IMG/VR virus record: IMGVR_UViG_3300035701_009377
Span: 11,408 to 75,407 of that record
Reading direction: 5' to 3' (one strand)
DNA: 64,000 bases
DNA from: a virus
Shown here: positions 1 through 64,000 of the stretch, one piece after another
Layout: the number at the start of each line of letters is the position of its first letter
How positions within the stretch are numbered: position 1 is the stretch's first letter
Notes under the pieces: generated by a model
The model's input: only the letters and a program-made list of their open reading frames with translations
Told to the model about the DNA's origin: nothing
Database searches by the model: none
Made by a program: the position numbers and the translations under genes

Positions 1-124
1 TGCCTAGAAGTTCCAAGGCGGCCAGCCGTGCTGCTACTTCGTTGTCAACCTCGCGTAGGGCCTCAAGCTCGTTTTGACCGCTGATGTCGTCGTCAGGCTG
101 TTCGCGCCAGTCGTTGTCGATCAT
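1..124 (-). CDS. Hypothetical protein, partial (runs off the left edge), MIDNDWREQPDDD...
   Basis: ATG at 124 overlaps the TGA of the upstream gene (ATGA); frame stays open to the window edge. Confidence 0.55.
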   Translation of the reverse strand, partial: MIDNDWREQPDDDISGQNELEALREVDNEVAARLAALELLG

Positions 125-354
125 TCGGTCATCTCCTTTGGCCAGGGCCAGTCGATGATCTCAAGGTCTTCCTCGGTTTCCCATTCCATGAAGGCCACGC
201 GGTCCCAAATGCAGGGGACTTTCTTCGGCCGCTGCTGCGAAGGGTCGGCGGCCTCCAAGGCCGCGAGTCGTTTGCGGATTTCCAATTCATCCGCTCTTAC
301 TGAGTCGAAGTCGCTGCACATCTCAAAGATCAGGTCGTCTACGTTGCGATTCAT
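121..354 (-). CDS. Small acidic hypothetical protein (MNRNVDDLIFEM...)
   Basis: ATG overlaps the methylase stop (TAATG); GGAG upstream. Confidence 0.6.
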   Translation of the reverse strand: MNRNVDDLIFEMCSDFDSVRADELEIRKRLAALEAADPSQQRPKKVPCIWDRVAFMEWETEEDLEIIDWPWPKEMTE

Positions 355-1628
355 TACTCCGTCTCCCAGATCGCGCGGTGGATATATTGGCTTCGTACCA
401 TGCCGTGTTCCTCCGCGATCTTGGCGCAATAGCCGGCGTCGAGTTCGATCAGCGTGCAAGGGTTGCCAGTGCGTTTACACACCCTGAGCGTCGTGCCCGT
501 GCCGCCGAAGGGGTCCAAGACAGATTCGCCCTCCGGCGTAGTGAGCCTGACGCAACGCTCGATCAGGCCCTCGTTGAGTTGCGTCGGATGCCAGGGCCGT
601 CGCTGCTTGGAGTTGCCAGTCACGCGAGGGAAGTTGAAGACATCGCTCATTGCCAACTCACCCGTGACATGCCGCCATGTCTTCCGATCCTTGATGGCCC
701 GGATGTTGGCTTCCGTGACACCGTATTGTCGAGCAAGGCAGGTCGGGGTATCGGGTGACTGGTAAATGCGAACGACATCTTCGGTGGTCAACTTTGCCAA
801 TCCATTGTTCTCACCGTTTGGATGGTTCCCTCTCCGCTTGCTTTCTTTATCGCGGTTGTTGTCGTCATCAGTTCCGATGAATAGATGGTTCGGGTTGCAG
901 CAACCAGGGTTATCGCAGGCGTGCAACACGAGTTGACCGATGGGGTCAACTCCGTGCGTCAGCCGCCACATGAGGCGCGTGGCAACGTATAGTTGCTCAC
1001 CGACGCGGAAACGGCCGTAACCTGCGCGCTTACCGGCTGTCCATTCCCAACAATCCGTTTCACTGCGGCGGTCGATCTTTGCCAAAAAGCGTTCAACGTC
1101 TTGCGTGGTCCAATTCGGCAGCGGCAACGTGTCACGCTCGCCATACTCGAAATGAGCCACGTCGCCGGGCACCCGGCCGCGAGGATCGGCTCGCTTATCG
1201 CCGTTCTCTTGCCGCCAACTTGGGATGCGAATGGCGTCGGGGCACAACGGGGCTTCGGACCAGCGCAGCCGGAGCAGCGGCCGATGGTTGTTTCCCAGGT
1301 CATGGTGGCAATGCTGCCCGAATGTGAAGGTCTGGACGCACGGCTTGGCTTCCAGTCCGCTGGTGCGCCGGACCATTTCGGTCACGATCCGGCCGACCTC
1401 GAAGGTCCAGCGGGCGTTGTAGCTGAACCAGACGGTTTTGGCTTTGTGGATGAATAGATGAAGCCAGGTTTCGAGCAGATCGACGTACTGATGGTCAGGC
1501 AACTTGTCCTTGTAGGTCTGGTAGCCCAGGCCGATGTTATCGGGCGGGTCCGAAAAAATCGTGCAGAACACCTGTGGGGTTCCGTTGAGATAGTCGAGAC
1601 AATTGGCGTTAATCAGGATGTGCTTCAT
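354..1628 (-). CDS. N4/N6 DNA methyltransferase (beta class) with an in-frame HNH endonuclease domain
   Basis: Start MKHILIN at 1628 (ATGA overlap); SDPPDN motif IV variant, HPTQ, VLDPFGGTGTT SAM-binding motif; internal CWEW..GYG..H.CDN..CCNP.HL...N HNH domain. Confidence 0.85.
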   Translation of the reverse strand: MKHILINANCLDYLNGTPQVFCTIFSDPPDNIGLGYQTYKDKLPDHQYVDLLETWLHLFIHKAKTVWFSYNARWTFEVGRIVTEMVRRTSGLEAKPCVQTFTFGQHCHHDLGNNHRPLLRLRWSEAPLCPDAIRIPSWRQENGDKRADPRGRVPGDVAHFEYGERDTLPLPNWTTQDVERFLAKIDRRSETDCWEWTAGKRAGYGRFRVGEQLYVATRLMWRLTHGVDPIGQLVLHACDNPGCCNPNHLFIGTDDDNNRDKESKRRGNHPNGENNGLAKLTTEDVVRIYQSPDTPTCLARQYGVTEANIRAIKDRKTWRHVTGELAMSDVFNFPRVTGNSKQRRPWHPTQLNEGLIERCVRLTTPEGESVLDPFGGTGTTLRVCKRTGNPCTLIELDAGYCAKIAEEHGMVRSQYIHRAIWETE

Positions 1629-1897
1629 TGCTGCCTCGGGTTGCTGCCGCTGTGGCCGCGCTTGGCGACCACGACGTAGGTGCCGATCCAGCCGCCGAGG
1701 ATGTACGCGGCCACAGCCAAGAAGCACTTCTCGACGATCAGCACTGTGGAGACGATGGTGCAAAGGTAGAGGACGGCACTCAGGTTCGCGGCGGCCATTG
1801 GTCGCCGTTGCATCACGGCGTTGACACAGCACGTCCACACCCAGTCCATTGCGAACCCGCAGGCGAAGGCACCCAGGAGCACTGTTACACTTGTCAT
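1625..1897 (-). CDS. Small multi-pass membrane protein
   Basis: About 3 hydrophobic segments; translationally coupled on both sides. Confidence 0.65.
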   Translation of the reverse strand: MTSVTVLLGAFACGFAMDWVWTCCVNAVMQRRPMAAANLSAVLYLCTIVSTVLIVEKCFLAVAAYILGGWIGTYVVVAKRGHSGSNPRQQ

Positions 1898-2127
1898 GCT
1901 TCTTTCTCTTTCCGAATGGCCGCGGGGCGCAAAGCGACGGTGATGATCGGCACCAGATCGTCGGGGCCGAGCTGGTCGGCTTCCGAGACGTACACCAGGT
2001 CGATAGCCGCCTGGGGAACGCCGAACTTGTTGACTACTTCTTCAAGCCGCTTGAAGGCTTCGACAAAATGCTCGGGATTGAGCGTCGATTGGCGCAATCG
2101 ACGCAGGGATTCCTCGTAGACTTGCAT
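1894..2127 (-). CDS. Hypothetical protein
   Basis: Fills the operon gap; stop overlaps the next ATG; start uncertain. Confidence 0.5.
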   Translation of the reverse strand: MQVYEESLRRLRQSTLNPEHFVEAFKRLEEVVNKFGVPQAAIDLVYVSEADQLGPDDLVPIITVALRPAAIRKEKEA

Positions 2128-2152
2128 TTGTGGCACGTCTTGGACTGCTGAA

Positions 2153-3145
2153 TCAAAAGAACGCGGGACGAGTGACCTTGTTGAACCACTGGTCCAGTTC
2201 GGTGTTGCCATCCAGGCCCACGGCCGTCTCTTCCAGGACTTGGCAGCGGGCGTCGGATTCCTCGCGGGTCATGGCCATGAAGACGTGGCCGCTGGTGATG
2301 GCCTGCCAGCAGCGGGCGACCCGTTCCAGGAGCTTCATCTGGTAGTCGCCCTTGACCCGGCCGCGATGGTTAGCGACCCGCAGGAGCGGCCTGGCCTCGG
2401 CGGGCTTGGCGACGATTTCCTCAATCATGCAGACCACGTTCTCGTCGCCTGGCTTCTCGCCCAGCAGCCAGCCGTAGAGGCAAAGCTGGTCGGCGTACTC
2501 GTCGCTGCACGTTTCCAGGTAGCCAGCGTTGATCGTCAGCCCGCGATGGTCCATCGGCAGATAGGAAGCGTGCTCTTTGCCGTGACTGCGGCTGGGCTTG
2601 TCGCCGTTGTAGGCATCGCGGCAGAGCATGTAGCCCTTCGACGGGCTGGCCCCGTGCTTGGAGCAGTAGCCCCGGACCTTCCAATCAAGGATGCAATGGA
2701 CCGGTCCCTGGCCGAAGTCGAGCACGAACCGGCAGTCCGGTTTGCCGGTGAAGGGAGCACCCGCGATGGTGCCGTCCAGCTTGAACTCGAAGCGGGGCCG
2801 CTCAACGGACGCCCGGAGCAGGGCGAGCAAGTCGTCGTAGGCGCCAGTCAGCTTGTAGCACTCGAAGACGTGCTGCCCGGCCTCCAAAGCGAAGTCCCGG
2901 CATTGTGGCTCCACTTGGGACTCGAAGATGGCGGCAAACTCGAATTGCGGATCGGTGCCAACGCCGAACAGGGCCTCGTGCAAGGCGGCCTTCACGCGGG
3001 CGTCGAAGCTGGCACCCACGGCCATCGGCGGTTCCTGCGGCAGCCGAGGGGCCGGCCTTTCAGCCAGATAGCGGATGTAGAACTCTTCGGGGTTCTTCTC
3101 GAAGAGCGACAGCGACGAATAGCTGAGCGAGCGCGGGGTTCTCAT
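2153..3145 (-). CDS. PD-(D/E)XK exonuclease (RecB/Cas4-like phage recombination nuclease)
   Basis: LSYSSL N-terminus, GKPD...ILDWK, QL.LY motifs. Confidence 0.8.
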   Translation of the reverse strand: MRTPRSLSYSSLSLFEKNPEEFYIRYLAERPAPRLPQEPPMAVGASFDARVKAALHEALFGVGTDPQFEFAAIFESQVEPQCRDFALEAGQHVFECYKLTGAYDDLLALLRASVERPRFEFKLDGTIAGAPFTGKPDCRFVLDFGQGPVHCILDWKVRGYCSKHGASPSKGYMLCRDAYNGDKPSRSHGKEHASYLPMDHRGLTINAGYLETCSDEYADQLCLYGWLLGEKPGDENVVCMIEEIVAKPAEARPLLRVANHRGRVKGDYQMKLLERVARCWQAITSGHVFMAMTREESDARCQVLEETAVGLDGNTELDQWFNKVTRPAFF

Positions 3146-3148
3146 GGT

Positions 3149-3439
3149 CTACCTTCGGCGGAAGAAGCGGCGATAGCAGGACTGATAGCAAGGCGAACAC
3201 GATGGCATAGTGGCTGACGCCTCGGGCGTCGGCTTGGCCGCAGGTTTTGCCGGCTCGGTGGGGAGCGGTGCAACCGGGAGCCGTGCGACAGGCGGTGCTG
3301 ACACCGCTTCGGCGGCCACTTCAAGGGCAACCGGCATGGTGACGACGACCGGCACGGGCGCGGCCTCGTCCACCTTGTTCGGCGGCGGCGTATAGACACA
3401 GCCGCAGATCAGAACGACAAATATGATCAGGTAACGCAT
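3149..3439 (-). CDS. Pro/Ala-rich lipoprotein
   Basis: MRYLIIFVVLICGC signal peptide and lipobox; Pro-rich body; C-terminal CSPCYQSC. Confidence 0.6.
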   Translation of the reverse strand: MRYLIIFVVLICGCVYTPPPNKVDEAAPVPVVVTMPVALEVAAEAVSAPPVARLPVAPLPTEPAKPAAKPTPEASATMPSCSPCYQSCYRRFFRRR

Positions 3440-3633
3440 GGCTGTTCCCTCGGGTCCAGTGGATCGTGGCCGAGAATCTTGGCAACGACCACTTGCCGCC
3501 GTAGTTCCGGCGGCAGGGCGGCCAGGGTCTTGATCTTTCCCAGACAGCACTTCTTGGCTTTCTTGCCGCTGCCGCACGGGCACTTCTCGTTGCGCCGCGG
3601 CAGTTTCTCGCATCGGATCGGTTGCGGCTTCAT
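3427..3633 (-). CDS. SEC-C motif zinc-binding protein
   Basis: RNEKCPCGSGKKAKKCC. Confidence 0.85.
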   Translation of the reverse strand: MKPQPIRCEKLPRRNEKCPCGSGKKAKKCCLGKIKTLAALPPELRRQVVVAKILGHDPLDPREQPCVT

Positions 3634-3637
3634 GGTT

Positions 3638-3853
3638 TCAGTTCGCCTTGCCGTAAGGAATCTGGTGCCAGATTCGTTCGTGGTAATAGAAGAGGACCAG
3701 CTTCACGACGAAGCAGATGGCCGTGAACACGGCGCAGCCTCCGACGTTGCCGAATGTGGCGTAAGCCAATACGAAGCAGACGAGGTTGCTGAATGTCTCC
3801 CAACTGACGGCCTTCGCAAACGACCGCTTGGGAGTGCTCGGGTCCGGTCTCAT
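3638..3853 (-). CDS. DUF2061-like small membrane protein
   Basis: RSFAKAVSW...LFYYHERIW pattern; start MRPDP with ATGA overlap. Confidence 0.75.
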   Translation of the reverse strand: MRPDPSTPKRSFAKAVSWETFSNLVCFVLAYATFGNVGGCAVFTAICFVVKLVLFYYHERIWHQIPYGKAN

Positions 3854-4407
3854 CCCTGGTACTCCCCGGTGAAGTTGAAGAAGTACCAACGATTGAGTCG
3901 GTCAATTACGGGATCATGCGCGATGTGCCGTAGGTAAGCGTGGACTTCCTTCCATGTCGAGAAGATCATCTCGAACGGCAGCGTGCCGAACAGCCAATCT
4001 GGACAGTGTTCCTTGCCCTGCGTAATCCGCACGAGGACCGGCTTCTTCATGCGGTTTGCCCAGAACAGTTCCTCGTAAGTGCCGGTCGCGTGGACTTGCA
4101 GGTCGATGTTCACCACGAGGAAGTCGCAGATGTCCACCATCCGCAGATCGACCGGGCGAATCTGTTTCATCTGTTCGCGGACAAACTGAAAATCACCGTG
4201 TTCCTTTGCCTTCTTGCGAAGCTGACGGTTCTCCAAGTCTTCAACGCCAATATCGATGGGCTTGCACGTCGGATCGAGCCAGATAATCTTGAGGTCTTTG
4301 AGGGCTGTCTTGATGTGCTCGCGCCAGCCGACCCCGCCATCCTTCACGCGGTCCATTGCACCACACAGATACCCTCGGTTCAGGGCCAGTCGGTTGAGTC
4401 TTGTCAT
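3850..4407 (-). CDS. Nucleoside 2-deoxyribosyltransferase-like / dNMP N-glycosidase
   Basis: YLCGAM, DLRMVDICDFLVV and GTYEEL motifs of the NDT fold. Confidence 0.8.
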   Translation of the reverse strand: MTRLNRLALNRGYLCGAMDRVKDGGVGWREHIKTALKDLKIIWLDPTCKPIDIGVEDLENRQLRKKAKEHGDFQFVREQMKQIRPVDLRMVDICDFLVVNIDLQVHATGTYEELFWANRMKKPVLVRITQGKEHCPDWLFGTLPFEMIFSTWKEVHAYLRHIAHDPVIDRLNRWYFFNFTGEYQG

Positions 4408-5051
4408 GGCAGCAGCCCCCGGTAGGTGGACGCGCCGAGGCGGGTGCAGCCCAAGTCCAAATACAAGGCGGCGTCGGCGTAGGTCTTAATTCCTCCGCTG
4501 GCTTTCACCCCTGCCTTGCCATCGACGGCTTCCAAAATGGCCTTGACCGCTTCGAGCGTGGCCCCGCCGGGGCCGAAGCCGGTGGATGTCTTCACGAAGT
4601 CCACGCCGCTTTCGACGCAGAGGCGGCACGCCTCGTGAATCTGCTCCGGCGTGTAGTGGGCCGTCTCTAAGATGGCTTTCACGAGCACGCCGCGAGGATG
4701 GGCAGCCTTGACGATGTTGGCGATGTCCCAGAAGGCGTCATGCCGGCCGCCATCGAGAAACCGGCCGTAGTTGACCACTACATCGAGTTCCTTCGCCCCG
4801 CAGTCCATCGCCACCACGGCCTCGGCGTACTTGGCCTCGGGCAGCGTGTTTCCGTGGGGAAAAGCAATCACCGCGCAGATGTTGCGGTACAGACCGCTCG
4901 CCATCGGCACCCAGGCTGGCGCAACGCAAACCGCCTTGACCTTGCCGGCCACCGCCAAGGCGCAGGCGGCGCGCACGTCGGCGGCCGTGGCAGTCGGCTT
5001 GAGGACAGCCAAGTCCAGGGCGGCGGCAATCTGTTCCTTCGTGTAGCTCAT
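4404..5051 (-). CDS. deoC: Deoxyribose-phosphate aldolase
   Basis: IAFPHG, GAKELDVV, KAILET, FVKTSTGF (Schiff-base Lys), VKASGGI, RLGAS. Confidence 0.95.
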   Translation of the reverse strand: MSYTKEQIAAALDLAVLKPTATAADVRAACALAVAGKVKAVCVAPAWVPMASGLYRNICAVIAFPHGNTLPEAKYAEAVVAMDCGAKELDVVVNYGRFLDGGRHDAFWDIANIVKAAHPRGVLVKAILETAHYTPEQIHEACRLCVESGVDFVKTSTGFGPGGATLEAVKAILEAVDGKAGVKASGGIKTYADAALYLDLGCTRLGASTYRGLLP

Positions 5052-6433
5052 AAGGTTCTCGATTCCAAGCGGGCGGCCGTGATGTCACAGTTGTGGGCAT
5101 CCAGCTCGACGCCGATGCAGGGACGACCCAGTTTCTTTGCGGCGATGAGGGTTGTCCCACTGCCGGCGAAGGGGTCCAGAATGACGCCGCCGGTCGGCGT
5201 GGAGAGCAGCGTCAGCAGATAGCCCATCAAGTCGAGCGGCTTGACCGTGGGATGGTCGTTGCCCAGGCCGCGCTCCTTCTTTGTCGACTTGCCGCAGTAG
5301 AAGAACCGAGATGCCCCGCCGGAGTCGCCGAAGGTGCCGGTGGCCGAGGCCGTGTCCGGGAAACCTCCGTGATAGCCGCCCTCTCCCTTGCTGCGGTTGC
5401 GCTGCTGGCCGGCCTTCATCTTGCCGCTGGTGAGCGTGCCAGTCTGGGCGTCCAGCCTTCCCACCGGACAGTCGGGATGGCATTCGTAGACGGGCACGAC
5501 CTCATTGCCGTAGACGCGAGCATTTGGCTCGCCATCGCCAGAGTCCGCGCCCACGTTGCCGAACCCGCCGGGCCGGCGGCCGGCGCAGTTGCCCCGCGGA
5601 TCGCCGCGCAGGACCGTCGTACCGACTTGCCGGCACTCGGGATGGTGCTCCAAGAGCAGGTTCGCCGGCCAGCGGCCGAGGGGAAATACGCGTTCTGCGA
5701 CGCTGCGGGTCTCTTCGTACTCGGTGGCGTGCCAGGGGCCGGCTTTTCCCTTCCCTGACGAAAGCCACTTCTCGCCGTACTCGGCGGCATAGTCGCATGG
5801 TATCCGGCAGGCGTCGATGTTCATGCCGGCGACGCCGTGGCGTTGAGCGTTCTGTGCAAAGGTGCCATCGAGCGGCTTCATCGCCAGGACGATCGGTTCC
5901 CAGGCGGGCTTCAGGGAGGAGCCCCAGCCGTTCCAGCGATTGGCAACTTCGGTGGCCGGAATGGTGTCGAGGATTTCGACATTGCCGGCCTTGCCGTGTC
6001 GCTGCCGGTTCTGGTAGCTGTCGCCGCGGATGTCCGGCTGCGTGCGTCTGCCAACCACCTCCCGCTCTGCCCCTGCCGCCTTGTCGAGGGCCTTGGAGAT
6101 GTCCAGCGATTTCGGGAATCCCTGGCCATAGAGCCACATCAAGCAGTCACGGATTTCCCAGCCGGCATCCTCGATGGCATCGACGAGCCGGTGCCAGGTC
6201 CGCGTGCCGCCAAAGGCCAGCAGCATTGCGCCGGGCTTGCACACGCCGGCAATCGCCTTCCAGTAAGGCGGGCCGGGAACATCGAAATCCCAGTCCTTTT
6301 CCATGAAGCCCAGGCCGTAGGGCGGATCGGTGACAACGAAGTCCACCGTGTTCGGCTGCATCGCTTGGGGCAGCACCTCCCGCAGGTCGCCGTGGTAAAG
6401 CGTGATGTCGTTTTTCTCGTAGTAAGGCTGCAT
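5048..6433 (-). CDS. N4/N6 DNA methyltransferase (beta class)
   Basis: TDPPY, LKPAWEP, GRWPAN, HPTVKP, LDPFAGSGTT. Confidence 0.92.
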   Translation of the reverse strand: MQPYYEKNDITLYHGDLREVLPQAMQPNTVDFVVTDPPYGLGFMEKDWDFDVPGPPYWKAIAGVCKPGAMLLAFGGTRTWHRLVDAIEDAGWEIRDCLMWLYGQGFPKSLDISKALDKAAGAEREVVGRRTQPDIRGDSYQNRQRHGKAGNVEILDTIPATEVANRWNGWGSSLKPAWEPIVLAMKPLDGTFAQNAQRHGVAGMNIDACRIPCDYAAEYGEKWLSSGKGKAGPWHATEYEETRSVAERVFPLGRWPANLLLEHHPECRQVGTTVLRGDPRGNCAGRRPGGFGNVGADSGDGEPNARVYGNEVVPVYECHPDCPVGRLDAQTGTLTSGKMKAGQQRNRSKGEGGYHGGFPDTASATGTFGDSGGASRFFYCGKSTKKERGLGNDHPTVKPLDLMGYLLTLLSTPTGGVILDPFAGSGTTLIAAKKLGRPCIGVELDAHNCDITAARLESRTL

Positions 6434-6555
6434 GGGCGCGTAGCGCGAGACAGTTGTTGATAAGTGGGCCGTGACCGACTGGCGGAGCGGCCGGGCGGTC
6501 TTACGTGGATTCGCAGGCTTCCCCGAAGCGGGGGACGATCATCTCGGATGTGTCT

Positions 6556-7062
6556 TCATCGGTGCCTCGCGGTTGTTGTGCAGTACGCGCCTTTCAATGG
6601 GCACTGCAGCAGCAGTTGTGCGTTCTTCTCGCCGTAGGCCAGCAACACGGATGGCCCGCCGGAGTTGCCCTTGGCCCTGGTTCCGTCGAATTGGTAAAAG
6701 TGCAACCGACCTTCGAGAAACAGGGCTCCGGTGACCTTTCCCCACACATGCTCGAAGAACATCGCCGTCTCGGTCCGGGCGAAGACCAGAGCGATGCCAT
6801 TGCCGTGCTGACTGAGGCGTTCCAGCCACAGCCCCGTCTGCTGACCGTAGGGGGCGTTCAGCCATAAACGCCCAAACCACGGCAGTGCGAGACCATCTTG
6901 CGGCGGGGAGTATTGATGCCTCGCCGTGGGCCACGGCTGGCCCGGTGCGGCACAAGGGTCAAGATCGAACGGCCCCAGCGCCTGGATGATCTCCGGCGGC
7001 GTCAGCCAGCAGTCGGTCTTTCCTCGGAAGGCACGGGTGTGGCTTCCGATGCCGGTCGTCAT
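6556..7062 (-). CDS. Phage-type N6-adenine DNA methyltransferase
   Basis: WLTPP, FDLDPCA, DGL..W, LWLNAPY (NPPY variant), ARTET, GRL.F. Confidence 0.85.
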   Translation of the reverse strand: MTTGIGSHTRAFRGKTDCWLTPPEIIQALGPFDLDPCAAPGQPWPTARHQYSPPQDGLALPWFGRLWLNAPYGQQTGLWLERLSQHGNGIALVFARTETAMFFEHVWGKVTGALFLEGRLHFYQFDGTRAKGNSGGPSVLLAYGEKNAQLLLQCPLKGAYCTTTARHR

Positions 7063-7132
7063 TCCACGTTCCTCTGGATGCAGGGGTGTTCGGCCGGGAA
7101 AAGGTGATTGGCGAAGTCGGCGGTGTAGGCCA

Positions 7133-7279
7133 TTACATGCCTTTCGATGCTTTCCAGCCGAAAAAGCAGACGGCGGCCAGTCCCAGGACCATGACGACGG
7201 CGGCTATCGGCGGCGCGGTGATGGTGATGACGACTCCGGCCACGATGCCGGCGATGGTAATGGTGACGGCTTGGCTCAT
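7133..7279 (-). CDS. Small two-TM membrane peptide
   Basis: 48 aa, hydrophobic; TAATG coupling with the upstream gene. Confidence 0.5.
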   Translation of the reverse strand: MSQAVTITIAGIVAGVVITITAPPIAAVVMVLGLAAVCFFGWKASKGM

Positions 7280-8001
7280 TACTCTCCTTTCATGCGTTTG
7301 ATGGTTTGCAGGTAATACGTCTCGCAATTGCGGCAGAGCCGGCAGTACGATCCTTCCAGACTTCCGCAGTAGGAAACGAGCCGATTGCCCCTGAACAGGC
7401 CCATGACGTAGCGGATGAAGCCGGCGGTCGGACACCAGTACGAGTTGATGTGTCGCACCCGCCACTCGTAGCACGGGCCGCCCACGGACGTGGCGACTTC
7501 CTCGGGGACTTTCGGCTCGCGGTCGTAATAGGCCATGAACGTGAGCACCACGGGCACGAGCCAATCGGACCAGCGGGAAACCTGTTTGCGGATCAGGTTG
7601 AGATTGGTAGCCGAGACCCGTAGGCGAGCGAACGTCAGATTGTCAGGTGGTTTGATTCCGTATGGGTCGGCCCCCATCTCCTCTTCCTGGGGATTCGCTG
7701 TCAGCACAACGGGAGCCGGAAAAGCGAACGTCGGGATCGAGGTGTTGAAGAAGCGGCGCGGATACTTGGCCGTGGCCGCAATCACTTCGTCCCGGCCGAT
7801 GTTGCTGTCGTGGCCGCAGTTGACCCGCACGATGCCATCGCCCACCTCCTCGGGATCGGGCATGTGCGGCTTGTGGATGTCCACGTAGAAAGCGCCTTCC
7901 CGATTGTAGAAGCACTGATTGCAGCCAATCGGACACGGCCCGGTTTGCGGCTTGCAGTCGAAGAGGTTGCTGCCCTCTTGCTTTGGGTTTCGTTTGGTCA
8001 T
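7279..8001 (-). CDS. Short radical SAM-like Fe-S protein
   Basis: CPIGCNQC (CxxxCxxC) near the N-terminus; second Cys cluster C...CRLCRNC at the C-terminus. Confidence 0.7.
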   Translation of the reverse strand: MTKRNPKQEGSNLFDCKPQTGPCPIGCNQCFYNREGAFYVDIHKPHMPDPEEVGDGIVRVNCGHDSNIGRDEVIAATAKYPRRFFNTSIPTFAFPAPVVLTANPQEEEMGADPYGIKPPDNLTFARLRVSATNLNLIRKQVSRWSDWLVPVVLTFMAYYDREPKVPEEVATSVGGPCYEWRVRHINSYWCPTAGFIRYVMGLFRGNRLVSYCGSLEGSYCRLCRNCETYYLQTIKRMKGE

Positions 8002-8003
8002 GG

Positions 8004-8768
8004 TCAGAAGTTCGTGAATAGGACTTCGGTTTTCGTTTTGCCCCGGTAGTTGTGCCGTCCGGTTCCGGCGCGGCTGGCGGTCACGCGGTCGATGCGGTTC
8101 CAGCCGCGGTAGAACTCTGCGGCGTCGGGGTACTCGGAGACAACCACCTTGGCTTTGGCCGAGTGCAGCAGTTCCACCATCGCCGGATAGTCGATGCGGT
8201 AGCGGTACTCGTTTTCGTGTCCCAGATACGGTGGGTCCATGTACAAAAGGCAGGTGGGGTCGTGGTACACCCGCTCGATGGCAACCAAGGCATCCTCGTG
8301 AAGCAACTGGACCCCTCGCAGCCGGTTAGCGGCAGGCAGTATCCGGCGGAACCAGTCGGCCCAAACCTCGGGCTTCGGCTTGTGCGGGGCCGGGCACTTG
8401 TCGAGCGACCAGGTGGACGAGTTGCCGTTCCCGCAATAGAACTGTGCTCCCTGGGCCATTAGCAGCACAGCCTGGTCGATGTCACCCACGGGCTGGTCCC
8501 GCCAGTTGGCGGCCGTGTATGGCGTTGCCCAAAGCAGAGCGGCCAGTTGCTCTGGCTGCGACTTGATCGCGCGCCACATACTCGCAATCGCCTCATCCAG
8601 ATCGTTGATGATCTCGACGAATGAACGGGGCTTGGCGAGCAATACGGCGGCAGACCCAGCAGCCGGCTCCATGTAGACCCGGTGTGGCGGGAAGTGCGAG
8701 ACGATCCATTTGGCGATGGACGCCTTGCCGCCGTACTGACGATAGATGATCTTGGGCATCGCGGTCAC
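8004..8768 (-). CDS. Dam-like (D12 class) N6-adenine DNA methyltransferase
   Basis: YGGK, EPAAGSAAV, EIINDLD, YMDPPY, EVLFTNF. Confidence 0.92.
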   Translation of the reverse strand: MTAMPKIIYRQYGGKASIAKWIVSHFPPHRVYMEPAAGSAAVLLAKPRSFVEIINDLDEAIASMWRAIKSQPEQLAALLWATPYTAANWRDQPVGDIDQAVLLMAQGAQFYCGNGNSSTWSLDKCPAPHKPKPEVWADWFRRILPAANRLRGVQLLHEDALVAIERVYHDPTCLLYMDPPYLGHENEYRYRIDYPAMVELLHSAKAKVVVSEYPDAAEFYRGWNRIDRVTASRAGTGRHNYRGKTKTEVLFTNF

Positions 8769-9886
8769 TCGGCGTCCCTCCGCCGCCAGAAGCGGGCCTC
8801 TTTCGGGATACCGTCATCGCTGAGTTCGCGGTATTTGAACGTGACCGTCTGACCCTTCTTGAACAGCTTGCCTTCGACCCAGTACGGCGCGTCCTGGCCG
8901 GGGTTGTTGACGGCCCAGTCGCGGGCCATCGGATCGGAGAACGCGCGCTCGGCATCGGTGAGGCCGGATAGTTCCAGCCGCCTGCCCCTGTAATCCACGA
9001 TCAACGCGCCGATCTTGCCGAGGAGTCGACTACCCTTGTTCGTCTCCCGGCCGCTGGTAAAGCCCGCAACGCGGCCCTCGGCATCGAGGAAGGGCTTGTA
9101 CTTGAGGATGCCGCTGTGCCGCTTCGGTGTCCAAACGGCGCTGGGATTGCGAATCACCACGCCCTCGCCGCCCTGGTCGAGCACCCGCTGGAGGAAGATT
9201 TCCACCTGCGCGGCGGCCCCATCGGGGAAGTCAACTAGCTTCTCCTGCCGGTGCAGGCAGCATGGCGCATCTGGGTCGCACTTGCTCAGGACGACTCGCA
9301 TGAACTCCAACTCGTCTGCGAAAGCCGCACCCGGCGGCAGACAGCGGTAGCCACCGGGCCGCCTGTGGCTGCCGTCGAGGACTTTCAGTCGGCAACGGAC
9401 CCAATCCTCGACGGAAGTGAAGTCGATAGCGGCAACCATGTTGGCATTCTTGATCTGGCCGGTGGCGAAGATCGCGCTCAGTGGTGGAGAGGAATAGACG
9501 GCGAAGACAATCTTGTTGAATCGCAGGTCAGGCTCATCGCCGCCGCAAATCGAGCGGCAGAGTTGGAAGTTGCCGCGCCCCGCCCATAGCTCGCCATCCA
9601 GCGGACACGCCGGCAGTTTGTTCAGCCACCAGTCCGGGGCCATGATGGGGTTCCCGTAACGACTCCATAGGCCCGTCGCCACGGGCTTGATCTTGGATTT
9701 CTTCTGGCCGGTCTTCGGGTCGATGATCGACGCCCAGGGAACTTGCTCGGTGGGCAGCCCACGGGTGATTCCGCCGTCCCAGAAGCACCTCGTCCCGTCC
9801 AGCTTTTCCGATATGAACCAACCCGCGACATTATGTTTGTGCGGATCGTAGTGATCGGCCAGTTGCAGAAACTCGCGTTTTGCCAT
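8765..9886 (-). CDS. ATP-dependent DNA ligase
   Basis: SEKLDGTR (motif I), LDGEL, GEGVVIR, LKYKP, C-terminal OB fold TFKY...GIP. Confidence 0.92.
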   Translation of the reverse strand: MAKREFLQLADHYDPHKHNVAGWFISEKLDGTRCFWDGGITRGLPTEQVPWASIIDPKTGQKKSKIKPVATGLWSRYGNPIMAPDWWLNKLPACPLDGELWAGRGNFQLCRSICGGDEPDLRFNKIVFAVYSSPPLSAIFATGQIKNANMVAAIDFTSVEDWVRCRLKVLDGSHRRPGGYRCLPPGAAFADELEFMRVVLSKCDPDAPCCLHRQEKLVDFPDGAAAQVEIFLQRVLDQGGEGVVIRNPSAVWTPKRHSGILKYKPFLDAEGRVAGFTSGRETNKGSRLLGKIGALIVDYRGRRLELSGLTDAERAFSDPMARDWAVNNPGQDAPYWVEGKLFKKGQTVTFKYRELSDDGIPKEARFWRRRDAE

Positions 9887-10053
9887 CAGTGTGCCTGTGC
9901 CGGGAGCAAGGATCGGAGCAGCAGTTCCACGTCAGTGGCCCGCCGGGTATACAGCCGCCGCTCGATGGTGATGGGCCGGCTGTAGACCACCAAGCCCGGC
10001 CAGAACGCGGCCCGCTCCACCCACTCGGCCGGAATGAAATCGACGGTATACAT
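9886..10053 (-). CDS. Small hypothetical protein (MYTVDFIPAEW..., 55 aa)
   Basis: Read by hand; TGA overlaps the ligase ATG. Confidence 0.5.
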   Translation of the reverse strand: MYTVDFIPAEWVERAAFWPGLVVYSRPITIERRLYTRRATDVELLLRSLLPAQAH

Positions 10054-10096
10054 GGCTTTGACTTGGGGACAATAGTGAAGCTCTCTATCAGTTAAA

Positions 10097-10672
10097 TCAC
10101 CGTCGCTGTTGAGTCGGAACGGTGCTGTGCAATCTTTCTTTGAGGTAGACCAGCGGCTTTCGTCCCCAGGCCGAGTTCCAAGGCCGCGGCACCAGTATGC
10201 CCACCCCGCCGTGGGCCTCGAATTGGCGGATGTTCTCTTCGTTGTCGTCGATTAGCACCGCGCCCGGCTGGGCCAGAAAGTGTTTGCGCGGCGTGAGGAC
10301 GTACTGGCGGTGCATCCAGGCCGGGAAGTGGCGATGAATCCACTCCAATTTGCCGGCCACGCAGTCGGGGTCTTTTGTCGGGGCAGTGGCGATGCAGACG
10401 TTTTCCCGGCCCACGAGACGTGCGGCCTCCTCCAACAGCCAGGGGAAGACCTCGGACTCGGGCACCGTGGCCCACACCTCGCGGCCGATGAAGTTCCAGA
10501 AATCCGGCACTGTGTATTGCCGGCCGCCGAGCCAATTGGTGGCAGCCACGATGTCGTAGCCGACAGGCGGATAATCAGCGTAGTCCGTGGCGCTCACCTT
10601 GCAGCCAAGTTGGTGCAGGGCATACATGGTGAACGTGTTGCACACATCATCCTGATCCAGGAAGATTCTCAT
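10097..10672 (-). CDS. 5'(3')-deoxyribonucleotidase (NT5C, HAD family)
   Basis: Start MRIFLDQDDV (DxD motif I), K.EWI..HFP, VLIDD; ATGA overlap. Confidence 0.85.
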   Translation of the reverse strand: MRIFLDQDDVCNTFTMYALHQLGCKVSATDYADYPPVGYDIVAATNWLGGRQYTVPDFWNFIGREVWATVPESEVFPWLLEEAARLVGRENVCIATAPTKDPDCVAGKLEWIHRHFPAWMHRQYVLTPRKHFLAQPGAVLIDDNEENIRQFEAHGGVGILVPRPWNSAWGRKPLVYLKERLHSTVPTQQRR

Positions 10673-11346
10673 GCCTGTTCTTGGCGGCAGCGCAGGCCAC
10701 GCTTTTGGCAGTAATCTGCTTCGATACGGTTCACGATGTTTCCGATCTGCGACTTCTTGTATGGCACCTGAGCGGTGATTTGCCGGTATGTGCAGCCTGA
10801 TTCGGATAGCCGCAGGATTTTCCGTTCGGTGTCGTCCTTGCAACAAGAGCGGAGCAGGTCGCGGGCCTGAACCTTTTGTGCCTGCGGAGCTATCGGCAGG
10901 CGGCAGTGGTCAGGCATTGTGTTCACTACGGAGGGCACCTCGATCTCTTCTCCCTTTGCCTTGGCTCGTTGACGGTCCCCGTGTGACACTTGAATTGGCG
11001 ATTCATCTTCCAGCAGATGTCCGACAGCGGCATTGATGGAGACGCCGATATAACCGTTTGCGTTGGTGCGAACCTTGCCTTCGGCGATCTTATTGACAGC
11101 CTGGACCAGCGCAAGAAAGCCAGCGCTGGTCAGATCGTCGCGGAGATACGCTAGATGGGGAAACTGGGCCAGAAAACTGTCGACTTTGGCAACGACTAGC
11201 GGCATGTTGCCCTCAATCATCTGCCGGCGGGCATCAGCGTCACCGGCGACGACAAGCGGATAGAGCCGCTCGTTTTCCTCGACGGAGGACGGTTCGCCGA
11301 GGCGGGCCATGTCGGCAGTCAAATCGCTGTTGTATTGGCTACTCAC
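10669..11346 (-). CDS. Phage-encoded sigma-70 family (group 3-like) sigma factor
   Basis: GTG start with GGAG; GDADARRQMIEGNMPLVV (regions 1.2/2.1), DDLTSAGFLALVQAV (2.2), C-terminal HTH ERKILRL...TYRQI. Confidence 0.8.
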   Translation of the reverse strand: MSSQYNSDLTADMARLGEPSSVEENERLYPLVVAGDADARRQMIEGNMPLVVAKVDSFLAQFPHLAYLRDDLTSAGFLALVQAVNKIAEGKVRTNANGYIGVSINAAVGHLLEDESPIQVSHGDRQRAKAKGEEIEVPSVVNTMPDHCRLPIAPQAQKVQARDLLRSCCKDDTERKILRLSESGCTYRQITAQVPYKKSQIGNIVNRIEADYCQKRGLRCRQEQA

Positions 11347-11836
11347 AGGTGCGTTCTCCGATGGGGTCGATGCGCCAGGCACAGAAGGGAGCGAAGCTGC
11401 GGGCTTCGCAGGCAGCAGGCGAGTAGTCGTACTCGCCCGCGTCCGGGTCGTAGATGCGGCCGTGGTCGTAGGCGACCGCGTGAAATGAGCGCCGACTGAC
11501 TCCTTCGATGACGCCTCGGCTGCCGTTGATCGCGCGCGCAAAGCGCCGCCAGCCGGCATCATCGGTGACGACTTCGCGCGGCTCGTACCTGGGGCCGGGA
11601 GAAAGGATCGGGCATAGTTCGACCGGCGTAACCGCCAGGCCGTGCCGTAGGCACACGTCAACCAATTCCTGAACGTGGAAGCCGGCTCGGCATAGCGGCT
11701 CAGGCAACACGTGGTTGACGATCTTGCCGCCGTCGTGGCCGATCTCTGCCAGGATGGTGGCGACCGGCATGTCCAGCGCGATGGCGAAGGATGTCGGCAG
11801 ACACATCCAGCGCTCGGGTTTGCGTTGTAGGCGCAT
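11339..11836 (-). CDS. Papain-fold (C39-like) cysteine peptidase
   Basis: Q...WMCLPTSFAIAL, HAVAYD...IYDP catalytic pattern. Confidence 0.65.
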   Translation of the reverse strand: MRLQRKPERWMCLPTSFAIALDMPVATILAEIGHDGGKIVNHVLPEPLCRAGFHVQELVDVCLRHGLAVTPVELCPILSPGPRYEPREVVTDDAGWRRFARAINGSRGVIEGVSRRSFHAVAYDHGRIYDPDAGEYDYSPAACEARSFAPFCAWRIDPIGERTCE

Positions 11837-11881
11837 AGCGTCAGGCAGTTGGCGAAAGGCAACAGTTTCGGGAGCTGCGCG

Positions 11882-12283
11882 TCAGGCCGATATGCCTTCG
11901 CGGACTAGCTCGGCTAACATGGCGTCGATGTCAGGAACCTGACCCCAAGACGCCTTCCAGTAGTCGCGCCAGTTGGGCGACTTGAACAGCTTGTCGTAGT
12001 TCTCCTGGTCGGCACCCGTGAGAATCCAGATGCCGACGCCGGCCGCCTCCCACAGCGGCCACTTGAGTCGCTGGGCCTTGGTGAACGTGTAGTTCTTGGT
12101 CTGCTTGCAGTCGATCCACCGCTGGCCCCACCTCGGGTGCGAGACGAAAAGGTCGGGGAAGCCGGTCTGAAAGAGGCTTCCGTGGGTGTGCTCGACCAGC
12201 CAGCCCCGCACCCGCAAGTACCGGATCAGGGCTTGCTGGATGTGCCATTCCGGGCCGTGTTTCGGGTGGCAGATGCGTCCCAC
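11882..12283 (-). CDS. VRR-NUC / Holliday-junction resolvase-like nuclease
   Basis: E..IQ..LIRYL, GFPDL, WIDCK, T.AQ; GTG overlaps the polymerase stop. Confidence 0.85.
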   Translation of the reverse strand: MGRICHPKHGPEWHIQQALIRYLRVRGWLVEHTHGSLFQTGFPDLFVSHPRWGQRWIDCKQTKNYTFTKAQRLKWPLWEAAGVGIWILTGADQENYDKLFKSPNWRDYWKASWGQVPDIDAMLAELVREGISA

Positions 12284-14754
12284 TACATCATCTCCGGCGC
12301 TATGATCTTGATGGTGCCGCTTTTCTTCTCGGCCCAATTCGCCATTTCCACATTCCAATTCATCCCGATCAGCGGCACCTTGGGCCGGTAGGACTCGACC
12401 ACCTCGCGGACAATCGGGGTGACGCGGGAAACCATATCCGCGCGGGTGACACACATGATCTCGTCATGGATGTTAATGGGCGCGATGTGCCAGTCGTTCA
12501 CCCCGGCCGGCTGCAAGTCCCAAATCCTTCGTTGCAGGTGCTTTGTAATCTCTGCCCCGACGCTCTGGATTTCATGGTTCGCCGCCGCCCGCATGTTGGC
12601 CCCCTGCATCGAGAAGGCGGCACCATAAAGAGCCGACGAAACGGCACCGCCGGCAGTCTGCACTCGATCGCGGCGGACGACCTTGACCTTGCAGTCCTTC
12701 CAGTGCTTGGGCGGCTTGCAGGCGAGATCGAAAATGGCGCGGGCGATGCGGTTTTCCAGCGTGAAGTAGCGACGGAAGCCCAGCATCGTCTCGGCGTAGT
12801 CGGCGGGCTCTTTCCACATCACCTTCGTGCCGATCCCGCCGGGCTGAGTCATGGAGCAGAAAGAGTCGGCGACCCGCTTCCGCCATTTCTTGACGCCCGT
12901 AAACCGTTTACCGAAGGTTTCAATAGCCTCCTTGGCGACCCCCTCACTGACGCCCAGGCGCTTGACCAGGGTAGTGTGATCGCCGCCGTAGAGCATCGTG
13001 CCGAAAAACCCCTGCTTGCCCTTTGTGTACATATCGTTGGTCGTGCTGCCATCGCTGGCCTTGACCTCCTCGTAGGTCGAGCCAGGGAACAGCGCCATGC
13101 CGAACAGGGCATGAATCTTCCGGCCGGCGATCAACTCGGCGCGCAGAGCCTCGTCGTTGCACACGGCGTCGGCGATCGTCACCTCGAAGGAACTGAAGTC
13201 GCCGCCGCACAGCAGATACCCGTTCCAAGCGAGGGGGAACATCTGCCGGACCTCCTTGGTGTGCTTGATGCCCTGGGCGTTGAGGCCATCCGCCCCGGCC
13301 ATGCGGGACGAAAGCGCGCCAATCACGACAAACGAGGCGTGAAACTTTCCGGCCGAGATGAGCTTGTCGTAAAGCTCCATTTCCTTGGCCGCGAACTTCA
13401 CCGCGAGGATTTCCCTGGCGCGTATGCCGGCTGGGTGCTGGCCGGCCTGCAAGACGCCCGTGCCGCCGCAGCGGGGGCATTGAGGATCGCCGCCCTCGCA
13501 CCTGCCGCACGGCTCCGGCTCGCCGACGTAGCACAGACCTTTGCACTGCGGGCACATGTCCGCTTCCTTGCCCAGGTGGCCTTTCCCCTTGCACTGGGGG
13601 CACAGCTCGCCGACGCCCCACTTGCTGATCGCTTCCAGGTTGGCCTTGTTTGTGGAGGCTTGGAGAAAGACATCCTCGGTGGCGTTCATCACGGCCGTGA
13701 CATACTTGCGGACCTCGCCCGGCTTGTTGATGTTCACCGGGCTGGCCGCTACCACGGCCTGGGCCTTGGCCCGCAGTCGCTCGATCCCTTGTCGGTTGAT
13801 CGTGAATCCGTGCCAGCGGACGGCCGCCACCATACAGGCCAGAATGGAGTCGTTGTCGCCCGGCGGCGGACAGCCGAAGTGCTTGTCGAGCGCCCGCGTA
13901 TAAACGATGTCGTCGTTGGCGTACTCCCGCGCGTCGGCGCGGGTGGACCAGTGTTCGATGTGCTGGCGGATCACGCCCGGCCAGGCGTAGCGCACCACCT
14001 TCTTGTTGTCTTCGCTGGTGTCGATGGCCCAGCCCCGTTCAGGACTGGATACGTGCAGGGCCGTGGGGGCGTAGCCCAGTTCATACGGCCGCCAAGCGGC
14101 CGGCGGCTCAACGTCCTTGAAGTGGAACTTGGGCGTCAGTTTCAGGGCGTGCTCGGCCAGGAATTTGAGGCCGCCGGCCGGATTGAACTTCAACACGACA
14201 TCCTTGAAGTCGGGGTCGATGTCGTCGAAGCGGTCCTTGCGGTCGAACACTTGCCACTTGGGGGCCTCCGGATCGGCGGATTTGGCGAAGTAGATGCTGT
14301 CCAGTTGGATGCGGCCTTCCAGTTCGCGGGCCAGGGCGTAAGCCAGGGCCGTGGGCACCCGCTTGATGCGGATGTCTTCGCGGGCCATGAGCGCCTGGTA
14401 AGGCCCTTTGCGGCTGTGGAGCATCAAGTCCAGGGCGGACGCCGGCTTGACGCACGGGCCGTCCTGCCCCTTCGGTTCCAGCATCGCTATCTCGGCGATG
14501 TGCTCTTCGGGAATCCAATCCGGGTCGCAGAGCTGGAAGACGGTGTAGATTTTGCAGACGTGGAACCAATCGAAGGACAGGTTGAAGCCCACGATGGCGT
14601 GGCCGCAAAGCCATTTGATGAGCGCTAGAGTCTCCCGGATCGGCCGCCGCCATACCTCGTGGAGGACGATGGGGCCGTCTTCTTCGGCGTACTGCAACAG
14701 CACCATCGTGCTGTGCAGTCCGCACGTCTCGGTGTCGAGATAAACTTTGCTCAT
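12283..14754 (-). CDS. polA: Family A DNA polymerase with 3'-5' exonuclease and a Zn-finger insertion
   Basis: LDTET, GFNLSFD, YANDD exonuclease motifs; DFSSFE (A), K...FG...YG (B), HDE (C). Confidence 0.92.
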   Translation of the reverse strand: MSKVYLDTETCGLHSTMVLLQYAEEDGPIVLHEVWRRPIRETLALIKWLCGHAIVGFNLSFDWFHVCKIYTVFQLCDPDWIPEEHIAEIAMLEPKGQDGPCVKPASALDLMLHSRKGPYQALMAREDIRIKRVPTALAYALARELEGRIQLDSIYFAKSADPEAPKWQVFDRKDRFDDIDPDFKDVVLKFNPAGGLKFLAEHALKLTPKFHFKDVEPPAAWRPYELGYAPTALHVSSPERGWAIDTSEDNKKVVRYAWPGVIRQHIEHWSTRADAREYANDDIVYTRALDKHFGCPPPGDNDSILACMVAAVRWHGFTINRQGIERLRAKAQAVVAASPVNINKPGEVRKYVTAVMNATEDVFLQASTNKANLEAISKWGVGELCPQCKGKGHLGKEADMCPQCKGLCYVGEPEPCGRCEGGDPQCPRCGGTGVLQAGQHPAGIRAREILAVKFAAKEMELYDKLISAGKFHASFVVIGALSSRMAGADGLNAQGIKHTKEVRQMFPLAWNGYLLCGGDFSSFEVTIADAVCNDEALRAELIAGRKIHALFGMALFPGSTYEEVKASDGSTTNDMYTKGKQGFFGTMLYGGDHTTLVKRLGVSEGVAKEAIETFGKRFTGVKKWRKRVADSFCSMTQPGGIGTKVMWKEPADYAETMLGFRRYFTLENRIARAIFDLACKPPKHWKDCKVKVVRRDRVQTAGGAVSSALYGAAFSMQGANMRAAANHEIQSVGAEITKHLQRRIWDLQPAGVNDWHIAPINIHDEIMCVTRADMVSRVTPIVREVVESYRPKVPLIGMNWNVEMANWAEKKSGTIKIIAPEMM

Positions 14755-14757
14755 TTT

Positions 14758-15072
14758 TCAGAACACGTCGTAATGCCAACCCTTGCCGACAACCCGCGCC
14801 GATGCGACAGGACCGGAAGTGTAGACGCCATTGCGGAACCTGATTCGCATGGCCAACCCCTTGCCGATCCAACCGTTCCGGCCGCCGCTCGGCCCGATGC
14901 TGGAAAGGAGTTGTCCTACCGTGGTCTGATGCAGAGCAGGGTCCGTGGAACTGATTTCCGCCAGGCCCAATGCCGGAGTCATCACCTTTAGCTCGTAGAG
15001 GCGAGTGTCCGTTTCCAGCAGGACGCTGTTGCCCGGCGCGAGCCGCCGCAGGTCGATTCCAGTCTCAGCCAT
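14758..15072 (-). CDS. Hypothetical beta-rich protein
   Basis: Coupled ORF in the operon; start MAETG. Confidence 0.6.
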   Translation of the reverse strand: MAETGIDLRRLAPGNSVLLETDTRLYELKVMTPALGLAEISSTDPALHQTTVGQLLSSIGPSGGRNGWIGKGLAMRIRFRNGVYTSGPVASARVVGKGWHYDVF

Positions 15073-15865
15073 CAGTGCGTCCTTCCCGCTCGATGTCGGC
15101 AATCAGTTCCTCGTCGTTCACGTCGCCGGCGCACCAAGCCGCGACCCGTGGAGCCAAGCCGGCTATGCCCGCGTCGAACATGCGGGCGATCATCCTGGAA
15201 ATCTGGGCCTTTGTCCGCCGATGCTGGAAGCGGCCTTTACACGCCCTGCTCAATCCGGGCAGGAACTTCCCCTTGCCCCGCTCGCGGGCCTCGGTAATCT
15301 CGCGGGCAATCCTGATCTGATCGTCCGGCCCTTCTTCTCCGGCGATCCGATCCAGGTTGACCGCCGAGAGCAGGCCGGCGGCAGCCTTCTGTTGCACTTC
15401 CTCCGGCATTTCCAAGAGCCGCAACCGGACATGGACCCAGCGGGTCGGCTGCTTCAACTCCTGGGCGGCGTGCCGCAGGCTGGCGCCGTTGGGATAGAGG
15501 TTTCCGATCGCGCGGGCCTCTTCCAGGACATTGAGGCTCTTGCGTTGCAGGTTCTCCACGAAGTTCAACATGCGGGCTTCGTGGTCGCTCAGGCCCTCAC
15601 AGACGTAGGCCGGTATCTCGGTCCATTTCAGAAATACGGTCACAGCCTTGAAGCGGCGGTGCCCCACGATCAAACGATATTGGAAACCGCCCTCGGTCCA
15701 CGGCTGTACCGCGACTGGGCAGATCAGCCGGCCCGCTTCGGCGATGCTGTCGGCCAGTTCCTTGACGGATTGCAGCGTGAACTCGCCCCGGCAGTTGAAG
15801 TCGGCATCGTAGTAGATGGCCGCCACCGGGACCGAATACGCTTGGTATTTTTCCAGCGGCTTCAT
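15065..15865 (-). CDS. ParB/Srx-domain protein with HTH
   Basis: LADSI...LICPV, LIVGHRRFKA, ENLQRKSLN..EEA; start MKPLEK. Confidence 0.88.
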   Translation of the reverse strand: MKPLEKYQAYSVPVAAIYYDADFNCRGEFTLQSVKELADSIAEAGRLICPVAVQPWTEGGFQYRLIVGHRRFKAVTVFLKWTEIPAYVCEGLSDHEARMLNFVENLQRKSLNVLEEARAIGNLYPNGASLRHAAQELKQPTRWVHVRLRLLEMPEEVQQKAAAGLLSAVNLDRIAGEEGPDDQIRIAREITEARERGKGKFLPGLSRACKGRFQHRRTKAQISRMIARMFDAGIAGLAPRVAAWCAGDVNDEELIADIEREGRTDG

Positions 15866-16662
15866 CGCAAAAGGTGCTCGAAAGGAACGGCTTGCTTGCC
15901 GGGCAGCCACTCCCACAGGCTTGTCTGCCCGTTTTCGTCGATTCGAACGAAGGTGTCGTTCGTCCTGGCCCAGGTGCCCGTGTTGAAGTGGTAATCGCCG
16001 ATGCGGCCCGGCTCGTGGGTGTGGCCGTACACTACCACCTCCGCCCCGGCCTCTTTGCGCCACGCCTCCACGCCGTCGATCATTTCGTCCAGGCGGCCGT
16101 GCTGGAACGTCAGCTTCCGCCAGAGGGTCAAGGCGCTTTCCAGTGTGCCGACGAACTGGTCCTCCACGGCATGATGGTGTCCGTCGAACGGTCCCCGGTT
16201 GCGATCTTCCAGCAACCCGGAAATGATTGCCGTAATCTCCCCGCTGCCTGGGTTCAGATCGCGGCAGTAGGGGTCGGACTCATGGCCGTGAAGGAAGGCG
16301 AACCGCCGGCCGCCGATGGTCGCCTCGAAAGCCTTGGACATGGCAGGCAACTCAAGCCCGCGCAGTCCGACCGCGCTGCCCAGAAAGTCGGTCAGGGCAT
16401 TGTCGTGGTTGCCGACGACCCACAAGGCCCCAAGCGGCCCCAGGTGTGTCAGGCGGGCTAACAAGTCCTGATAGGCGCGTATCGACTTGCTCAGATTGGC
16501 CTGCCACCAGTCGAATAAGTCGCCCAGGATGTAGAGTTGACCACCCTCGGCCTCCACGAAGTCCAGGAACTCGTGGAAGCGGGCCTCGCGGCCTTGCACC
16601 GCGAAGTTGTCGCGGTAGCCACGGTCGCACAGGTGCAGGTCGCTTACGCAGAAGATGGGCAT
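15862..16662 (-). CDS. Calcineurin-like metallophosphoesterase (LpxH/YbbF-like)
   Basis: SDLH, GDLFDW, GNHD, HGH, GHTH. Confidence 0.85.
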   Translation of the reverse strand: MPIFCVSDLHLCDRGYRDNFAVQGREARFHEFLDFVEAEGGQLYILGDLFDWWQANLSKSIRAYQDLLARLTHLGPLGALWVVGNHDNALTDFLGSAVGLRGLELPAMSKAFEATIGGRRFAFLHGHESDPYCRDLNPGSGEITAIISGLLEDRNRGPFDGHHHAVEDQFVGTLESALTLWRKLTFQHGRLDEMIDGVEAWRKEAGAEVVVYGHTHEPGRIGDYHFNTGTWARTNDTFVRIDENGQTSLWEWLPGKQAVPFEHLLR

Positions 16663-16772
16663 TGCTTTCTCCGTGAATGAGGCTGTGGCGGCTGGGCTCG
16701 AACTAGCGACGCACGGCTCTTCGTCCCATTCCTCGGGATGCTCGACAGGCCGGGCGTGGATCGGAACGTGAA

Positions 16773-17048
16773 TCATCGTTGGTGCTTCTCCAAGTAGTGT
16801 TCGATGAGCCGATCCATGCCGGCCTCCACGCTGGGCGACAGCCCGTAGATCAGCGTGGGGCGGGCCTCGCCGTAGCCGAGCAAGAGCGTGTAAACGTAGT
16901 GCCTGCCGTCCCGACGATCCGTGACCGTCACGCGGCGGTAGTCGCCGCTCGTCACCCGCTCTTGTCCATCCATCGGGCCATCGACGAAGATGGCGCGAAA
17001 CGGGCGTGTTTCCTTACAGGTGCGGCTCGTTTGTGAAGTCGAAGACAA
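16773..17048 (-). CDS. Hypothetical protein
   Basis: FVDGPMDG motif common in small phage proteins; start uncertain. Confidence 0.5.
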   Translation of the reverse strand: MSSTSQTSRTCKETRPFRAIFVDGPMDGQERVTSGDYRRVTVTDRRDGRHYVYTLLLGYGEARPTLIYGLSPSVEAGMDRLIEHYLEKHQR

Positions 17049-17145
17049 GCGTGTCGCCTTTGGTGAGGGTCAAGTCCTCGGGAACAACGACTCGGGCCAC
17101 CATGCCGCCTGCGGGTCTTTGCCCCACGACGTAATAGGTCTGCAT
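17014..17145 (-). CDS. Small hypothetical protein (MQTYYVVG...)
   Basis: Short ORF in operon orientation. Confidence 0.35.
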   Translation of the reverse strand: MQTYYVVGQRPAGGMVARVVVPEDLTLTKGDTLVFDFTNEPHL

Positions 17146-17189
17146 CGCTTTCGGGGACTGGCCCCGGCTGATGCGAAAGATGTCCAGTC

Positions 17190-17417
17190 TCAGTCTTTCG
17201 GGCACGACTTCATCTCCTGCAAGCGCTCGATCAAGCCGTCTGCGTCGAAGCGAAGTTCGTCGCCCGTCGCCAGCACGATGCAGCCGGGTGGAAAGACCAC
17301 GCGGCAGGTGCCGTCGTCGCACCGCTGGACCATTTTGTCGGTGACGGCCAGCCGCTCGACGCACTCGCCGTCGCGCCAGTGCTCGATCGTCCAGCGTCCA
17401 GGTCGGTGAGGCATCAC
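17190..17417 (-). CDS. Hypothetical protein
   Basis: Start overlaps the upstream stop. Confidence 0.5.
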   Translation of the reverse strand: MMPHRPGRWTIEHWRDGECVERLAVTDKMVQRCDDGTCRVVFPPGCIVLATGDELRFDADGLIERLQEMKSCPKD

Positions 17418-17548
17418 TTCTTCCGTTTCTTCGGCTTCGCGCGCGCGGGGAGCTTCTTGCCCTTTGGCGTGTGACCCTCAAACTCCTTTGCCAACTTGGG
17501 ATTGGTCGCCCAGAGGTAGCGCCGCTGGGCCTGACTTTGCATAGGCAT
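17414..17548 (-). CDS. Small basic phage protein (MPMQSQAQRRYLWATNPKLAKEFEGHTPKGKKLP...)
   Basis: 44 aa, below the ORF-track cutoff; GGAG RBS; resembles the MP.KS.AQRR family of small phage proteins. Confidence 0.75.
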   Translation of the reverse strand: MPMQSQAQRRYLWATNPKLAKEFEGHTPKGKKLPARAKPKKRKK

Positions 17549-17557
17549 TGCGGACTC

Positions 17558-17839
17558 CTACATGAGCAGGTGAATCACCCAGCCGACGCCGAGGGCGAAC
17601 AACGGGGCGACGAACACGTCGGCCACCGTCTGTTCCTCTTTCTTGTGGTTGAGCAGAAAGTTGAGAAACACGGTTAGACCGATGGCCGGGGCCACGCCCA
17701 AGGCGGGCACTCCGAATACCGGAGCGATCAGCCAGCCCCACAGAATCGAGAGGCAGAGGCCGCGCACGAGGACGGCCACGATACAAAGCAAAAGCACGCC
17801 CACGGTGGCGAACCCCAACAGAGCAACCAATTTCTTCAC
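17558..17839 (-). CDS. Membrane protein
   Basis: About 3 hydrophobic segments. Confidence 0.65.
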   Translation of the reverse strand: MKKLVALLGFATVGVLLLCIVAVLVRGLCLSILWGWLIAPVFGVPALGVAPAIGLTVFLNFLLNHKKEEQTVADVFVAPLFALGVGWVIHLLM

Positions 17840-17840
17840 G

Positions 17841-19166
17841 TCATTTCTCCAAGTCCATCGGGCCGATCTCTCGGCCGCCGTCGATCCGGTAGCGCCGTGG
17901 GCCGTCCTTCTCGGCCGGCGTCCGTAGCTTGACGTTCATCCGCCAGGTGATTCCGTGCTTGGGGTTGACCCCGTGGAACCATTGGCACGGCTCGCGGTAG
18001 CCGCTGAGGCTGTTGTAGGCAAAGGCGTCGGTGCCCACCCACGAGCCGTTGACCAACAACTCGCCATCCACGTCCGAAAGGATGCTGGCGGCATGGTGAT
18101 GGCCGACACAGAAGTACCGGACCCGTGCTGCCCCTGCCGCCGCCCCCAGGGCGATCAGGCCCTTCTGTCGGCGCGTCATGCCGTACCAGGGGATGCCCAG
18201 GTTCGAGCGGACATCATCGCCGTGGCTGATGTTGAACCCCACACCATTGATCTCGATGTTCGCACTCCAGGAGTCGGGAATCTGGAAGTGGACGTTGCGC
18301 AGTTCCTTGCAGTAGAGGCGGGTCACTTCGGCGATCAGGTAGTCCCAATTGTCCTTGGCCCCGCCGTAGTCCTTCTTCGGTGTCCGCCGGCCGTGATTGC
18401 CGGCCAGGTAGAGGACATTCACCTGCTCGAAGTGGGGAGCCAGGTCGCGGTACATCAGGGCGTGAAGCTGCCCGATCGCCAAGCAGTTCTTGAACTGGTT
18501 GCGGTAGTAGGACCGCTCCGCCGCCTTGTGGATTTCGCCGCTGGTGAAGTCGCCGTAGGCGAGCACGCTCAAAACGGGGAACGCGAACTTCGGAGCCAGC
18601 GTGTCCTGCGTCCACTCAATCACCGTGTCCACGTAGCGTTCGGCCCGACAGCACGACACCAGGAAGTCGTGCTTTTCCAGGTTGCCGACTTCCTCGGGCC
18701 GCACCACTTGATCGTGGTGGCCGTCCGAAAGGTGCATGACGACGTGCTCAGTAATCTGGGCCTTGCGCGGACAGGTGGCGGCCGGCGGCAGGGCCTCGAA
18801 GGGCTTGATCCGCTGGTCCATCTCGGCGACGACGGCCTTGAACAGGCCGGCGATCTTGGCGCTGGCCTTGACCCTTGCCCGCTCCCGGTTTCGTTCCTCG
18901 GTCAGGTGGACGATTTCCGATTCCAACTCCATGATCTTGGCATTGGTCGGGTCGTAGTTCTCAATCGGCTTCCGCTGCCCACCCCCGCGCTTCGGCACGG
19001 GCGGCCCGCCTTCGGGCCAGGGGACGCCGGCATAGATGCGCCCCGTGGCGATGTCCGAGACGGTTGACCGGCTGACGCCGAAGAGTCCCGCCACCTTGGG
19101 CTGCGTCATGCCTTCGGCCAGCTTTGCCTTGAGTTCCTTCACCCGCTCTTCGCTGAGTTTTCTCAT
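17841..19166 (-). CDS. HTH plus coiled-coil plus metallophosphoesterase protein
   Basis: N-terminal HTH (TQPKVAGLFGVSRSTVSDI); SDGH, GD, GNHG, HGD, GHHH motifs. Confidence 0.82.
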   Translation of the reverse strand: MRKLSEERVKELKAKLAEGMTQPKVAGLFGVSRSTVSDIATGRIYAGVPWPEGGPPVPKRGGGQRKPIENYDPTNAKIMELESEIVHLTEERNRERARVKASAKIAGLFKAVVAEMDQRIKPFEALPPAATCPRKAQITEHVVMHLSDGHHDQVVRPEEVGNLEKHDFLVSCCRAERYVDTVIEWTQDTLAPKFAFPVLSVLAYGDFTSGEIHKAAERSYYRNQFKNCLAIGQLHALMYRDLAPHFEQVNVLYLAGNHGRRTPKKDYGGAKDNWDYLIAEVTRLYCKELRNVHFQIPDSWSANIEINGVGFNISHGDDVRSNLGIPWYGMTRRQKGLIALGAAAGAARVRYFCVGHHHAASILSDVDGELLVNGSWVGTDAFAYNSLSGYREPCQWFHGVNPKHGITWRMNVKLRTPAEKDGPRRYRIDGGREIGPMDLEK

Positions 19167-19185
19167 CCTGTTGCCACCTCTGATG

Positions 19186-19344
19186 TTAGTCGAACGCCCA
19201 GCCGTCGAGTTTCTTGTCCATCACTTCGGGATTGATGCGTGCCTTCCGCCGGTTCTTTCGATGAAGCGCCTTCTTGAAGTCGCGTTTCGCCTTCGGGGCA
19301 TCGCAGGCCCGCGTTGTGCGCTTCCAGCTATTCGGTCGGCCCAT
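19186..19344 (-). CDS. Small basic hypothetical protein
   Basis: MGRPNSWKR...; GAGG upstream. Confidence 0.45.
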   Translation of the reverse strand: MGRPNSWKRTTRACDAPKAKRDFKKALHRKNRRKARINPEVMDKKLDGWAFD

Positions 19345-19473
19345 CGGGCACCTCGTTAAACCCCCAGAGCAGCCCACAGCGAGCTGATTCAAGAGAGGCC
19401 GGGCGGCGCTGCCCGCCGCCGCCCAGTCGAAATCGTCGGTCAGGCCAAGATCGGGCAGACGAGAGGGGTGGCC

Positions 19474-20442
19474 TCAGAGCGACCGACTGCTCGCGCGAGT
19501 AAGGAATCGCTCGACCCACTTGATCCCGTCGTTGAAGTCGAATGGCGGTTTACAGGCAGCAGGCGGCTCCTCGGGACCGTCAATTGCTGGATTGCGTTGT
19601 GGATACCCGCCCGGCGACTGGCCGGCATCTTCCACGGGAATCGCCTCGATCTCCTTCATGGTTGGCATGGGCACATCGGCATTGATGGCCCACTCGATCT
19701 TCGACGCCTTGGCCCAAGCGTGGATGCGCCGCACGGGAACGATGAAATTGAAGCCCTGCAACTGCATCACGCCCTGGGTCAACATGCCGATGTACAGGCC
19801 GCTGTCCTTCAGGTACATGCCGCCACCGGACGAACCGGGGAACGAGACGGTCGTGACCTGATCAAAGACCTTGACATTGGCACCCTTCATCGGCAGGGTT
19901 CGGCCTACTTGCGACAGAACGCCGGTGGTATAACTATTGGCCCCGAACTGCCCCAGCAGGCTGCCGCAATGGCTCAGATCGACCCCGATTGCCGGGATGT
20001 AGTTCGGGTCTTTATGGAACCGGGCGCACACGTTGAGTGGATACGCCCCTTTGCAGCGGACCATCAGCACCGCCAGGTCTTCGCCGTAGTCGGCGTCGCT
20101 GGCCTTGATGACCTTGCAGTCGTACTTGACCTCGCCCACCCGGCGGCCGTCCTGCTGCCGTTCCTGGACGATCTCGGCGTCCTTGTATTCGACCAGAATC
20201 CGGGGCGTGCCCTGGGACGTGACCACGGTGCGCGTGGTGCGGAGGCCATCGACAACATGGGCCGCCGTCCAGATGAAGGTCACGGTATCGTCGCCCACCT
20301 GCCGGGTGACGAGGGTGCCGGAGCCCTGGGCGCGGCCCGCCTTGATGGTGACGCTCACTTTCTGCAAATCATCGGGAACACTGGCGATTGCCGGGACCGC
20401 GGCCAGAGCGATCAGGGTCAGGACCACAAGCACGTATTTCAT
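19474..20442 (-). CDS. Secreted trypsin-like serine protease
   Basis: Signal peptide MKYVLVVL...A; TAAHVV, DLAVL, PGSSGGG catalytic triad. Confidence 0.9.
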   Translation of the reverse strand: MKYVLVVLTLIALAAVPAIASVPDDLQKVSVTIKAGRAQGSGTLVTRQVGDDTVTFIWTAAHVVDGLRTTRTVVTSQGTPRILVEYKDAEIVQERQQDGRRVGEVKYDCKVIKASDADYGEDLAVLMVRCKGAYPLNVCARFHKDPNYIPAIGVDLSHCGSLLGQFGANSYTTGVLSQVGRTLPMKGANVKVFDQVTTVSFPGSSGGGMYLKDSGLYIGMLTQGVMQLQGFNFIVPVRRIHAWAKASKIEWAINADVPMPTMKEIEAIPVEDAGQSPGGYPQRNPAIDGPEEPPAACKPPFDFNDGIKWVERFLTRASSRSL

Positions 20443-20471
20443 CGTTGCAACTCCAGGGGTGAAAAGGATGT

Positions 20472-20783
20472 TCACTCAATCACTTCAACTTCGACCATCG
20501 ACTCGTACTCGGGCTGGAAGGAGGCGAGCAAGGCTTCAACGATGTCGTCACGAACGGTCTCGCAGTGCCAGTGGCGAGGCCGCACCGTGGCCTCAGCCAC
20601 CAGAATCGCGTCCTCTCCCGGCTCCTCGAACTTCAGACGAGTGAGCATGGCGAGCGACGGCGGCAGGTCTTCGTCCGCAGGTGGCGGGAAGATCGACCGC
20701 AGCAGTTCTCGTAGACCGTGCTTGGACGGCTGGGTTTCCCATGTGCCTTCGGAAAGCGCCACTCTGCAAACAACATGGCTCAC
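20472..20783 (-). CDS. Hypothetical protein
   Basis: GTGA overlap with the helicase stop. Confidence 0.55.
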   Translation of the reverse strand: MSHVVCRVALSEGTWETQPSKHGLRELLRSIFPPPADEDLPPSLAMLTRLKFEEPGEDAILVAEATVRPRHWHCETVRDDIVEALLASFQPEYESMVEVEVIE

Positions 20784-22747
20784 GTTACCGCTTCCTCCAC
20801 CTGTAACTCTCCGTTGCCGGTATCGTTCCAATCGACGCCCTCCAAGACCTCTCCCAAGGTCATCAGTTCTAAGCGGCGATTCGCACGAATGACCTCAAGG
20901 ACGCGCTCGTCGCTTGGCAGGTGAATCAGGTCCACGATCGTGCATCCCAGGTTCTCGTCCATGCCTTTGCGGTGGATGCGGTCTTCGCTCTGCACGCGGT
21001 ACTCGGGCTTCCAGGAGTTGGACCAGTAAACCGCCATGCGGGCCTCGACCAGGGTCAGCGACATGCCGCCGGACTCCGGGTTGGCGACGAAGGCCACCTT
21101 GGGATGCTCCAGGTTGGCCCAATAGTCCAGCGGCTCCTCGCTGATGTCGCTCTTCCCATCTCCTTCATCGTTGGAGAACACTTGGAACTCACCCTGATCG
21201 CACCGCACCACGTCCCAGCCTTGCGTGAGGCACAGCCTGACGATGCGGTCCACCGAGCCGGTGAAACCGGCAAACACCACCAGCCGGCCGACTTCCTCGT
21301 TCTCCTCCAAGAGCATCTTGAGGGCGGCGTCTTTCGGACAGGGAATCTCCTGGGCGATGCGCGTGATCTTGGCGACTTCCCGCGTGCCGCCGCAGGCCGG
21401 GCAAGGCGCGGTCTGTCTTACGAGCGTGGCAACAAACTCCGGGTCCATCAGGTCCACCGTGCGGTAGACCCGCTCGGGATCGCTCGGATCGACCCACTCG
21501 TCCACTGTTCCGTCAGTACAGTGCGTGCATCGCGTCACGCCGTCCTTGATCTCGCGGTACTGGAAGCCGTCGCTCAATTCGCGCAAGAGCGTCATGCCCG
21601 TGACCGCGTTCACAGCCGAATCGACGAGCGCCTGGGCGACCCGCAAGGTGCTGGGAGTCGGCTTGCAGACGATCTTGCGGTATCGCTTTTCGGGCAGGTT
21701 CAGGCAGTCCTTCTTGTGCTTGACGATCGCCAGCCCCTTGAGCCGTTCGTAGAGCAAGGCAACCTCGTTCTTGCTCGGCTCATAGGAGTGGTAGCCATCG
21801 TCGAAGTCGTCGGGATCGTGCGGACCTTCTTCCCGTAGCTTGCCGCACTTGATGCACTTCCGTTGGTCGTCCTTCCAGCCAATGCGCTTCTTGAAGGTGC
21901 CCACGGACTCGTAGGTCTGATCGACCATGAAGCCGAGGCGCTGTTCCATCGCCTTCGGGCTGCCCTCTTTGAGAAAGCCTGGCCACGCAATCTCGCACTG
22001 ACTCCACCAGTCCACGGGCGTCTTGGGTGAAGGCGTGCCCGACATCTCGATGACGTAGCCCTCGTGGTCGTACCTCTCGCGGATCATGTCGGCGAGCTTC
22101 TGGCACGCCTCCGAACGCTGCGCCGCGGCGTTCTTACACCGGCTCGACTCGTCGCAAATGAATCCTTGCGGCAAGACTTGCGATCCGTCCCAATGATCCA
22201 CGACGGTCTTCAAGCCCTCGTAGGTAAAGAACTCGACCTGAATCTTGTCAAACGGGAAATGCCACTTACGCAGTTCCCGCTTGATGTTCGGCAGGCTCGT
22301 CTTGGGGCCGACCCACCACCACAAATTGATGCCAGAGCGCTCCATGACTTCCTGGGCAGCCAGGGTCTTGCCCGTGCCCATTTCGGCCGCGAATATCTGG
22401 AAGTGGTAGGTCAGGCCGGCGTCGGCCAGGTCGCGCTGGTGCGGCATCAGCGGACGGGCGTAGTCGTGGCGCACGAGCGGCTGGTCGAACCACACAAACA
22501 CGTTCTCGCCCATCAGGAAGGCAAGCTGGAAGCGGTTGCGTTGGCAGTCCTCCACGGACCACATCTTCTGTGGCTTCTCGTCGTCGTAGCCGTGCCACCG
22601 CGAGCCGCGCATCGCCTTGATCTCATCCTTGAGCGAGTAGGGCGACTCGACGAACCAGATGCGGCCGTCCTTGCGCTCGATCTTGGCGGCGACCCGGATC
22701 AGGCTGCCGGAGTCGGTGCGGGTCGTCAGCTTGATGTTCTCGATCAT
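20780..22747 (-). CDS. SNF2-like SF2 helicase
   Basis: EMGTGKT, DESS, SGTP, QSEDRIHR. Confidence 0.9.
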   Translation of the reverse strand: MIENIKLTTRTDSGSLIRVAAKIERKDGRIWFVESPYSLKDEIKAMRGSRWHGYDDEKPQKMWSVEDCQRNRFQLAFLMGENVFVWFDQPLVRHDYARPLMPHQRDLADAGLTYHFQIFAAEMGTGKTLAAQEVMERSGINLWWWVGPKTSLPNIKRELRKWHFPFDKIQVEFFTYEGLKTVVDHWDGSQVLPQGFICDESSRCKNAAAQRSEACQKLADMIRERYDHEGYVIEMSGTPSPKTPVDWWSQCEIAWPGFLKEGSPKAMEQRLGFMVDQTYESVGTFKKRIGWKDDQRKCIKCGKLREEGPHDPDDFDDGYHSYEPSKNEVALLYERLKGLAIVKHKKDCLNLPEKRYRKIVCKPTPSTLRVAQALVDSAVNAVTGMTLLRELSDGFQYREIKDGVTRCTHCTDGTVDEWVDPSDPERVYRTVDLMDPEFVATLVRQTAPCPACGGTREVAKITRIAQEIPCPKDAALKMLLEENEEVGRLVVFAGFTGSVDRIVRLCLTQGWDVVRCDQGEFQVFSNDEGDGKSDISEEPLDYWANLEHPKVAFVANPESGGMSLTLVEARMAVYWSNSWKPEYRVQSEDRIHRKGMDENLGCTIVDLIHLPSDERVLEVIRANRRLELMTLGEVLEGVDWNDTGNGELQVEEAVT

Positions 22748-22938
22748 CAGATGACTCCCTGCTCGATCTGGTCGGCGATCTCGCGGAGCACCTGGGCCTC
22801 GTGCGACTTGGCAATGACGTGCCGAGGGCGGTCAAAGATGTAGGCGAGGCGAGAGACCTCATTGGAAGTCGCCGAGGCCCGCTGCCGAAGGGAAGCGGCG
22901 ATTCGTTTACGGTCGTTTACACGTACTTGTTCGCTCAT
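22747..22938 (-). CDS. Small hypothetical protein
   Basis: AAGG RBS; stop coupled to the helicase start. Confidence 0.5.
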   Translation of the reverse strand: MSEQVRVNDRKRIAASLRQRASATSNEVSRLAYIFDRPRHVIAKSHEAQVLREIADQIEQGVI

Positions 22939-22984
22939 GTATTCCTTCTCTCGTTCACTGAAGTCGCAAAACACTTGAAAGCGC

Positions 22985-24172
22985 CTACAAGGATTCCAGT
23001 CGGCTCGTCGCGATCTCGCAGTAGTGCTCGTCGAGTTCAACGCCGATGCAACGACGACCGATTTGTCGGGCGGCCAGGAGCGTCGTGCCGCTGCCGGCGA
23101 ACGGGTCGAGGATCACGCCGCCCTCTGGGGTCGAAAGGAGGGTCAGTAGATATTCCATCAGCGCGAGAGGTTTGACCGTGGCGTGATCGTTGCCCGGCCC
23201 GCGCTCCTTCTTCGTGGCCTTCGAGCAATAGAAGAATCGGCTTGCCCCGCCAGAGTCGCCGTAGCTCACCTGCACGTCGCCCGCTTTACCGATGCGCCCG
23301 TGATAGCCATCACCGGGCTTGCTGCGGACACAGTTCGTGCCGCTGGTGAGAGTGCCGGTCTGGGCGTCGAGAAGGCGGGCTGCTTCCTCGTCCAAGAGCA
23401 GGTTCGCCGGCCAACGACCACACTCTGAACCGCCCACGGGCGAACGATTAGTGCTGGCCCAGCCCGCGTCAGTCAGGCTATCGCCGCGCGTGCGAACGGT
23501 GCTCTCGGTGCCGATGCGGGAGGCGTCGATGTTCATGCCGGCCACGCCCCACGTCAGGGCATTGTGGGCAATCGTGCCGTCCAACGGCTTCATCGCGAGG
23601 ACGAGCGGCTCGAAGGCCGGCTTCAGGGCCATCGCCCAGCCGGTCCATTTCGTCGCTTCGGGAGTAGCCGGGGCTGTGATGGCGCACTCCGCCTCGGGAT
23701 TGTGCAGGTCGCCGTAGACCTCGTTCGTGCGGCCATTGTTCGCCAAGGAGTAGCCGGGCCGCCCCAGCTTCGTGCCGATGACTTCGCGCTTGATCCCCTT
23801 GGCCTTGTCGATGAGCTTGCCGATGTCGCCGCACTTGGGCATCCCCTGCCCATAGAGCCACATCAGGCAGTCCCGGATTTCCCAGCCGGCCTCTTCGATG
23901 GCGCAGGTCAGGCGGTGGTAGGTCCGCGTGCCACCGAAGGCCAGCAGCAGCGCACCCGGCTTGCACACGCGGGCAATGGCCTGCCAATAGAGCGGGCCGG
24001 GGACGCCGTGGTCCCAGCCCTTGCCCATGAAGGAAAGGCCGTAGGGCGGGTCTGTGAGCGCGAAGTCAACCGACGCCTCGGGCAGCGCCGGCAGCACGTC
24101 GAGCAAGTCGCCGTGGTAGATCGTGATGTCGTTCTTGTCGTAGTACGGTTGCAAAGGATCACCAAGCCACAA
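22985..24172 (-). CDS. N4/N6 DNA methyltransferase (beta class), paralog of 5048-6433
   Basis: TDPPY, LKPAFEP, GRWPAN, HATVKP, LDPFAGSGTT; true start may be TTG near 24153. Confidence 0.92.
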   Translation of the reverse strand: MWLGDPLQPYYDKNDITIYHGDLLDVLPALPEASVDFALTDPPYGLSFMGKGWDHGVPGPLYWQAIARVCKPGALLLAFGGTRTYHRLTCAIEEAGWEIRDCLMWLYGQGMPKCGDIGKLIDKAKGIKREVIGTKLGRPGYSLANNGRTNEVYGDLHNPEAECAITAPATPEATKWTGWAMALKPAFEPLVLAMKPLDGTIAHNALTWGVAGMNIDASRIGTESTVRTRGDSLTDAGWASTNRSPVGGSECGRWPANLLLDEEAARLLDAQTGTLTSGTNCVRSKPGDGYHGRIGKAGDVQVSYGDSGGASRFFYCSKATKKERGPGNDHATVKPLALMEYLLTLLSTPEGGVILDPFAGSGTTLLAARQIGRRCIGVELDEHYCEIATSRLESL

Positions 24173-24220
24173 CAGGCATGTATCTATCAGTTGGTATGCA
24201 GAACGCTGCCCAAATGGCGG

Positions 24221-24745
24221 CTACTGGCGGCATTTGTTTTCCAGGAAGAAGGTTTGGTCCGGGGCTTCGCGCGAGCGGAAGTCGCCCCAGACGTTCAGGC
24301 CCGCGGCGTTGAACAGGCCGTAGATTTTGTTGAAGCAGCAGCGAACCGACGGTTCGGCCGTAGGGCTTGAACCGGATTTGACGGCATCGCGCCATTGGCC
24401 GAGCGTGCCGGTTATGACGGCCGCTAACACCCCGCGAGCCAGGCTTTCTGCCGTCACAAACGGCATACTCGCTGCAAACTGCAAGATGTCGAGCATGTCC
24501 CGCTCGTCGGCGGCCAGAAACACGCTGAACGAGACGTGGGCCAACAGATTTGGCAGCAGGCCGACCGGGGCCTGTGGATCGCGCAGCGCCGCCAGGCAGC
24601 TTAGGAACCGCTCGGCGTCCGACAATTCCCGGCGACAGGCGTCTGTTTGCTGCGCCGGGCTGTAGCCCAAGACCTTGTGGCTGACGCCCAGGAAGGTGCG
24701 GAAATCGACGTTGGGCTGCGTAATCAGGATCGCGTCTGGCTGCAT
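24221..24745 (-). CDS. Degenerate ThyX-fold protein
   Basis: HVSFSVF and VITGTLGQWRDAV...A..SVR resemble ThyX segments; the RHRxxSxxxxSxR signature is missing. Confidence 0.5.
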   Translation of the reverse strand: MQPDAILITQPNVDFRTFLGVSHKVLGYSPAQQTDACRRELSDAERFLSCLAALRDPQAPVGLLPNLLAHVSFSVFLAADERDMLDILQFAASMPFVTAESLARGVLAAVITGTLGQWRDAVKSGSSPTAEPSVRCCFNKIYGLFNAAGLNVWGDFRSREAPDQTFFLENKCRQ

Positions 24746-24901
24746 TGCCTGCTTCTCTGACGAGGGAAAGAACGCCGCCGGGATTCGCACCCGGACCTCC
24801 GAACCGGCCCCAGTCGGGATGCCGGTCGGCGTGCTGCTTGACACCACGGTGTCGAGAACCCCGCCGGGGCCTTGCGGCAAGTCCGGCAGGGAGAAAATGG
24901 A

Positions 24902-25645
24902 CTAGCGGACGCGGCCGGACCCGGCTTCCTCTTCGACCCGCTCGACGCCGTTGTCCTTGACGCTCAGGAAGGCGACGATCTGCTTGCAGATTGCCTCCTC
25001 GGACGGGACCTTGGGAAACGGGGTCGAGCACTTCGTCACCAGCGGGGCGTGCCACGCGCCGTAACGGTTCTCCACCAGCTTGGTCCGCAGGGTGACGGGG
25101 ACTGGACCATGCGCTTCGAGGCTGCTGACAGCCTCGCCGGCCTCACGCTTGCGCTGGATGTCGCCCTCGGTCAGCGGCAGGTAGGGGAAGATGCGCTTGG
25201 CCTCCCGCAAAGCGCTGGTGTTGCCGCAGAAGAACTCCAAGAACCGGGCCGTCGAGCGCTCGTAGACCAGGAAGGAGATGCCGGCTTGGCAGTGGGAATT
25301 GGGCGTCTTGGTCCGCTCTTCGATGTCCTGGAAGGTCTTGGAAGCGCGGTCGTAGCTGACGACGATGGCCTGCATGTCGCGCATGTCGATGGCCTTCGGC
25401 CGCCGCGCCAGCGGCAGGATGTCCACGGAGGTGCCGAGGTCGATGATCTCGTCCTCCGACTCCTTGATGCCGTAGTGGCCCTGGGGAATGAGGCCCTGCT
25501 GGTTGACCTTGCTCTTGGTAAAGAGTTGCAGCCGGCCGATGAAATCGCTTCCCTTGGCGAGATCGGCGAACTGGTCGTCGGTGCCAATCTGGGTGGAGGG
25601 AAGCTGGTTGAGGTTGACGGGAACCAAAGCAGTGGTGTCGGACAT
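24902..25645 (-). CDS. Putative single-stranded DNA-binding or replication accessory protein
   Basis: Size, position and beta-rich C-terminus (TKLVENRYGAWHAP) with an acidic tail; weak assignment. Confidence 0.45.
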   Translation of the reverse strand: MSDTTALVPVNLNQLPSTQIGTDDQFADLAKGSDFIGRLQLFTKSKVNQQGLIPQGHYGIKESEDEIIDLGTSVDILPLARRPKAIDMRDMQAIVVSYDRASKTFQDIEERTKTPNSHCQAGISFLVYERSTARFLEFFCGNTSALREAKRIFPYLPLTEGDIQRKREAGEAVSSLEAHGPVPVTLRTKLVENRYGAWHAPLVTKCSTPFPKVPSEEAICKQIVAFLSVKDNGVERVEEEAGSGRVR

Positions 25646-25705
25646 GGTTGTACCTGGGGTTTCGGGATTCGGGACTCGACGGGCGGATTCGGTGCAGGAC
25701 TCAGT

Positions 25706-26605
25706 TCACGATTCGTCGTCGCTACATAGGCCCTCCTCGGTCTGCATTTTCAGCCTCATTTGGATTCTGCGGTGCTGTTCTTCGACGCTCGTGGCGTCCA
25801 GGTGGAGCGCCCATTGCAAAGCGAGCCGCCAGCCATCCAGCGGCGATTGGCAGTTCCCTGCCGCGAGCAAGAGCGGCGCGGCGCACGGCTGCTGGTATTC
25901 AGAGACAAGTTCCTTGACGTTGCGCAGGTGCGGCACTGGCGCGGCGTCTGGATCATAGAACACGTCCATCTTTCCGTGCCGCACCGCCTCCTGGTACTTC
26001 TTGAGAAAAGCGCCAACCGTCACGCGGAACTCCGAGACAGGGGCGGCTTTCGCCAGAGGGACAAACTGGGGCTGGTGGACTCGCGGGATTCGCGCCAGCC
26101 TGTAGGCCGATTCCAGCGGAATCTCCCCCCGGTCCACGCACTTCTGGATGTCAGCGCGAAGCGCCAACAGGTGCAGTTTGTCCCGCACCCAGCCGGGACT
26201 CTTGTGGACCATCGTCGCCACCCGCGCGATGGTTGCGCCGGGCTTGCTCGACAATATCTTCTTCAACTGCCGGGCGAACTCCGTGGGCGTCGTGTCCAGC
26301 CGCACCGCATTTGCCTGAATCTGGATCGCCAGCACGTCTTCGTCCGTCAAGTTGTGCTTGACAGTGCATGGCACCACGGGCAGGCACAATTCGCGGGCGG
26401 CGGTGAAACGCCGAAGGCCGTCCACTACTTCATACTTGCCGGAGTGTCGCGGCGACGGCCGCACGCAGATGGAATTCAGGAATCCCTTGTCGGCCAGCGA
26501 GTCCCGCAGTTCCAGGTACTCGACCGACTCCTTGTTCACCAGGCGCAGGACCAGCCACGGTTCCACAAGCTGGTCGGTCGGGATGTCTCGGTTTTCGTCG
26601 GGCAC
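25706..26605 (-). CDS. ParB/Srx-domain protein with HTH (second copy)
   Basis: LRDSL...GFLNSI.VRP, YEVVDGLRRFTAA, HTH IARVATMVHKSPGWV. Confidence 0.85.
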   Translation of the reverse strand: MPDENRDIPTDQLVEPWLVLRLVNKESVEYLELRDSLADKGFLNSICVRPSPRHSGKYEVVDGLRRFTAARELCLPVVPCTVKHNLTDEDVLAIQIQANAVRLDTTPTEFARQLKKILSSKPGATIARVATMVHKSPGWVRDKLHLLALRADIQKCVDRGEIPLESAYRLARIPRVHQPQFVPLAKAAPVSEFRVTVGAFLKKYQEAVRHGKMDVFYDPDAAPVPHLRNVKELVSEYQQPCAAPLLLAAGNCQSPLDGWRLALQWALHLDATSVEEQHRRIQMRLKMQTEEGLCSDDES

Positions 26606-26629
26606 TGGCGTCCTTTCGCGTCAACTGGA

Positions 26630-26710
26630 CACCTACACATGAGGCCCAAACACGAAGAATTTCCAAAGAAACTTTGGAAAATCGGAGGTTTTGGGCCTCA
26701 TGTGTAGGTG
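26630..26710. promoter_or_regulatory. Dyad-symmetric divergent promoter pair
   Basis: Perfect 21-bp inverted repeat (26630-26650 / 26690-26710) enclosing TTTCCAAAG-AAA-CTTTGGAAA, between the two divergent replication arms. Confidence 0.8.
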
Positions 26711-26782
26711 ACACTGTTCGCGGCAATCGCACGAGCAAGAGCGCGTTGGATAGAGCGTTTATACGCACCTTGAGGACGAGCC

Positions 26783-29440
26783 TTGAAAGTCACCGAAGCC
26801 TTCCGCAATTTCCTCCAAGCCCGAAAGACGGCGGCCAATGCCGATCTTGCGGACGCCTGGACGCCAGCAATGGAGACGCAGTTGAACGTGGCTCCAGGGA
26901 AAGGCGAGCCGGTCGCCGGGAAACGGTCAACCTGGTCGGACGGGATCAACAGTTGGTTCAACATCCGCATCCCCAAGAACGCCGCCACCGACCCCTCCTT
27001 TGACGATTACACGCTCACCTTCCCGCTCGAAGAGCACGCCGAGGGGATCGGCTGTACGGGTTGGGATTGGCAGAACCGCTCGTCGCGGTGGGTCGGCTTC
27101 GACTTCGATGCCATTACCGGCCATGCCAAGGGAGTCGGCATTTCGGACGAAGCCTTGCAGCAGGTCAAGGAAGCCGCCTGCGCGCTGCCATACGTCGAAG
27201 TCCGCAAGAGCACCGGCGGGGGCGGCATCCACCTGTACGTGCGCTTCGATGGCATCCCCACGGCGAATCACACCGAGCACGCTGCCTTGGCCCGATGCGT
27301 GTTGGGCATGATGGCGAGTGAAACCGGCTTCGACTTCGCCAGTCAGATCGACGCCTGCGGTGGAGTGATGTGGATTTGGCACCGCAAGATGACGGCCGCC
27401 AACCAGGGGCTTTCCATCATCAAGCCGGCGACCAAGGTGCTCACCGCTGCCGACCTGCCGGCTAACTGGCGGGACCACATCGAGGTCGTGACCCGACGCC
27501 GCACGAAGGTCCGCATCAACGAGATCGCGGAGGAGTACCTAGACCCCTTCGAGGCGTTGGCCTCGTCCCGGAGGATCGTCCCGTTGGACAAGAGCCACAA
27601 GGCCCAGATCGAGGCCCTGATGCGATCCAACTTCACTACGCTCTGGATCGCCGACCACCATCTGCTACAGACCCATACCTGCGCCCTGAAAGCCTTGATG
27701 GAAGGAGAAGAGGCCAAGGAACTCAAGCTGACGGGCCTTTTCAGGACAAACAGCGAGGGGCGCGACCCCGGCTCTCCCAACTGTTTCCTCTTTCCGCTCC
27801 CCAATGGCGCGTGGAAGGTCTACCGCTTTTCGCAAGGCGTGGGCGAGGCAGAGACCTGGACGCAGGATGGTCAGGGGTGGACTACCTGCTACTTCAACCG
27901 GGCACCCGATTTGGGAACCGTCTGCAAGGCGTTCGGCGGGGTCGAAGACCCGGACCAAGGCGGCTACGTCTTCGCGACCGCCGACAAGGCCGTCGAAGCC
28001 GCCCGCGTCCTGGGTCAGGAGATCGAGCTTTCCGACAAACGGATGCAGGCCCGCCGCGCGACGCTCAAGGCCCACAAGGACGGCCGCCTGGTGGCCCAGA
28101 TCGAGAGTGCTAAAGACGACAGGCAATTGCCCAACTGGCTCGACAAAAAGGGCAAGTGGGTGCGCGTCTTCGACGTGAAGATCGACGCCGAGAAAAAGGA
28201 CGATCTGGGCTCCACGGAATACGACAGCCTCGTCCGCGCCATCAAGACTACCGGCAAGCACTTCACCGGCTGGGCCGTCAGGGACAACGAGGAGTGGGTC
28301 TGGCAGCCGAGCGGCAACGTCAAGACCTATTTGCAGGACATGGGCCTTCCCAGGAACGAAGCGGAAGCGATCATGGGCGGAGCCGTCAAGCGGTCTTGGA
28401 AGCTCGTGAACATCCCCTTTCACCCGGAGTATCCCGGCGGGCGGCAATGGAACATGGACGCTGCGCAGTTCCGCTTCAAGCCGGTCGAGCTGGCCGAAGA
28501 CGAAGCCCCGCTCCATCCGCACTGGGACTTGATCTTCAATCACTTTGGGACCGACTTGACCCCGGCCCTCCAAGAATTGGCCTGGGCACGAGAGGCCGGG
28601 ATCAAGACGGGAGGCGACTACATGAAGATGTGGCTGGCCTGCTCCTTCCGCGACCCGTTCGAGCCAGCGCCCTACATCTTCGCCTACGGGCCGGAGGACT
28701 GCGGCAAGTCGATCATCCACGAAGCGATCAAGCTGCTTGTGACCAAGGGCGTCGTCGAAGCCGACGGCGCTCTGGGCAGCAATAACGACTTCAACGGCGA
28801 GCTGGCCAACGCGGTTCTGTGCGTGGTCGAAGAAGTTGACCTCACCAAGGCCAAGGGCGCGCACGCCAAGATCAAGAAGTGGGTGACGAGCCTTGTCCTC
28901 TCCATCCGCCAGATGCGAACCGACCGCTATGAACAGCCCAACACCACGCACTGGATTCAGTGCGCCAACGACCCGAAAAATTGCCCCGTCTTTCCCGGCG
29001 ACACGCGCATCACGGTCATCTACGTCAACGACCTGCCGCCCAAGGCGAAGATTCCCAAGAAGGAACTTCTGCTGAAACTCGAAGCGGAAGCGCCGCACTT
29101 CATGCGAACGCTCTTGGACCTGCAACTACCGACCGTCCAGGACCGCTTGCGGCTGCCGGTCGTCGCCACGGCCCGCAAGCTTCAAGCGGAAGAAAGCAAC
29201 CGCACGCTTCTGGAACAGTTCATCGCGGAGTGCTGCATCGAGAGAATGGGCGAGCGCACCCTGTACAAAGACTTCTTCGACCGATTCGAGGCGTGGATGG
29301 ACCCCGCCGAGCGGCACCACTGGTCGCGGATAGCGACCATCAGGGAGCTTCCCATCCGCTTCCCCGCCGTCAACGGCCACGCCAACAAGAAGTACGTCAG
29401 CAACCTCGTGCTGCGACCGGAGACCGGCGAGCCGTGTTAA
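26783..29440 (+). CDS. Primase-helicase (AEP/prim-pol N-terminus, SF3/D5-like helicase C-terminus)
   Basis: FDFD, STGGGGIHLY primase motifs; GPEDCGKS Walker A, VVEE Walker B, CAN motif C. Confidence 0.88.
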   Translation: MKVTEAFRNFLQARKTAANADLADAWTPAMETQLNVAPGKGEPVAGKRSTWSDGINSWFNIRIPKNAATDPSFDDYTLTFPLEEHAEGIGCTGWDWQNRSSRWVGFDFDAITGHAKGVGISDEALQQVKEAACALPYVEVRKSTGGGGIHLYVRFDGIPTANHTEHAALARCVLGMMASETGFDFASQIDACGGVMWIWHRKMTAANQGLSIIKPATKVLTAADLPANWRDHIEVVTRRRTKVRINEIAEEYLDPFEALASSRRIVPLDKSHKAQIEALMRSNFTTLWIADHHLLQTHTCALKALMEGEEAKELKLTGLFRTNSEGRDPGSPNCFLFPLPNGAWKVYRFSQGVGEAETWTQDGQGWTTCYFNRAPDLGTVCKAFGGVEDPDQGGYVFATADKAVEAARVLGQEIELSDKRMQARRATLKAHKDGRLVAQIESAKDDRQLPNWLDKKGKWVRVFDVKIDAEKKDDLGSTEYDSLVRAIKTTGKHFTGWAVRDNEEWVWQPSGNVKTYLQDMGLPRNEAEAIMGGAVKRSWKLVNIPFHPEYPGGRQWNMDAAQFRFKPVELAEDEAPLHPHWDLIFNHFGTDLTPALQELAWAREAGIKTGGDYMKMWLACSFRDPFEPAPYIFAYGPEDCGKSIIHEAIKLLVTKGVVEADGALGSNNDFNGELANAVLCVVEEVDLTKAKGAHAKIKKWVTSLVLSIRQMRTDRYEQPNTTHWIQCANDPKNCPVFPGDTRITVIYVNDLPPKAKIPKKELLLKLEAEAPHFMRTLLDLQLPTVQDRLRLPVVATARKLQAEESNRTLLEQFIAECCIERMGERTLYKDFFDRFEAWMDPAERHHWSRIATIRELPIRFPAVNGHANKKYVSNLVLRPETGEPC

Positions 29441-29607
29441 TCCGCGTCTACCGAACCGAGCCTTGTACCCCGTCCGTGCTCCGAGCGTCCATGCTCGCCG
29501 AAGTGGAAGTAGGCAGACCGCCCGAAGACCCAGACCTTTTCGCCGACAACTATGGCGGCGATTTCATTGAGATTGAACCCCTTGACCCCGAGGACAAGAC
29601 ACCATGA
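29434..29607 (+). CDS. Small acidic hypothetical protein
   Basis: GTG overlaps the primase stop; stop overlaps the next ATG. Confidence 0.55.
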   Translation: MLIRVYRTEPCTPSVLRASMLAEVEVGRPPEDPDLFADNYGGDFIEIEPLDPEDKTP

Positions 29608-30086
29608 CGCAGATCAAGGATTCCGGCACCCGTTCCAACTTCACGACCGGCGCAGTCCGGGACGGACAAGACGGCAAAGGCCGCATGGACCTCTTGCCCG
29701 TTCGGGCGCTGATCGAGGTCGCCAAGATATTCGAGGCCGGAGCGAAGAAGTACGCCGCAAGGAATTGGGAGAAGGGAATCCCGCTCTCCCGCTACATGGA
29801 CAGCGGCTTGCGCCACGCCATGAAATGGCTGCGGGGCGACCGGGACGAGCCGCACCTGGCGATGGCCTGCTGGAACTTCCTCTGCCTGCAAGACACGCAG
29901 CTTCGCATCACCGAAGGGCTGCTGCCGATGGAACTCAACGATCTGCCCTGCAATCCCATCCCACGGACGCCGGAAGCCAGGGCTACGCTGATCGACACGT
30001 CGCGACTGACTATCCGCCGACAGCGTAAAGGCACCCGAGAGGCCAAGAACCCCGTCTACCAGAAGACGAGGAAGAGCCGTGGTTAA
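29604..30086 (+). CDS. dATP/dGTP diphosphohydrolase-like protein (DUF5664)
   Basis: TGAVRD...KGRMDLLP, GAKKY..RNWEKG, RH, E.HLA. Confidence 0.88.
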   Translation: MTQIKDSGTRSNFTTGAVRDGQDGKGRMDLLPVRALIEVAKIFEAGAKKYAARNWEKGIPLSRYMDSGLRHAMKWLRGDRDEPHLAMACWNFLCLQDTQLRITEGLLPMELNDLPCNPIPRTPEARATLIDTSRLTIRRQRKGTREAKNPVYQKTRKSRG

Positions 30087-30693
30087 AGTCTACTCGGGCC
30101 TGGTCCACCTCAACGGCAACCTCATGGCGGCCGTCGATCTGGAAACGACTGGCACGCAGCCGGGCTACCACGAGATCATCCAGATTGCCGTCGTGCCCTT
30201 GGACTCGGACTTTAAGTTGCCGGAAGGCGTGCGGCCATTCTACACCTACATCAGGCCCAACTACCCGGAGCGGGAGACGCCGGCCGCCACGCAGAAGCAC
30301 AAGATTCCGATGACGGAACTTCTGCTCCACGCGCCGAGTTCCGAGCGTGTGCAAGATTGGCTGGTTGAGTGGTGGGAGGCATTGGACCTGCCGTTCCAGA
30401 AAAGCCTGGTGCCGCTGGCTCACAACTGGGCCTTCGAGTCCAGCTTCTTGAAGGCGTGGCTGGGCGTGCCACTGGTGGACAAGCTCTTTCACAGCCATGC
30501 CAGGGACTCGATGCTCTATGCCATCTCGCTCAATGACCGCTACGCCTGCGCCGGCGAGCCGGTCCCCTTCAATCGCGTCAGCCTCGGCTCGCTCTGCAAC
30601 AAGCTCGACATCGTGAACACCAATCCCCACGACGCTTTGGCCGACTGCTTGGCCGAGGCCGAGGTCTACCGCACGCTGCTGCGGATGTACTGA
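30079..30693 (+). CDS. DEDDh 3'-5' exonuclease (DnaQ-like)
   Basis: DLETTG, AHNWAFE, HDALAD. Confidence 0.9.
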   Translation: MVKVYSGLVHLNGNLMAAVDLETTGTQPGYHEIIQIAVVPLDSDFKLPEGVRPFYTYIRPNYPERETPAATQKHKIPMTELLLHAPSSERVQDWLVEWWEALDLPFQKSLVPLAHNWAFESSFLKAWLGVPLVDKLFHSHARDSMLYAISLNDRYACAGEPVPFNRVSLGSLCNKLDIVNTNPHDALADCLAEAEVYRTLLRMY

Positions 30694-30704
30694 GAAAGGC
30701 CGCG

Positions 30705-31166
30705 ATGGGCGATACGAAGACCGCATACCCGCCATGCGCAAAACGGCTCGAAGGCAAGGTCAATAGGGTCGTGACGCACGCCAAGTGCAATGACCGCTCC
30801 AAGGACCGTTGCGGGCAACTCGTCAGGTCAGCGGACTGCCAGCGCTGCATCGCCGGCCCGGAAGCTGAACAGCCCGAATCCTCCAACAAAGAAGCCGACG
30901 GCGCGCCGGTCCCTGAGCCGCCGGGCCTGGTGCGCCGGGCGCTTTCCTACGCGGAGGCCCTTGCCCAATGGACGGCCGCCGGCCGACCCGAACGGTCGGA
31001 CAAGGATGTCGAGCACATCTTCACCGCCTTCTGCAAGCCCTGCCGCTGGTTCCATCGCCACCGGCAAATCTGCCGGGGCTGTGGCTGCCGCGTGGCCGAC
31101 AAGGGATTCGCTATCACCAACAAGATCAAGATGGCCACCGAACACTGCCCACGAAACCTGTGGTGA
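30705..31166 (+). CDS. Cys-rich hypothetical protein
   Basis: CxxC pairs; C-terminal C..CGC...KIKMATEHCP...W. Confidence 0.7.
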   Translation: MGDTKTAYPPCAKRLEGKVNRVVTHAKCNDRSKDRCGQLVRSADCQRCIAGPEAEQPESSNKEADGAPVPEPPGLVRRALSYAEALAQWTAAGRPERSDKDVEHIFTAFCKPCRWFHRHRQICRGCGCRVADKGFAITNKIKMATEHCPRNLW

Positions 31167-31171
31167 GAGCC

Positions 31172-31558
31172 ATGCCCTGCGATTGCCCGGAAGAACAACC
31201 TAGACCGACGCCGACCGGCGGCTGCAACTATCTCGTCTATTCTGGCGGCCCGCTGTCGAGCTTCTATCGCCTCGTGGAACAGGCCATCCCCGACGTGGAA
31301 CTCGCGCACAGCCGCCCCACCGTCCACGCAGACGGATCATTAGAATTTCCCGGCTCCCCGCCCGAACTGGCCGGCTATCGCCGCGACGGCCAGCGCCTCC
31401 ATCCTATCTGGCCGCCATGCACGCTACGGATGCTCAAGGTCCAGGTCATCGACGCCACGTTGAAGATCGAGGGCGTCTGCGGCAATCCCCAGGCAGAGCA
31501 TTTCGGCCACATGGCTGCCGTAGACCAGTGCCGCGATTGTCCGACACGGCGGTCCTGA
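31172..31558 (+). CDS. Cys-rich hypothetical protein
   Basis: MPCDC...WPPC..R...C...C..C; GAGAG upstream. Confidence 0.65.
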   Translation: MPCDCPEEQPRPTPTGGCNYLVYSGGPLSSFYRLVEQAIPDVELAHSRPTVHADGSLEFPGSPPELAGYRRDGQRLHPIWPPCTLRMLKVQVIDATLKIEGVCGNPQAEHFGHMAAVDQCRDCPTRRS

Positions 31559-31675
31559 TCTCATCCCCGGAATACAAGACGCCCAGGCGGAAATCCACCT
31601 GGGCATCTCATTCAACCGCGCCTTCGCCCACCAGCCGCACCAACACGCCCGGCCGCCCCGTCTCGTAGACCTTTG

Positions 31676-31855
31676 CTACTTCCCGCGCCGCAGACGCCCC
31701 AGCGTCTTGGCCAGATTGACCTGGCGCTTCGTCGTGGGTGAAATGGTCTTTGGTGGGTGCGTTATGTAGGCTCCCAGCGACATTCCGGCGGCCTTCGCTT
31801 TGCGCGTCAGCGCGCCGGGGTGCTGGATCGCACCCTGAATCCACTTCTTCGCCAT
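31676..31855 (-). CDS. Small basic phage protein (MAKKWIQGAIQHPGAL...)
   Basis: GGGAG RBS; resembles the KWIQ.AI..PGAL...LAKTL family of small phage proteins. Confidence 0.75.
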   Translation of the reverse strand: MAKKWIQGAIQHPGALTRKAKAAGMSLGAYITHPPKTISPTTKRQVNLAKTLGRLRRGK

Positions 31856-31880
31856 TTTCTGGCTCCCTTCTGATTGAGGT

Positions 31881-32660
31881 TCACGGACAAACGTAAGAAA
31901 CATACAGATCGTAGACATAGCGATCCACGTCAAACGCCCCGATCCAGAGCGTTTCATACCATCGAGCGGCAGCATAGTCATAGTGGTAGCCCATGCTGAT
32001 CGGCTGGTCGTAGTAGACGTGACTTCCGGCCGACTCGCTGCTCTGGTAGCTTGGAGTAAGAGCTGGCACCCATCCCGAACCAACGACCGTCGAGTCCATA
32101 TTGCTGCACTGATACCAATACTCGTCTTGGCCGCCAACCTGCCGGATTTGTCCAGTATCAACCCAGCGGTCCTGGTAGATGCAATTGAGCCAGTGCAGGT
32201 GCCGCAGCGTGTAGTGAATGATCTGGCCCCCAGGCCCGCCGATGCACTCCACCAGATGCGCCATCGCATCCGTTCCGATGATGGCGGCAGCCGCCTCGTA
32301 GGTGATGTTCCCGTAGAGGTACTGCGTCACCGCGTTGGCCCCTTGCGAGCCGCCGGGTACGCAACACGGCTCATGGGGTTGGCAGTCGCACCAGCCGTCG
32401 TCAATGGCAGCGTCAAGCTCGTCGATGATCGCCTTGAGCCACTTGCCGGTAGAAGGGACGTTGAAGACGTTGTTGGAACAAATCTCCACGAGCTTGCCGC
32501 GTGCCGCCGCGATGTCCGCCGCACTCCATCGGTGCGGCGCGGTCACCAGCGGCAACCCATCCAGGGCATCGCAGCCCTCGGGTGGATTGGCGGCCAGCAC
32601 ATTGATCCGCTCAATCAGGCCGTTCCATGCTTCCAGCGTCAGTGGACAGGTGGCAGCCAT
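31881..32660 (-). CDS. Putative tail-tip or receptor-binding accessory protein
   Basis: Last large gene of the tail block; Cys-rich linker and Tyr/Trp-rich C-terminus. Confidence 0.5.
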   Translation of the reverse strand: MAATCPLTLEAWNGLIERINVLAANPPEGCDALDGLPLVTAPHRWSAADIAAARGKLVEICSNNVFNVPSTGKWLKAIIDELDAAIDDGWCDCQPHEPCCVPGGSQGANAVTQYLYGNITYEAAAAIIGTDAMAHLVECIGGPGGQIIHYTLRHLHWLNCIYQDRWVDTGQIRQVGGQDEYWYQCSNMDSTVVGSGWVPALTPSYQSSESAGSHVYYDQPISMGYHYDYAAARWYETLWIGAFDVDRYVYDLYVSYVCP

Positions 32661-32669
32661 GCTTGCACC

Positions 32670-35582
32670 TCAATCTTGCAGGAACGCCGTTCCTGCGCCG
32701 AACACTTCGCCTTCCGAGTCGAACTGGAAGTCGAACTCGTGCTCACCGCTCTCCTGGTCCCAAAAGGCAACGTCCGTGCGGATGCACAGGTACTCGTCGC
32801 CGAACTTGAAGACATCCGTGAGCGGGCGGGGGCTGTCCAGGTGCTCCGAGTCCGCCACCATCGCCTCGCGGCTCAGGGCCAATTTCTGGTTCTCGCCATC
32901 CTTGACGATCCCCGCGAGGATCGACGACAGGTAGGCTGTCTTCGTCTCATTCGGGTCCGACGTATCGAGCACCTTAGTCTTGTTCAGGTCCAGGGTGATC
33001 TCCGTGGCCGTCGTGGCGTGCGGCGTGATGGCCGGCAGGCCGCGGCGAGGGTACGTCCGTAAGTTCAAGCGCGGGCGCGAGCCGGGCGAGAGGTTCACGT
33101 AAGTGGACGAGTCCACCACCGGCTGGGCCGTAAAGCCGGCGTCCGTAGGCGTCTTGTCGCCGCGGTCGCTCTGCGACGTGAAGACGACGTTCGGACCACC
33201 CACGAAAATGATGTCCCCTTCGGGGATCGTGGACGTATCACCCACGGGCAAGCTCCCCGTTGCGCCCGAACCTATCCCGTCGCCGCCTGCACAGCCGGCG
33301 GCAATCTCGTCGGCTGGCGGCCAAGTCTCATTCTGCGAAAGGGCCGCCGGCCAGAAGAAATGGTATTGCTCCATTGCGCCGGACACGACGGGGACCAGAC
33401 ACTCGAAATCGACGCAGTTGTCCGCTGAGTTGTAGTTGGCCTTCTCGACCATCGCCAACACGGGACCATTAGCCACGTAGGGGGTGGCGAAGTCCAGCGT
33501 CACGGCGTCGAAGGTTTCCAGGTTCAGCTTGTTCAGGAACGTCTTCAGCTTGAGCCGCTTCCAAGTGTTCGACTTACGGATCAGCCAGAACGTCGCGCAC
33601 TTATATATAATGTCAGGCTGGTTGTAGATGTAGAAGTCGTACTCCTGCTCCTGGGTGCCGTATTTGGCGACATTGTGCCGCAGGATGATGGTCTTCTCCG
33701 CCTTGTCCTTCGCCTGGTCCGAAAGGTCGGCCCAACTCTGCCGCCACTTCACCTTCATCTTGGTCACGATCTCTTCGGTGGCGGTAAGTTCTACCTCGAT
33801 GCCGCCCTCGGCGTCGATGTCGCTCACGGTAATCGGGCCGGCCGGCGTCGGCTCCTCGGGCAGGTATTTCAAGTAGAACAGCCCATTGCTAATCCACAGG
33901 GCGCAGCGGGCCTGGAAGGCAATCTCTTGCAAGACCTGGATGGTGTTCTTCCGCTCCAAAAGCGGAAAGTTCGCAGGGAACGGCTGGAGCTTCTCCTGGA
34001 GGTGATCGAAGGATGCCTCGTCCCAATCCAGATCGGTGTAGTGGAGAATCAGGTATCTGAGGATTTCCACGATGTCCGGGCCGACGCTCGACTCGAAGGT
34101 GACGTAAAGATCGTCGCTCCAGCCCTGGTCCGTGATGGAAGAAAGTGGCTTGGCGACGACAATCTGCACCGCCGTCACTGAGCCGTAGGTCTGGGTCGTG
34201 ACCGTGTACAGGTCGGTCGGCACGTCTACCAGCCGCCGCTCGCCGGTGAGTTGCTTGTAGGCTTTGACCGCCAAGACGGTGCCCGGCACGATGGAAGCGA
34301 TGTAGGTAATCGGCTCGTCGCTGGCAACCTTCACCGATGCGCCGGGATCGGCCCAGAAGTGCTGGGCCACCGGCTCGGTGTCCATCTGGTGCGTGGTGGC
34401 CTGGGTGTTCGTCATCACCGCCCCCTCGTCGATGATCTTATTTCCCTTCGGGAACCCATCGCCATAGCCATTGGGGACTTCCGACTCGTAGCGATAGTAG
34501 CTCCGCTGTGTCGGCTCCAGACAGACCGCCGGCTCCTCGGTCTTCTCCGTATACGCGGAGGCTGCGGTGGCATCGTTTGCCGGATGCTCTCGGCTTTGGA
34601 CGTGGAACACGTCGCCCTCGAAGTACCCGGTGAACAGGCCGCCGTTGACGTTGATGGTGATGGTCCGAGCCTGCGGAAAATCCTCGCCGCCGAGGATGCG
34701 GATGGGATTCTCGCCCAGACCCTTGGCGTTGGCCTCGTCGATTTGCTGTTGCCGGCGGGCCAGGGCGCAGGCCCGTTGGCGGTCGCGCCGCGCCACGGCT
34801 TGCAGGATTTGCTGGTTGAGTGAGTCGATCTGCTTTTGGATGTCGGCCGCCTTTTGGGCATCAACCGGCGGATGGGCAAAGGGTGCCCAACAGTCCTTCA
34901 CCCTCTTGAGGTGATTGATCTGAACGAGCATCTGCAAAAGGCTGAGCGTGAATTGCGAGTCGTCGGCACCATCCGGCAGCGAGGCCCATAGGTCCATGCC
35001 GCTCAAGACGCCTACGCCGGTAAGCGTCGTGCCCATGACCGCCTTGTTGACTTGCAGCGTGGGACAATTGACCACCGTGCCGAAGATCATCGGCCATGCC
35101 TTTCCCACCATGTCCGCCGGCAGGTAGGGAAACTGCCCTTCCTCGGCCGAAAAGCCGATTTCCTTGTCTTCCAGTTGCGACAGGATCGTGAACTTGACAG
35201 TGCGGTCCCGCTCGCTCCAAGTGATGGGCGAACTCAGCTTGCCGCTAAAGAGCAGGAACTTGTCGGAAAGTTCGAGGCCGGTGAAATACTGGAAGACCCG
35301 ACAGGTCCGCTTGTGAACGTCGTGGCTATCGAGGATGTCCTTGATGCTGCCGTCCGTGTCGTCCAGCGTGACGGCAAGTTCCTGCGAGCCGCTGTTGCTA
35401 CTGACGCCCACGACGTTATCCAAGTCGCCGACCTCGACGATCCGTCCTGGAATGTCGCCTACGGTGCGGTCGGCATAGACGGCCGTGCTGCCGTCCACCC
35501 AATCCACCTCGATGATGGTGATGGGTTCATTGCCGTATCGGTTTGCCAGCTTGGCTAGTCCGGCTGCGGATATGCTTCTCAC
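32670..35582 (-). CDS. Tail tip / baseplate hub protein
   Basis: About 970 aa after the Dit-like genes; P.IFG, YG..E pattern; GTGA overlap start. Confidence 0.7.
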   Translation of the reverse strand: MRSISAAGLAKLANRYGNEPITIIEVDWVDGSTAVYADRTVGDIPGRIVEVGDLDNVVGVSSNSGSQELAVTLDDTDGSIKDILDSHDVHKRTCRVFQYFTGLELSDKFLLFSGKLSSPITWSERDRTVKFTILSQLEDKEIGFSAEEGQFPYLPADMVGKAWPMIFGTVVNCPTLQVNKAVMGTTLTGVGVLSGMDLWASLPDGADDSQFTLSLLQMLVQINHLKRVKDCWAPFAHPPVDAQKAADIQKQIDSLNQQILQAVARRDRQRACALARRQQQIDEANAKGLGENPIRILGGEDFPQARTITINVNGGLFTGYFEGDVFHVQSREHPANDATAASAYTEKTEEPAVCLEPTQRSYYRYESEVPNGYGDGFPKGNKIIDEGAVMTNTQATTHQMDTEPVAQHFWADPGASVKVASDEPITYIASIVPGTVLAVKAYKQLTGERRLVDVPTDLYTVTTQTYGSVTAVQIVVAKPLSSITDQGWSDDLYVTFESSVGPDIVEILRYLILHYTDLDWDEASFDHLQEKLQPFPANFPLLERKNTIQVLQEIAFQARCALWISNGLFYLKYLPEEPTPAGPITVSDIDAEGGIEVELTATEEIVTKMKVKWRQSWADLSDQAKDKAEKTIILRHNVAKYGTQEQEYDFYIYNQPDIIYKCATFWLIRKSNTWKRLKLKTFLNKLNLETFDAVTLDFATPYVANGPVLAMVEKANYNSADNCVDFECLVPVVSGAMEQYHFFWPAALSQNETWPPADEIAAGCAGGDGIGSGATGSLPVGDTSTIPEGDIIFVGGPNVVFTSQSDRGDKTPTDAGFTAQPVVDSSTYVNLSPGSRPRLNLRTYPRRGLPAITPHATTATEITLDLNKTKVLDTSDPNETKTAYLSSILAGIVKDGENQKLALSREAMVADSEHLDSPRPLTDVFKFGDEYLCIRTDVAFWDQESGEHEFDFQFDSEGEVFGAGTAFLQD

Positions 35583-35977
35583 TGCTCGACTCCCTCGAAC
35601 TCCAAGTCGATCATCTGCGCCTCGCCGACCGGCCACGGGGCAATTGCCGGCCCGGCCTTGTCGGGCGTGTCGAACTCGAACGGGTTATTCGTGAAATTGC
35701 CCACCCACGTCCGGCCGTTGTGGTCGGTGACCTTCACCGGCGAGGCGAAGTAGGCGAAAAGAAAAGCCCGCAATTCAAGGCCCTTGTTGCGCATCAGCCG
35801 GAAGGTCCACTTCAGCTTCCGGCGATCGCCCTTCCGCTTGACGTAGGTGTAGCGAGTACCATCCATCGCCGTCTTGCGCGCCACGGTCGCCGTTAGACCC
35901 TCCTGGTCGCTAAACTGCGGGTTGGGCAGCAGCGTCGTGGTCTGCAACATCGGGTAGGGGGCTTGCAGCGTGAACAT
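35579..35977 (-). CDS. Distal-tail (Dit)-like minor tail protein
   Basis: Size and position; homologous to the C-terminal domain of the upstream gene. Confidence 0.6.
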   Translation of the reverse strand: MFTLQAPYPMLQTTTLLPNPQFSDQEGLTATVARKTAMDGTRYTYVKRKGDRRKLKWTFRLMRNKGLELRAFLFAYFASPVKVTDHNGRTWVGNFTNNPFEFDTPDKAGPAIAPWPVGEAQMIDLEFEGVEQ

Positions 35978-36007
35978 GGTCTCTCCTTGCCAAGCATTAA
36001 GTCGGCA

Positions 36008-37444
36008 CTATGCTGGAACCAACTCGCCCTCGAACTCCATGCTTGCCGAGAAACTGTCGCGGGCATCCTGGACGACCGGATCGGTCGGCGTCATAATCAC
36101 GCCCTTCCAGTGCCGCCCTTCCCAGTCCAGCAGTCCGATTTCCTGACCAAGGTGAGCGTCTAGGAAGGCGAGCAACTGCTGCTTCTGGGCGTTATGCAGA
36201 CCAGAGAACGTAAGCACGAGGGTCTGAACCTTCGGCCAGATCGGATCAGCAAAGACGATTAGCGTGCCGCCCCGCGTCTCTCGCACGATCCGGTTGAAGC
36301 TGAGCCGATCCTTGTTGCCGAGGTTCGGCGCGCGCAACGTCACCGAATCGCTGACAAGCCCTTCCGCCGGATAGTAAAGCTGGAAGGGGATGTCCGTCTG
36401 CTCCGGCAGCCCGACCGTCACTGAGGGAGGCGTCGGCGATCCCGCTGCCCCTTCCCCGACGAACGGATGGTACTGCTGCAAGACGCCGCCGAAGACGATG
36501 CTGAAGGTGGCCGACTGGCCCAGGCTCAAAGCCGAGGCCGCGCCGCGCGGCCTGGTCTTCACCGCCGATGCCTGATCCGCCAACGCCAAGACCGACTTAA
36601 CGAGCTTGCACGTATCAACAGCGGCAGCCTGACCCAACACCAGCCAGTTCCCGGCTGCCCCGGTCTGGTTCGTGCGAACCTCGCTCAGTAGCTCCAACAC
36701 GCTTTCGGCAGACAGCTCGATGGCACCCGGCCTGACGCGCACGGCCGAGGCCGACTGCTCCAGGGCAATGACCTGGCTGGCCAACGCTTCCAGCGGCCGG
36801 GCCACGTCCGCCGCATCCCGCAGGCCCTCGTACACCGGGTAGAAGGTATCCGTCGCCTGATCGTACTCTTCCCTGGCGGTCTGGATCACGGACTCGGCCG
36901 AGACGTACCAGGGCCGGGCAACCGGGGCCGCCTGCGACAAGGCCAGGACGTTCTCGGCCGCAAGCGACCGCACGACCACCACGCCGGCCGTATCGGACAA
37001 GGTAAGGAAGTCTGCGGCGATAGCCGACTTGACGCAACCAGCCGCCACGGCCAGATCGAGCGCGCTGCTGGCAGCCACCAGCCGCACCATTGAACAACTT
37101 GCCGTCGTAGCCAAGTCAAGCGACGATTCAGCCTCGAAACCTTCCGAACTCCGGGCTGTTTGAGACAACTCAAGGATGCTCTCGGCCGCCACATTCAGTA
37201 CGGTTGTGACGGCAGCCGTCGCATCCGGGTTGATCGCGGACTCAGCCGCCAACCCAAGCGCCTTCGCAACGCCGGCCGTCGCCGCCAGGTCGAGCGTGGT
37301 CAAAGCGGAGAATGCGCGGGTTCCCACGAAGGTTGCCGCATCCGACAGCGATAGAGTGCTGTCTGCACTGACCGTGTACACCACAGACAGCGGCGTAGTC
37401 GAGACGAGCGCCTCTAGGAACTGTCGAGTCGTGCGCAGCGCCAT
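36008..37444 (-). CDS. Tail protein with Ala/Ser/Leu repeats and a C-terminal Dit-like domain
   Basis: Repeated AES.L.L...A.V units of about 20-25 aa; C-terminal ...W.G...EFEG domain. Confidence 0.65.
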   Translation of the reverse strand: MALRTTRQFLEALVSTTPLSVVYTVSADSTLSLSDAATFVGTRAFSALTTLDLAATAGVAKALGLAAESAINPDATAAVTTVLNVAAESILELSQTARSSEGFEAESSLDLATTASCSMVRLVAASSALDLAVAAGCVKSAIAADFLTLSDTAGVVVVRSLAAENVLALSQAAPVARPWYVSAESVIQTAREEYDQATDTFYPVYEGLRDAADVARPLEALASQVIALEQSASAVRVRPGAIELSAESVLELLSEVRTNQTGAAGNWLVLGQAAAVDTCKLVKSVLALADQASAVKTRPRGAASALSLGQSATFSIVFGGVLQQYHPFVGEGAAGSPTPPSVTVGLPEQTDIPFQLYYPAEGLVSDSVTLRAPNLGNKDRLSFNRIVRETRGGTLIVFADPIWPKVQTLVLTFSGLHNAQKQQLLAFLDAHLGQEIGLLDWEGRHWKGVIMTPTDPVVQDARDSFSASMEFEGELVPA

Positions 37445-37446
37445 CG

Positions 37447-38502
37447 CTAGCCCACCTTTATTCCGAACTGTGCGGCGTTCAGGTTCGCCAGGGTCCAACC
37501 CGCGCCCGTATGCGGGTCTGTTTCCAGGACGCGCGTGAAGGTCACGAAACTTGTCGAAGTGACCGTCTGGGCGGTATCATCGGTCTCTGTGGCACCCGAC
37601 TTGCAGGGCATTTTCAGCGAGGAACTACCGGAAGTCATCCGCGCGTCGGTGTTGACCATCACGCCGAAGATTGCACCCGTAGCGGACAGAGCACCGTGGC
37701 CCCACAACTCCTTCTGTGCGCTGGTCGTGCTCTCCAGATGGTCGGTGTCATCGTTAGCTGGATTCTCGTCCACCAGGGCGTAGTGGTTGCTGCCCGCGCT
37801 GACCGTCCAATCATTTGGGCTGGCATCCGATGTCGGAAACGCCGCGATTACCTTGCAATCACCCAGGAAATTGTTGTGAAGCGAGCCTGAGTTATCACAC
37901 ACGTACAGGTCGTCGAAGAAAGGCGGATATTCGCCCGTTGCGGAGAAGGACCAACCAACCTGGTTGTTGTAGGAACCGGCCCCTCCGATCCTGGTGTCCA
38001 CGCCGGTCAGGCTGAGGACCGTAGTGCCACCCACGCGAACTTCGATCGTCCCCGCCGAGGCGTACTTTACTTTCAGTTCGATGTAGGACCAGGCCGCACT
38101 GGTGACGTTCGCTCCCGTGCTGGTTCCCAGTAACGAACCTGCCGCGCTGTAGGCCGTGATTTCGTTCGAGGAGGGCAGGTGATTGATGTAGACTCCCGCC
38201 CCGCTCGGACCAGACAACCGTAGGAGCCTGATTTCAGCGGAGTTGCTGGCGTGCGGCTTGAAGCCGACACCGACAATCAGCGTGTCGGCTGTCGTGGGCA
38301 ACACAGGCGTGCGTAAGGCGGAAGCGGTATTGTAGGTGCCCTGCACCGAATAGCCTGAGAGCCGACCGGCCCGTAGGTAGAGGGCAGAGAAGCCGCCGAA
38401 GAGATTGGCGTATTTTCGTGCCAGCACGTCTCCCGAACTAGCCAGGAGGCTGTCCACTGACGTGCCGAAGCCCTCAAAGCCTTCGATCCATAGCAGTGCC
38501 AT
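37447..38502 (-). CDS. Tail-associated protein with a lectin/ConA-like beta-sandwich
   Basis: EGFE start, WSYIELKV, GTIEVRV.G, FDDLYV; Ser/Thr/Gly-rich. Confidence 0.65.
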   Translation of the reverse strand: MALLWIEGFEGFGTSVDSLLASSGDVLARKYANLFGGFSALYLRAGRLSGYSVQGTYNTASALRTPVLPTTADTLIVGVGFKPHASNSAEIRLLRLSGPSGAGVYINHLPSSNEITAYSAAGSLLGTSTGANVTSAAWSYIELKVKYASAGTIEVRVGGTTVLSLTGVDTRIGGAGSYNNQVGWSFSATGEYPPFFDDLYVCDNSGSLHNNFLGDCKVIAAFPTSDASPNDWTVSAGSNHYALVDENPANDDTDHLESTTSAQKELWGHGALSATGAIFGVMVNTDARMTSGSSSLKMPCKSGATETDDTAQTVTSTSFVTFTRVLETDPHTGAGWTLANLNAAQFGIKVG

Positions 38503-38514
38503 TGTCGCCACCCC

Positions 38515-38559
38515 AAAAAGCAGGCCGAGCGGGGCTTCTTGCGAAGGCCCCGCCCGACC
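38515..38559 (-). terminator. Intrinsic terminator-like hairpin
   Basis: GC stem followed by a T5 tract on the minus strand. Confidence 0.55.
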
Positions 38560-38576
38560 CACGGCGAGGGAGTCCG

Positions 38577-39182
38577 TTACGCGCTGACGCTGTACGTGAC
38601 CTTCAACTGGTCCAGGTTGTTCACGGGCACGTCGCCGGTGCCGAAAAAGGCAGTGGCCCAGAGGATGCCGCTGGCCTCATGGTTGCCCTTGTTCTGGGCG
38701 TTGGCGATGCCCCCGACCAGGAACAGGCCCTTGACCGTCGCACTGCCGGTGATGTTGAAGACCACCGGGCTGGCATTGCTGATGGACTGGCTGGCCGCCG
38801 CGCCCTCCGTCCACTCGGGGCGGGTGCTGGCGCTGTCGCCGTTGGCGGCGTCGGTGTAGTTGGTGAACTCGGCCCACTGGTTACCGGCCTGACCGATATT
38901 CTGGTAGGTGTCGGTGGCCGCCAACGCGGTGTAGCCCGCGTTGTCGATCATCCCTAGCCACCAGGTCGTGATGGCCGAGACGCCGTGGAACATCACGTCC
39001 AGCAGTTTGTTCTTGCCCTGGTTGGTAATGCCGTTGGGGAACTCGTACTGGCCGATCTTCACGCCGTTGCGGAAGTGCTCGACCACGAATTTCCCCCGCA
39101 GTCCCAACTGGTCTTCAGCCTTGCGGGCGCGGACTACGCTGCAACCCGCGTTCTGGGCCATTTTCATCTGGCTGACACTCAT
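38577..39182 (-). CDS. Virion structural (tail-associated) protein
   Basis: NGITNQGKN.LL, D.LKVTY pattern of phage tail proteins; directly after the tape measure. Confidence 0.7.
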   Translation of the reverse strand: MSVSQMKMAQNAGCSVVRARKAEDQLGLRGKFVVEHFRNGVKIGQYEFPNGITNQGKNKLLDVMFHGVSAITTWWLGMIDNAGYTALAATDTYQNIGQAGNQWAEFTNYTDAANGDSASTRPEWTEGAAASQSISNASPVVFNITGSATVKGLFLVGGIANAQNKGNHEASGILWATAFFGTGDVPVNNLDQLKVTYSVSA

Positions 39183-39209
39183 GGTTGTTCCTCTCTTGAC
39201 AAAAAGGGG

Positions 39210-42200
39210 TTACAGGGTTGCCGTGCCACGCCGCAGTTCGCGCCGTAACTCGGCGGCGATGGACCTAGCCGTCTGGCGGCTGCTTCCGCCGCCGCTTACT
39301 GTCACGTTGATGTCACCGATGTTGGTGACGCTCCCGCCTTCGCTGCGGTAAACCGGCTGCACGCCGGCATTGATGGCGGTCAGTTGCGCGGCGAACCGCC
39401 GCGCCGAAGCGGCGTTGATGACCACCTCGCCCGGCGAGAGCATCGCCGGGATCACGTCCGTGCCCTGCGGCCTGCCGCCGGCCGCCAGGAAGTTCCATGC
39501 CTTGCCGCCGTGCGCAGCCGTCATTTCGCCCGCCGGCGCTTGGATGTTCCATGAGGCCGTGGCCGCACTCCACATGGCGTCGGCGATGGCCTGGGTCTGG
39601 CGGACCAGGTTGCTCATGTCAATCTGCGAGACTTTCCCCAGGGCATCGTTTGCACCTTTGGCCTCTTCTTTCGCCTCGCCAACACTCTCCTTCGCCTTCT
39701 TGGCCGCCTCTTCGGCCGCCTTCAAGGCGTTCTCGGCGTCGGGGCGGAGCCACATTGCCTTTTCGACCGGCTCCCGCATGGCTTCCATGCCTTTCACTTG
39801 ACGCTCCACGTCCTGGGCCTGGTTGACGACCGCAGAGGCGGCGGCAATGAACTGGTAGATGGCCTCCGTGCTCTTGGCGCTCGGCTTGAGGATGCTCTTG
39901 TAAAGCTCGTAGGCTTCCTCAAGTTTCTTCAAGCTCTCTGCCGAGACCGGCGTATTGGCCTCGGTGAAGGGGGCCATCGCGCGCACGAGTTCGGTGCGGG
40001 CCTGCTTCACCAGCGGGCTGTTCTCGACATGCCCCGTGAACCGCTCCCATATCCCGCCCAGGCTACGAACGTCGGCGATCCAGCCCACACTCACCCAGCG
40101 GTCGGCCGCCGCAAGGGCCGCCACACGCTGCTGTTCCAGGACGCCTTGGGCCTTCTTGATCGAATCGCCCAGTTCCTCGTACTTGTTGATGGCTCGGGTC
40201 GCCTCCTGCGACCGCTGCTCGATGTGGGCCATTGCCTCGCTGGCGGTCATCCCCTCCGTCTCCTTCCAGAGTTGGAGGTTGGCCGTCCGCGCGAACTCGA
40301 TCATCAGGCGCACGGGACCGACGCCCTTTTCGATGTCCGCGCGGAACTTGGCGAAGGTCTCGGGGGCCGAGAAGAGCTGTTTGACCTCCGCCTGCGAGAC
40401 GCCGCCCTCCAAGGCCAGCGTGACGCGGCGCTGAAGCTGGTCGAAGGCCAAAAGGTCGGCCACATCGACCTTCTTGCCACCCATCCACAAGTCCTTGAAC
40501 TTGGCGATGTTCTCATTGAGCCGCGCCTGCTGTTCCTCCAACGCCTTGGGCGACTTCTCCCCATTCTTGTCGAAGGCTTGCAGGTCGGTGAGGATGGCCT
40601 TCATCAGGGCCTTCATCTCGTCGAGCCGCTTCTGCTCCTTGGCGGCCTCGTCCGCCAGGCGTTGCGCGCGGGCGGTTTGCAATTCCTCCAACTTCTTCTC
40701 GGCGTTGATCCGCGCTTCCAAGTTGGCGCGAATGCTGCGGTGTGCCTGCTCTTGCAGCCAGGTCTCGCCGGTCTCCTTGGCCAGCGCCGTTCCCTCGTCA
40801 AGGAACGTCTTGGCCCGCTGCTGGACCGCCTGCGCCCGGCGTATGTCGTCTTCGGTCTGCGCCTTGGCGATCATCTGGTTCGCCTGGGCCTCCAAGCCCC
40901 AACTCCGTTCAAGGATGAGCCTCGCCTTGTAGCTGTCCGAGAACTTCACGTCCTCGTCGGTCCACTTCTTGAACATCAGGTCGGAATACTCCGCCTCCAA
41001 GCCGACCCGTCGAGTTTGGGACTCCTGTACGATCCGCATGGCGGCGTTGGCGGCATTGCGATATGCCGCCACGACGCGCTCCTGCGAAGTGACCATCGAC
41101 TGCATGGCCTGCCGGTCGCTCTCGATGATCTCCTTGTTCTTGTCCCTGAGGTCGTCCAGGGCCTTGAAGTATTCCTTACGAATCTTCGAGGCGCGATCCG
41201 CCCAACTGCGGTCCTCTTCCGCCCGCTTCTTTTCCTCTACCTCGCGGAGCACGCGCAGTTCCTCCTCCTTGTTCTTGGCGTACTCGATGACCGCCTGGCG
41301 CTGCTCTTGGGCAAGCTGGCGGGTCTCATTGATCGACTTGGCCGTGAGAAAGCTGCTGGTGCCGAAATAGCCGGAGACTAGCGCCGTGAGGCCGAGCAGA
41401 GTCCAGCCAATCGGGCCAAGGGAGACCTGCGCCGCCATTGCAGCGACACCAAGGACGCCCAAGGCACCGGCGGCCGGAAGGGCAGCCATAGCAATCGCCT
41501 GGATGCCAGCCGAAAGATCGTTGGCACCGCCAACCATCTGCATCATCGACGCCAGTACATGGGTGAGGGCACCGCCAAAGTCCTGCGTCAAGTTGATCTT
41601 GAGCGCGTTGATCTGGGTGGTCAGTTTCTCCGCGTCCGTGGACTTGAACTGCTCGTAGACCTTGCCGAGCGCCTCGGGGGTCGAAGCCTGCATCGCCTTC
41701 ATGGCCTCTTCGACCTGCTTGGCCCCTTCGCCGGTCAAGCGCAATTCGGCCGTCAAGGCGCGGACGTTGCGGAACGACTTGGCGATCTCCGAGGCCATGT
41801 GGTCCGAGGCACCCGCGACCGCTTCCAGGGCACCCTGGAATCCCTTGGCCTGGATCAGTTGTTCCGCCGAGGTGAAGCCCAACTCACGGAGAACCTTCTG
41901 CATGTCCTCGGAAGGCTTCAAGAAGGCGGTCATGGCCCCGCGCAGGGCCGTCACCGACTTGTGGGCGTCCATGCCGCCGATGGTCATGGCGACCATCGCG
42001 GAGTTGACTTCATCCAAGCTGATGCCCAATTCAGCGGCGATGGGAAGCACCTGCCCCAAGGTGTCCGCCAATTCCTTGCCGCGGACGCGGCCCAGCCGGA
42101 TTGTGGTGAAGAACTTCGAGGCGATGGAGTCGGTCTGATCGCTCGTCGTTCCGTAGGCGTTCAAGGTGCCGGTAATCAGCATGATGGCCTGGTCGAAGTC

Positions 42201-42956
42201 CATCACGCCGACCTTCGCCAGCTTCATTGCGCCTTGCATCACGTTGGCGCGATCGGACATCCCCGTGAACTGATTGGAGATCGTCTGGTACAGGCCCTCG
42301 GTGGCCTGCGCCAAAGGAATGTTGAATTGTCTGGCAAAATCCGCCGCCTCGTTGGTTAGCTGCCCGAAGCTGCCGCCAAGCTTCGGCGCGATGGTCTGGA
42401 CCTCGGCGATCCGCCGCTGGAACTCGATGGACTCCGTGACCGCATCGCTCAAGGCATTGCGAATCTGACTTAGGGCACGGACGATGGCCTGCGTCATCAC
42501 GATGCGGCCCAAGGTCTGCCAACTCACCACCCACGACTGGTGGGAGTCGTGCGCGCTCTTGGTAGCCTTGTCCGCCTTGTCCACGGCGTCGGCAACTTGA
42601 TTCGCCCCGTTCACCGCCTGGGAATAGTCGGGCGGAAGCCACAGCTTCGGCGTGCCTTGCAGGGAAGAGGCCGGCAGGGAGCCGTTCGGGCCGGCAACCG
42701 TGGAAGGTGGCGGAGAAAGGGCCTTGGCGTATTGCTCGTTCAGGCGGCGCATCGCCGAGGCCGCCTTGCTGGCGTTGTCGGCAATCGTGCTCAGCACGCT
42801 CACCGGCCCCTTGGCGTTGGCGTTCCACGAACCCAGCGAGGCCGCGAACTGCTGGAACGCATCTTGCGTCCCGGCCAGCGCGGTATCAAGCCGACGAAGC
42901 GCATTGAGCGCGTCATCGACGTTGAAACCGAGTTTGCTGAGAACTTCGTCCGCCAT
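39210..42956 (-). CDS. Tail tape measure protein (TP901-like core)
   Basis: 1248 aa, helical and Ala-rich; TP901-type core; GTD.IPAMLSPGE.V C-terminal motif. Confidence 0.92.
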   Translation of the reverse strand: MADEVLSKLGFNVDDALNALRRLDTALAGTQDAFQQFAASLGSWNANAKGPVSVLSTIADNASKAASAMRRLNEQYAKALSPPPSTVAGPNGSLPASSLQGTPKLWLPPDYSQAVNGANQVADAVDKADKATKSAHDSHQSWVVSWQTLGRIVMTQAIVRALSQIRNALSDAVTESIEFQRRIAEVQTIAPKLGGSFGQLTNEAADFARQFNIPLAQATEGLYQTISNQFTGMSDRANVMQGAMKLAKVGVMDFDQAIMLITGTLNAYGTTSDQTDSIASKFFTTIRLGRVRGKELADTLGQVLPIAAELGISLDEVNSAMVAMTIGGMDAHKSVTALRGAMTAFLKPSEDMQKVLRELGFTSAEQLIQAKGFQGALEAVAGASDHMASEIAKSFRNVRALTAELRLTGEGAKQVEEAMKAMQASTPEALGKVYEQFKSTDAEKLTTQINALKINLTQDFGGALTHVLASMMQMVGGANDLSAGIQAIAMAALPAAGALGVLGVAAMAAQVSLGPIGWTLLGLTALVSGYFGTSSFLTAKSINETRQLAQEQRQAVIEYAKNKEEELRVLREVEEKKRAEEDRSWADRASKIRKEYFKALDDLRDKNKEIIESDRQAMQSMVTSQERVVAAYRNAANAAMRIVQESQTRRVGLEAEYSDLMFKKWTDEDVKFSDSYKARLILERSWGLEAQANQMIAKAQTEDDIRRAQAVQQRAKTFLDEGTALAKETGETWLQEQAHRSIRANLEARINAEKKLEELQTARAQRLADEAAKEQKRLDEMKALMKAILTDLQAFDKNGEKSPKALEEQQARLNENIAKFKDLWMGGKKVDVADLLAFDQLQRRVTLALEGGVSQAEVKQLFSAPETFAKFRADIEKGVGPVRLMIEFARTANLQLWKETEGMTASEAMAHIEQRSQEATRAINKYEELGDSIKKAQGVLEQQRVAALAAADRWVSVGWIADVRSLGGIWERFTGHVENSPLVKQARTELVRAMAPFTEANTPVSAESLKKLEEAYELYKSILKPSAKSTEAIYQFIAAASAVVNQAQDVERQVKGMEAMREPVEKAMWLRPDAENALKAAEEAAKKAKESVGEAKEEAKGANDALGKVSQIDMSNLVRQTQAIADAMWSAATASWNIQAPAGEMTAAHGGKAWNFLAAGGRPQGTDVIPAMLSPGEVVINAASARRFAAQLTAINAGVQPVYRSEGGSVTNIGDINVTVSGGGSSRQTARSIAAELRRELRRGTATL

Positions 42957-42959
42957 CGC

Positions 42960-43460
42960 TTACACCTTGATTCGCGTAGACGTAACGTAGGGGGCCACGG
43001 CCGGCGGCTCGACCGTCTGCGCGAAACGCTTGAATGCCTCGTAACCCTTCACCTGGAAGTTGTAGGGACCGGGCTTGAGAAGTTTGCCAAGAAGTCCTGG
43101 GTCGGGATCGACATTCGCATTGTGGTACTCGTTCCACACCAGCCACGGGAGCCAAGTGCGGTACTCGAAGGCATAGCGGCCCTTCTCCTCGTCGATCTCC
43201 AAAGGGCCGGCGGCGGACGCGATCCCAACACCCCGCCGGTCAATCACCTTGGGTGAAATGGGAATGTTGAATGCGATGCGGCTGGCCAGCGGGATGAACG
43301 TCGCCCGTGACGCGCCGCTCCACACCGGAATCTCCTCAAGCACCGCCGCCAGCCACGTCACGATGGCCTGCGCCAACGCCTCCTGCATGTGCGCGTGCAA
43401 GGCTTTGCGGTATCCCGCAAGGTCCAACGTCGGCGCGGCCAACGATGCGGTGAACTTCAT
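42960..43460 (-). CDS. Putative tail completion (HK97 gp10-like) protein
   Basis: PVWSGASRA motif; tail context. Confidence 0.5.
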   Translation of the reverse strand: MKFTASLAAPTLDLAGYRKALHAHMQEALAQAIVTWLAAVLEEIPVWSGASRATFIPLASRIAFNIPISPKVIDRRGVGIASAAGPLEIDEEKGRYAFEYRTWLPWLVWNEYHNANVDPDPGLLGKLLKPGPYNFQVKGYEAFKRFAQTVEPPAVAPYVTSTRIKV

Positions 43461-43864
43461 GGTCCGGTACTTTCCAGATAAGCAATCGCTCGCCGCAACA
43501 GTGTCGGGCTATCGAAGAAAGCCCCTAAGCCCATGTTGCACCAGTTGCAGAGGAGGCCGCGAACCTCTCCGGTCGTGTGATTGTCGTCCACACAGAATTG
43601 ACCCTTCGCATTGGTGCCCGCGTCCGTCCGCCCGCAAATCTTGCAGCGGCCGTCCTGGGCTTGCAGCAAGGTTCTATACTCCGCCTTCGTGATGCCAAAC
43701 TTGTGAAGAAGTTGATACTCACGCAGACAGTCCTTGCACCGCGGCTTCCGTTTGGCGTTGCCCAATTGATTGGGTTGAAACTCGTGTTTCGGCTTTTGCG
43801 CGCCACAAACAACGCAGCGATACAGTGACCCTTGTTCGGTCAAGCTCGTGTCACTGCTTACCAT
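43457..43864 (-). CDS. Endonuclease VII-like free-standing homing endonuclease
   Basis: Q.GRCKIC, VD.NH.TG.VRGLLC..CN..LG...D. Confidence 0.85.
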   Translation of the reverse strand: MVSSDTSLTEQGSLYRCVVCGAQKPKHEFQPNQLGNAKRKPRCKDCLREYQLLHKFGITKAEYRTLLQAQDGRCKICGRTDAGTNAKGQFCVDDNHTTGEVRGLLCNWCNMGLGAFFDSPTLLRRAIAYLESTGP

Positions 43865-44554
43865 TCGCCCTTCTCTCAGAACAGCCTGTGGGCATCCTTG
43901 CCCCAAGCAGTTGAGCCTCCCGTTCTTGCTCGTCGTAACTGGCGATCTGATCGAAGGCGACGATAAGAGCCTGAGTCTCAAGGCCGCACTCGTCCCACGA
44001 CTGCTTCATTCCCGGCGGCCGGATGCCTAGCCGACGACAGGCCCGCCAGACGGCGTATTCGCCACTTCGGAAAGGGGCGAAGAGAACTCGGGCGGCATTG
44101 GAGCTTGACCAGCAAGAAAAACCTCGCGGGCCTTTTGCAGCTTGGATTCGTCCAGCGCGTTGGCCTCCATGACCAAGGCCAGCACGCGGTTGGCCTCGAT
44201 CTGCGTCAGCCCGCCGCTTTTCAAGTCGGTCTCCCAGTTCGGCCAGGTGCGAGGGTCTTCCCGCTTCACCATGTCCCACTCGATCTCGCTCGGTTCCAGC
44301 GAGCGGGTCACGATGTAGCCCAGCCGCTTCTTGCCGTACTCGGCCGTCACTTGCTGGTAGGTCGGATCGTTCAGTTGCGGCACCCAGCCGTCTTTGGTGA
44401 GCTTGCCCGGCGGCTTGGGCACCGGGCAGATGGCATCGAACTCGTCCATGTCGGTCAGGCCGCGGGCACGGAACACGATCTTCTCGTCGCCGCGCGGCAG
44501 GACCAACACGACTTCGTTGCACAGGGTCTTGGGGTCGATTCCGCCAATCTTCAT
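43851..44554 (-). CDS. Tail assembly chaperone -1 frameshift product (gpGT-like)
   Basis: G-GTT-TTT at 44123-44117; the -1 frame stays open to the stop at 43851. Confidence 0.7.
44027..44554 (-). CDS. Tail assembly chaperone (gpG-like)
   Basis: Follows the tail tube gene; GAGG RBS; slippery GGTTTTT near the 3' end. Confidence 0.75.
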   Translation of the reverse strand: MKIGGIDPKTLCNEVVLVLPRGDEKIVFRARGLTDMDEFDAICPVPKPPGKLTKDGWVPQLNDPTYQQVTAEYGKKRLGYIVTRSLEPSEIEWDMVKREDPRTWPNWETDLKSGGLTQIEANRVLALVMEANALDESKLQKAREVFLAGQAPMPPEFSSPLSEVANTPSGGPVVG

Positions 44555-44582
44555 GGTTCTCCCTCGCGTTAGAGTTGAGAGT

Positions 44583-44646
44583 GGTGGGGCCGGCTCTGGT
44601 GCCGGCCCCACCTATTGATTGGTCTTCTTGGTGAAGAGGCCAATCC
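44583..44646. other. Tandem intergenic hairpins after the tail tube gene
   Basis: GGTGGGGCCGGC...GCCGGCCCCACC and GATTGGTCTTC...GAAGAGGCCAATC. Confidence 0.5.
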
Positions 44647-44688
44647 AACCGGCTAGAGGCCCGCAAGGCGTTCGCCGGGGAGTCGTCG

Positions 44689-45768
44689 CTACGCGACAGC
44701 GCGCTCGACAATCGGCTCGGTGGCGTTGCACTTGCCGCTAATGGAGATCGTGGCGTCCTTGAAGTTGACCTCCTTCGAGTCGGCCCGGAAGTCCGGGAAG
44801 GTCGTCTTCTCATTCTCAGCCGTGCCGCAGGGCGGCGTGTAGAGCACGATCAGATCAATGGCATAGGGTTCACACGGATCGTCCGAGGAGCTAACCCACT
44901 CGGCCGCTCCGCCCGTCTGCTTCAGCGCGTCCATCGGGCTGACCGGCTCGCTGGTGCCCTGGGTGATGTGCTCGTAGACGGCCTCCAACTTCACGTCCAT
45001 CGGGGCTTCCTTGCTCTCCCGCACGGTGTCCAGGTTGCCCCGGTCCAGCAGGTACTCGTACTCCTTGTGCTCGGTGTACGTGATGTTGCCGTCGCCGATC
45101 TTGATGCTGAGGTTCTGCGGATAGAACGTGACCACAGCATTGTCAAGGTAGGTGCCGCTTCCGAGGGCCGGCGAAAACTCGATGTTGGTCGTGGTCGAGC
45201 CACCTGCCGCCACGCCCACCACCGTGGTTGCCACGGCCACATCCGTGCCGCCGCCGGTGAGGCTGGTGCCATCGCCGACGAGCAAGGGTTGCGGGGCCGC
45301 ACCCAGAGCCCCCTTGAACTCGACCACCCAAGGCGTGGCCGGGCCGGGGCCGCCGGTCACGCCCCAATCGCTGGTCGTGTAGCCGTCGTCCATCGCCACC
45401 AGGGCGGCCTTGACGGCTGCGGCGTCGGCGTTGTAGGCGATACCCGCCGTCTCGTGGCCGCCGAACGACAGGGTGAAAGTGCCGCCCGACGAGTCGCTGT
45501 CGATTGTGACCGACTGTTTGGCGTTGGTGCCGGACTCGTTTTGCGTGCGAGCCGTGACGGTGTGGAACACCGGCGAGGTCTCTCCGACCACCTTGAAGCG
45601 CGCCCCGAGGGGCACCTGGGTGGCAATGGCGGTGTTCAAGGATACGTTGTCGATGTCAAACTGGGTCGCGCCGACCTGGGGCGGGCTGGACGGCTCGTTC
45701 ACCGCCGTCGTGCCGCTGAGGCCGTCTTGGAGAATGACATCGCAGTCTCGCAGTTCGATGCGTGCCAT
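44689..45768 (-). CDS. Major tail (tube) protein with an inserted accessory domain
   Basis: Position after the terminator and before the chaperone; strong AGGAG RBS. Confidence 0.75.
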   Translation of the reverse strand: MARIELRDCDVILQDGLSGTTAVNEPSSPPQVGATQFDIDNVSLNTAIATQVPLGARFKVVGETSPVFHTVTARTQNESGTNAKQSVTIDSDSSGGTFTLSFGGHETAGIAYNADAAAVKAALVAMDDGYTTSDWGVTGGPGPATPWVVEFKGALGAAPQPLLVGDGTSLTGGGTDVAVATTVVGVAAGGSTTTNIEFSPALGSGTYLDNAVVTFYPQNLSIKIGDGNITYTEHKEYEYLLDRGNLDTVRESKEAPMDVKLEAVYEHITQGTSEPVSPMDALKQTGGAAEWVSSSDDPCEPYAIDLIVLYTPPCGTAENEKTTFPDFRADSKEVNFKDATISISGKCNATEPIVERAVA

Positions 45769-45787
45769 GTTGGTTTTCTCCTAAAGG

Positions 45788-46285
45788 TTAGCTGTCTTGA
45801 AGTTCCATAACGTAGCGAGCGTCAACCATCGACTGCTTCAACCGATCCGTGGGATCAATCTGGCCGAAGTGCAGCACGCGGATGCTGTCGTTGCGCCCGC
45901 TACGCGGGGCCAGACAGCCGATGCTCGCCGATTCATCATCGCCCGGTTCGTCGCCGTACTTGTAGACCGGGATGTTGCAGTCCATCGCCTCCTGGAAGTC
46001 TCCGATGATCTTGAGTATTCCGTAACGGTTCTTGCTCTCTTCCAGGCGGGTGTAGAACAAGACGTTCACGTCCACTTCCAGGCGGAAGTAGTTGTGGCTC
46101 AGTTCCCGGCTAAACGGGCCGCTGATGCGGACCTCGCACCGATCCGTGGCCTTCATCAAAGCGTCCGTGCGCTCGTCCAGCCCTTCCACCAGCACGGGAA
46201 TGCCCGCCTGCTTGGCGACCTCTTTCATGTAGGTCGCCACCGAGGCGAACACCCATCGCGCCCAATTCGGATTCGCGGCCGGCAT
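45788..46285 (-). CDS. Putative tail terminator
   Basis: Size and position; start MPAANP. Confidence 0.55.
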   Translation of the reverse strand: MPAANPNWARWVFASVATYMKEVAKQAGIPVLVEGLDERTDALMKATDRCEVRISGPFSRELSHNYFRLEVDVNVLFYTRLEESKNRYGILKIIGDFQEAMDCNIPVYKYGDEPGDDESASIGCLAPRSGRNDSIRVLHFGQIDPTDRLKQSMVDARYVMELQDS

Positions 46286-46287
46286 GG

Positions 46288-46803
46288 CTACACCTCGCCT
46301 TCGCTCGCGCTGGTCAAGGCAACACTGGTTGCCGCCGACTCCTCCATGATGGAGCCGCCGATTCCCAGTTCCTCCCCGATCAGCGTCTTGCCGACCACGA
46401 TCCATGCGGAGCTGAACTCGTACTCCTCAAAACTCTCGACGGCGTACCGCCGGCCGTCGTAGCCGATCCAGTCGCTCGCGGTGAGCGTGAGGCTCGGGGC
46501 GTCCCGGCGGTCGATGATGAAGAGGCGTTTGCCCGTCTCGAAGCCGCTCCCGCCGGACACCGCCATCTTGTTGGCGGAGATCACGGAGATCGCCTGCTTC
46601 ACTTCCCGCGACACGGTGACGGGCAAGACAACGGCACGCTGGATGCGCACGGCCGTTTTCGTCCTGGTGACTTCACCAGTCTTGGGGTCAGTCGCTACGC
46701 TCTGATTCTGGTAAACAACGATCGCGCCGCCGTACTGCCGCTTCAAGGCGTACAGCACCCGCTGAATCTGGCGGTTCAGGCTGTAGCTCGCAGGGTAAGT
46801 CAT
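46288..46803 (-). CDS. Putative head closure (stopper) protein
   Basis: D.KTG, D.I.YDGRRY.V pattern; position. Confidence 0.6.
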   Translation of the reverse strand: MTYPASYSLNRQIQRVLYALKRQYGGAIVVYQNQSVATDPKTGEVTRTKTAVRIQRAVVLPVTVSREVKQAISVISANKMAVSGGSGFETGKRLFIIDRRDAPSLTLTASDWIGYDGRRYAVESFEEYEFSSAWIVVGKTLIGEELGIGGSIMEESAATSVALTSASEGEV

Positions 46804-46816
46804 GGCGGCACGTTGA

Positions 46817-47071
46817 TTAACGACGGTGGGAACGACCGTCCTGGTCCAAGGTCTTTTCCAGACGCTCCATCATCATGGTGTTCTGGGCGATGACATCCGA
46901 GCAACGCTCCACCAAGGGCAGCAAGACCGTGCGTTGCTCGTCTTCCAGCTTGTCAACGCGATTGCACAAGCGGTTTTCGCGGACCCAGCCCTGCCAAAGG
47001 AAGAAGGCCGTGACCACGATCAAAGGCCCATACTGCTTGAGCAGCGTCACTACATCGGTGAACAAGTCCAT
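46817..47071 (-). CDS. Holin-like membrane protein
   Basis: QYGPL plus a single TM helix and coiled coil; GGAGG RBS. Confidence 0.55.
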   Translation of the reverse strand: MDLFTDVVTLLKQYGPLIVVTAFFLWQGWVRENRLCNRVDKLEDEQRTVLLPLVERCSDVIAQNTMMMERLEKTLDQDGRSHRR

Positions 47072-47103
47072 TGCAGGGCCTCCGCAGGAAAAGGGTGACA
47101 CGA

Positions 47104-47145
47104 GAAAGGCTGCCCGGCCGGGATCGCGCCCGGCCGGGCAAGCCT
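47104..47145 (-). terminator. Hairpin / terminator after the capsid gene
   Basis: GCCCGGCCGGG...CCCGGCCGGGC stem followed by TTTCT on the minus strand. Confidence 0.55.
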
Positions 47146-47157
47146 GTCAGCACACGG

Positions 47158-48555
47158 TTAGCCGAGCATCGGGACGCAGAGGGCCGAGTCGAGCACCGCC
47201 ACACCCGCGAGCACGTCGCAGTTGACGATGGTGCCGCCCGCGTTGATGTCGTACTGCATCAGCACGCGCATCCCGATCCCGTTGAAGTCCTGGACCGCAG
47301 CGGCGACCCCGGCCGTCGGATGGGGCAGGGCCAGGGGCCGAGTCACCAGGGCGATGGCATTCCGATGGAAGGCCAGGTTCATCGTGCCGTAGGGGCCGGG
47401 GAAGGCGGGGTCGTCGTTGGCGACGGCGACCTCCAACGGCCGATCCAGGTACACGGTGCAGCTCGCGCCGGCGTCTTCCGACTCGATCACCGTGTAGGTC
47501 CGGCGGCTACCACCGGTGCCGAAGGCAAGCAACTGGCCGACCTGCGGGGCATGGGCGGCGGTGTAGCCGTCCAGCACGATTCCCTCGCTATAGCCGGCCG
47601 CGTAGCTGGCCGCTGCGGCGCATGCCTTGTAGGCGGTAGCCACGGCGTTGTCCTCGGTGGCGTACTTCAGCGCCTCGTTCAGCTTGAACCAGGCGGCGTT
47701 GGTCGCCGTGCAATAGGTCGGCTGATCGTTGCCGGCGATGACGACGAACTCACCCACGGTGGGAGCCAGGACGGAAGCAAGCTCCGTCCCCGCGGCGGTG
47801 CCCGCGGCATACGGCTCGGTCACAGGATCGGTGTCGCTGTCGGCACCCGAGAGGACGCAGTTGACGTTCTGGTCCATGTAGGTCTCGAAGCCGAGGATGC
47901 GGCCCAGGGTGGCGTTCTGAAGCGCCGTGCCGCCGTCGCCACGCTCGTTGGCCTTGAGGAACAGGTCGGTCTTGAGCATGGCCGTCTCGCTGGTGGGGGC
48001 CATGACCAGGTTCCGGCCGTCCACGGGGCACTTGTTGACGTTCAGTCGCTCGCGGGCCTCAAGCACGTAGTCCTTGGCGTTGCTGGCCGACAGGCCGCCC
48101 AGTTGGCCGACGCGGTTGCTCGGGCCGCCAAGGTAGGCATGGACCCGGCCCAATAGGGCGCGGTCGATGCCCAGGGCAATGCTCTGCATCGCCGGGCGGA
48201 GGTAGATGGTCGTCAACTCCTCGAAGGACTTGCTGCCTTCCCCGTCGCGGATGACGAAGGACTCGTAGAACCACTGGTCCAACGGCACAGGCACGTTGGT
48301 CGCCGTGGCGTCTTGCTGCACCAGGGTGGTGCCGTCCTTCTTCCGGCGAATCTTGAACTCGCCGGGCTTGCGAGTGTTCACCACGTCGCCAAACTTGGCG
48401 ATGGTGTTCTCGAACTCGCGGTTGACGAGGCCCGCCATGACCGTGTTCTGCGAGAGCATGGCCACGCCTGCGGCAGCCCACAACTCGGGGATGAAGGCGT
48501 CCAGGTCGTTCTCGTAGCAGGCGTAACGGACCTGCGCATGATACTTACGAAGCAT
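47158..48555 (-). CDS. Major capsid protein (P22 coat-like, HK97 fold)
   Basis: IPELWA, GDVVN.RKP, G.LGRILGF, NLAFHRNAIALVTRPL, DVL.G; GGAG RBS. Confidence 0.9.
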   Translation of the reverse strand: MLRKYHAQVRYACYENDLDAFIPELWAAAGVAMLSQNTVMAGLVNREFENTIAKFGDVVNTRKPGEFKIRRKKDGTTLVQQDATATNVPVPLDQWFYESFVIRDGEGSKSFEELTTIYLRPAMQSIALGIDRALLGRVHAYLGGPSNRVGQLGGLSASNAKDYVLEARERLNVNKCPVDGRNLVMAPTSETAMLKTDLFLKANERGDGGTALQNATLGRILGFETYMDQNVNCVLSGADSDTDPVTEPYAAGTAAGTELASVLAPTVGEFVVIAGNDQPTYCTATNAAWFKLNEALKYATEDNAVATAYKACAAAASYAAGYSEGIVLDGYTAAHAPQVGQLLAFGTGGSRRTYTVIESEDAGASCTVYLDRPLEVAVANDDPAFPGPYGTMNLAFHRNAIALVTRPLALPHPTAGVAAAVQDFNGIGMRVLMQYDINAGGTIVNCDVLAGVAVLDSALCVPMLG

Positions 48556-48635
48556 CGTTGTTCTCCACTTCACAGGTGTTTCAGTTTGAGTCAGCACGCA
48601 ACAGCGCATGCCTCACGATCCGATCCCCTGGAAGA

Positions 48636-49508
48636 TTAACGGCGGCCAGTGGGCCGAGTCCTCAGAAGCTCAGGGTTCTCCTTTTGGATTTTCAGATATT
48701 GCTGCGGAGTGATCTTCCGCAGGTCAATCTGGCCGTTGCCCGACGTAAGGCCGCCGGTAGCCGAACTCGATCCGATGCCCGACCTGACGCCGGAGCGGAA
48801 CATATTGCCCCAGGTGTCGGGATCGTCTTTCATCTTCTTCACGGCATCCTCGGGCGTGTACGCCTTGGTCTCCATTTCGCCCGTCGTTTGGTTGACGGCC
48901 TGCATCTCGACCATCGGCTTGTACTTGCCGGTAGGCTTGCCGGTCTTCGGGTCCACCTCGGGGACCAACTTGGTCAGTGGGCGGAGTTGGTTGGCAAGCT
49001 GGAAGGGCTGAAACGCCTCATGCTTCGTGGCGGCATCGGTCAGTGCCCGCTCGACCGTCGAATCGCGGTACAGGTTCTCGAAGAAGGAAGCCTTCTCGTT
49101 GGCCTCTTTGAGTTGCACGGCATACTGCTCCTGCAACTGTTTCTTCTCCACGGTAAGCTGTTCTTCCTTGCTGCGCAATTGGCCTTGCACGGTTTCCAAG
49201 TTCTCTTGCAGGGCCTTGCGGTCCTTCTCGGTCAAGGTGTTGCTGTCCAGGGCGGCCTTGAGTTTCGTTTCCATCTCCTGCAACTTGGTCTGATGCTTGC
49301 GGCGGTCCTCAGCCAAGTGTTTGTTCAGGTCGTCCTGCGTGAACATCTTGGCCGCACCGCCGCCGCTGCCGCCACCACCGTCATTGACGCTGCCAGCCGC
49401 GCCGCCACTGGCCGCGCCACCGACTGCTCCACCCGCGCCTCCCACGCCGTCTCCGCCTTCGCCCTCGTAGCAAGCGAACCGCACACCAGCCCAGTACCGC
49501 TTCAACAT
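48636..49508 (-). CDS. Capsid scaffolding protein
   Basis: Gly-rich N-terminus, FTQDDLN, coiled coil, C-terminal helix; directly upstream of the capsid gene. Confidence 0.82.
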   Translation of the reverse strand: MLKRYWAGVRFACYEGEGGDGVGGAGGAVGGAASGGAAGSVNDGGGGSGGGAAKMFTQDDLNKHLAEDRRKHQTKLQEMETKLKAALDSNTLTEKDRKALQENLETVQGQLRSKEEQLTVEKKQLQEQYAVQLKEANEKASFFENLYRDSTVERALTDAATKHEAFQPFQLANQLRPLTKLVPEVDPKTGKPTGKYKPMVEMQAVNQTTGEMETKAYTPEDAVKKMKDDPDTWGNMFRSGVRSGIGSSSATGGLTSGNGQIDLRKITPQQYLKIQKENPELLRTRPTGRR

Positions 49509-49618
49509 TGCTCGTACCTTTCGCCTCTCAAGGTTCAACAGGTTGCTCCCGCCGTTGTGAGTGCCGGCGGGCCTGGCCCGGCTCAAAGGCCGGTCGTGAA
49601 AAGCCAGAGCGACATGCC

Positions 49619-50167
49619 CTAGCTGACTCTTGACAACTTCACGGCATCCCCGTCCCGCAGGAACGGCCGCAACAGCCGCCACGCCACGGAACTGGGGACC
49701 ATGTTGATGATGTGCTCGATGGGGACTTGGTTCCGCGAATAGCCGGTTCGCACTTGCCCGTAGCCCATCGACTCCACAGACAGGTTCTCCAATTCCAGTT
49801 CCGGGTCTTTGCCGTCCAGCAAGGCGTAGGCGATCTCGTAGCACGCCCGGCGGATCGCCTCGGGTATTTCGGTGTCCGCGCCCCGTGGGAACTCCAGCGA
49901 TTGGCTGGCCTCGGCCGCTTGGATGTCGCTCGGGTCCGCCGCCGAGTTGGCGTCCAAGAGCGTGTAAACGCCGTGCTTGTAGCCCTTGAAGTTCAGGCCG
50001 TCGATGATCTGCGTGGCGGCAACGAGCGCCTTCTCCCGGTCGGCATCGCGGGCAGCGGACCAAGCAGTCTCGTGGAGCCGCTGGGCGAAGTAGGCCGTTG
50101 GCTCGGCAGTCCGTTCTGCCGCGGTATCGCCGTCCTGCTTGCCGTAGTAGTCGAAGTTGATCGCCAC
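49619..50167 (-). CDS. Head-tail adaptor (DnaT-like family)
   Basis: EKAL..AT..ID...FKG, Q.LEFPR, IP..IR.AC.E.A. Confidence 0.78.
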   Translation of the reverse strand: MAINFDYYGKQDGDTAAERTAEPTAYFAQRLHETAWSAARDADREKALVAATQIIDGLNFKGYKHGVYTLLDANSAADPSDIQAAEASQSLEFPRGADTEIPEAIRRACYEIAYALLDGKDPELELENLSVESMGYGQVRTGYSRNQVPIEHIINMVPSSVAWRLLRPFLRDGDAVKLSRVS

Positions 50168-50177
50168 TGCTCGCCCC

Positions 50178-50774
50178 CTAACAAGCGATCCACGAGTACC
50201 CTTGGTCCGCCGCGCCACCGACGATGTAAACCTTCGCTAGATCGTCCACGTAGATGGGCGGCGACTGCTGGCCGGCGGACAGGATGAAGCCGTCCTCGGC
50301 GTTGTCGGCACGATTACCGACCATGATGACGTTGCCGTTGGCCCCGTTGGCGCGAAGCATGACGTACTTCTTTACCGGCCAGCCAACTGCGTGGCCGTGC
50401 TCGTTGACCGTCACCGCAACATCATGTCCCTCGCCTTCCAGGTCCACGTCTACCGCCATCATGGCCTCGATCAATTGCCAGCGCAGCGCCCCGGCGAAAT
50501 CCACGGGCCACGGGCCGCCGGCATCGCCGGAGACGGCGACGTTGCCCGCACCGACGACCGCTTCCAGAGCCGCTTGCACGGCTGCCGCCGCAGCGTCGAA
50601 GGCGATGTCTGCCGTCTCGACGCCATCGACGGCCAACTTGAAGTGGCCCGCCGTTGCCGTCACCGTGACCGTTTGCCGGGCACTGGCTGCACCAAGACGC
50701 ACCACCTCCGTGCCCACGGTGCCGCTGCCCGTGCGAAACTCGGCCTGCGATTCACGATCAATGTCAACCAGCAT
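50178..50774 (-). CDS. Virion structural / decoration protein with an inserted domain
   Basis: Beta-rich; shares its internal domain with the major tail protein. Confidence 0.6.
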   Translation of the reverse strand: MLVDIDRESQAEFRTGSGTVGTEVVRLGAASARQTVTVTATAGHFKLAVDGVETADIAFDAAAAAVQAALEAVVGAGNVAVSGDAGGPWPVDFAGALRWQLIEAMMAVDVDLEGEGHDVAVTVNEHGHAVGWPVKKYVMLRANGANGNVIMVGNRADNAEDGFILSAGQQSPPIYVDDLAKVYIVGGAADQGYSWIAC

Positions 50775-50777
50775 GGC

Positions 50778-52580
50778 CTATTCTCCGGTGAACTGGCCCT
50801 TGCCGCGCACGCGCCGGGCCGTGGTGTCTCGTAGGTCGGTATTACGGCTGGCGGCCTTCTCGTCCGTGCCGGCATTAGGATCAGCGGAAAGGTCCGCTAC
50901 GCCGCGGGCCGCCGGGTCGCTGCCTTTCGCCAAGCCGCCGAGGCCCTGCGACTGCGCCATGGCAATCCGCTCGATGCGGGCCAGATGGTCCGCACGGGCC
51001 TTCTGGTACTCGTCGTCATCGAACCCCAGAGCGATGGAGGCGGTCTGCTCGCCTACCAACCCGGCTTCGGCCGCTTGAACAATTGTCAGCGGATCGCTGG
51101 TGGTGAAATGAGCGTTGTCGATTTCCTGGTTGATCTGCTCGATGTTCCCGACACTGATCTTGCCGCCTAGAAGGGCCAGCACGACGCACTTGGCAAGCTC
51201 TCGCTTGATCTTCCGCCCCGGCACCGCCGACATCAGCTTCACCAGGTCTTCGGCCTCCTTCACCCGGTCGGAGTCCGTCTTGAGGCTGTAGCGATCCGGG
51301 TACTTGATCGTCGCCACCTCGCGGCGGGCCTCGCTCCGTTCCTCATAGGCCGCCCAGTGCTCGGCGATCTGCCGCTCGGCGTTTTCCAACACCAATCCGA
51401 TGTAGGACAACCCGGCTTCGAGCCCCTGGTTGTCCATCTGCTTCGACTCTGCCGACACTCGCACCGCCAAGCTCGACACGGCCAGGTTGACCAACTCGCG
51501 GATGTCCCGCTTGATCCGGTCCTGCAATTCCAGGCTCGCCCGCAGCGGCTCGGCCGAGGGATTGATAAAGGCGGGCGCGTTCATCCCTTTGTCGTAGGTC
51601 CGGCCGTGGGTCGCGCCCACTTTGATGTCGGTGTCGGCCGCGCCTTGGCCGCCGGTTGTCGCCGTCCCATCCGCATTGGCCGCTGGCTTCAAATGGGCAC
51701 CGACCGCCCGCAGGTCCTTCTGCTCGATGTAGAACGGGAAGTTGCTCCGCAAGGCGTAATTCACATCGCTCGAACCGAGGTTGAGTAGTGCGACTTGCTG
51801 GGCGCAAACGTCCTTAATCATGCTGTCGCCCAGATCAAGCATGACGAAGGGGATGCGCGTCAATTCCAATTGGTAGGCACCGCTCGGAAGGCCCTCGCGG
51901 TTCACCGGCTTTCCGTCCACGTCGTAGAATTGCAGGCTGACCAGGCCGGTCTTCGGGTCGATCCACAACCGGCGGTAGCGGCTCACGGATCGCGTCGGCA
52001 GCAGGTACTCCTCGTCGTACTGCATCACCGTGTCGCGCAGGAGCACCGATTGGAACTCGCTCGGCTCTTCGGCGTTGCCGCACGACCAGCTCAAAATGTC
52101 CTCGATGTCGTACTTGTAGAGGTACGGCCGCACGTCGCCCGCCTCGGCCAGCGTCAGCGGGGCAGGAACCGCCGGAGCGTCCACGTACACGCCCACGCGG
52201 CCCATGACCAACAGTTCCGTCAGCACCTTGACGCCGAAAAAGGCGTTCATCGTCGAGCCGCGGCGGTCCACGCCCAGGTCCAGCCCGGCCACGGCGTTCT
52301 GGTAGGCTTGGCTCCCCCCACGCCGCGTGATGTCCCGCATCCGCTGGAAGATCGCGTTGCGGATGTCGTTGATGGCCGCCTTGGCGAAGGCCGGGACCGG
52401 GGTGATGTTCTTGCGGGTGATGAAATCCGTGTTGTCTTCCCTGGTGGTGAACCGCTCCAAGTAGGAATCGCGGAACTCCTCACCGCCGGAATAGGTCAGC
52501 CGCCACTTGCCCCAGTCAGTCTGATCGCCCAGGTACGAGGGATGGCGACTGTCGATGATGCGAGGTTTCTGGTCGGCCAT
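50778..52580 (-). CDS. Portal protein
   Basis: 600 aa directly after TerL; HP.Y...W, YL.RF..RE, IPFV. Confidence 0.85.
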   Translation of the reverse strand: MADQKPRIIDSRHPSYLGDQTDWGKWRLTYSGGEEFRDSYLERFTTREDNTDFITRKNITPVPAFAKAAINDIRNAIFQRMRDITRRGGSQAYQNAVAGLDLGVDRRGSTMNAFFGVKVLTELLVMGRVGVYVDAPAVPAPLTLAEAGDVRPYLYKYDIEDILSWSCGNAEEPSEFQSVLLRDTVMQYDEEYLLPTRSVSRYRRLWIDPKTGLVSLQFYDVDGKPVNREGLPSGAYQLELTRIPFVMLDLGDSMIKDVCAQQVALLNLGSSDVNYALRSNFPFYIEQKDLRAVGAHLKPAANADGTATTGGQGAADTDIKVGATHGRTYDKGMNAPAFINPSAEPLRASLELQDRIKRDIRELVNLAVSSLAVRVSAESKQMDNQGLEAGLSYIGLVLENAERQIAEHWAAYEERSEARREVATIKYPDRYSLKTDSDRVKEAEDLVKLMSAVPGRKIKRELAKCVVLALLGGKISVGNIEQINQEIDNAHFTTSDPLTIVQAAEAGLVGEQTASIALGFDDDEYQKARADHLARIERIAMAQSQGLGGLAKGSDPAARGVADLSADPNAGTDEKAASRNTDLRDTTARRVRGKGQFTGE

Positions 52581-52582
52581 CT

Positions 52583-54268
52583 CTAAATCACCTTTTCAAC
52601 GTCTTCGCTACCGCTTGTCGTGGCAGCCAACGACAGGCCGATGTCGGCATAGCAAAGGCTGTGGGCGAAGTGGTCTGCGCCGGTGTTCACGTACTCGGCC
52701 GCCGGGTTGCCCGTGTCGTCCTTCTTATAGGTGCGGACCATGTTTTTCAGGTGTTCGCGGTATTCCATCGAAATGTCGCGGGGGAGATGGATTCGCGTCG
52801 GGTTCGTCTTGAAGCGCCCGAGGGTGCAGTCAAGCCAGTTCGTCCTGTCCACGGTGGCGAACGGGGCACCCGTCTCCTCCTCACTGATCGCCACCTCTTT
52901 GGCCGTTTGCCCTCGCCGGTATCGCGTCAGCCACACGTAGCCGTGAAACTTCTTGGCAAAGCGGCGGGCGTCATTCGTGAATGGATCAGCGTCTACCACG
53001 CAGGCCAGGACTTGCCACTCCCGCATCAATTCGTCCAGGTAGCACCAGCCCGCGTCATTCACACCTGGGAACTTACCGAACCACAACAGCTTGCCGATGG
53101 CCGCCGCATTGATGTCGTCGCCCGGATGTCGGTCGAACAGCCACTCCATGACCGAGACATAGCCGGTGTTCCCCTGGTCCACCCCCATCGTTATCAGGCG
53201 ATGACCGCCTGTCGCCGGCCGCACGTCCTGAGTCGTGTGGCCTCGCAAGGCGGCCTCGATCATCGCGTCGGTGATTTGAGCGCCTTCGCCAATGAACGGC
53301 ACACCCAGCTTGCTGCAATGAAACTCCGTGTTCGCCGCTTCGTCGCCCAACCCGCGGTGATAGGCAATGACCAGTTCGCCGGGCGTCACCGTGGACGAGT
53401 AAAGCTGGTTGATGTAGAAGCCCCGCGACTCTTCCGCCAAGACGTTCGGTTCCGTGACGTGCCAAGTGCCGCCAGCCAGAAACTCCGGCTTCGCCTCGTG
53501 GTCCAGCTTGTGCTTGCACTCCTTACACTTGAGGAACGATTCCTTGCACCGCGGATCATTGACCGACTCACCGATGATCTCGACGCAATCGGGCCAGATG
53601 AGTTCCGTCCATCGGCTGCAATGCGGACACCGGAAGTAAAAGTGCTCCTGGGTGCTGGTCAGGTACAGTTTGTGGACGCCATACTTCGGAACGGTCGGCG
53701 TGGAGATTGCCAGGATGTGCTTCTGGACCTGTCCCGACAGGCGCTCCAACGCCAGCCAGACCGCGTGATTGTCCATCTCGTCCATCTCGTCCAAGACCAA
53801 CTCGGACACCGGGATGGACTTCAAGTTGCTGTCGCCGCGGCTCCCGCGAATGTAAAGGACGTTCTGGCCGGTCGATTTCAGCCCCACGGTGTTCGTATCG
53901 ACGAACAGGTCTTTCAAGTACGGGCTGAGTTTCAGGGCGGTGGCGAAGCGGGCCTTGGAAAAGTCGCTCGCGTTCAAGGTCGTCGGCAGCACATAGAGCA
54001 CGTCCCGCCGCAGCTTGTCGAGCGTGAAGAAGGCCCGGTTGATCCCCGTCTCCGTGACGCCCAACTGGGCGGCCTTCATGGCAATTGTCCAGGCCGCCTT
54101 GCTGTCGTGAATCTCCTTGCACCAAGGGTGTCGTGCGAAACTGTAAGGACCGACGAAGGGCGATCCCATCACGCGGCGACGTTCGGCCCAGCGGCTACAA
54201 GACGTGAGTGTCCTGCTCTCCATGCCGTCCCGAATGGTCTGTCTCAAGTCGTCTGCTAGACTAGGCAT
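52583..54268 (-). CDS. terL: Terminase large subunit (lambda GpA-like)
   Basis: MKAAQLGVTE Walker A variant, LVLDEMD, ISTPT, CxxC pairs, MGVDQG and DHFAH nuclease motifs. Confidence 0.92.
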   Translation of the reverse strand: MPSLADDLRQTIRDGMESRTLTSCSRWAERRRVMGSPFVGPYSFARHPWCKEIHDSKAAWTIAMKAAQLGVTETGINRAFFTLDKLRRDVLYVLPTTLNASDFSKARFATALKLSPYLKDLFVDTNTVGLKSTGQNVLYIRGSRGDSNLKSIPVSELVLDEMDEMDNHAVWLALERLSGQVQKHILAISTPTVPKYGVHKLYLTSTQEHFYFRCPHCSRWTELIWPDCVEIIGESVNDPRCKESFLKCKECKHKLDHEAKPEFLAGGTWHVTEPNVLAEESRGFYINQLYSSTVTPGELVIAYHRGLGDEAANTEFHCSKLGVPFIGEGAQITDAMIEAALRGHTTQDVRPATGGHRLITMGVDQGNTGYVSVMEWLFDRHPGDDINAAAIGKLLWFGKFPGVNDAGWCYLDELMREWQVLACVVDADPFTNDARRFAKKFHGYVWLTRYRRGQTAKEVAISEEETGAPFATVDRTNWLDCTLGRFKTNPTRIHLPRDISMEYREHLKNMVRTYKKDDTGNPAAEYVNTGADHFAHSLCYADIGLSLAATTSGSEDVEKVI

Positions 54269-54277
54269 GATCCAGCA

Positions 54278-54646
54278 TCACGGTAATCGCATCCAAGGAA
54301 ACGAGCGGACGACGACCATAACGTCTTGAGTCCGCACGGTGCTCTTGCCACATGCGTAAACAAAGAACGTCGGCACGCTGGTCACTCCGTACTTCGCCGC
54401 CAAGTCGGGCCGGGCATCAATGTCCACGATCTCAACGTCCACGCCGGCCGCTTGAACTTGGACAAGAACTGACTTGGCCCGCTGGCAGGGAACGCACCAA
54501 GAAGCTGTGAAGGCCAACACCTTGGGGCGGCTGCACGGGCCACAGTTGTTCTCCGGTGGCGCTTCACAGCCGGCGAAGCTCAATGCCAGCGCCATCGCCG
54601 CCAACGGCAACGCTACGTGCATCAGGAAGGTGTTGGTCTTGCGCAT
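54278..54646 (-). CDS. Thioredoxin-family lipoprotein
   Basis: Lipobox FAGC; FTASWCVPC active site; VPT cis-Pro loop. Confidence 0.88.
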   Translation of the reverse strand: MRKTNTFLMHVALPLAAMALALSFAGCEAPPENNCGPCSRPKVLAFTASWCVPCQRAKSVLVQVQAAGVDVEIVDIDARPDLAAKYGVTSVPTFFVYACGKSTVRTQDVMVVVRSFPWMRLP

Positions 54647-54732
54647 CGTCCAATCTCCACGAAGACCGATATGGCCGTCAGCCCCGCGTATGACCGCAGG
54701 GCTGACGACCCAGGATGCTTGTCAATCGGACG

Positions 54733-55158
54733 TTACGACTTGGCCGGAACGGTGGGCTTTGGTGCGTCGGGCGCGGAAGCCTCGGGTTGGGCACCCTCGA
54801 TCTCGGCGATCTTCGCCCTGATATAGGCCAGGCCCTCGGGCGTGGCCAGCTTCTTGGCCAGCACGTTCTCGTAGGTGCCTTCCAGTTCCTTCACGATGGC
54901 ATCGCTGCCTGCGTCAACCACCTTGCAGACATCGTGAATCTTCTCCACCATGTCGTGAACGTCGCCCACGGCGAAGTCTTCGAGCAACTGCGGCAGCAGC
55001 TTGAGGCCGTTGTCACGCAGCACGCCGGCCAACTTCTGCGCGGCCCGTTTCTTCGTCATCAGCTTCTCGTTCGCGCCGAAGAGCCACTTGCCCAGGTCGC
55101 GGCCAACCAGGACGCACACGGCCACTGCCAGAATCCAGATCACAAGAGTCGGGGACAT
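54733..55158 (-). CDS. N-terminally membrane-anchored helical protein
   Basis: One TM helix followed by an amphipathic helical body; GGAG RBS. Confidence 0.7.
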   Translation of the reverse strand: MSPTLVIWILAVAVCVLVGRDLGKWLFGANEKLMTKKRAAQKLAGVLRDNGLKLLPQLLEDFAVGDVHDMVEKIHDVCKVVDAGSDAIVKELEGTYENVLAKKLATPEGLAYIRAKIAEIEGAQPEASAPDAPKPTVPAKS

Positions 55159-55238
55159 CGCTTGTTCTCCACTTGTTTCGAGGTTTGCTGCGTTGCAGCG
55201 GAATGGTCAAACGAGACAGGAACCGGGCAAACGAGACA

Positions 55239-64000: not shown

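What the first reader, a model, noticed from the sequence alone, without database searches (positions are those of the whole stretch)
47158..49508. Scaffold and major capsid protein share a 15-aa N-terminal leader (MLxxYxAxVRxACYE): candidate new maturation signal
Seen: the capsid starts MLRKYHAQVRYACYE-NDL (48555-48511) and the scaffold starts MLKRYWAGVRFACYE-GEG (49508-49464). These are 10/15 identical with conservative swaps, while the rest of the two proteins is unrelated. After the leader the capsid continues with a normal coat-like start (NDL..IPELWA). No prohead protease lies in the head cluster. Known: staphylococcal phage 80alpha scaffold and capsid share an N-terminal LQFF/A motif that is removed by the host ribosomal protease Prp. 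Inference: this is an analogous system with a different motif, cleaved near ACY/E by a host protease or by a phage cysteine peptidase (11339-11836 is the cytoplasmic candidate), or used as a Cys-dependent assembly tag.
Basis: partly seen in the sequence, partly recalled or inferred. Interest (0 to 1): 0.85.

Follow-up and report, generated by a model that had tools for sequence, protein, structure and literature searches.

The report
Shared capsid–scaffold leader peptide
The coat protein and the scaffolding protein of this prophage each carry the same short extra peptide at their start; in about 190 related uncultured phage contigs this pair of peptides changes together, which makes it a real and probably removable assembly signal whose processing enzyme is still unproven.

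Summary
The capsid (47158-48555, minus) and the scaffold (48636-49508, minus) begin with 15 residues that are 10/15 identical, and they share nothing else.

The exact motif is only a local dialect. Of 194 related loci with both gene starts intact (160 distinct), nearly all carry an N-terminal leader of about 14 aa on both proteins. The leader ends in Y or F. The coat then continues [A/D/E]-N-D..DA-FIPExW, and the scaffold continues with an acidic, Gly-rich linker.

Leaders differ strongly between phages but match within a phage (0 of 10,000 permutations reach the observed similarity). Shared residues use the same codon no more often than codon usage predicts (90 observed, 89 expected). Selection therefore acts on the protein, and gene conversion does not explain the match.

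Leaderless relatives start at M-A-N-D/S/T, exactly at the inferred boundary, and their scaffolds are leaderless too.

No canonical prohead protease or Prp is encoded. It occurs in 8 of 8 complete leader-bearing relatives and in 0 of 4 complete leaderless relatives. That link is circumstantial.

Cleavage, the responsible enzyme and the host L27 could not be tested. I rate this a new variant of the 80alpha/Prp theme.

The parts
47158..48555 (-). Major capsid protein, 465 aa, P22-like coat fold, made with an N-terminal leader
   Evidence: PF11651 at 1.3e-31; phrog_283 at 1.4e-60, matching from residue 15. AF2 model has pLDDT 89.
48514..48555 (-). Capsid leader, residues 1-14 (MLRKYHAQVRYACY).
   Evidence: Leaderless homologues begin M-A-N-(D/S/T) at this point. 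Residues 1-20 have pLDDT 46-53 and no secondary structure. Site logo.
48636..49508 (-). Scaffolding protein, 290 aa: leader, then an acidic Gly/Ala linker, then a coiled coil, then a basic C-terminus
   Evidence: phrog_206 at 8e-13 over residues 62-281. Conserved upstream of the capsid gene in 98 loci.
49467..49508 (-). Scaffold leader, residues 1-14 (MLKRYWAGVRFACY). The inferred boundary is Y14|E15.
   Evidence: Only these residues align with the capsid. The pair co-varies in related phages.
49347..49463 (-). Low-complexity acidic Gly/Ala-rich linker of the scaffold (residues 16-54), which tethers the leader to the scaffold body
   Evidence: Its length and composition vary between homologues, and leaderless scaffolds start directly with such a linker.
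11339..11836 (-). Stand-alone cytoplasmic C39-like (papain-fold) cysteine peptidase, 165 aa: the candidate leader peptidase
   Evidence: No Pfam or PHROG hit. AF2 pLDDT 86. The top Foldseek hits are the PCAT1, LahT150 and ComA peptidase domains, prob 1.0, TM 0.54-0.65. C12 and H119 are invariant. Present in 8/8 complete relatives.
49619..50218 (-). Head-tail adaptor (Ad1-like), the conserved gene immediately upstream of the scaffold. It is context, not a protease.
   Evidence: phrog_477 at 2e-15; PF20557. Present in 77 loci.
50778..52580 (-). Portal protein (context)
   Evidence: phrog_145 at 6.3e-38.
52583..54268 (-). Terminase large subunit (context)
   Evidence: phrog_675 at 3.9e-90; PF05876 and PF20454.

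Best explanation
The coat and the scaffold of this phage are each made with a short (about 14 aa), floppy, hydrophobic N-terminal leader that is an add-on to the normal start of both proteins. The same arrangement holds across a large clade of uncultured 65-128 kb phages with P22-like coats. The two leaders of one phage are kept alike by selection on the protein, because both must be read by one partner.

The most likely reading is a leader-guided processing step. A single peptidase recognises the leader and cuts after its last aromatic residue (here ACY|E). That exposes the coat N-arm (ENDLDAFIPELWA...) and frees the scaffold linker.

The best candidate enzyme is the phage's own cytoplasmic stand-alone C39-type cysteine peptidase (11339-11836, minus strand). 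C39 enzymes are the family that removes N-terminal leaders from otherwise unrelated cargo.

Shown here: the existence, conservation and co-variation of the leader; the boundary position; the both-or-neither pattern; the absence of canonical prohead proteases; and the fold and conservation of the peptidase.

Inferred, not shown: that the leader is cut, where exactly it is cut, and by which enzyme.
For: 1. The leader pair is present in the window and in nearly all of 194 loci with both gene starts intact, 160 of them distinct.

2. Similarity of leaders within a phage far exceeds similarity between phages. The own-pair mean is 19.3 against a cross-pair mean of 9.6, and 0 of 10,000 permutations reach the observed value. 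In the larger set, 82 of 155 own pairs exceed the 95th percentile of cross pairs.

3. There is no excess of shared codons at identical residues: 90 observed against 89.2 expected over 194 positions. Position P5 also differs systematically, F in the coat and W in the scaffold. Together these point to protein-level selection and away from gene conversion.

4. The boundary is sharp. P1 is Y or F in 81-85% of loci. P2 is V or C and is identical in coat and scaffold in 88% of phages. P1' is A, D or E in the coat and E or D in the scaffold.

5. Leaderless relatives start M-A-N-D/S/T exactly at the boundary, and their scaffolds lack a leader too. This holds for L147-149, L203, L325, R5C, Pan1, Keanu and phiCP34O.

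6. AF2 leaves residues 1-20 of the coat unstructured, with pLDDT about 50.

7. No Prp, S78, S78_2 or S49 protease is found in G000 or in 8 complete relatives. ClpP appears in 1 of 11 records. The head module has no conserved protease gene.

8. P0279 has a C39 fold with invariant Cys and His and no signal peptide. Its family is present in 8/8 complete leader-bearing records (30 of 43 leader-bearing records in all; every record that lacks it is under 65% complete) and is absent from 4/4 complete genomes of leaderless relatives.
Against: - No data show cleavage. There is no cultured member and there are no proteomics.
- The peptidase gene sits in the replication/regulatory region, about 36 kb from the head genes, not in the head module.
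- C39 enzymes normally cut after Gly-Gly, whereas here P1 is Y or F (Gly in about 5% of loci).
- The presence/absence correlation is confounded by phylogeny. The leaderless complete genomes are distant relatives (34% coat identity or less), and no complete leaderless member of the clade itself was found.
- Leader divergence tracks the peptidase no better than it tracks other head proteins (partial Mantel 0.32, against 0.28-0.39 for the controls).
- In 80alpha the shared leader is needed for assembly while cleavage is dispensable (PMC5744158), so a leader need not act through its removal.
Confidence: 0.4

Rival explanations
1. The leader is an uncleaved, or only incidentally cleaved, co-assembly tag. 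The two alike peptides pair with each other (homotypic strand pairing), or they dock in turn into one site on a phage protein such as the coat, portal or adaptor. This brings scaffold and coat N-arms together inside the procapsid. The dialects differ between phages because the partner is phage-encoded.
For: The two leaders need to be alike rather than complementary, and they co-vary over about 8-10 residues, which is longer than most protease sites. Gain and loss follow a both-or-neither pattern. The scaffold leader sits on a long flexible tether. In 80alpha the scaffold leader is required for assembly whereas cleavage is dispensable (PMC5744158).
Against: Leaderless relatives assemble the same coat fold without any such tag. 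The boundary is very sharp, with a conserved aromatic P1 and an acidic or small P1', which looks like a processing site. AF2 shows no docking of the leader onto its own coat.
Confidence: 0.3
2. This is host-protease mimicry, as in 80alpha/Prp. The leaders copy the N-terminal extension of a host protein (L27 or another) and are removed by the host enzyme that processes that protein. The dialects would then reflect different hosts.
For: There is a direct precedent (PMC5744158, PMC9405229). P1 is aromatic and the coat P1' is Ala in 51% of loci, which resembles Prp's F|A site. No canonical phage prohead protease is present.
Against: The leader does not match the L27 motif MLxx(D/N)LQ(F/L)F'A(S/H)KK. 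Leaders differ sharply between phages whose coats are 78% identical (the window against L004), which is faster than a host ribosomal-protein extension should change. The clade spans low- and high-GC phages, yet Prp is limited to a few phyla (PMC9405229). The host genome was not available, so this explanation is untested rather than refuted.
Confidence: 0.15
3. The leader acts as a shared regulatory or quality-control handle. Examples would be a common chaperone-binding or degradation signal, or a nascent-peptide signal that balances coat and scaffold synthesis, with no role in the assembled particle.
For: The authors of the 80alpha work raise a common-chaperone or regulatory role for the shared peptide. 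The leader is disordered and hydrophobic.
Against: Host chaperones and proteases are conserved, so they should not drive phage-specific dialects. Nothing here points to this role specifically.
Confidence: 0.1
4. The similarity is an artefact: mis-called starts, a recent DNA duplication or gene conversion, or a shared RNA element at the 5' end of the two genes.
For: None beyond the short length of the match.
Against: Upstream stops bracket the starts in homologues. Shared codons are at chance level. A systematic F/W difference is kept across clades. The pattern recurs in about 190 loci with quite different sequences.
Confidence: 0.03

Closest known systems
Staphylococcal phage 80alpha capsid and scaffold leaders cut by host Prp (PMC5744158, PMC9405229)
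   Same: Coat and scaffold share a 13-14 aa N-terminal peptide and nothing else. The phage has no prohead protease of its own. The site has an aromatic P1 and a small P1' (F|A).
   Different: The 80alpha leaders copy the conserved host L27 motif and are alike between phages. Here the leaders do not match that motif and form many phage-specific dialects that co-vary between coat and scaffold. The coat here is P22-like, and these phages carry their own C39-like peptidase. Host L27 and Prp could not be checked.
C39 double-glycine leader peptidases (PCAT1, LahT150, ComA peptidase domain)
   Same: The fold of the 11339-11836 protein is the same, with conserved Cys and His. The logic also matches: one enzyme removes a 15-30 aa N-terminal leader from unrelated cargo by reading the leader.
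   Different: The phage protein is stand-alone and cytoplasmic, with no ABC transporter. It has no Pfam-level sequence match. The putative sites end in Y or F rather than Gly-Gly. No activity has been shown.
Phage Cp-1 cysteine protease that removes an N-terminal extension of its capsid protein (cited in PMC9405229)
   Same: A phage-encoded cysteine peptidase trims the N-terminus of the major capsid protein.
   Different: The Cp-1 enzyme belongs to the Prp-like clan and removes about 40 aa. No scaffold carrying the same leader is described. I know this case only from the review, not from the primary paper.
T4 capsid targeting sequence and gp21 prohead protease (my own knowledge, not checked with tools here)
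   Same: A short N-terminal peptide shared by several head proteins is removed after assembly.
   Different: T4 uses a dedicated S77 serine protease encoded in the head module, with sites L/I-x-E. No such enzyme was found here, although the control search for S77 did not ring.
P22 coat/scaffold system (my own knowledge for the last point)
   Same: The coat family is the same (PF11651), a separate scaffold gene lies upstream, and there is no prohead protease.
   Different: Cultured P22-like-coat relatives examined here (R5C, Pan1, Keanu, phiCP34O) have no leader on either protein. P22 scaffold leaves the procapsid intact.

Membership tests
P22-like coat protein (PF11651) | Sequence match above the Pfam gathering score | tested here: met
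   110 bits against a cut-off of 24. phrog_283 at 1.4e-60.
80alpha/Prp-type leader system | Coat and scaffold share an N-terminal peptide and are otherwise unrelated | tested here: met
80alpha/Prp-type leader system | The leader matches the L27 extension motif MLxx(D/N)LQ(F/L)F'A(S/H)KK | tested here: not met
   Neither the window leaders nor the clade logo fit the motif given in PMC9405229. Only the aromatic P1 and the Ala P1' are alike.
80alpha/Prp-type leader system | The host encodes Prp and a long L27 | not testable with these tools
80alpha/Prp-type leader system | The leader is removed from virion proteins | not testable with these tools
   There is no cultured member and no proteome.
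C39 peptidase (for the 11339-11836 protein) | Papain-like fold of the C39 peptidase domain | tested here: met
   AF2 pLDDT 86. The top Foldseek hits are PCAT1, LahT150 and ComA, prob 1.0, TM 0.54-0.65. The Atlas structure rows carry PF03412.
C39 peptidase (for the 11339-11836 protein) | Conserved catalytic Cys and His | tested here: met
   C12 and H119 are invariant in alignment A2. The Cys is also kept in the further homologues whose N-termini were read.
C39 peptidase (for the 11339-11836 protein) | Sequence match to PF03412 or PF13529 | tested here: not met
   No Pfam hit at E 0.001, no PHROG hit, and no PDB sequence hit.
C39 peptidase (for the 11339-11836 protein) | The substrate leader ends in Gly-Gly (or GA/GS) | tested here: not met
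   P1 is Y or F in 81-85% of loci and Gly in about 5%.
Canonical prohead protease systems (S78, S78_2, S49, ClpP-like, S77) | A protease gene is present in the phage genome | tested here: not met
   S78, S78_2 and S49 were found in 0/11 records, and ClpP in 1/11. The S77 search is inconclusive because the family was not found in any control genome either.

The most novel reading that the evidence does not exclude
A large clade of uncultured phages matures its heads with a leader-guided, phage-encoded C39-type cysteine peptidase. This would be a class of enzyme not known in capsid maturation. Coat and scaffold would carry a matching, phage-specific 'address' peptide that co-evolves with the assembly machinery. 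Such a private code could keep related co-infecting phages or capsid-hijacking satellites from cross-assembling.
Probability: 0.3. Interest if true: 0.85.

Novelty: new variant of a known kind. Interest (0 to 1): 0.66.

Why it matters
Only one shared coat/scaffold leader system is described, 80alpha with host Prp, and its purpose is still unclear. This finding shows that the same architecture is widespread in environmental phages with a different coat family. About 190 contigs carry it, from sediment, freshwater and other samples.

Natural variation here gives something the staphylococcal case does not: dozens of leader dialects that co-vary between the two proteins, and clean leaderless controls. 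That makes the open question of what a shared leader is for directly testable by swapping dialects and by co-expression with one small candidate peptidase.

If the C39-like enzyme is the processing enzyme, it adds a new protease class to virus maturation. It would also provide a compact, orthogonal leader/peptidase pair.

Tried and rejected
- **Host identification and host L27/Prp.** The genome-contig scan found only two distant leaderless coats. The Atlas taxa are viral only. The metagenome scan gave no long host contig.
- **Sequencing runs.** Only sediment and other metagenomes hold the stretch, and no RNA holder is listed.
- **Complex prediction** of the C39-like protein with coat residues 1-40 returned 'no answer'. 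It counts neither for nor against binding.
- **Partial Mantel test.** Leader against C39 given the coat body gave r 0.32, p 0.0005. I rejected it as evidence because the adaptor, the head-closure protein and the 205-aa protein give 0.28-0.39.
- **A third leader-bearing protein.** None was found in the 75-kb record. The internal IRRACYE in the adaptor is a family motif (VP..I..A.YEIA..LL) that does not follow the leader dialects.
- **Gene conversion or an RNA element.** Rejected by the codon test.
- **A Cys-dependent tag or disulfide.** Rejected, because Cys is clade-specific and is absent from the L021 coat.
- **Lipoprotein signal (A|C lipobox look-alike).** Rejected by inspection. The peptide is too short and lacks a hydrophobic core, the proteins are cytoplasmic capsid parts, and the Cys is dispensable.
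- **A protease hidden between portal and scaffold.** Only variable fibre-like or repeat proteins and the adaptor lie there.
- **PDB sequence search** with the peptidase profile found nothing.
- **Literature.** Searches for a C39 or cysteine protease acting on phage coat or scaffold leaders found no precedent.
- **Complete leaderless clade members.** Two extra viral scans found none.
Full report
**What is in the window**

The minus strand between about 44.0 and 54.3 kb holds a phage structural operon:
- terminase large subunit (52583-54268)
- portal (50778-52580)
- a 198-aa protein with an Ig-like domain (50178-50774)
- an Ad1-like head-tail adaptor (49619-50218)
- the scaffolding protein (48636-49508; phrog_206)
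- the major capsid protein (47158-48555; PF11651 P22_CoatProtein, phrog_283)
- head-closure and tail genes

The window is part of a 75.4-kb IMG/VR provirus record. The record has an integrase beside a tRNA-Lys(CTT) gene in the 11.4 kb to the left of the window.

The coat starts MLRKYHAQVRYACYE and the scaffold starts MLKRYWAGVRFACYE, which is 10/15 identical. BLASTP aligns only these residues. Both ATGs have a Shine-Dalgarno-like sequence. In related loci an in-frame stop lies 1-11 codons upstream of the same Met. The leaders are therefore translated.

**The leader is a clade-wide feature and the window's motif is one dialect**

The coat has more than 1,300 relatives in the protein collections and 2,752 among 50%-identity cluster representatives. 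Scans of IMG/VR brought in about 250 loci. In 194 of them (160 distinct) both the coat 5' end and the upstream scaffold ORF are complete.

Close relatives (58-85% coat identity) carry pairs such as:
- MNRLYLSQPFVACY|ENNLDA with MFRSLYLSRPWVSCF|EGEGG
- MKINLYLSLAQVACF|DNDNDA with MKLFDLLLSRAQFACF|DGEDA

Distant relatives (about 40-50% identity) carry quite different leaders that again match within the phage:
- L048: ARPFMAVY|D with ARPWFAVY|E
- L083: KKMFAPVY|A with KKMFVPVY|E
- L092: IQLTYC|D with IQLTYC|E
- L098: ASNSFY|D with ASLSFY|D
- L123: SYQIKWIG|A with SYQIKWVG|E
- L155: KFFKPVY|A with KFFKPVY|E

A logo from 96 distinct loci gives a median leader of 14 aa, with:
- P1 Y or F (81-85%; H, G or C rarely)
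- P2 V or C, identical between coat and scaffold in 88% of phages
- P6 Pro in over a third of loci
- P5 F in the coat but W in the scaffold
- P1' A, D or E in the coat, followed by an invariant N
- P1' E or D in the scaffold, followed by a Gly/acidic/Ala/Pro-rich linker

The L021 coat has Ala at that position.

**The two leaders evolve in concert, under selection on the protein**

The last eight leader residues of a coat match the scaffold of the same phage far better than scaffolds of other phages. The mean score is 19.3 against 9.6, and 0 of 10,000 permutations reach the observed mean. In the larger set the median is 26 against 12. If the two leaders had simply drifted apart independently from a common start, own and foreign pairs would be equally alike. 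They are not.

Gene conversion or an RNA-level constraint would leave shared codons. Over 194 identical, degenerate positions in 40 distinct pairs, 90 use the same codon against 89.2 expected from codon usage. The F/W difference at P5 is kept across clades. The likeness is therefore maintained at the protein level, and both leaders must fit one partner, or fit each other.

**The leader is an add-on, gained or lost on both proteins together**

Leaderless coats start M-A-N-(D/S/T)... or MAVTSFIPKLW. This is exactly where the leader-bearing coats continue after the aromatic residue. It holds for distant MAG prophages, Clostridium phage phiCP34O, Dinoroseobacter phage R5C, Pseudanabaena phage Pan1 and Streptomyces phage Keanu, and several cluster representatives.

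Wherever a leaderless coat was found with its scaffold, the scaffold is leaderless too and begins directly with the low-complexity linker. This holds for L147-149, L203, L325 and the cultured phages.

AF2 models the coat well (pLDDT 89). It leaves residues 1-20 without structure at pLDDT about 50, and the N-arm helix starts at residue 23.

**Which enzyme, if any?**

The conserved head module is portal, then variable genes, then adaptor, scaffold, coat, head closure and so on. It has no protease.

Six-frame profile searches of this record and of ten large relatives, eight of them complete, gave the following:
- no Prp, S78, S78_2 or S49
- ClpP in one 89%-complete record only
- an uninformative S77 search, because the family was not found in any control genome either

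It has no Pfam or PHROG match. Its alignment with eight homologues has an invariant Cys12 and His119. Its AF2 model (pLDDT 86) hits the C39 peptidase domains of PCAT1, LahT150 and ComA first, with prob 1.0 and TM 0.54-0.65. The ESM Atlas places it among viral clusters next to PF03412 families. The catalytic Cys is at residue 12, so there is no signal peptide.

The family is present in 30 of 43 leader-bearing records searched (11 of 22, 19 of 21). All eight that are at least 90% complete carry it, and every record without it is under 65% complete. It is absent from the four complete genomes of leaderless cultured relatives.

C39 enzymes are leader peptidases that read an N-terminal leader and ignore the cargo. 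That is the logic needed for two unrelated proteins with one leader.

The link is still circumstantial, for these reasons:
- The gene is far from the head module.
- C39 enzymes cut after Gly-Gly, while P1 here is Y or F.
- The leaderless controls are distant relatives.
- A partial Mantel test that looked supportive gave the same signal for other head proteins.
- The complex prediction gave no answer.

**Comparison with what is known**

The closest system is 80alpha. There, host Prp removes 13-14 residues that coat and scaffold share with ribosomal protein L27. The scaffold leader is needed for assembly, but cleavage itself is dispensable (PMC5744158).

The present leaders do not fit the L27 motif MLxx(D/N)LQ(F/L)F'A(S/H)KK (PMC9405229). 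They vary between phages whose coats are 78% identical. They occur across low- and high-GC phages, whereas Prp is confined to a few phyla. A host enzyme is therefore less likely than a phage partner. It is not excluded, because no host genome could be reached.

An uncleaved co-assembly tag, through homotypic pairing or a shared docking site, remains a serious rival. It is compatible with the 80alpha genetics.

**Verdict**

The feature is a leader signal shared by coat and scaffold, analogous to 80alpha, but with phage-specific co-varying dialects, no L27 likeness and a conserved phage C39-like peptidase as candidate. Cleavage and the enzyme responsible are unproven. I file it as a new variant of a known kind and score its interest at about 0.66.

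Noticed in passing
window 55966-56538 (-), 56999-57601 (-), 54278-54646 (-): A second C39-like papain-fold protein carries a lipoprotein signal (LLAPFAGC|E). A permuted NlpC/P60-like protein and a thioredoxin (PF00085) lie with it between the terminase and upstream genes. These are probably lysis or envelope functions. Because the second peptidase is exported, it is not a candidate for cutting the leader.
   Followed up: partly
window 56520-57002 (-) and 43457-43981 (-): An HNH-AP2 homing-type endonuclease (phrog_99 at 9e-43) and an endonuclease VII (PF02945 at 3e-22) are inserted in the structural region.
   Followed up: no
window 50178-50774 (-) and 44689-45768 (-); L010, L021, L059: The slot between portal and adaptor is variable. 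In the window it holds a 198-aa protein that shares an Ig-like domain (phrog_10909) with the major tail protein. In relatives it holds 600-790-aa repeat or collagen-like (GTNGTNG...) proteins.
   Followed up: partly
L029:2748-2820 (-) and L029:2976-4250 (+): A tRNA-Lys(CTT) gene sits next to a tyrosine integrase at the left end of the provirus record. This is the likely attachment site, and only about 2.7 kb of host DNA is held.
   Followed up: partly
window 10669-11310 (-) approx.: A sigma-factor-like gene (weak phrog_351 hit) lies directly downstream of the C39-like peptidase gene. The long 397-aa ORF listed there overlaps the peptidase in another frame and is probably over-extended.
   Followed up: no
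G013 (L098 record) 46947-47342 and 68014-68415; G008 (L042 record) 72292-72693 and 50314-50595; G032 92838-93374: Two complete relatives carry two C39-like paralogues each. In one complete relative the homologue is interrupted by a TAA stop.
   Followed up: no
L122, L123, L126, L192/L193, L045; L035; L062, L137, L176: Some leader dialects end in an unusual residue: Gly (..WYG|..KWIG|), Lys/Arg (L035) or His. In each case both coat and scaffold end the same way. The Gly-ending group L122/L126/L193 has its own subgroup of C39-like proteins, but their coats are also closely related to each other.
   Followed up: partly
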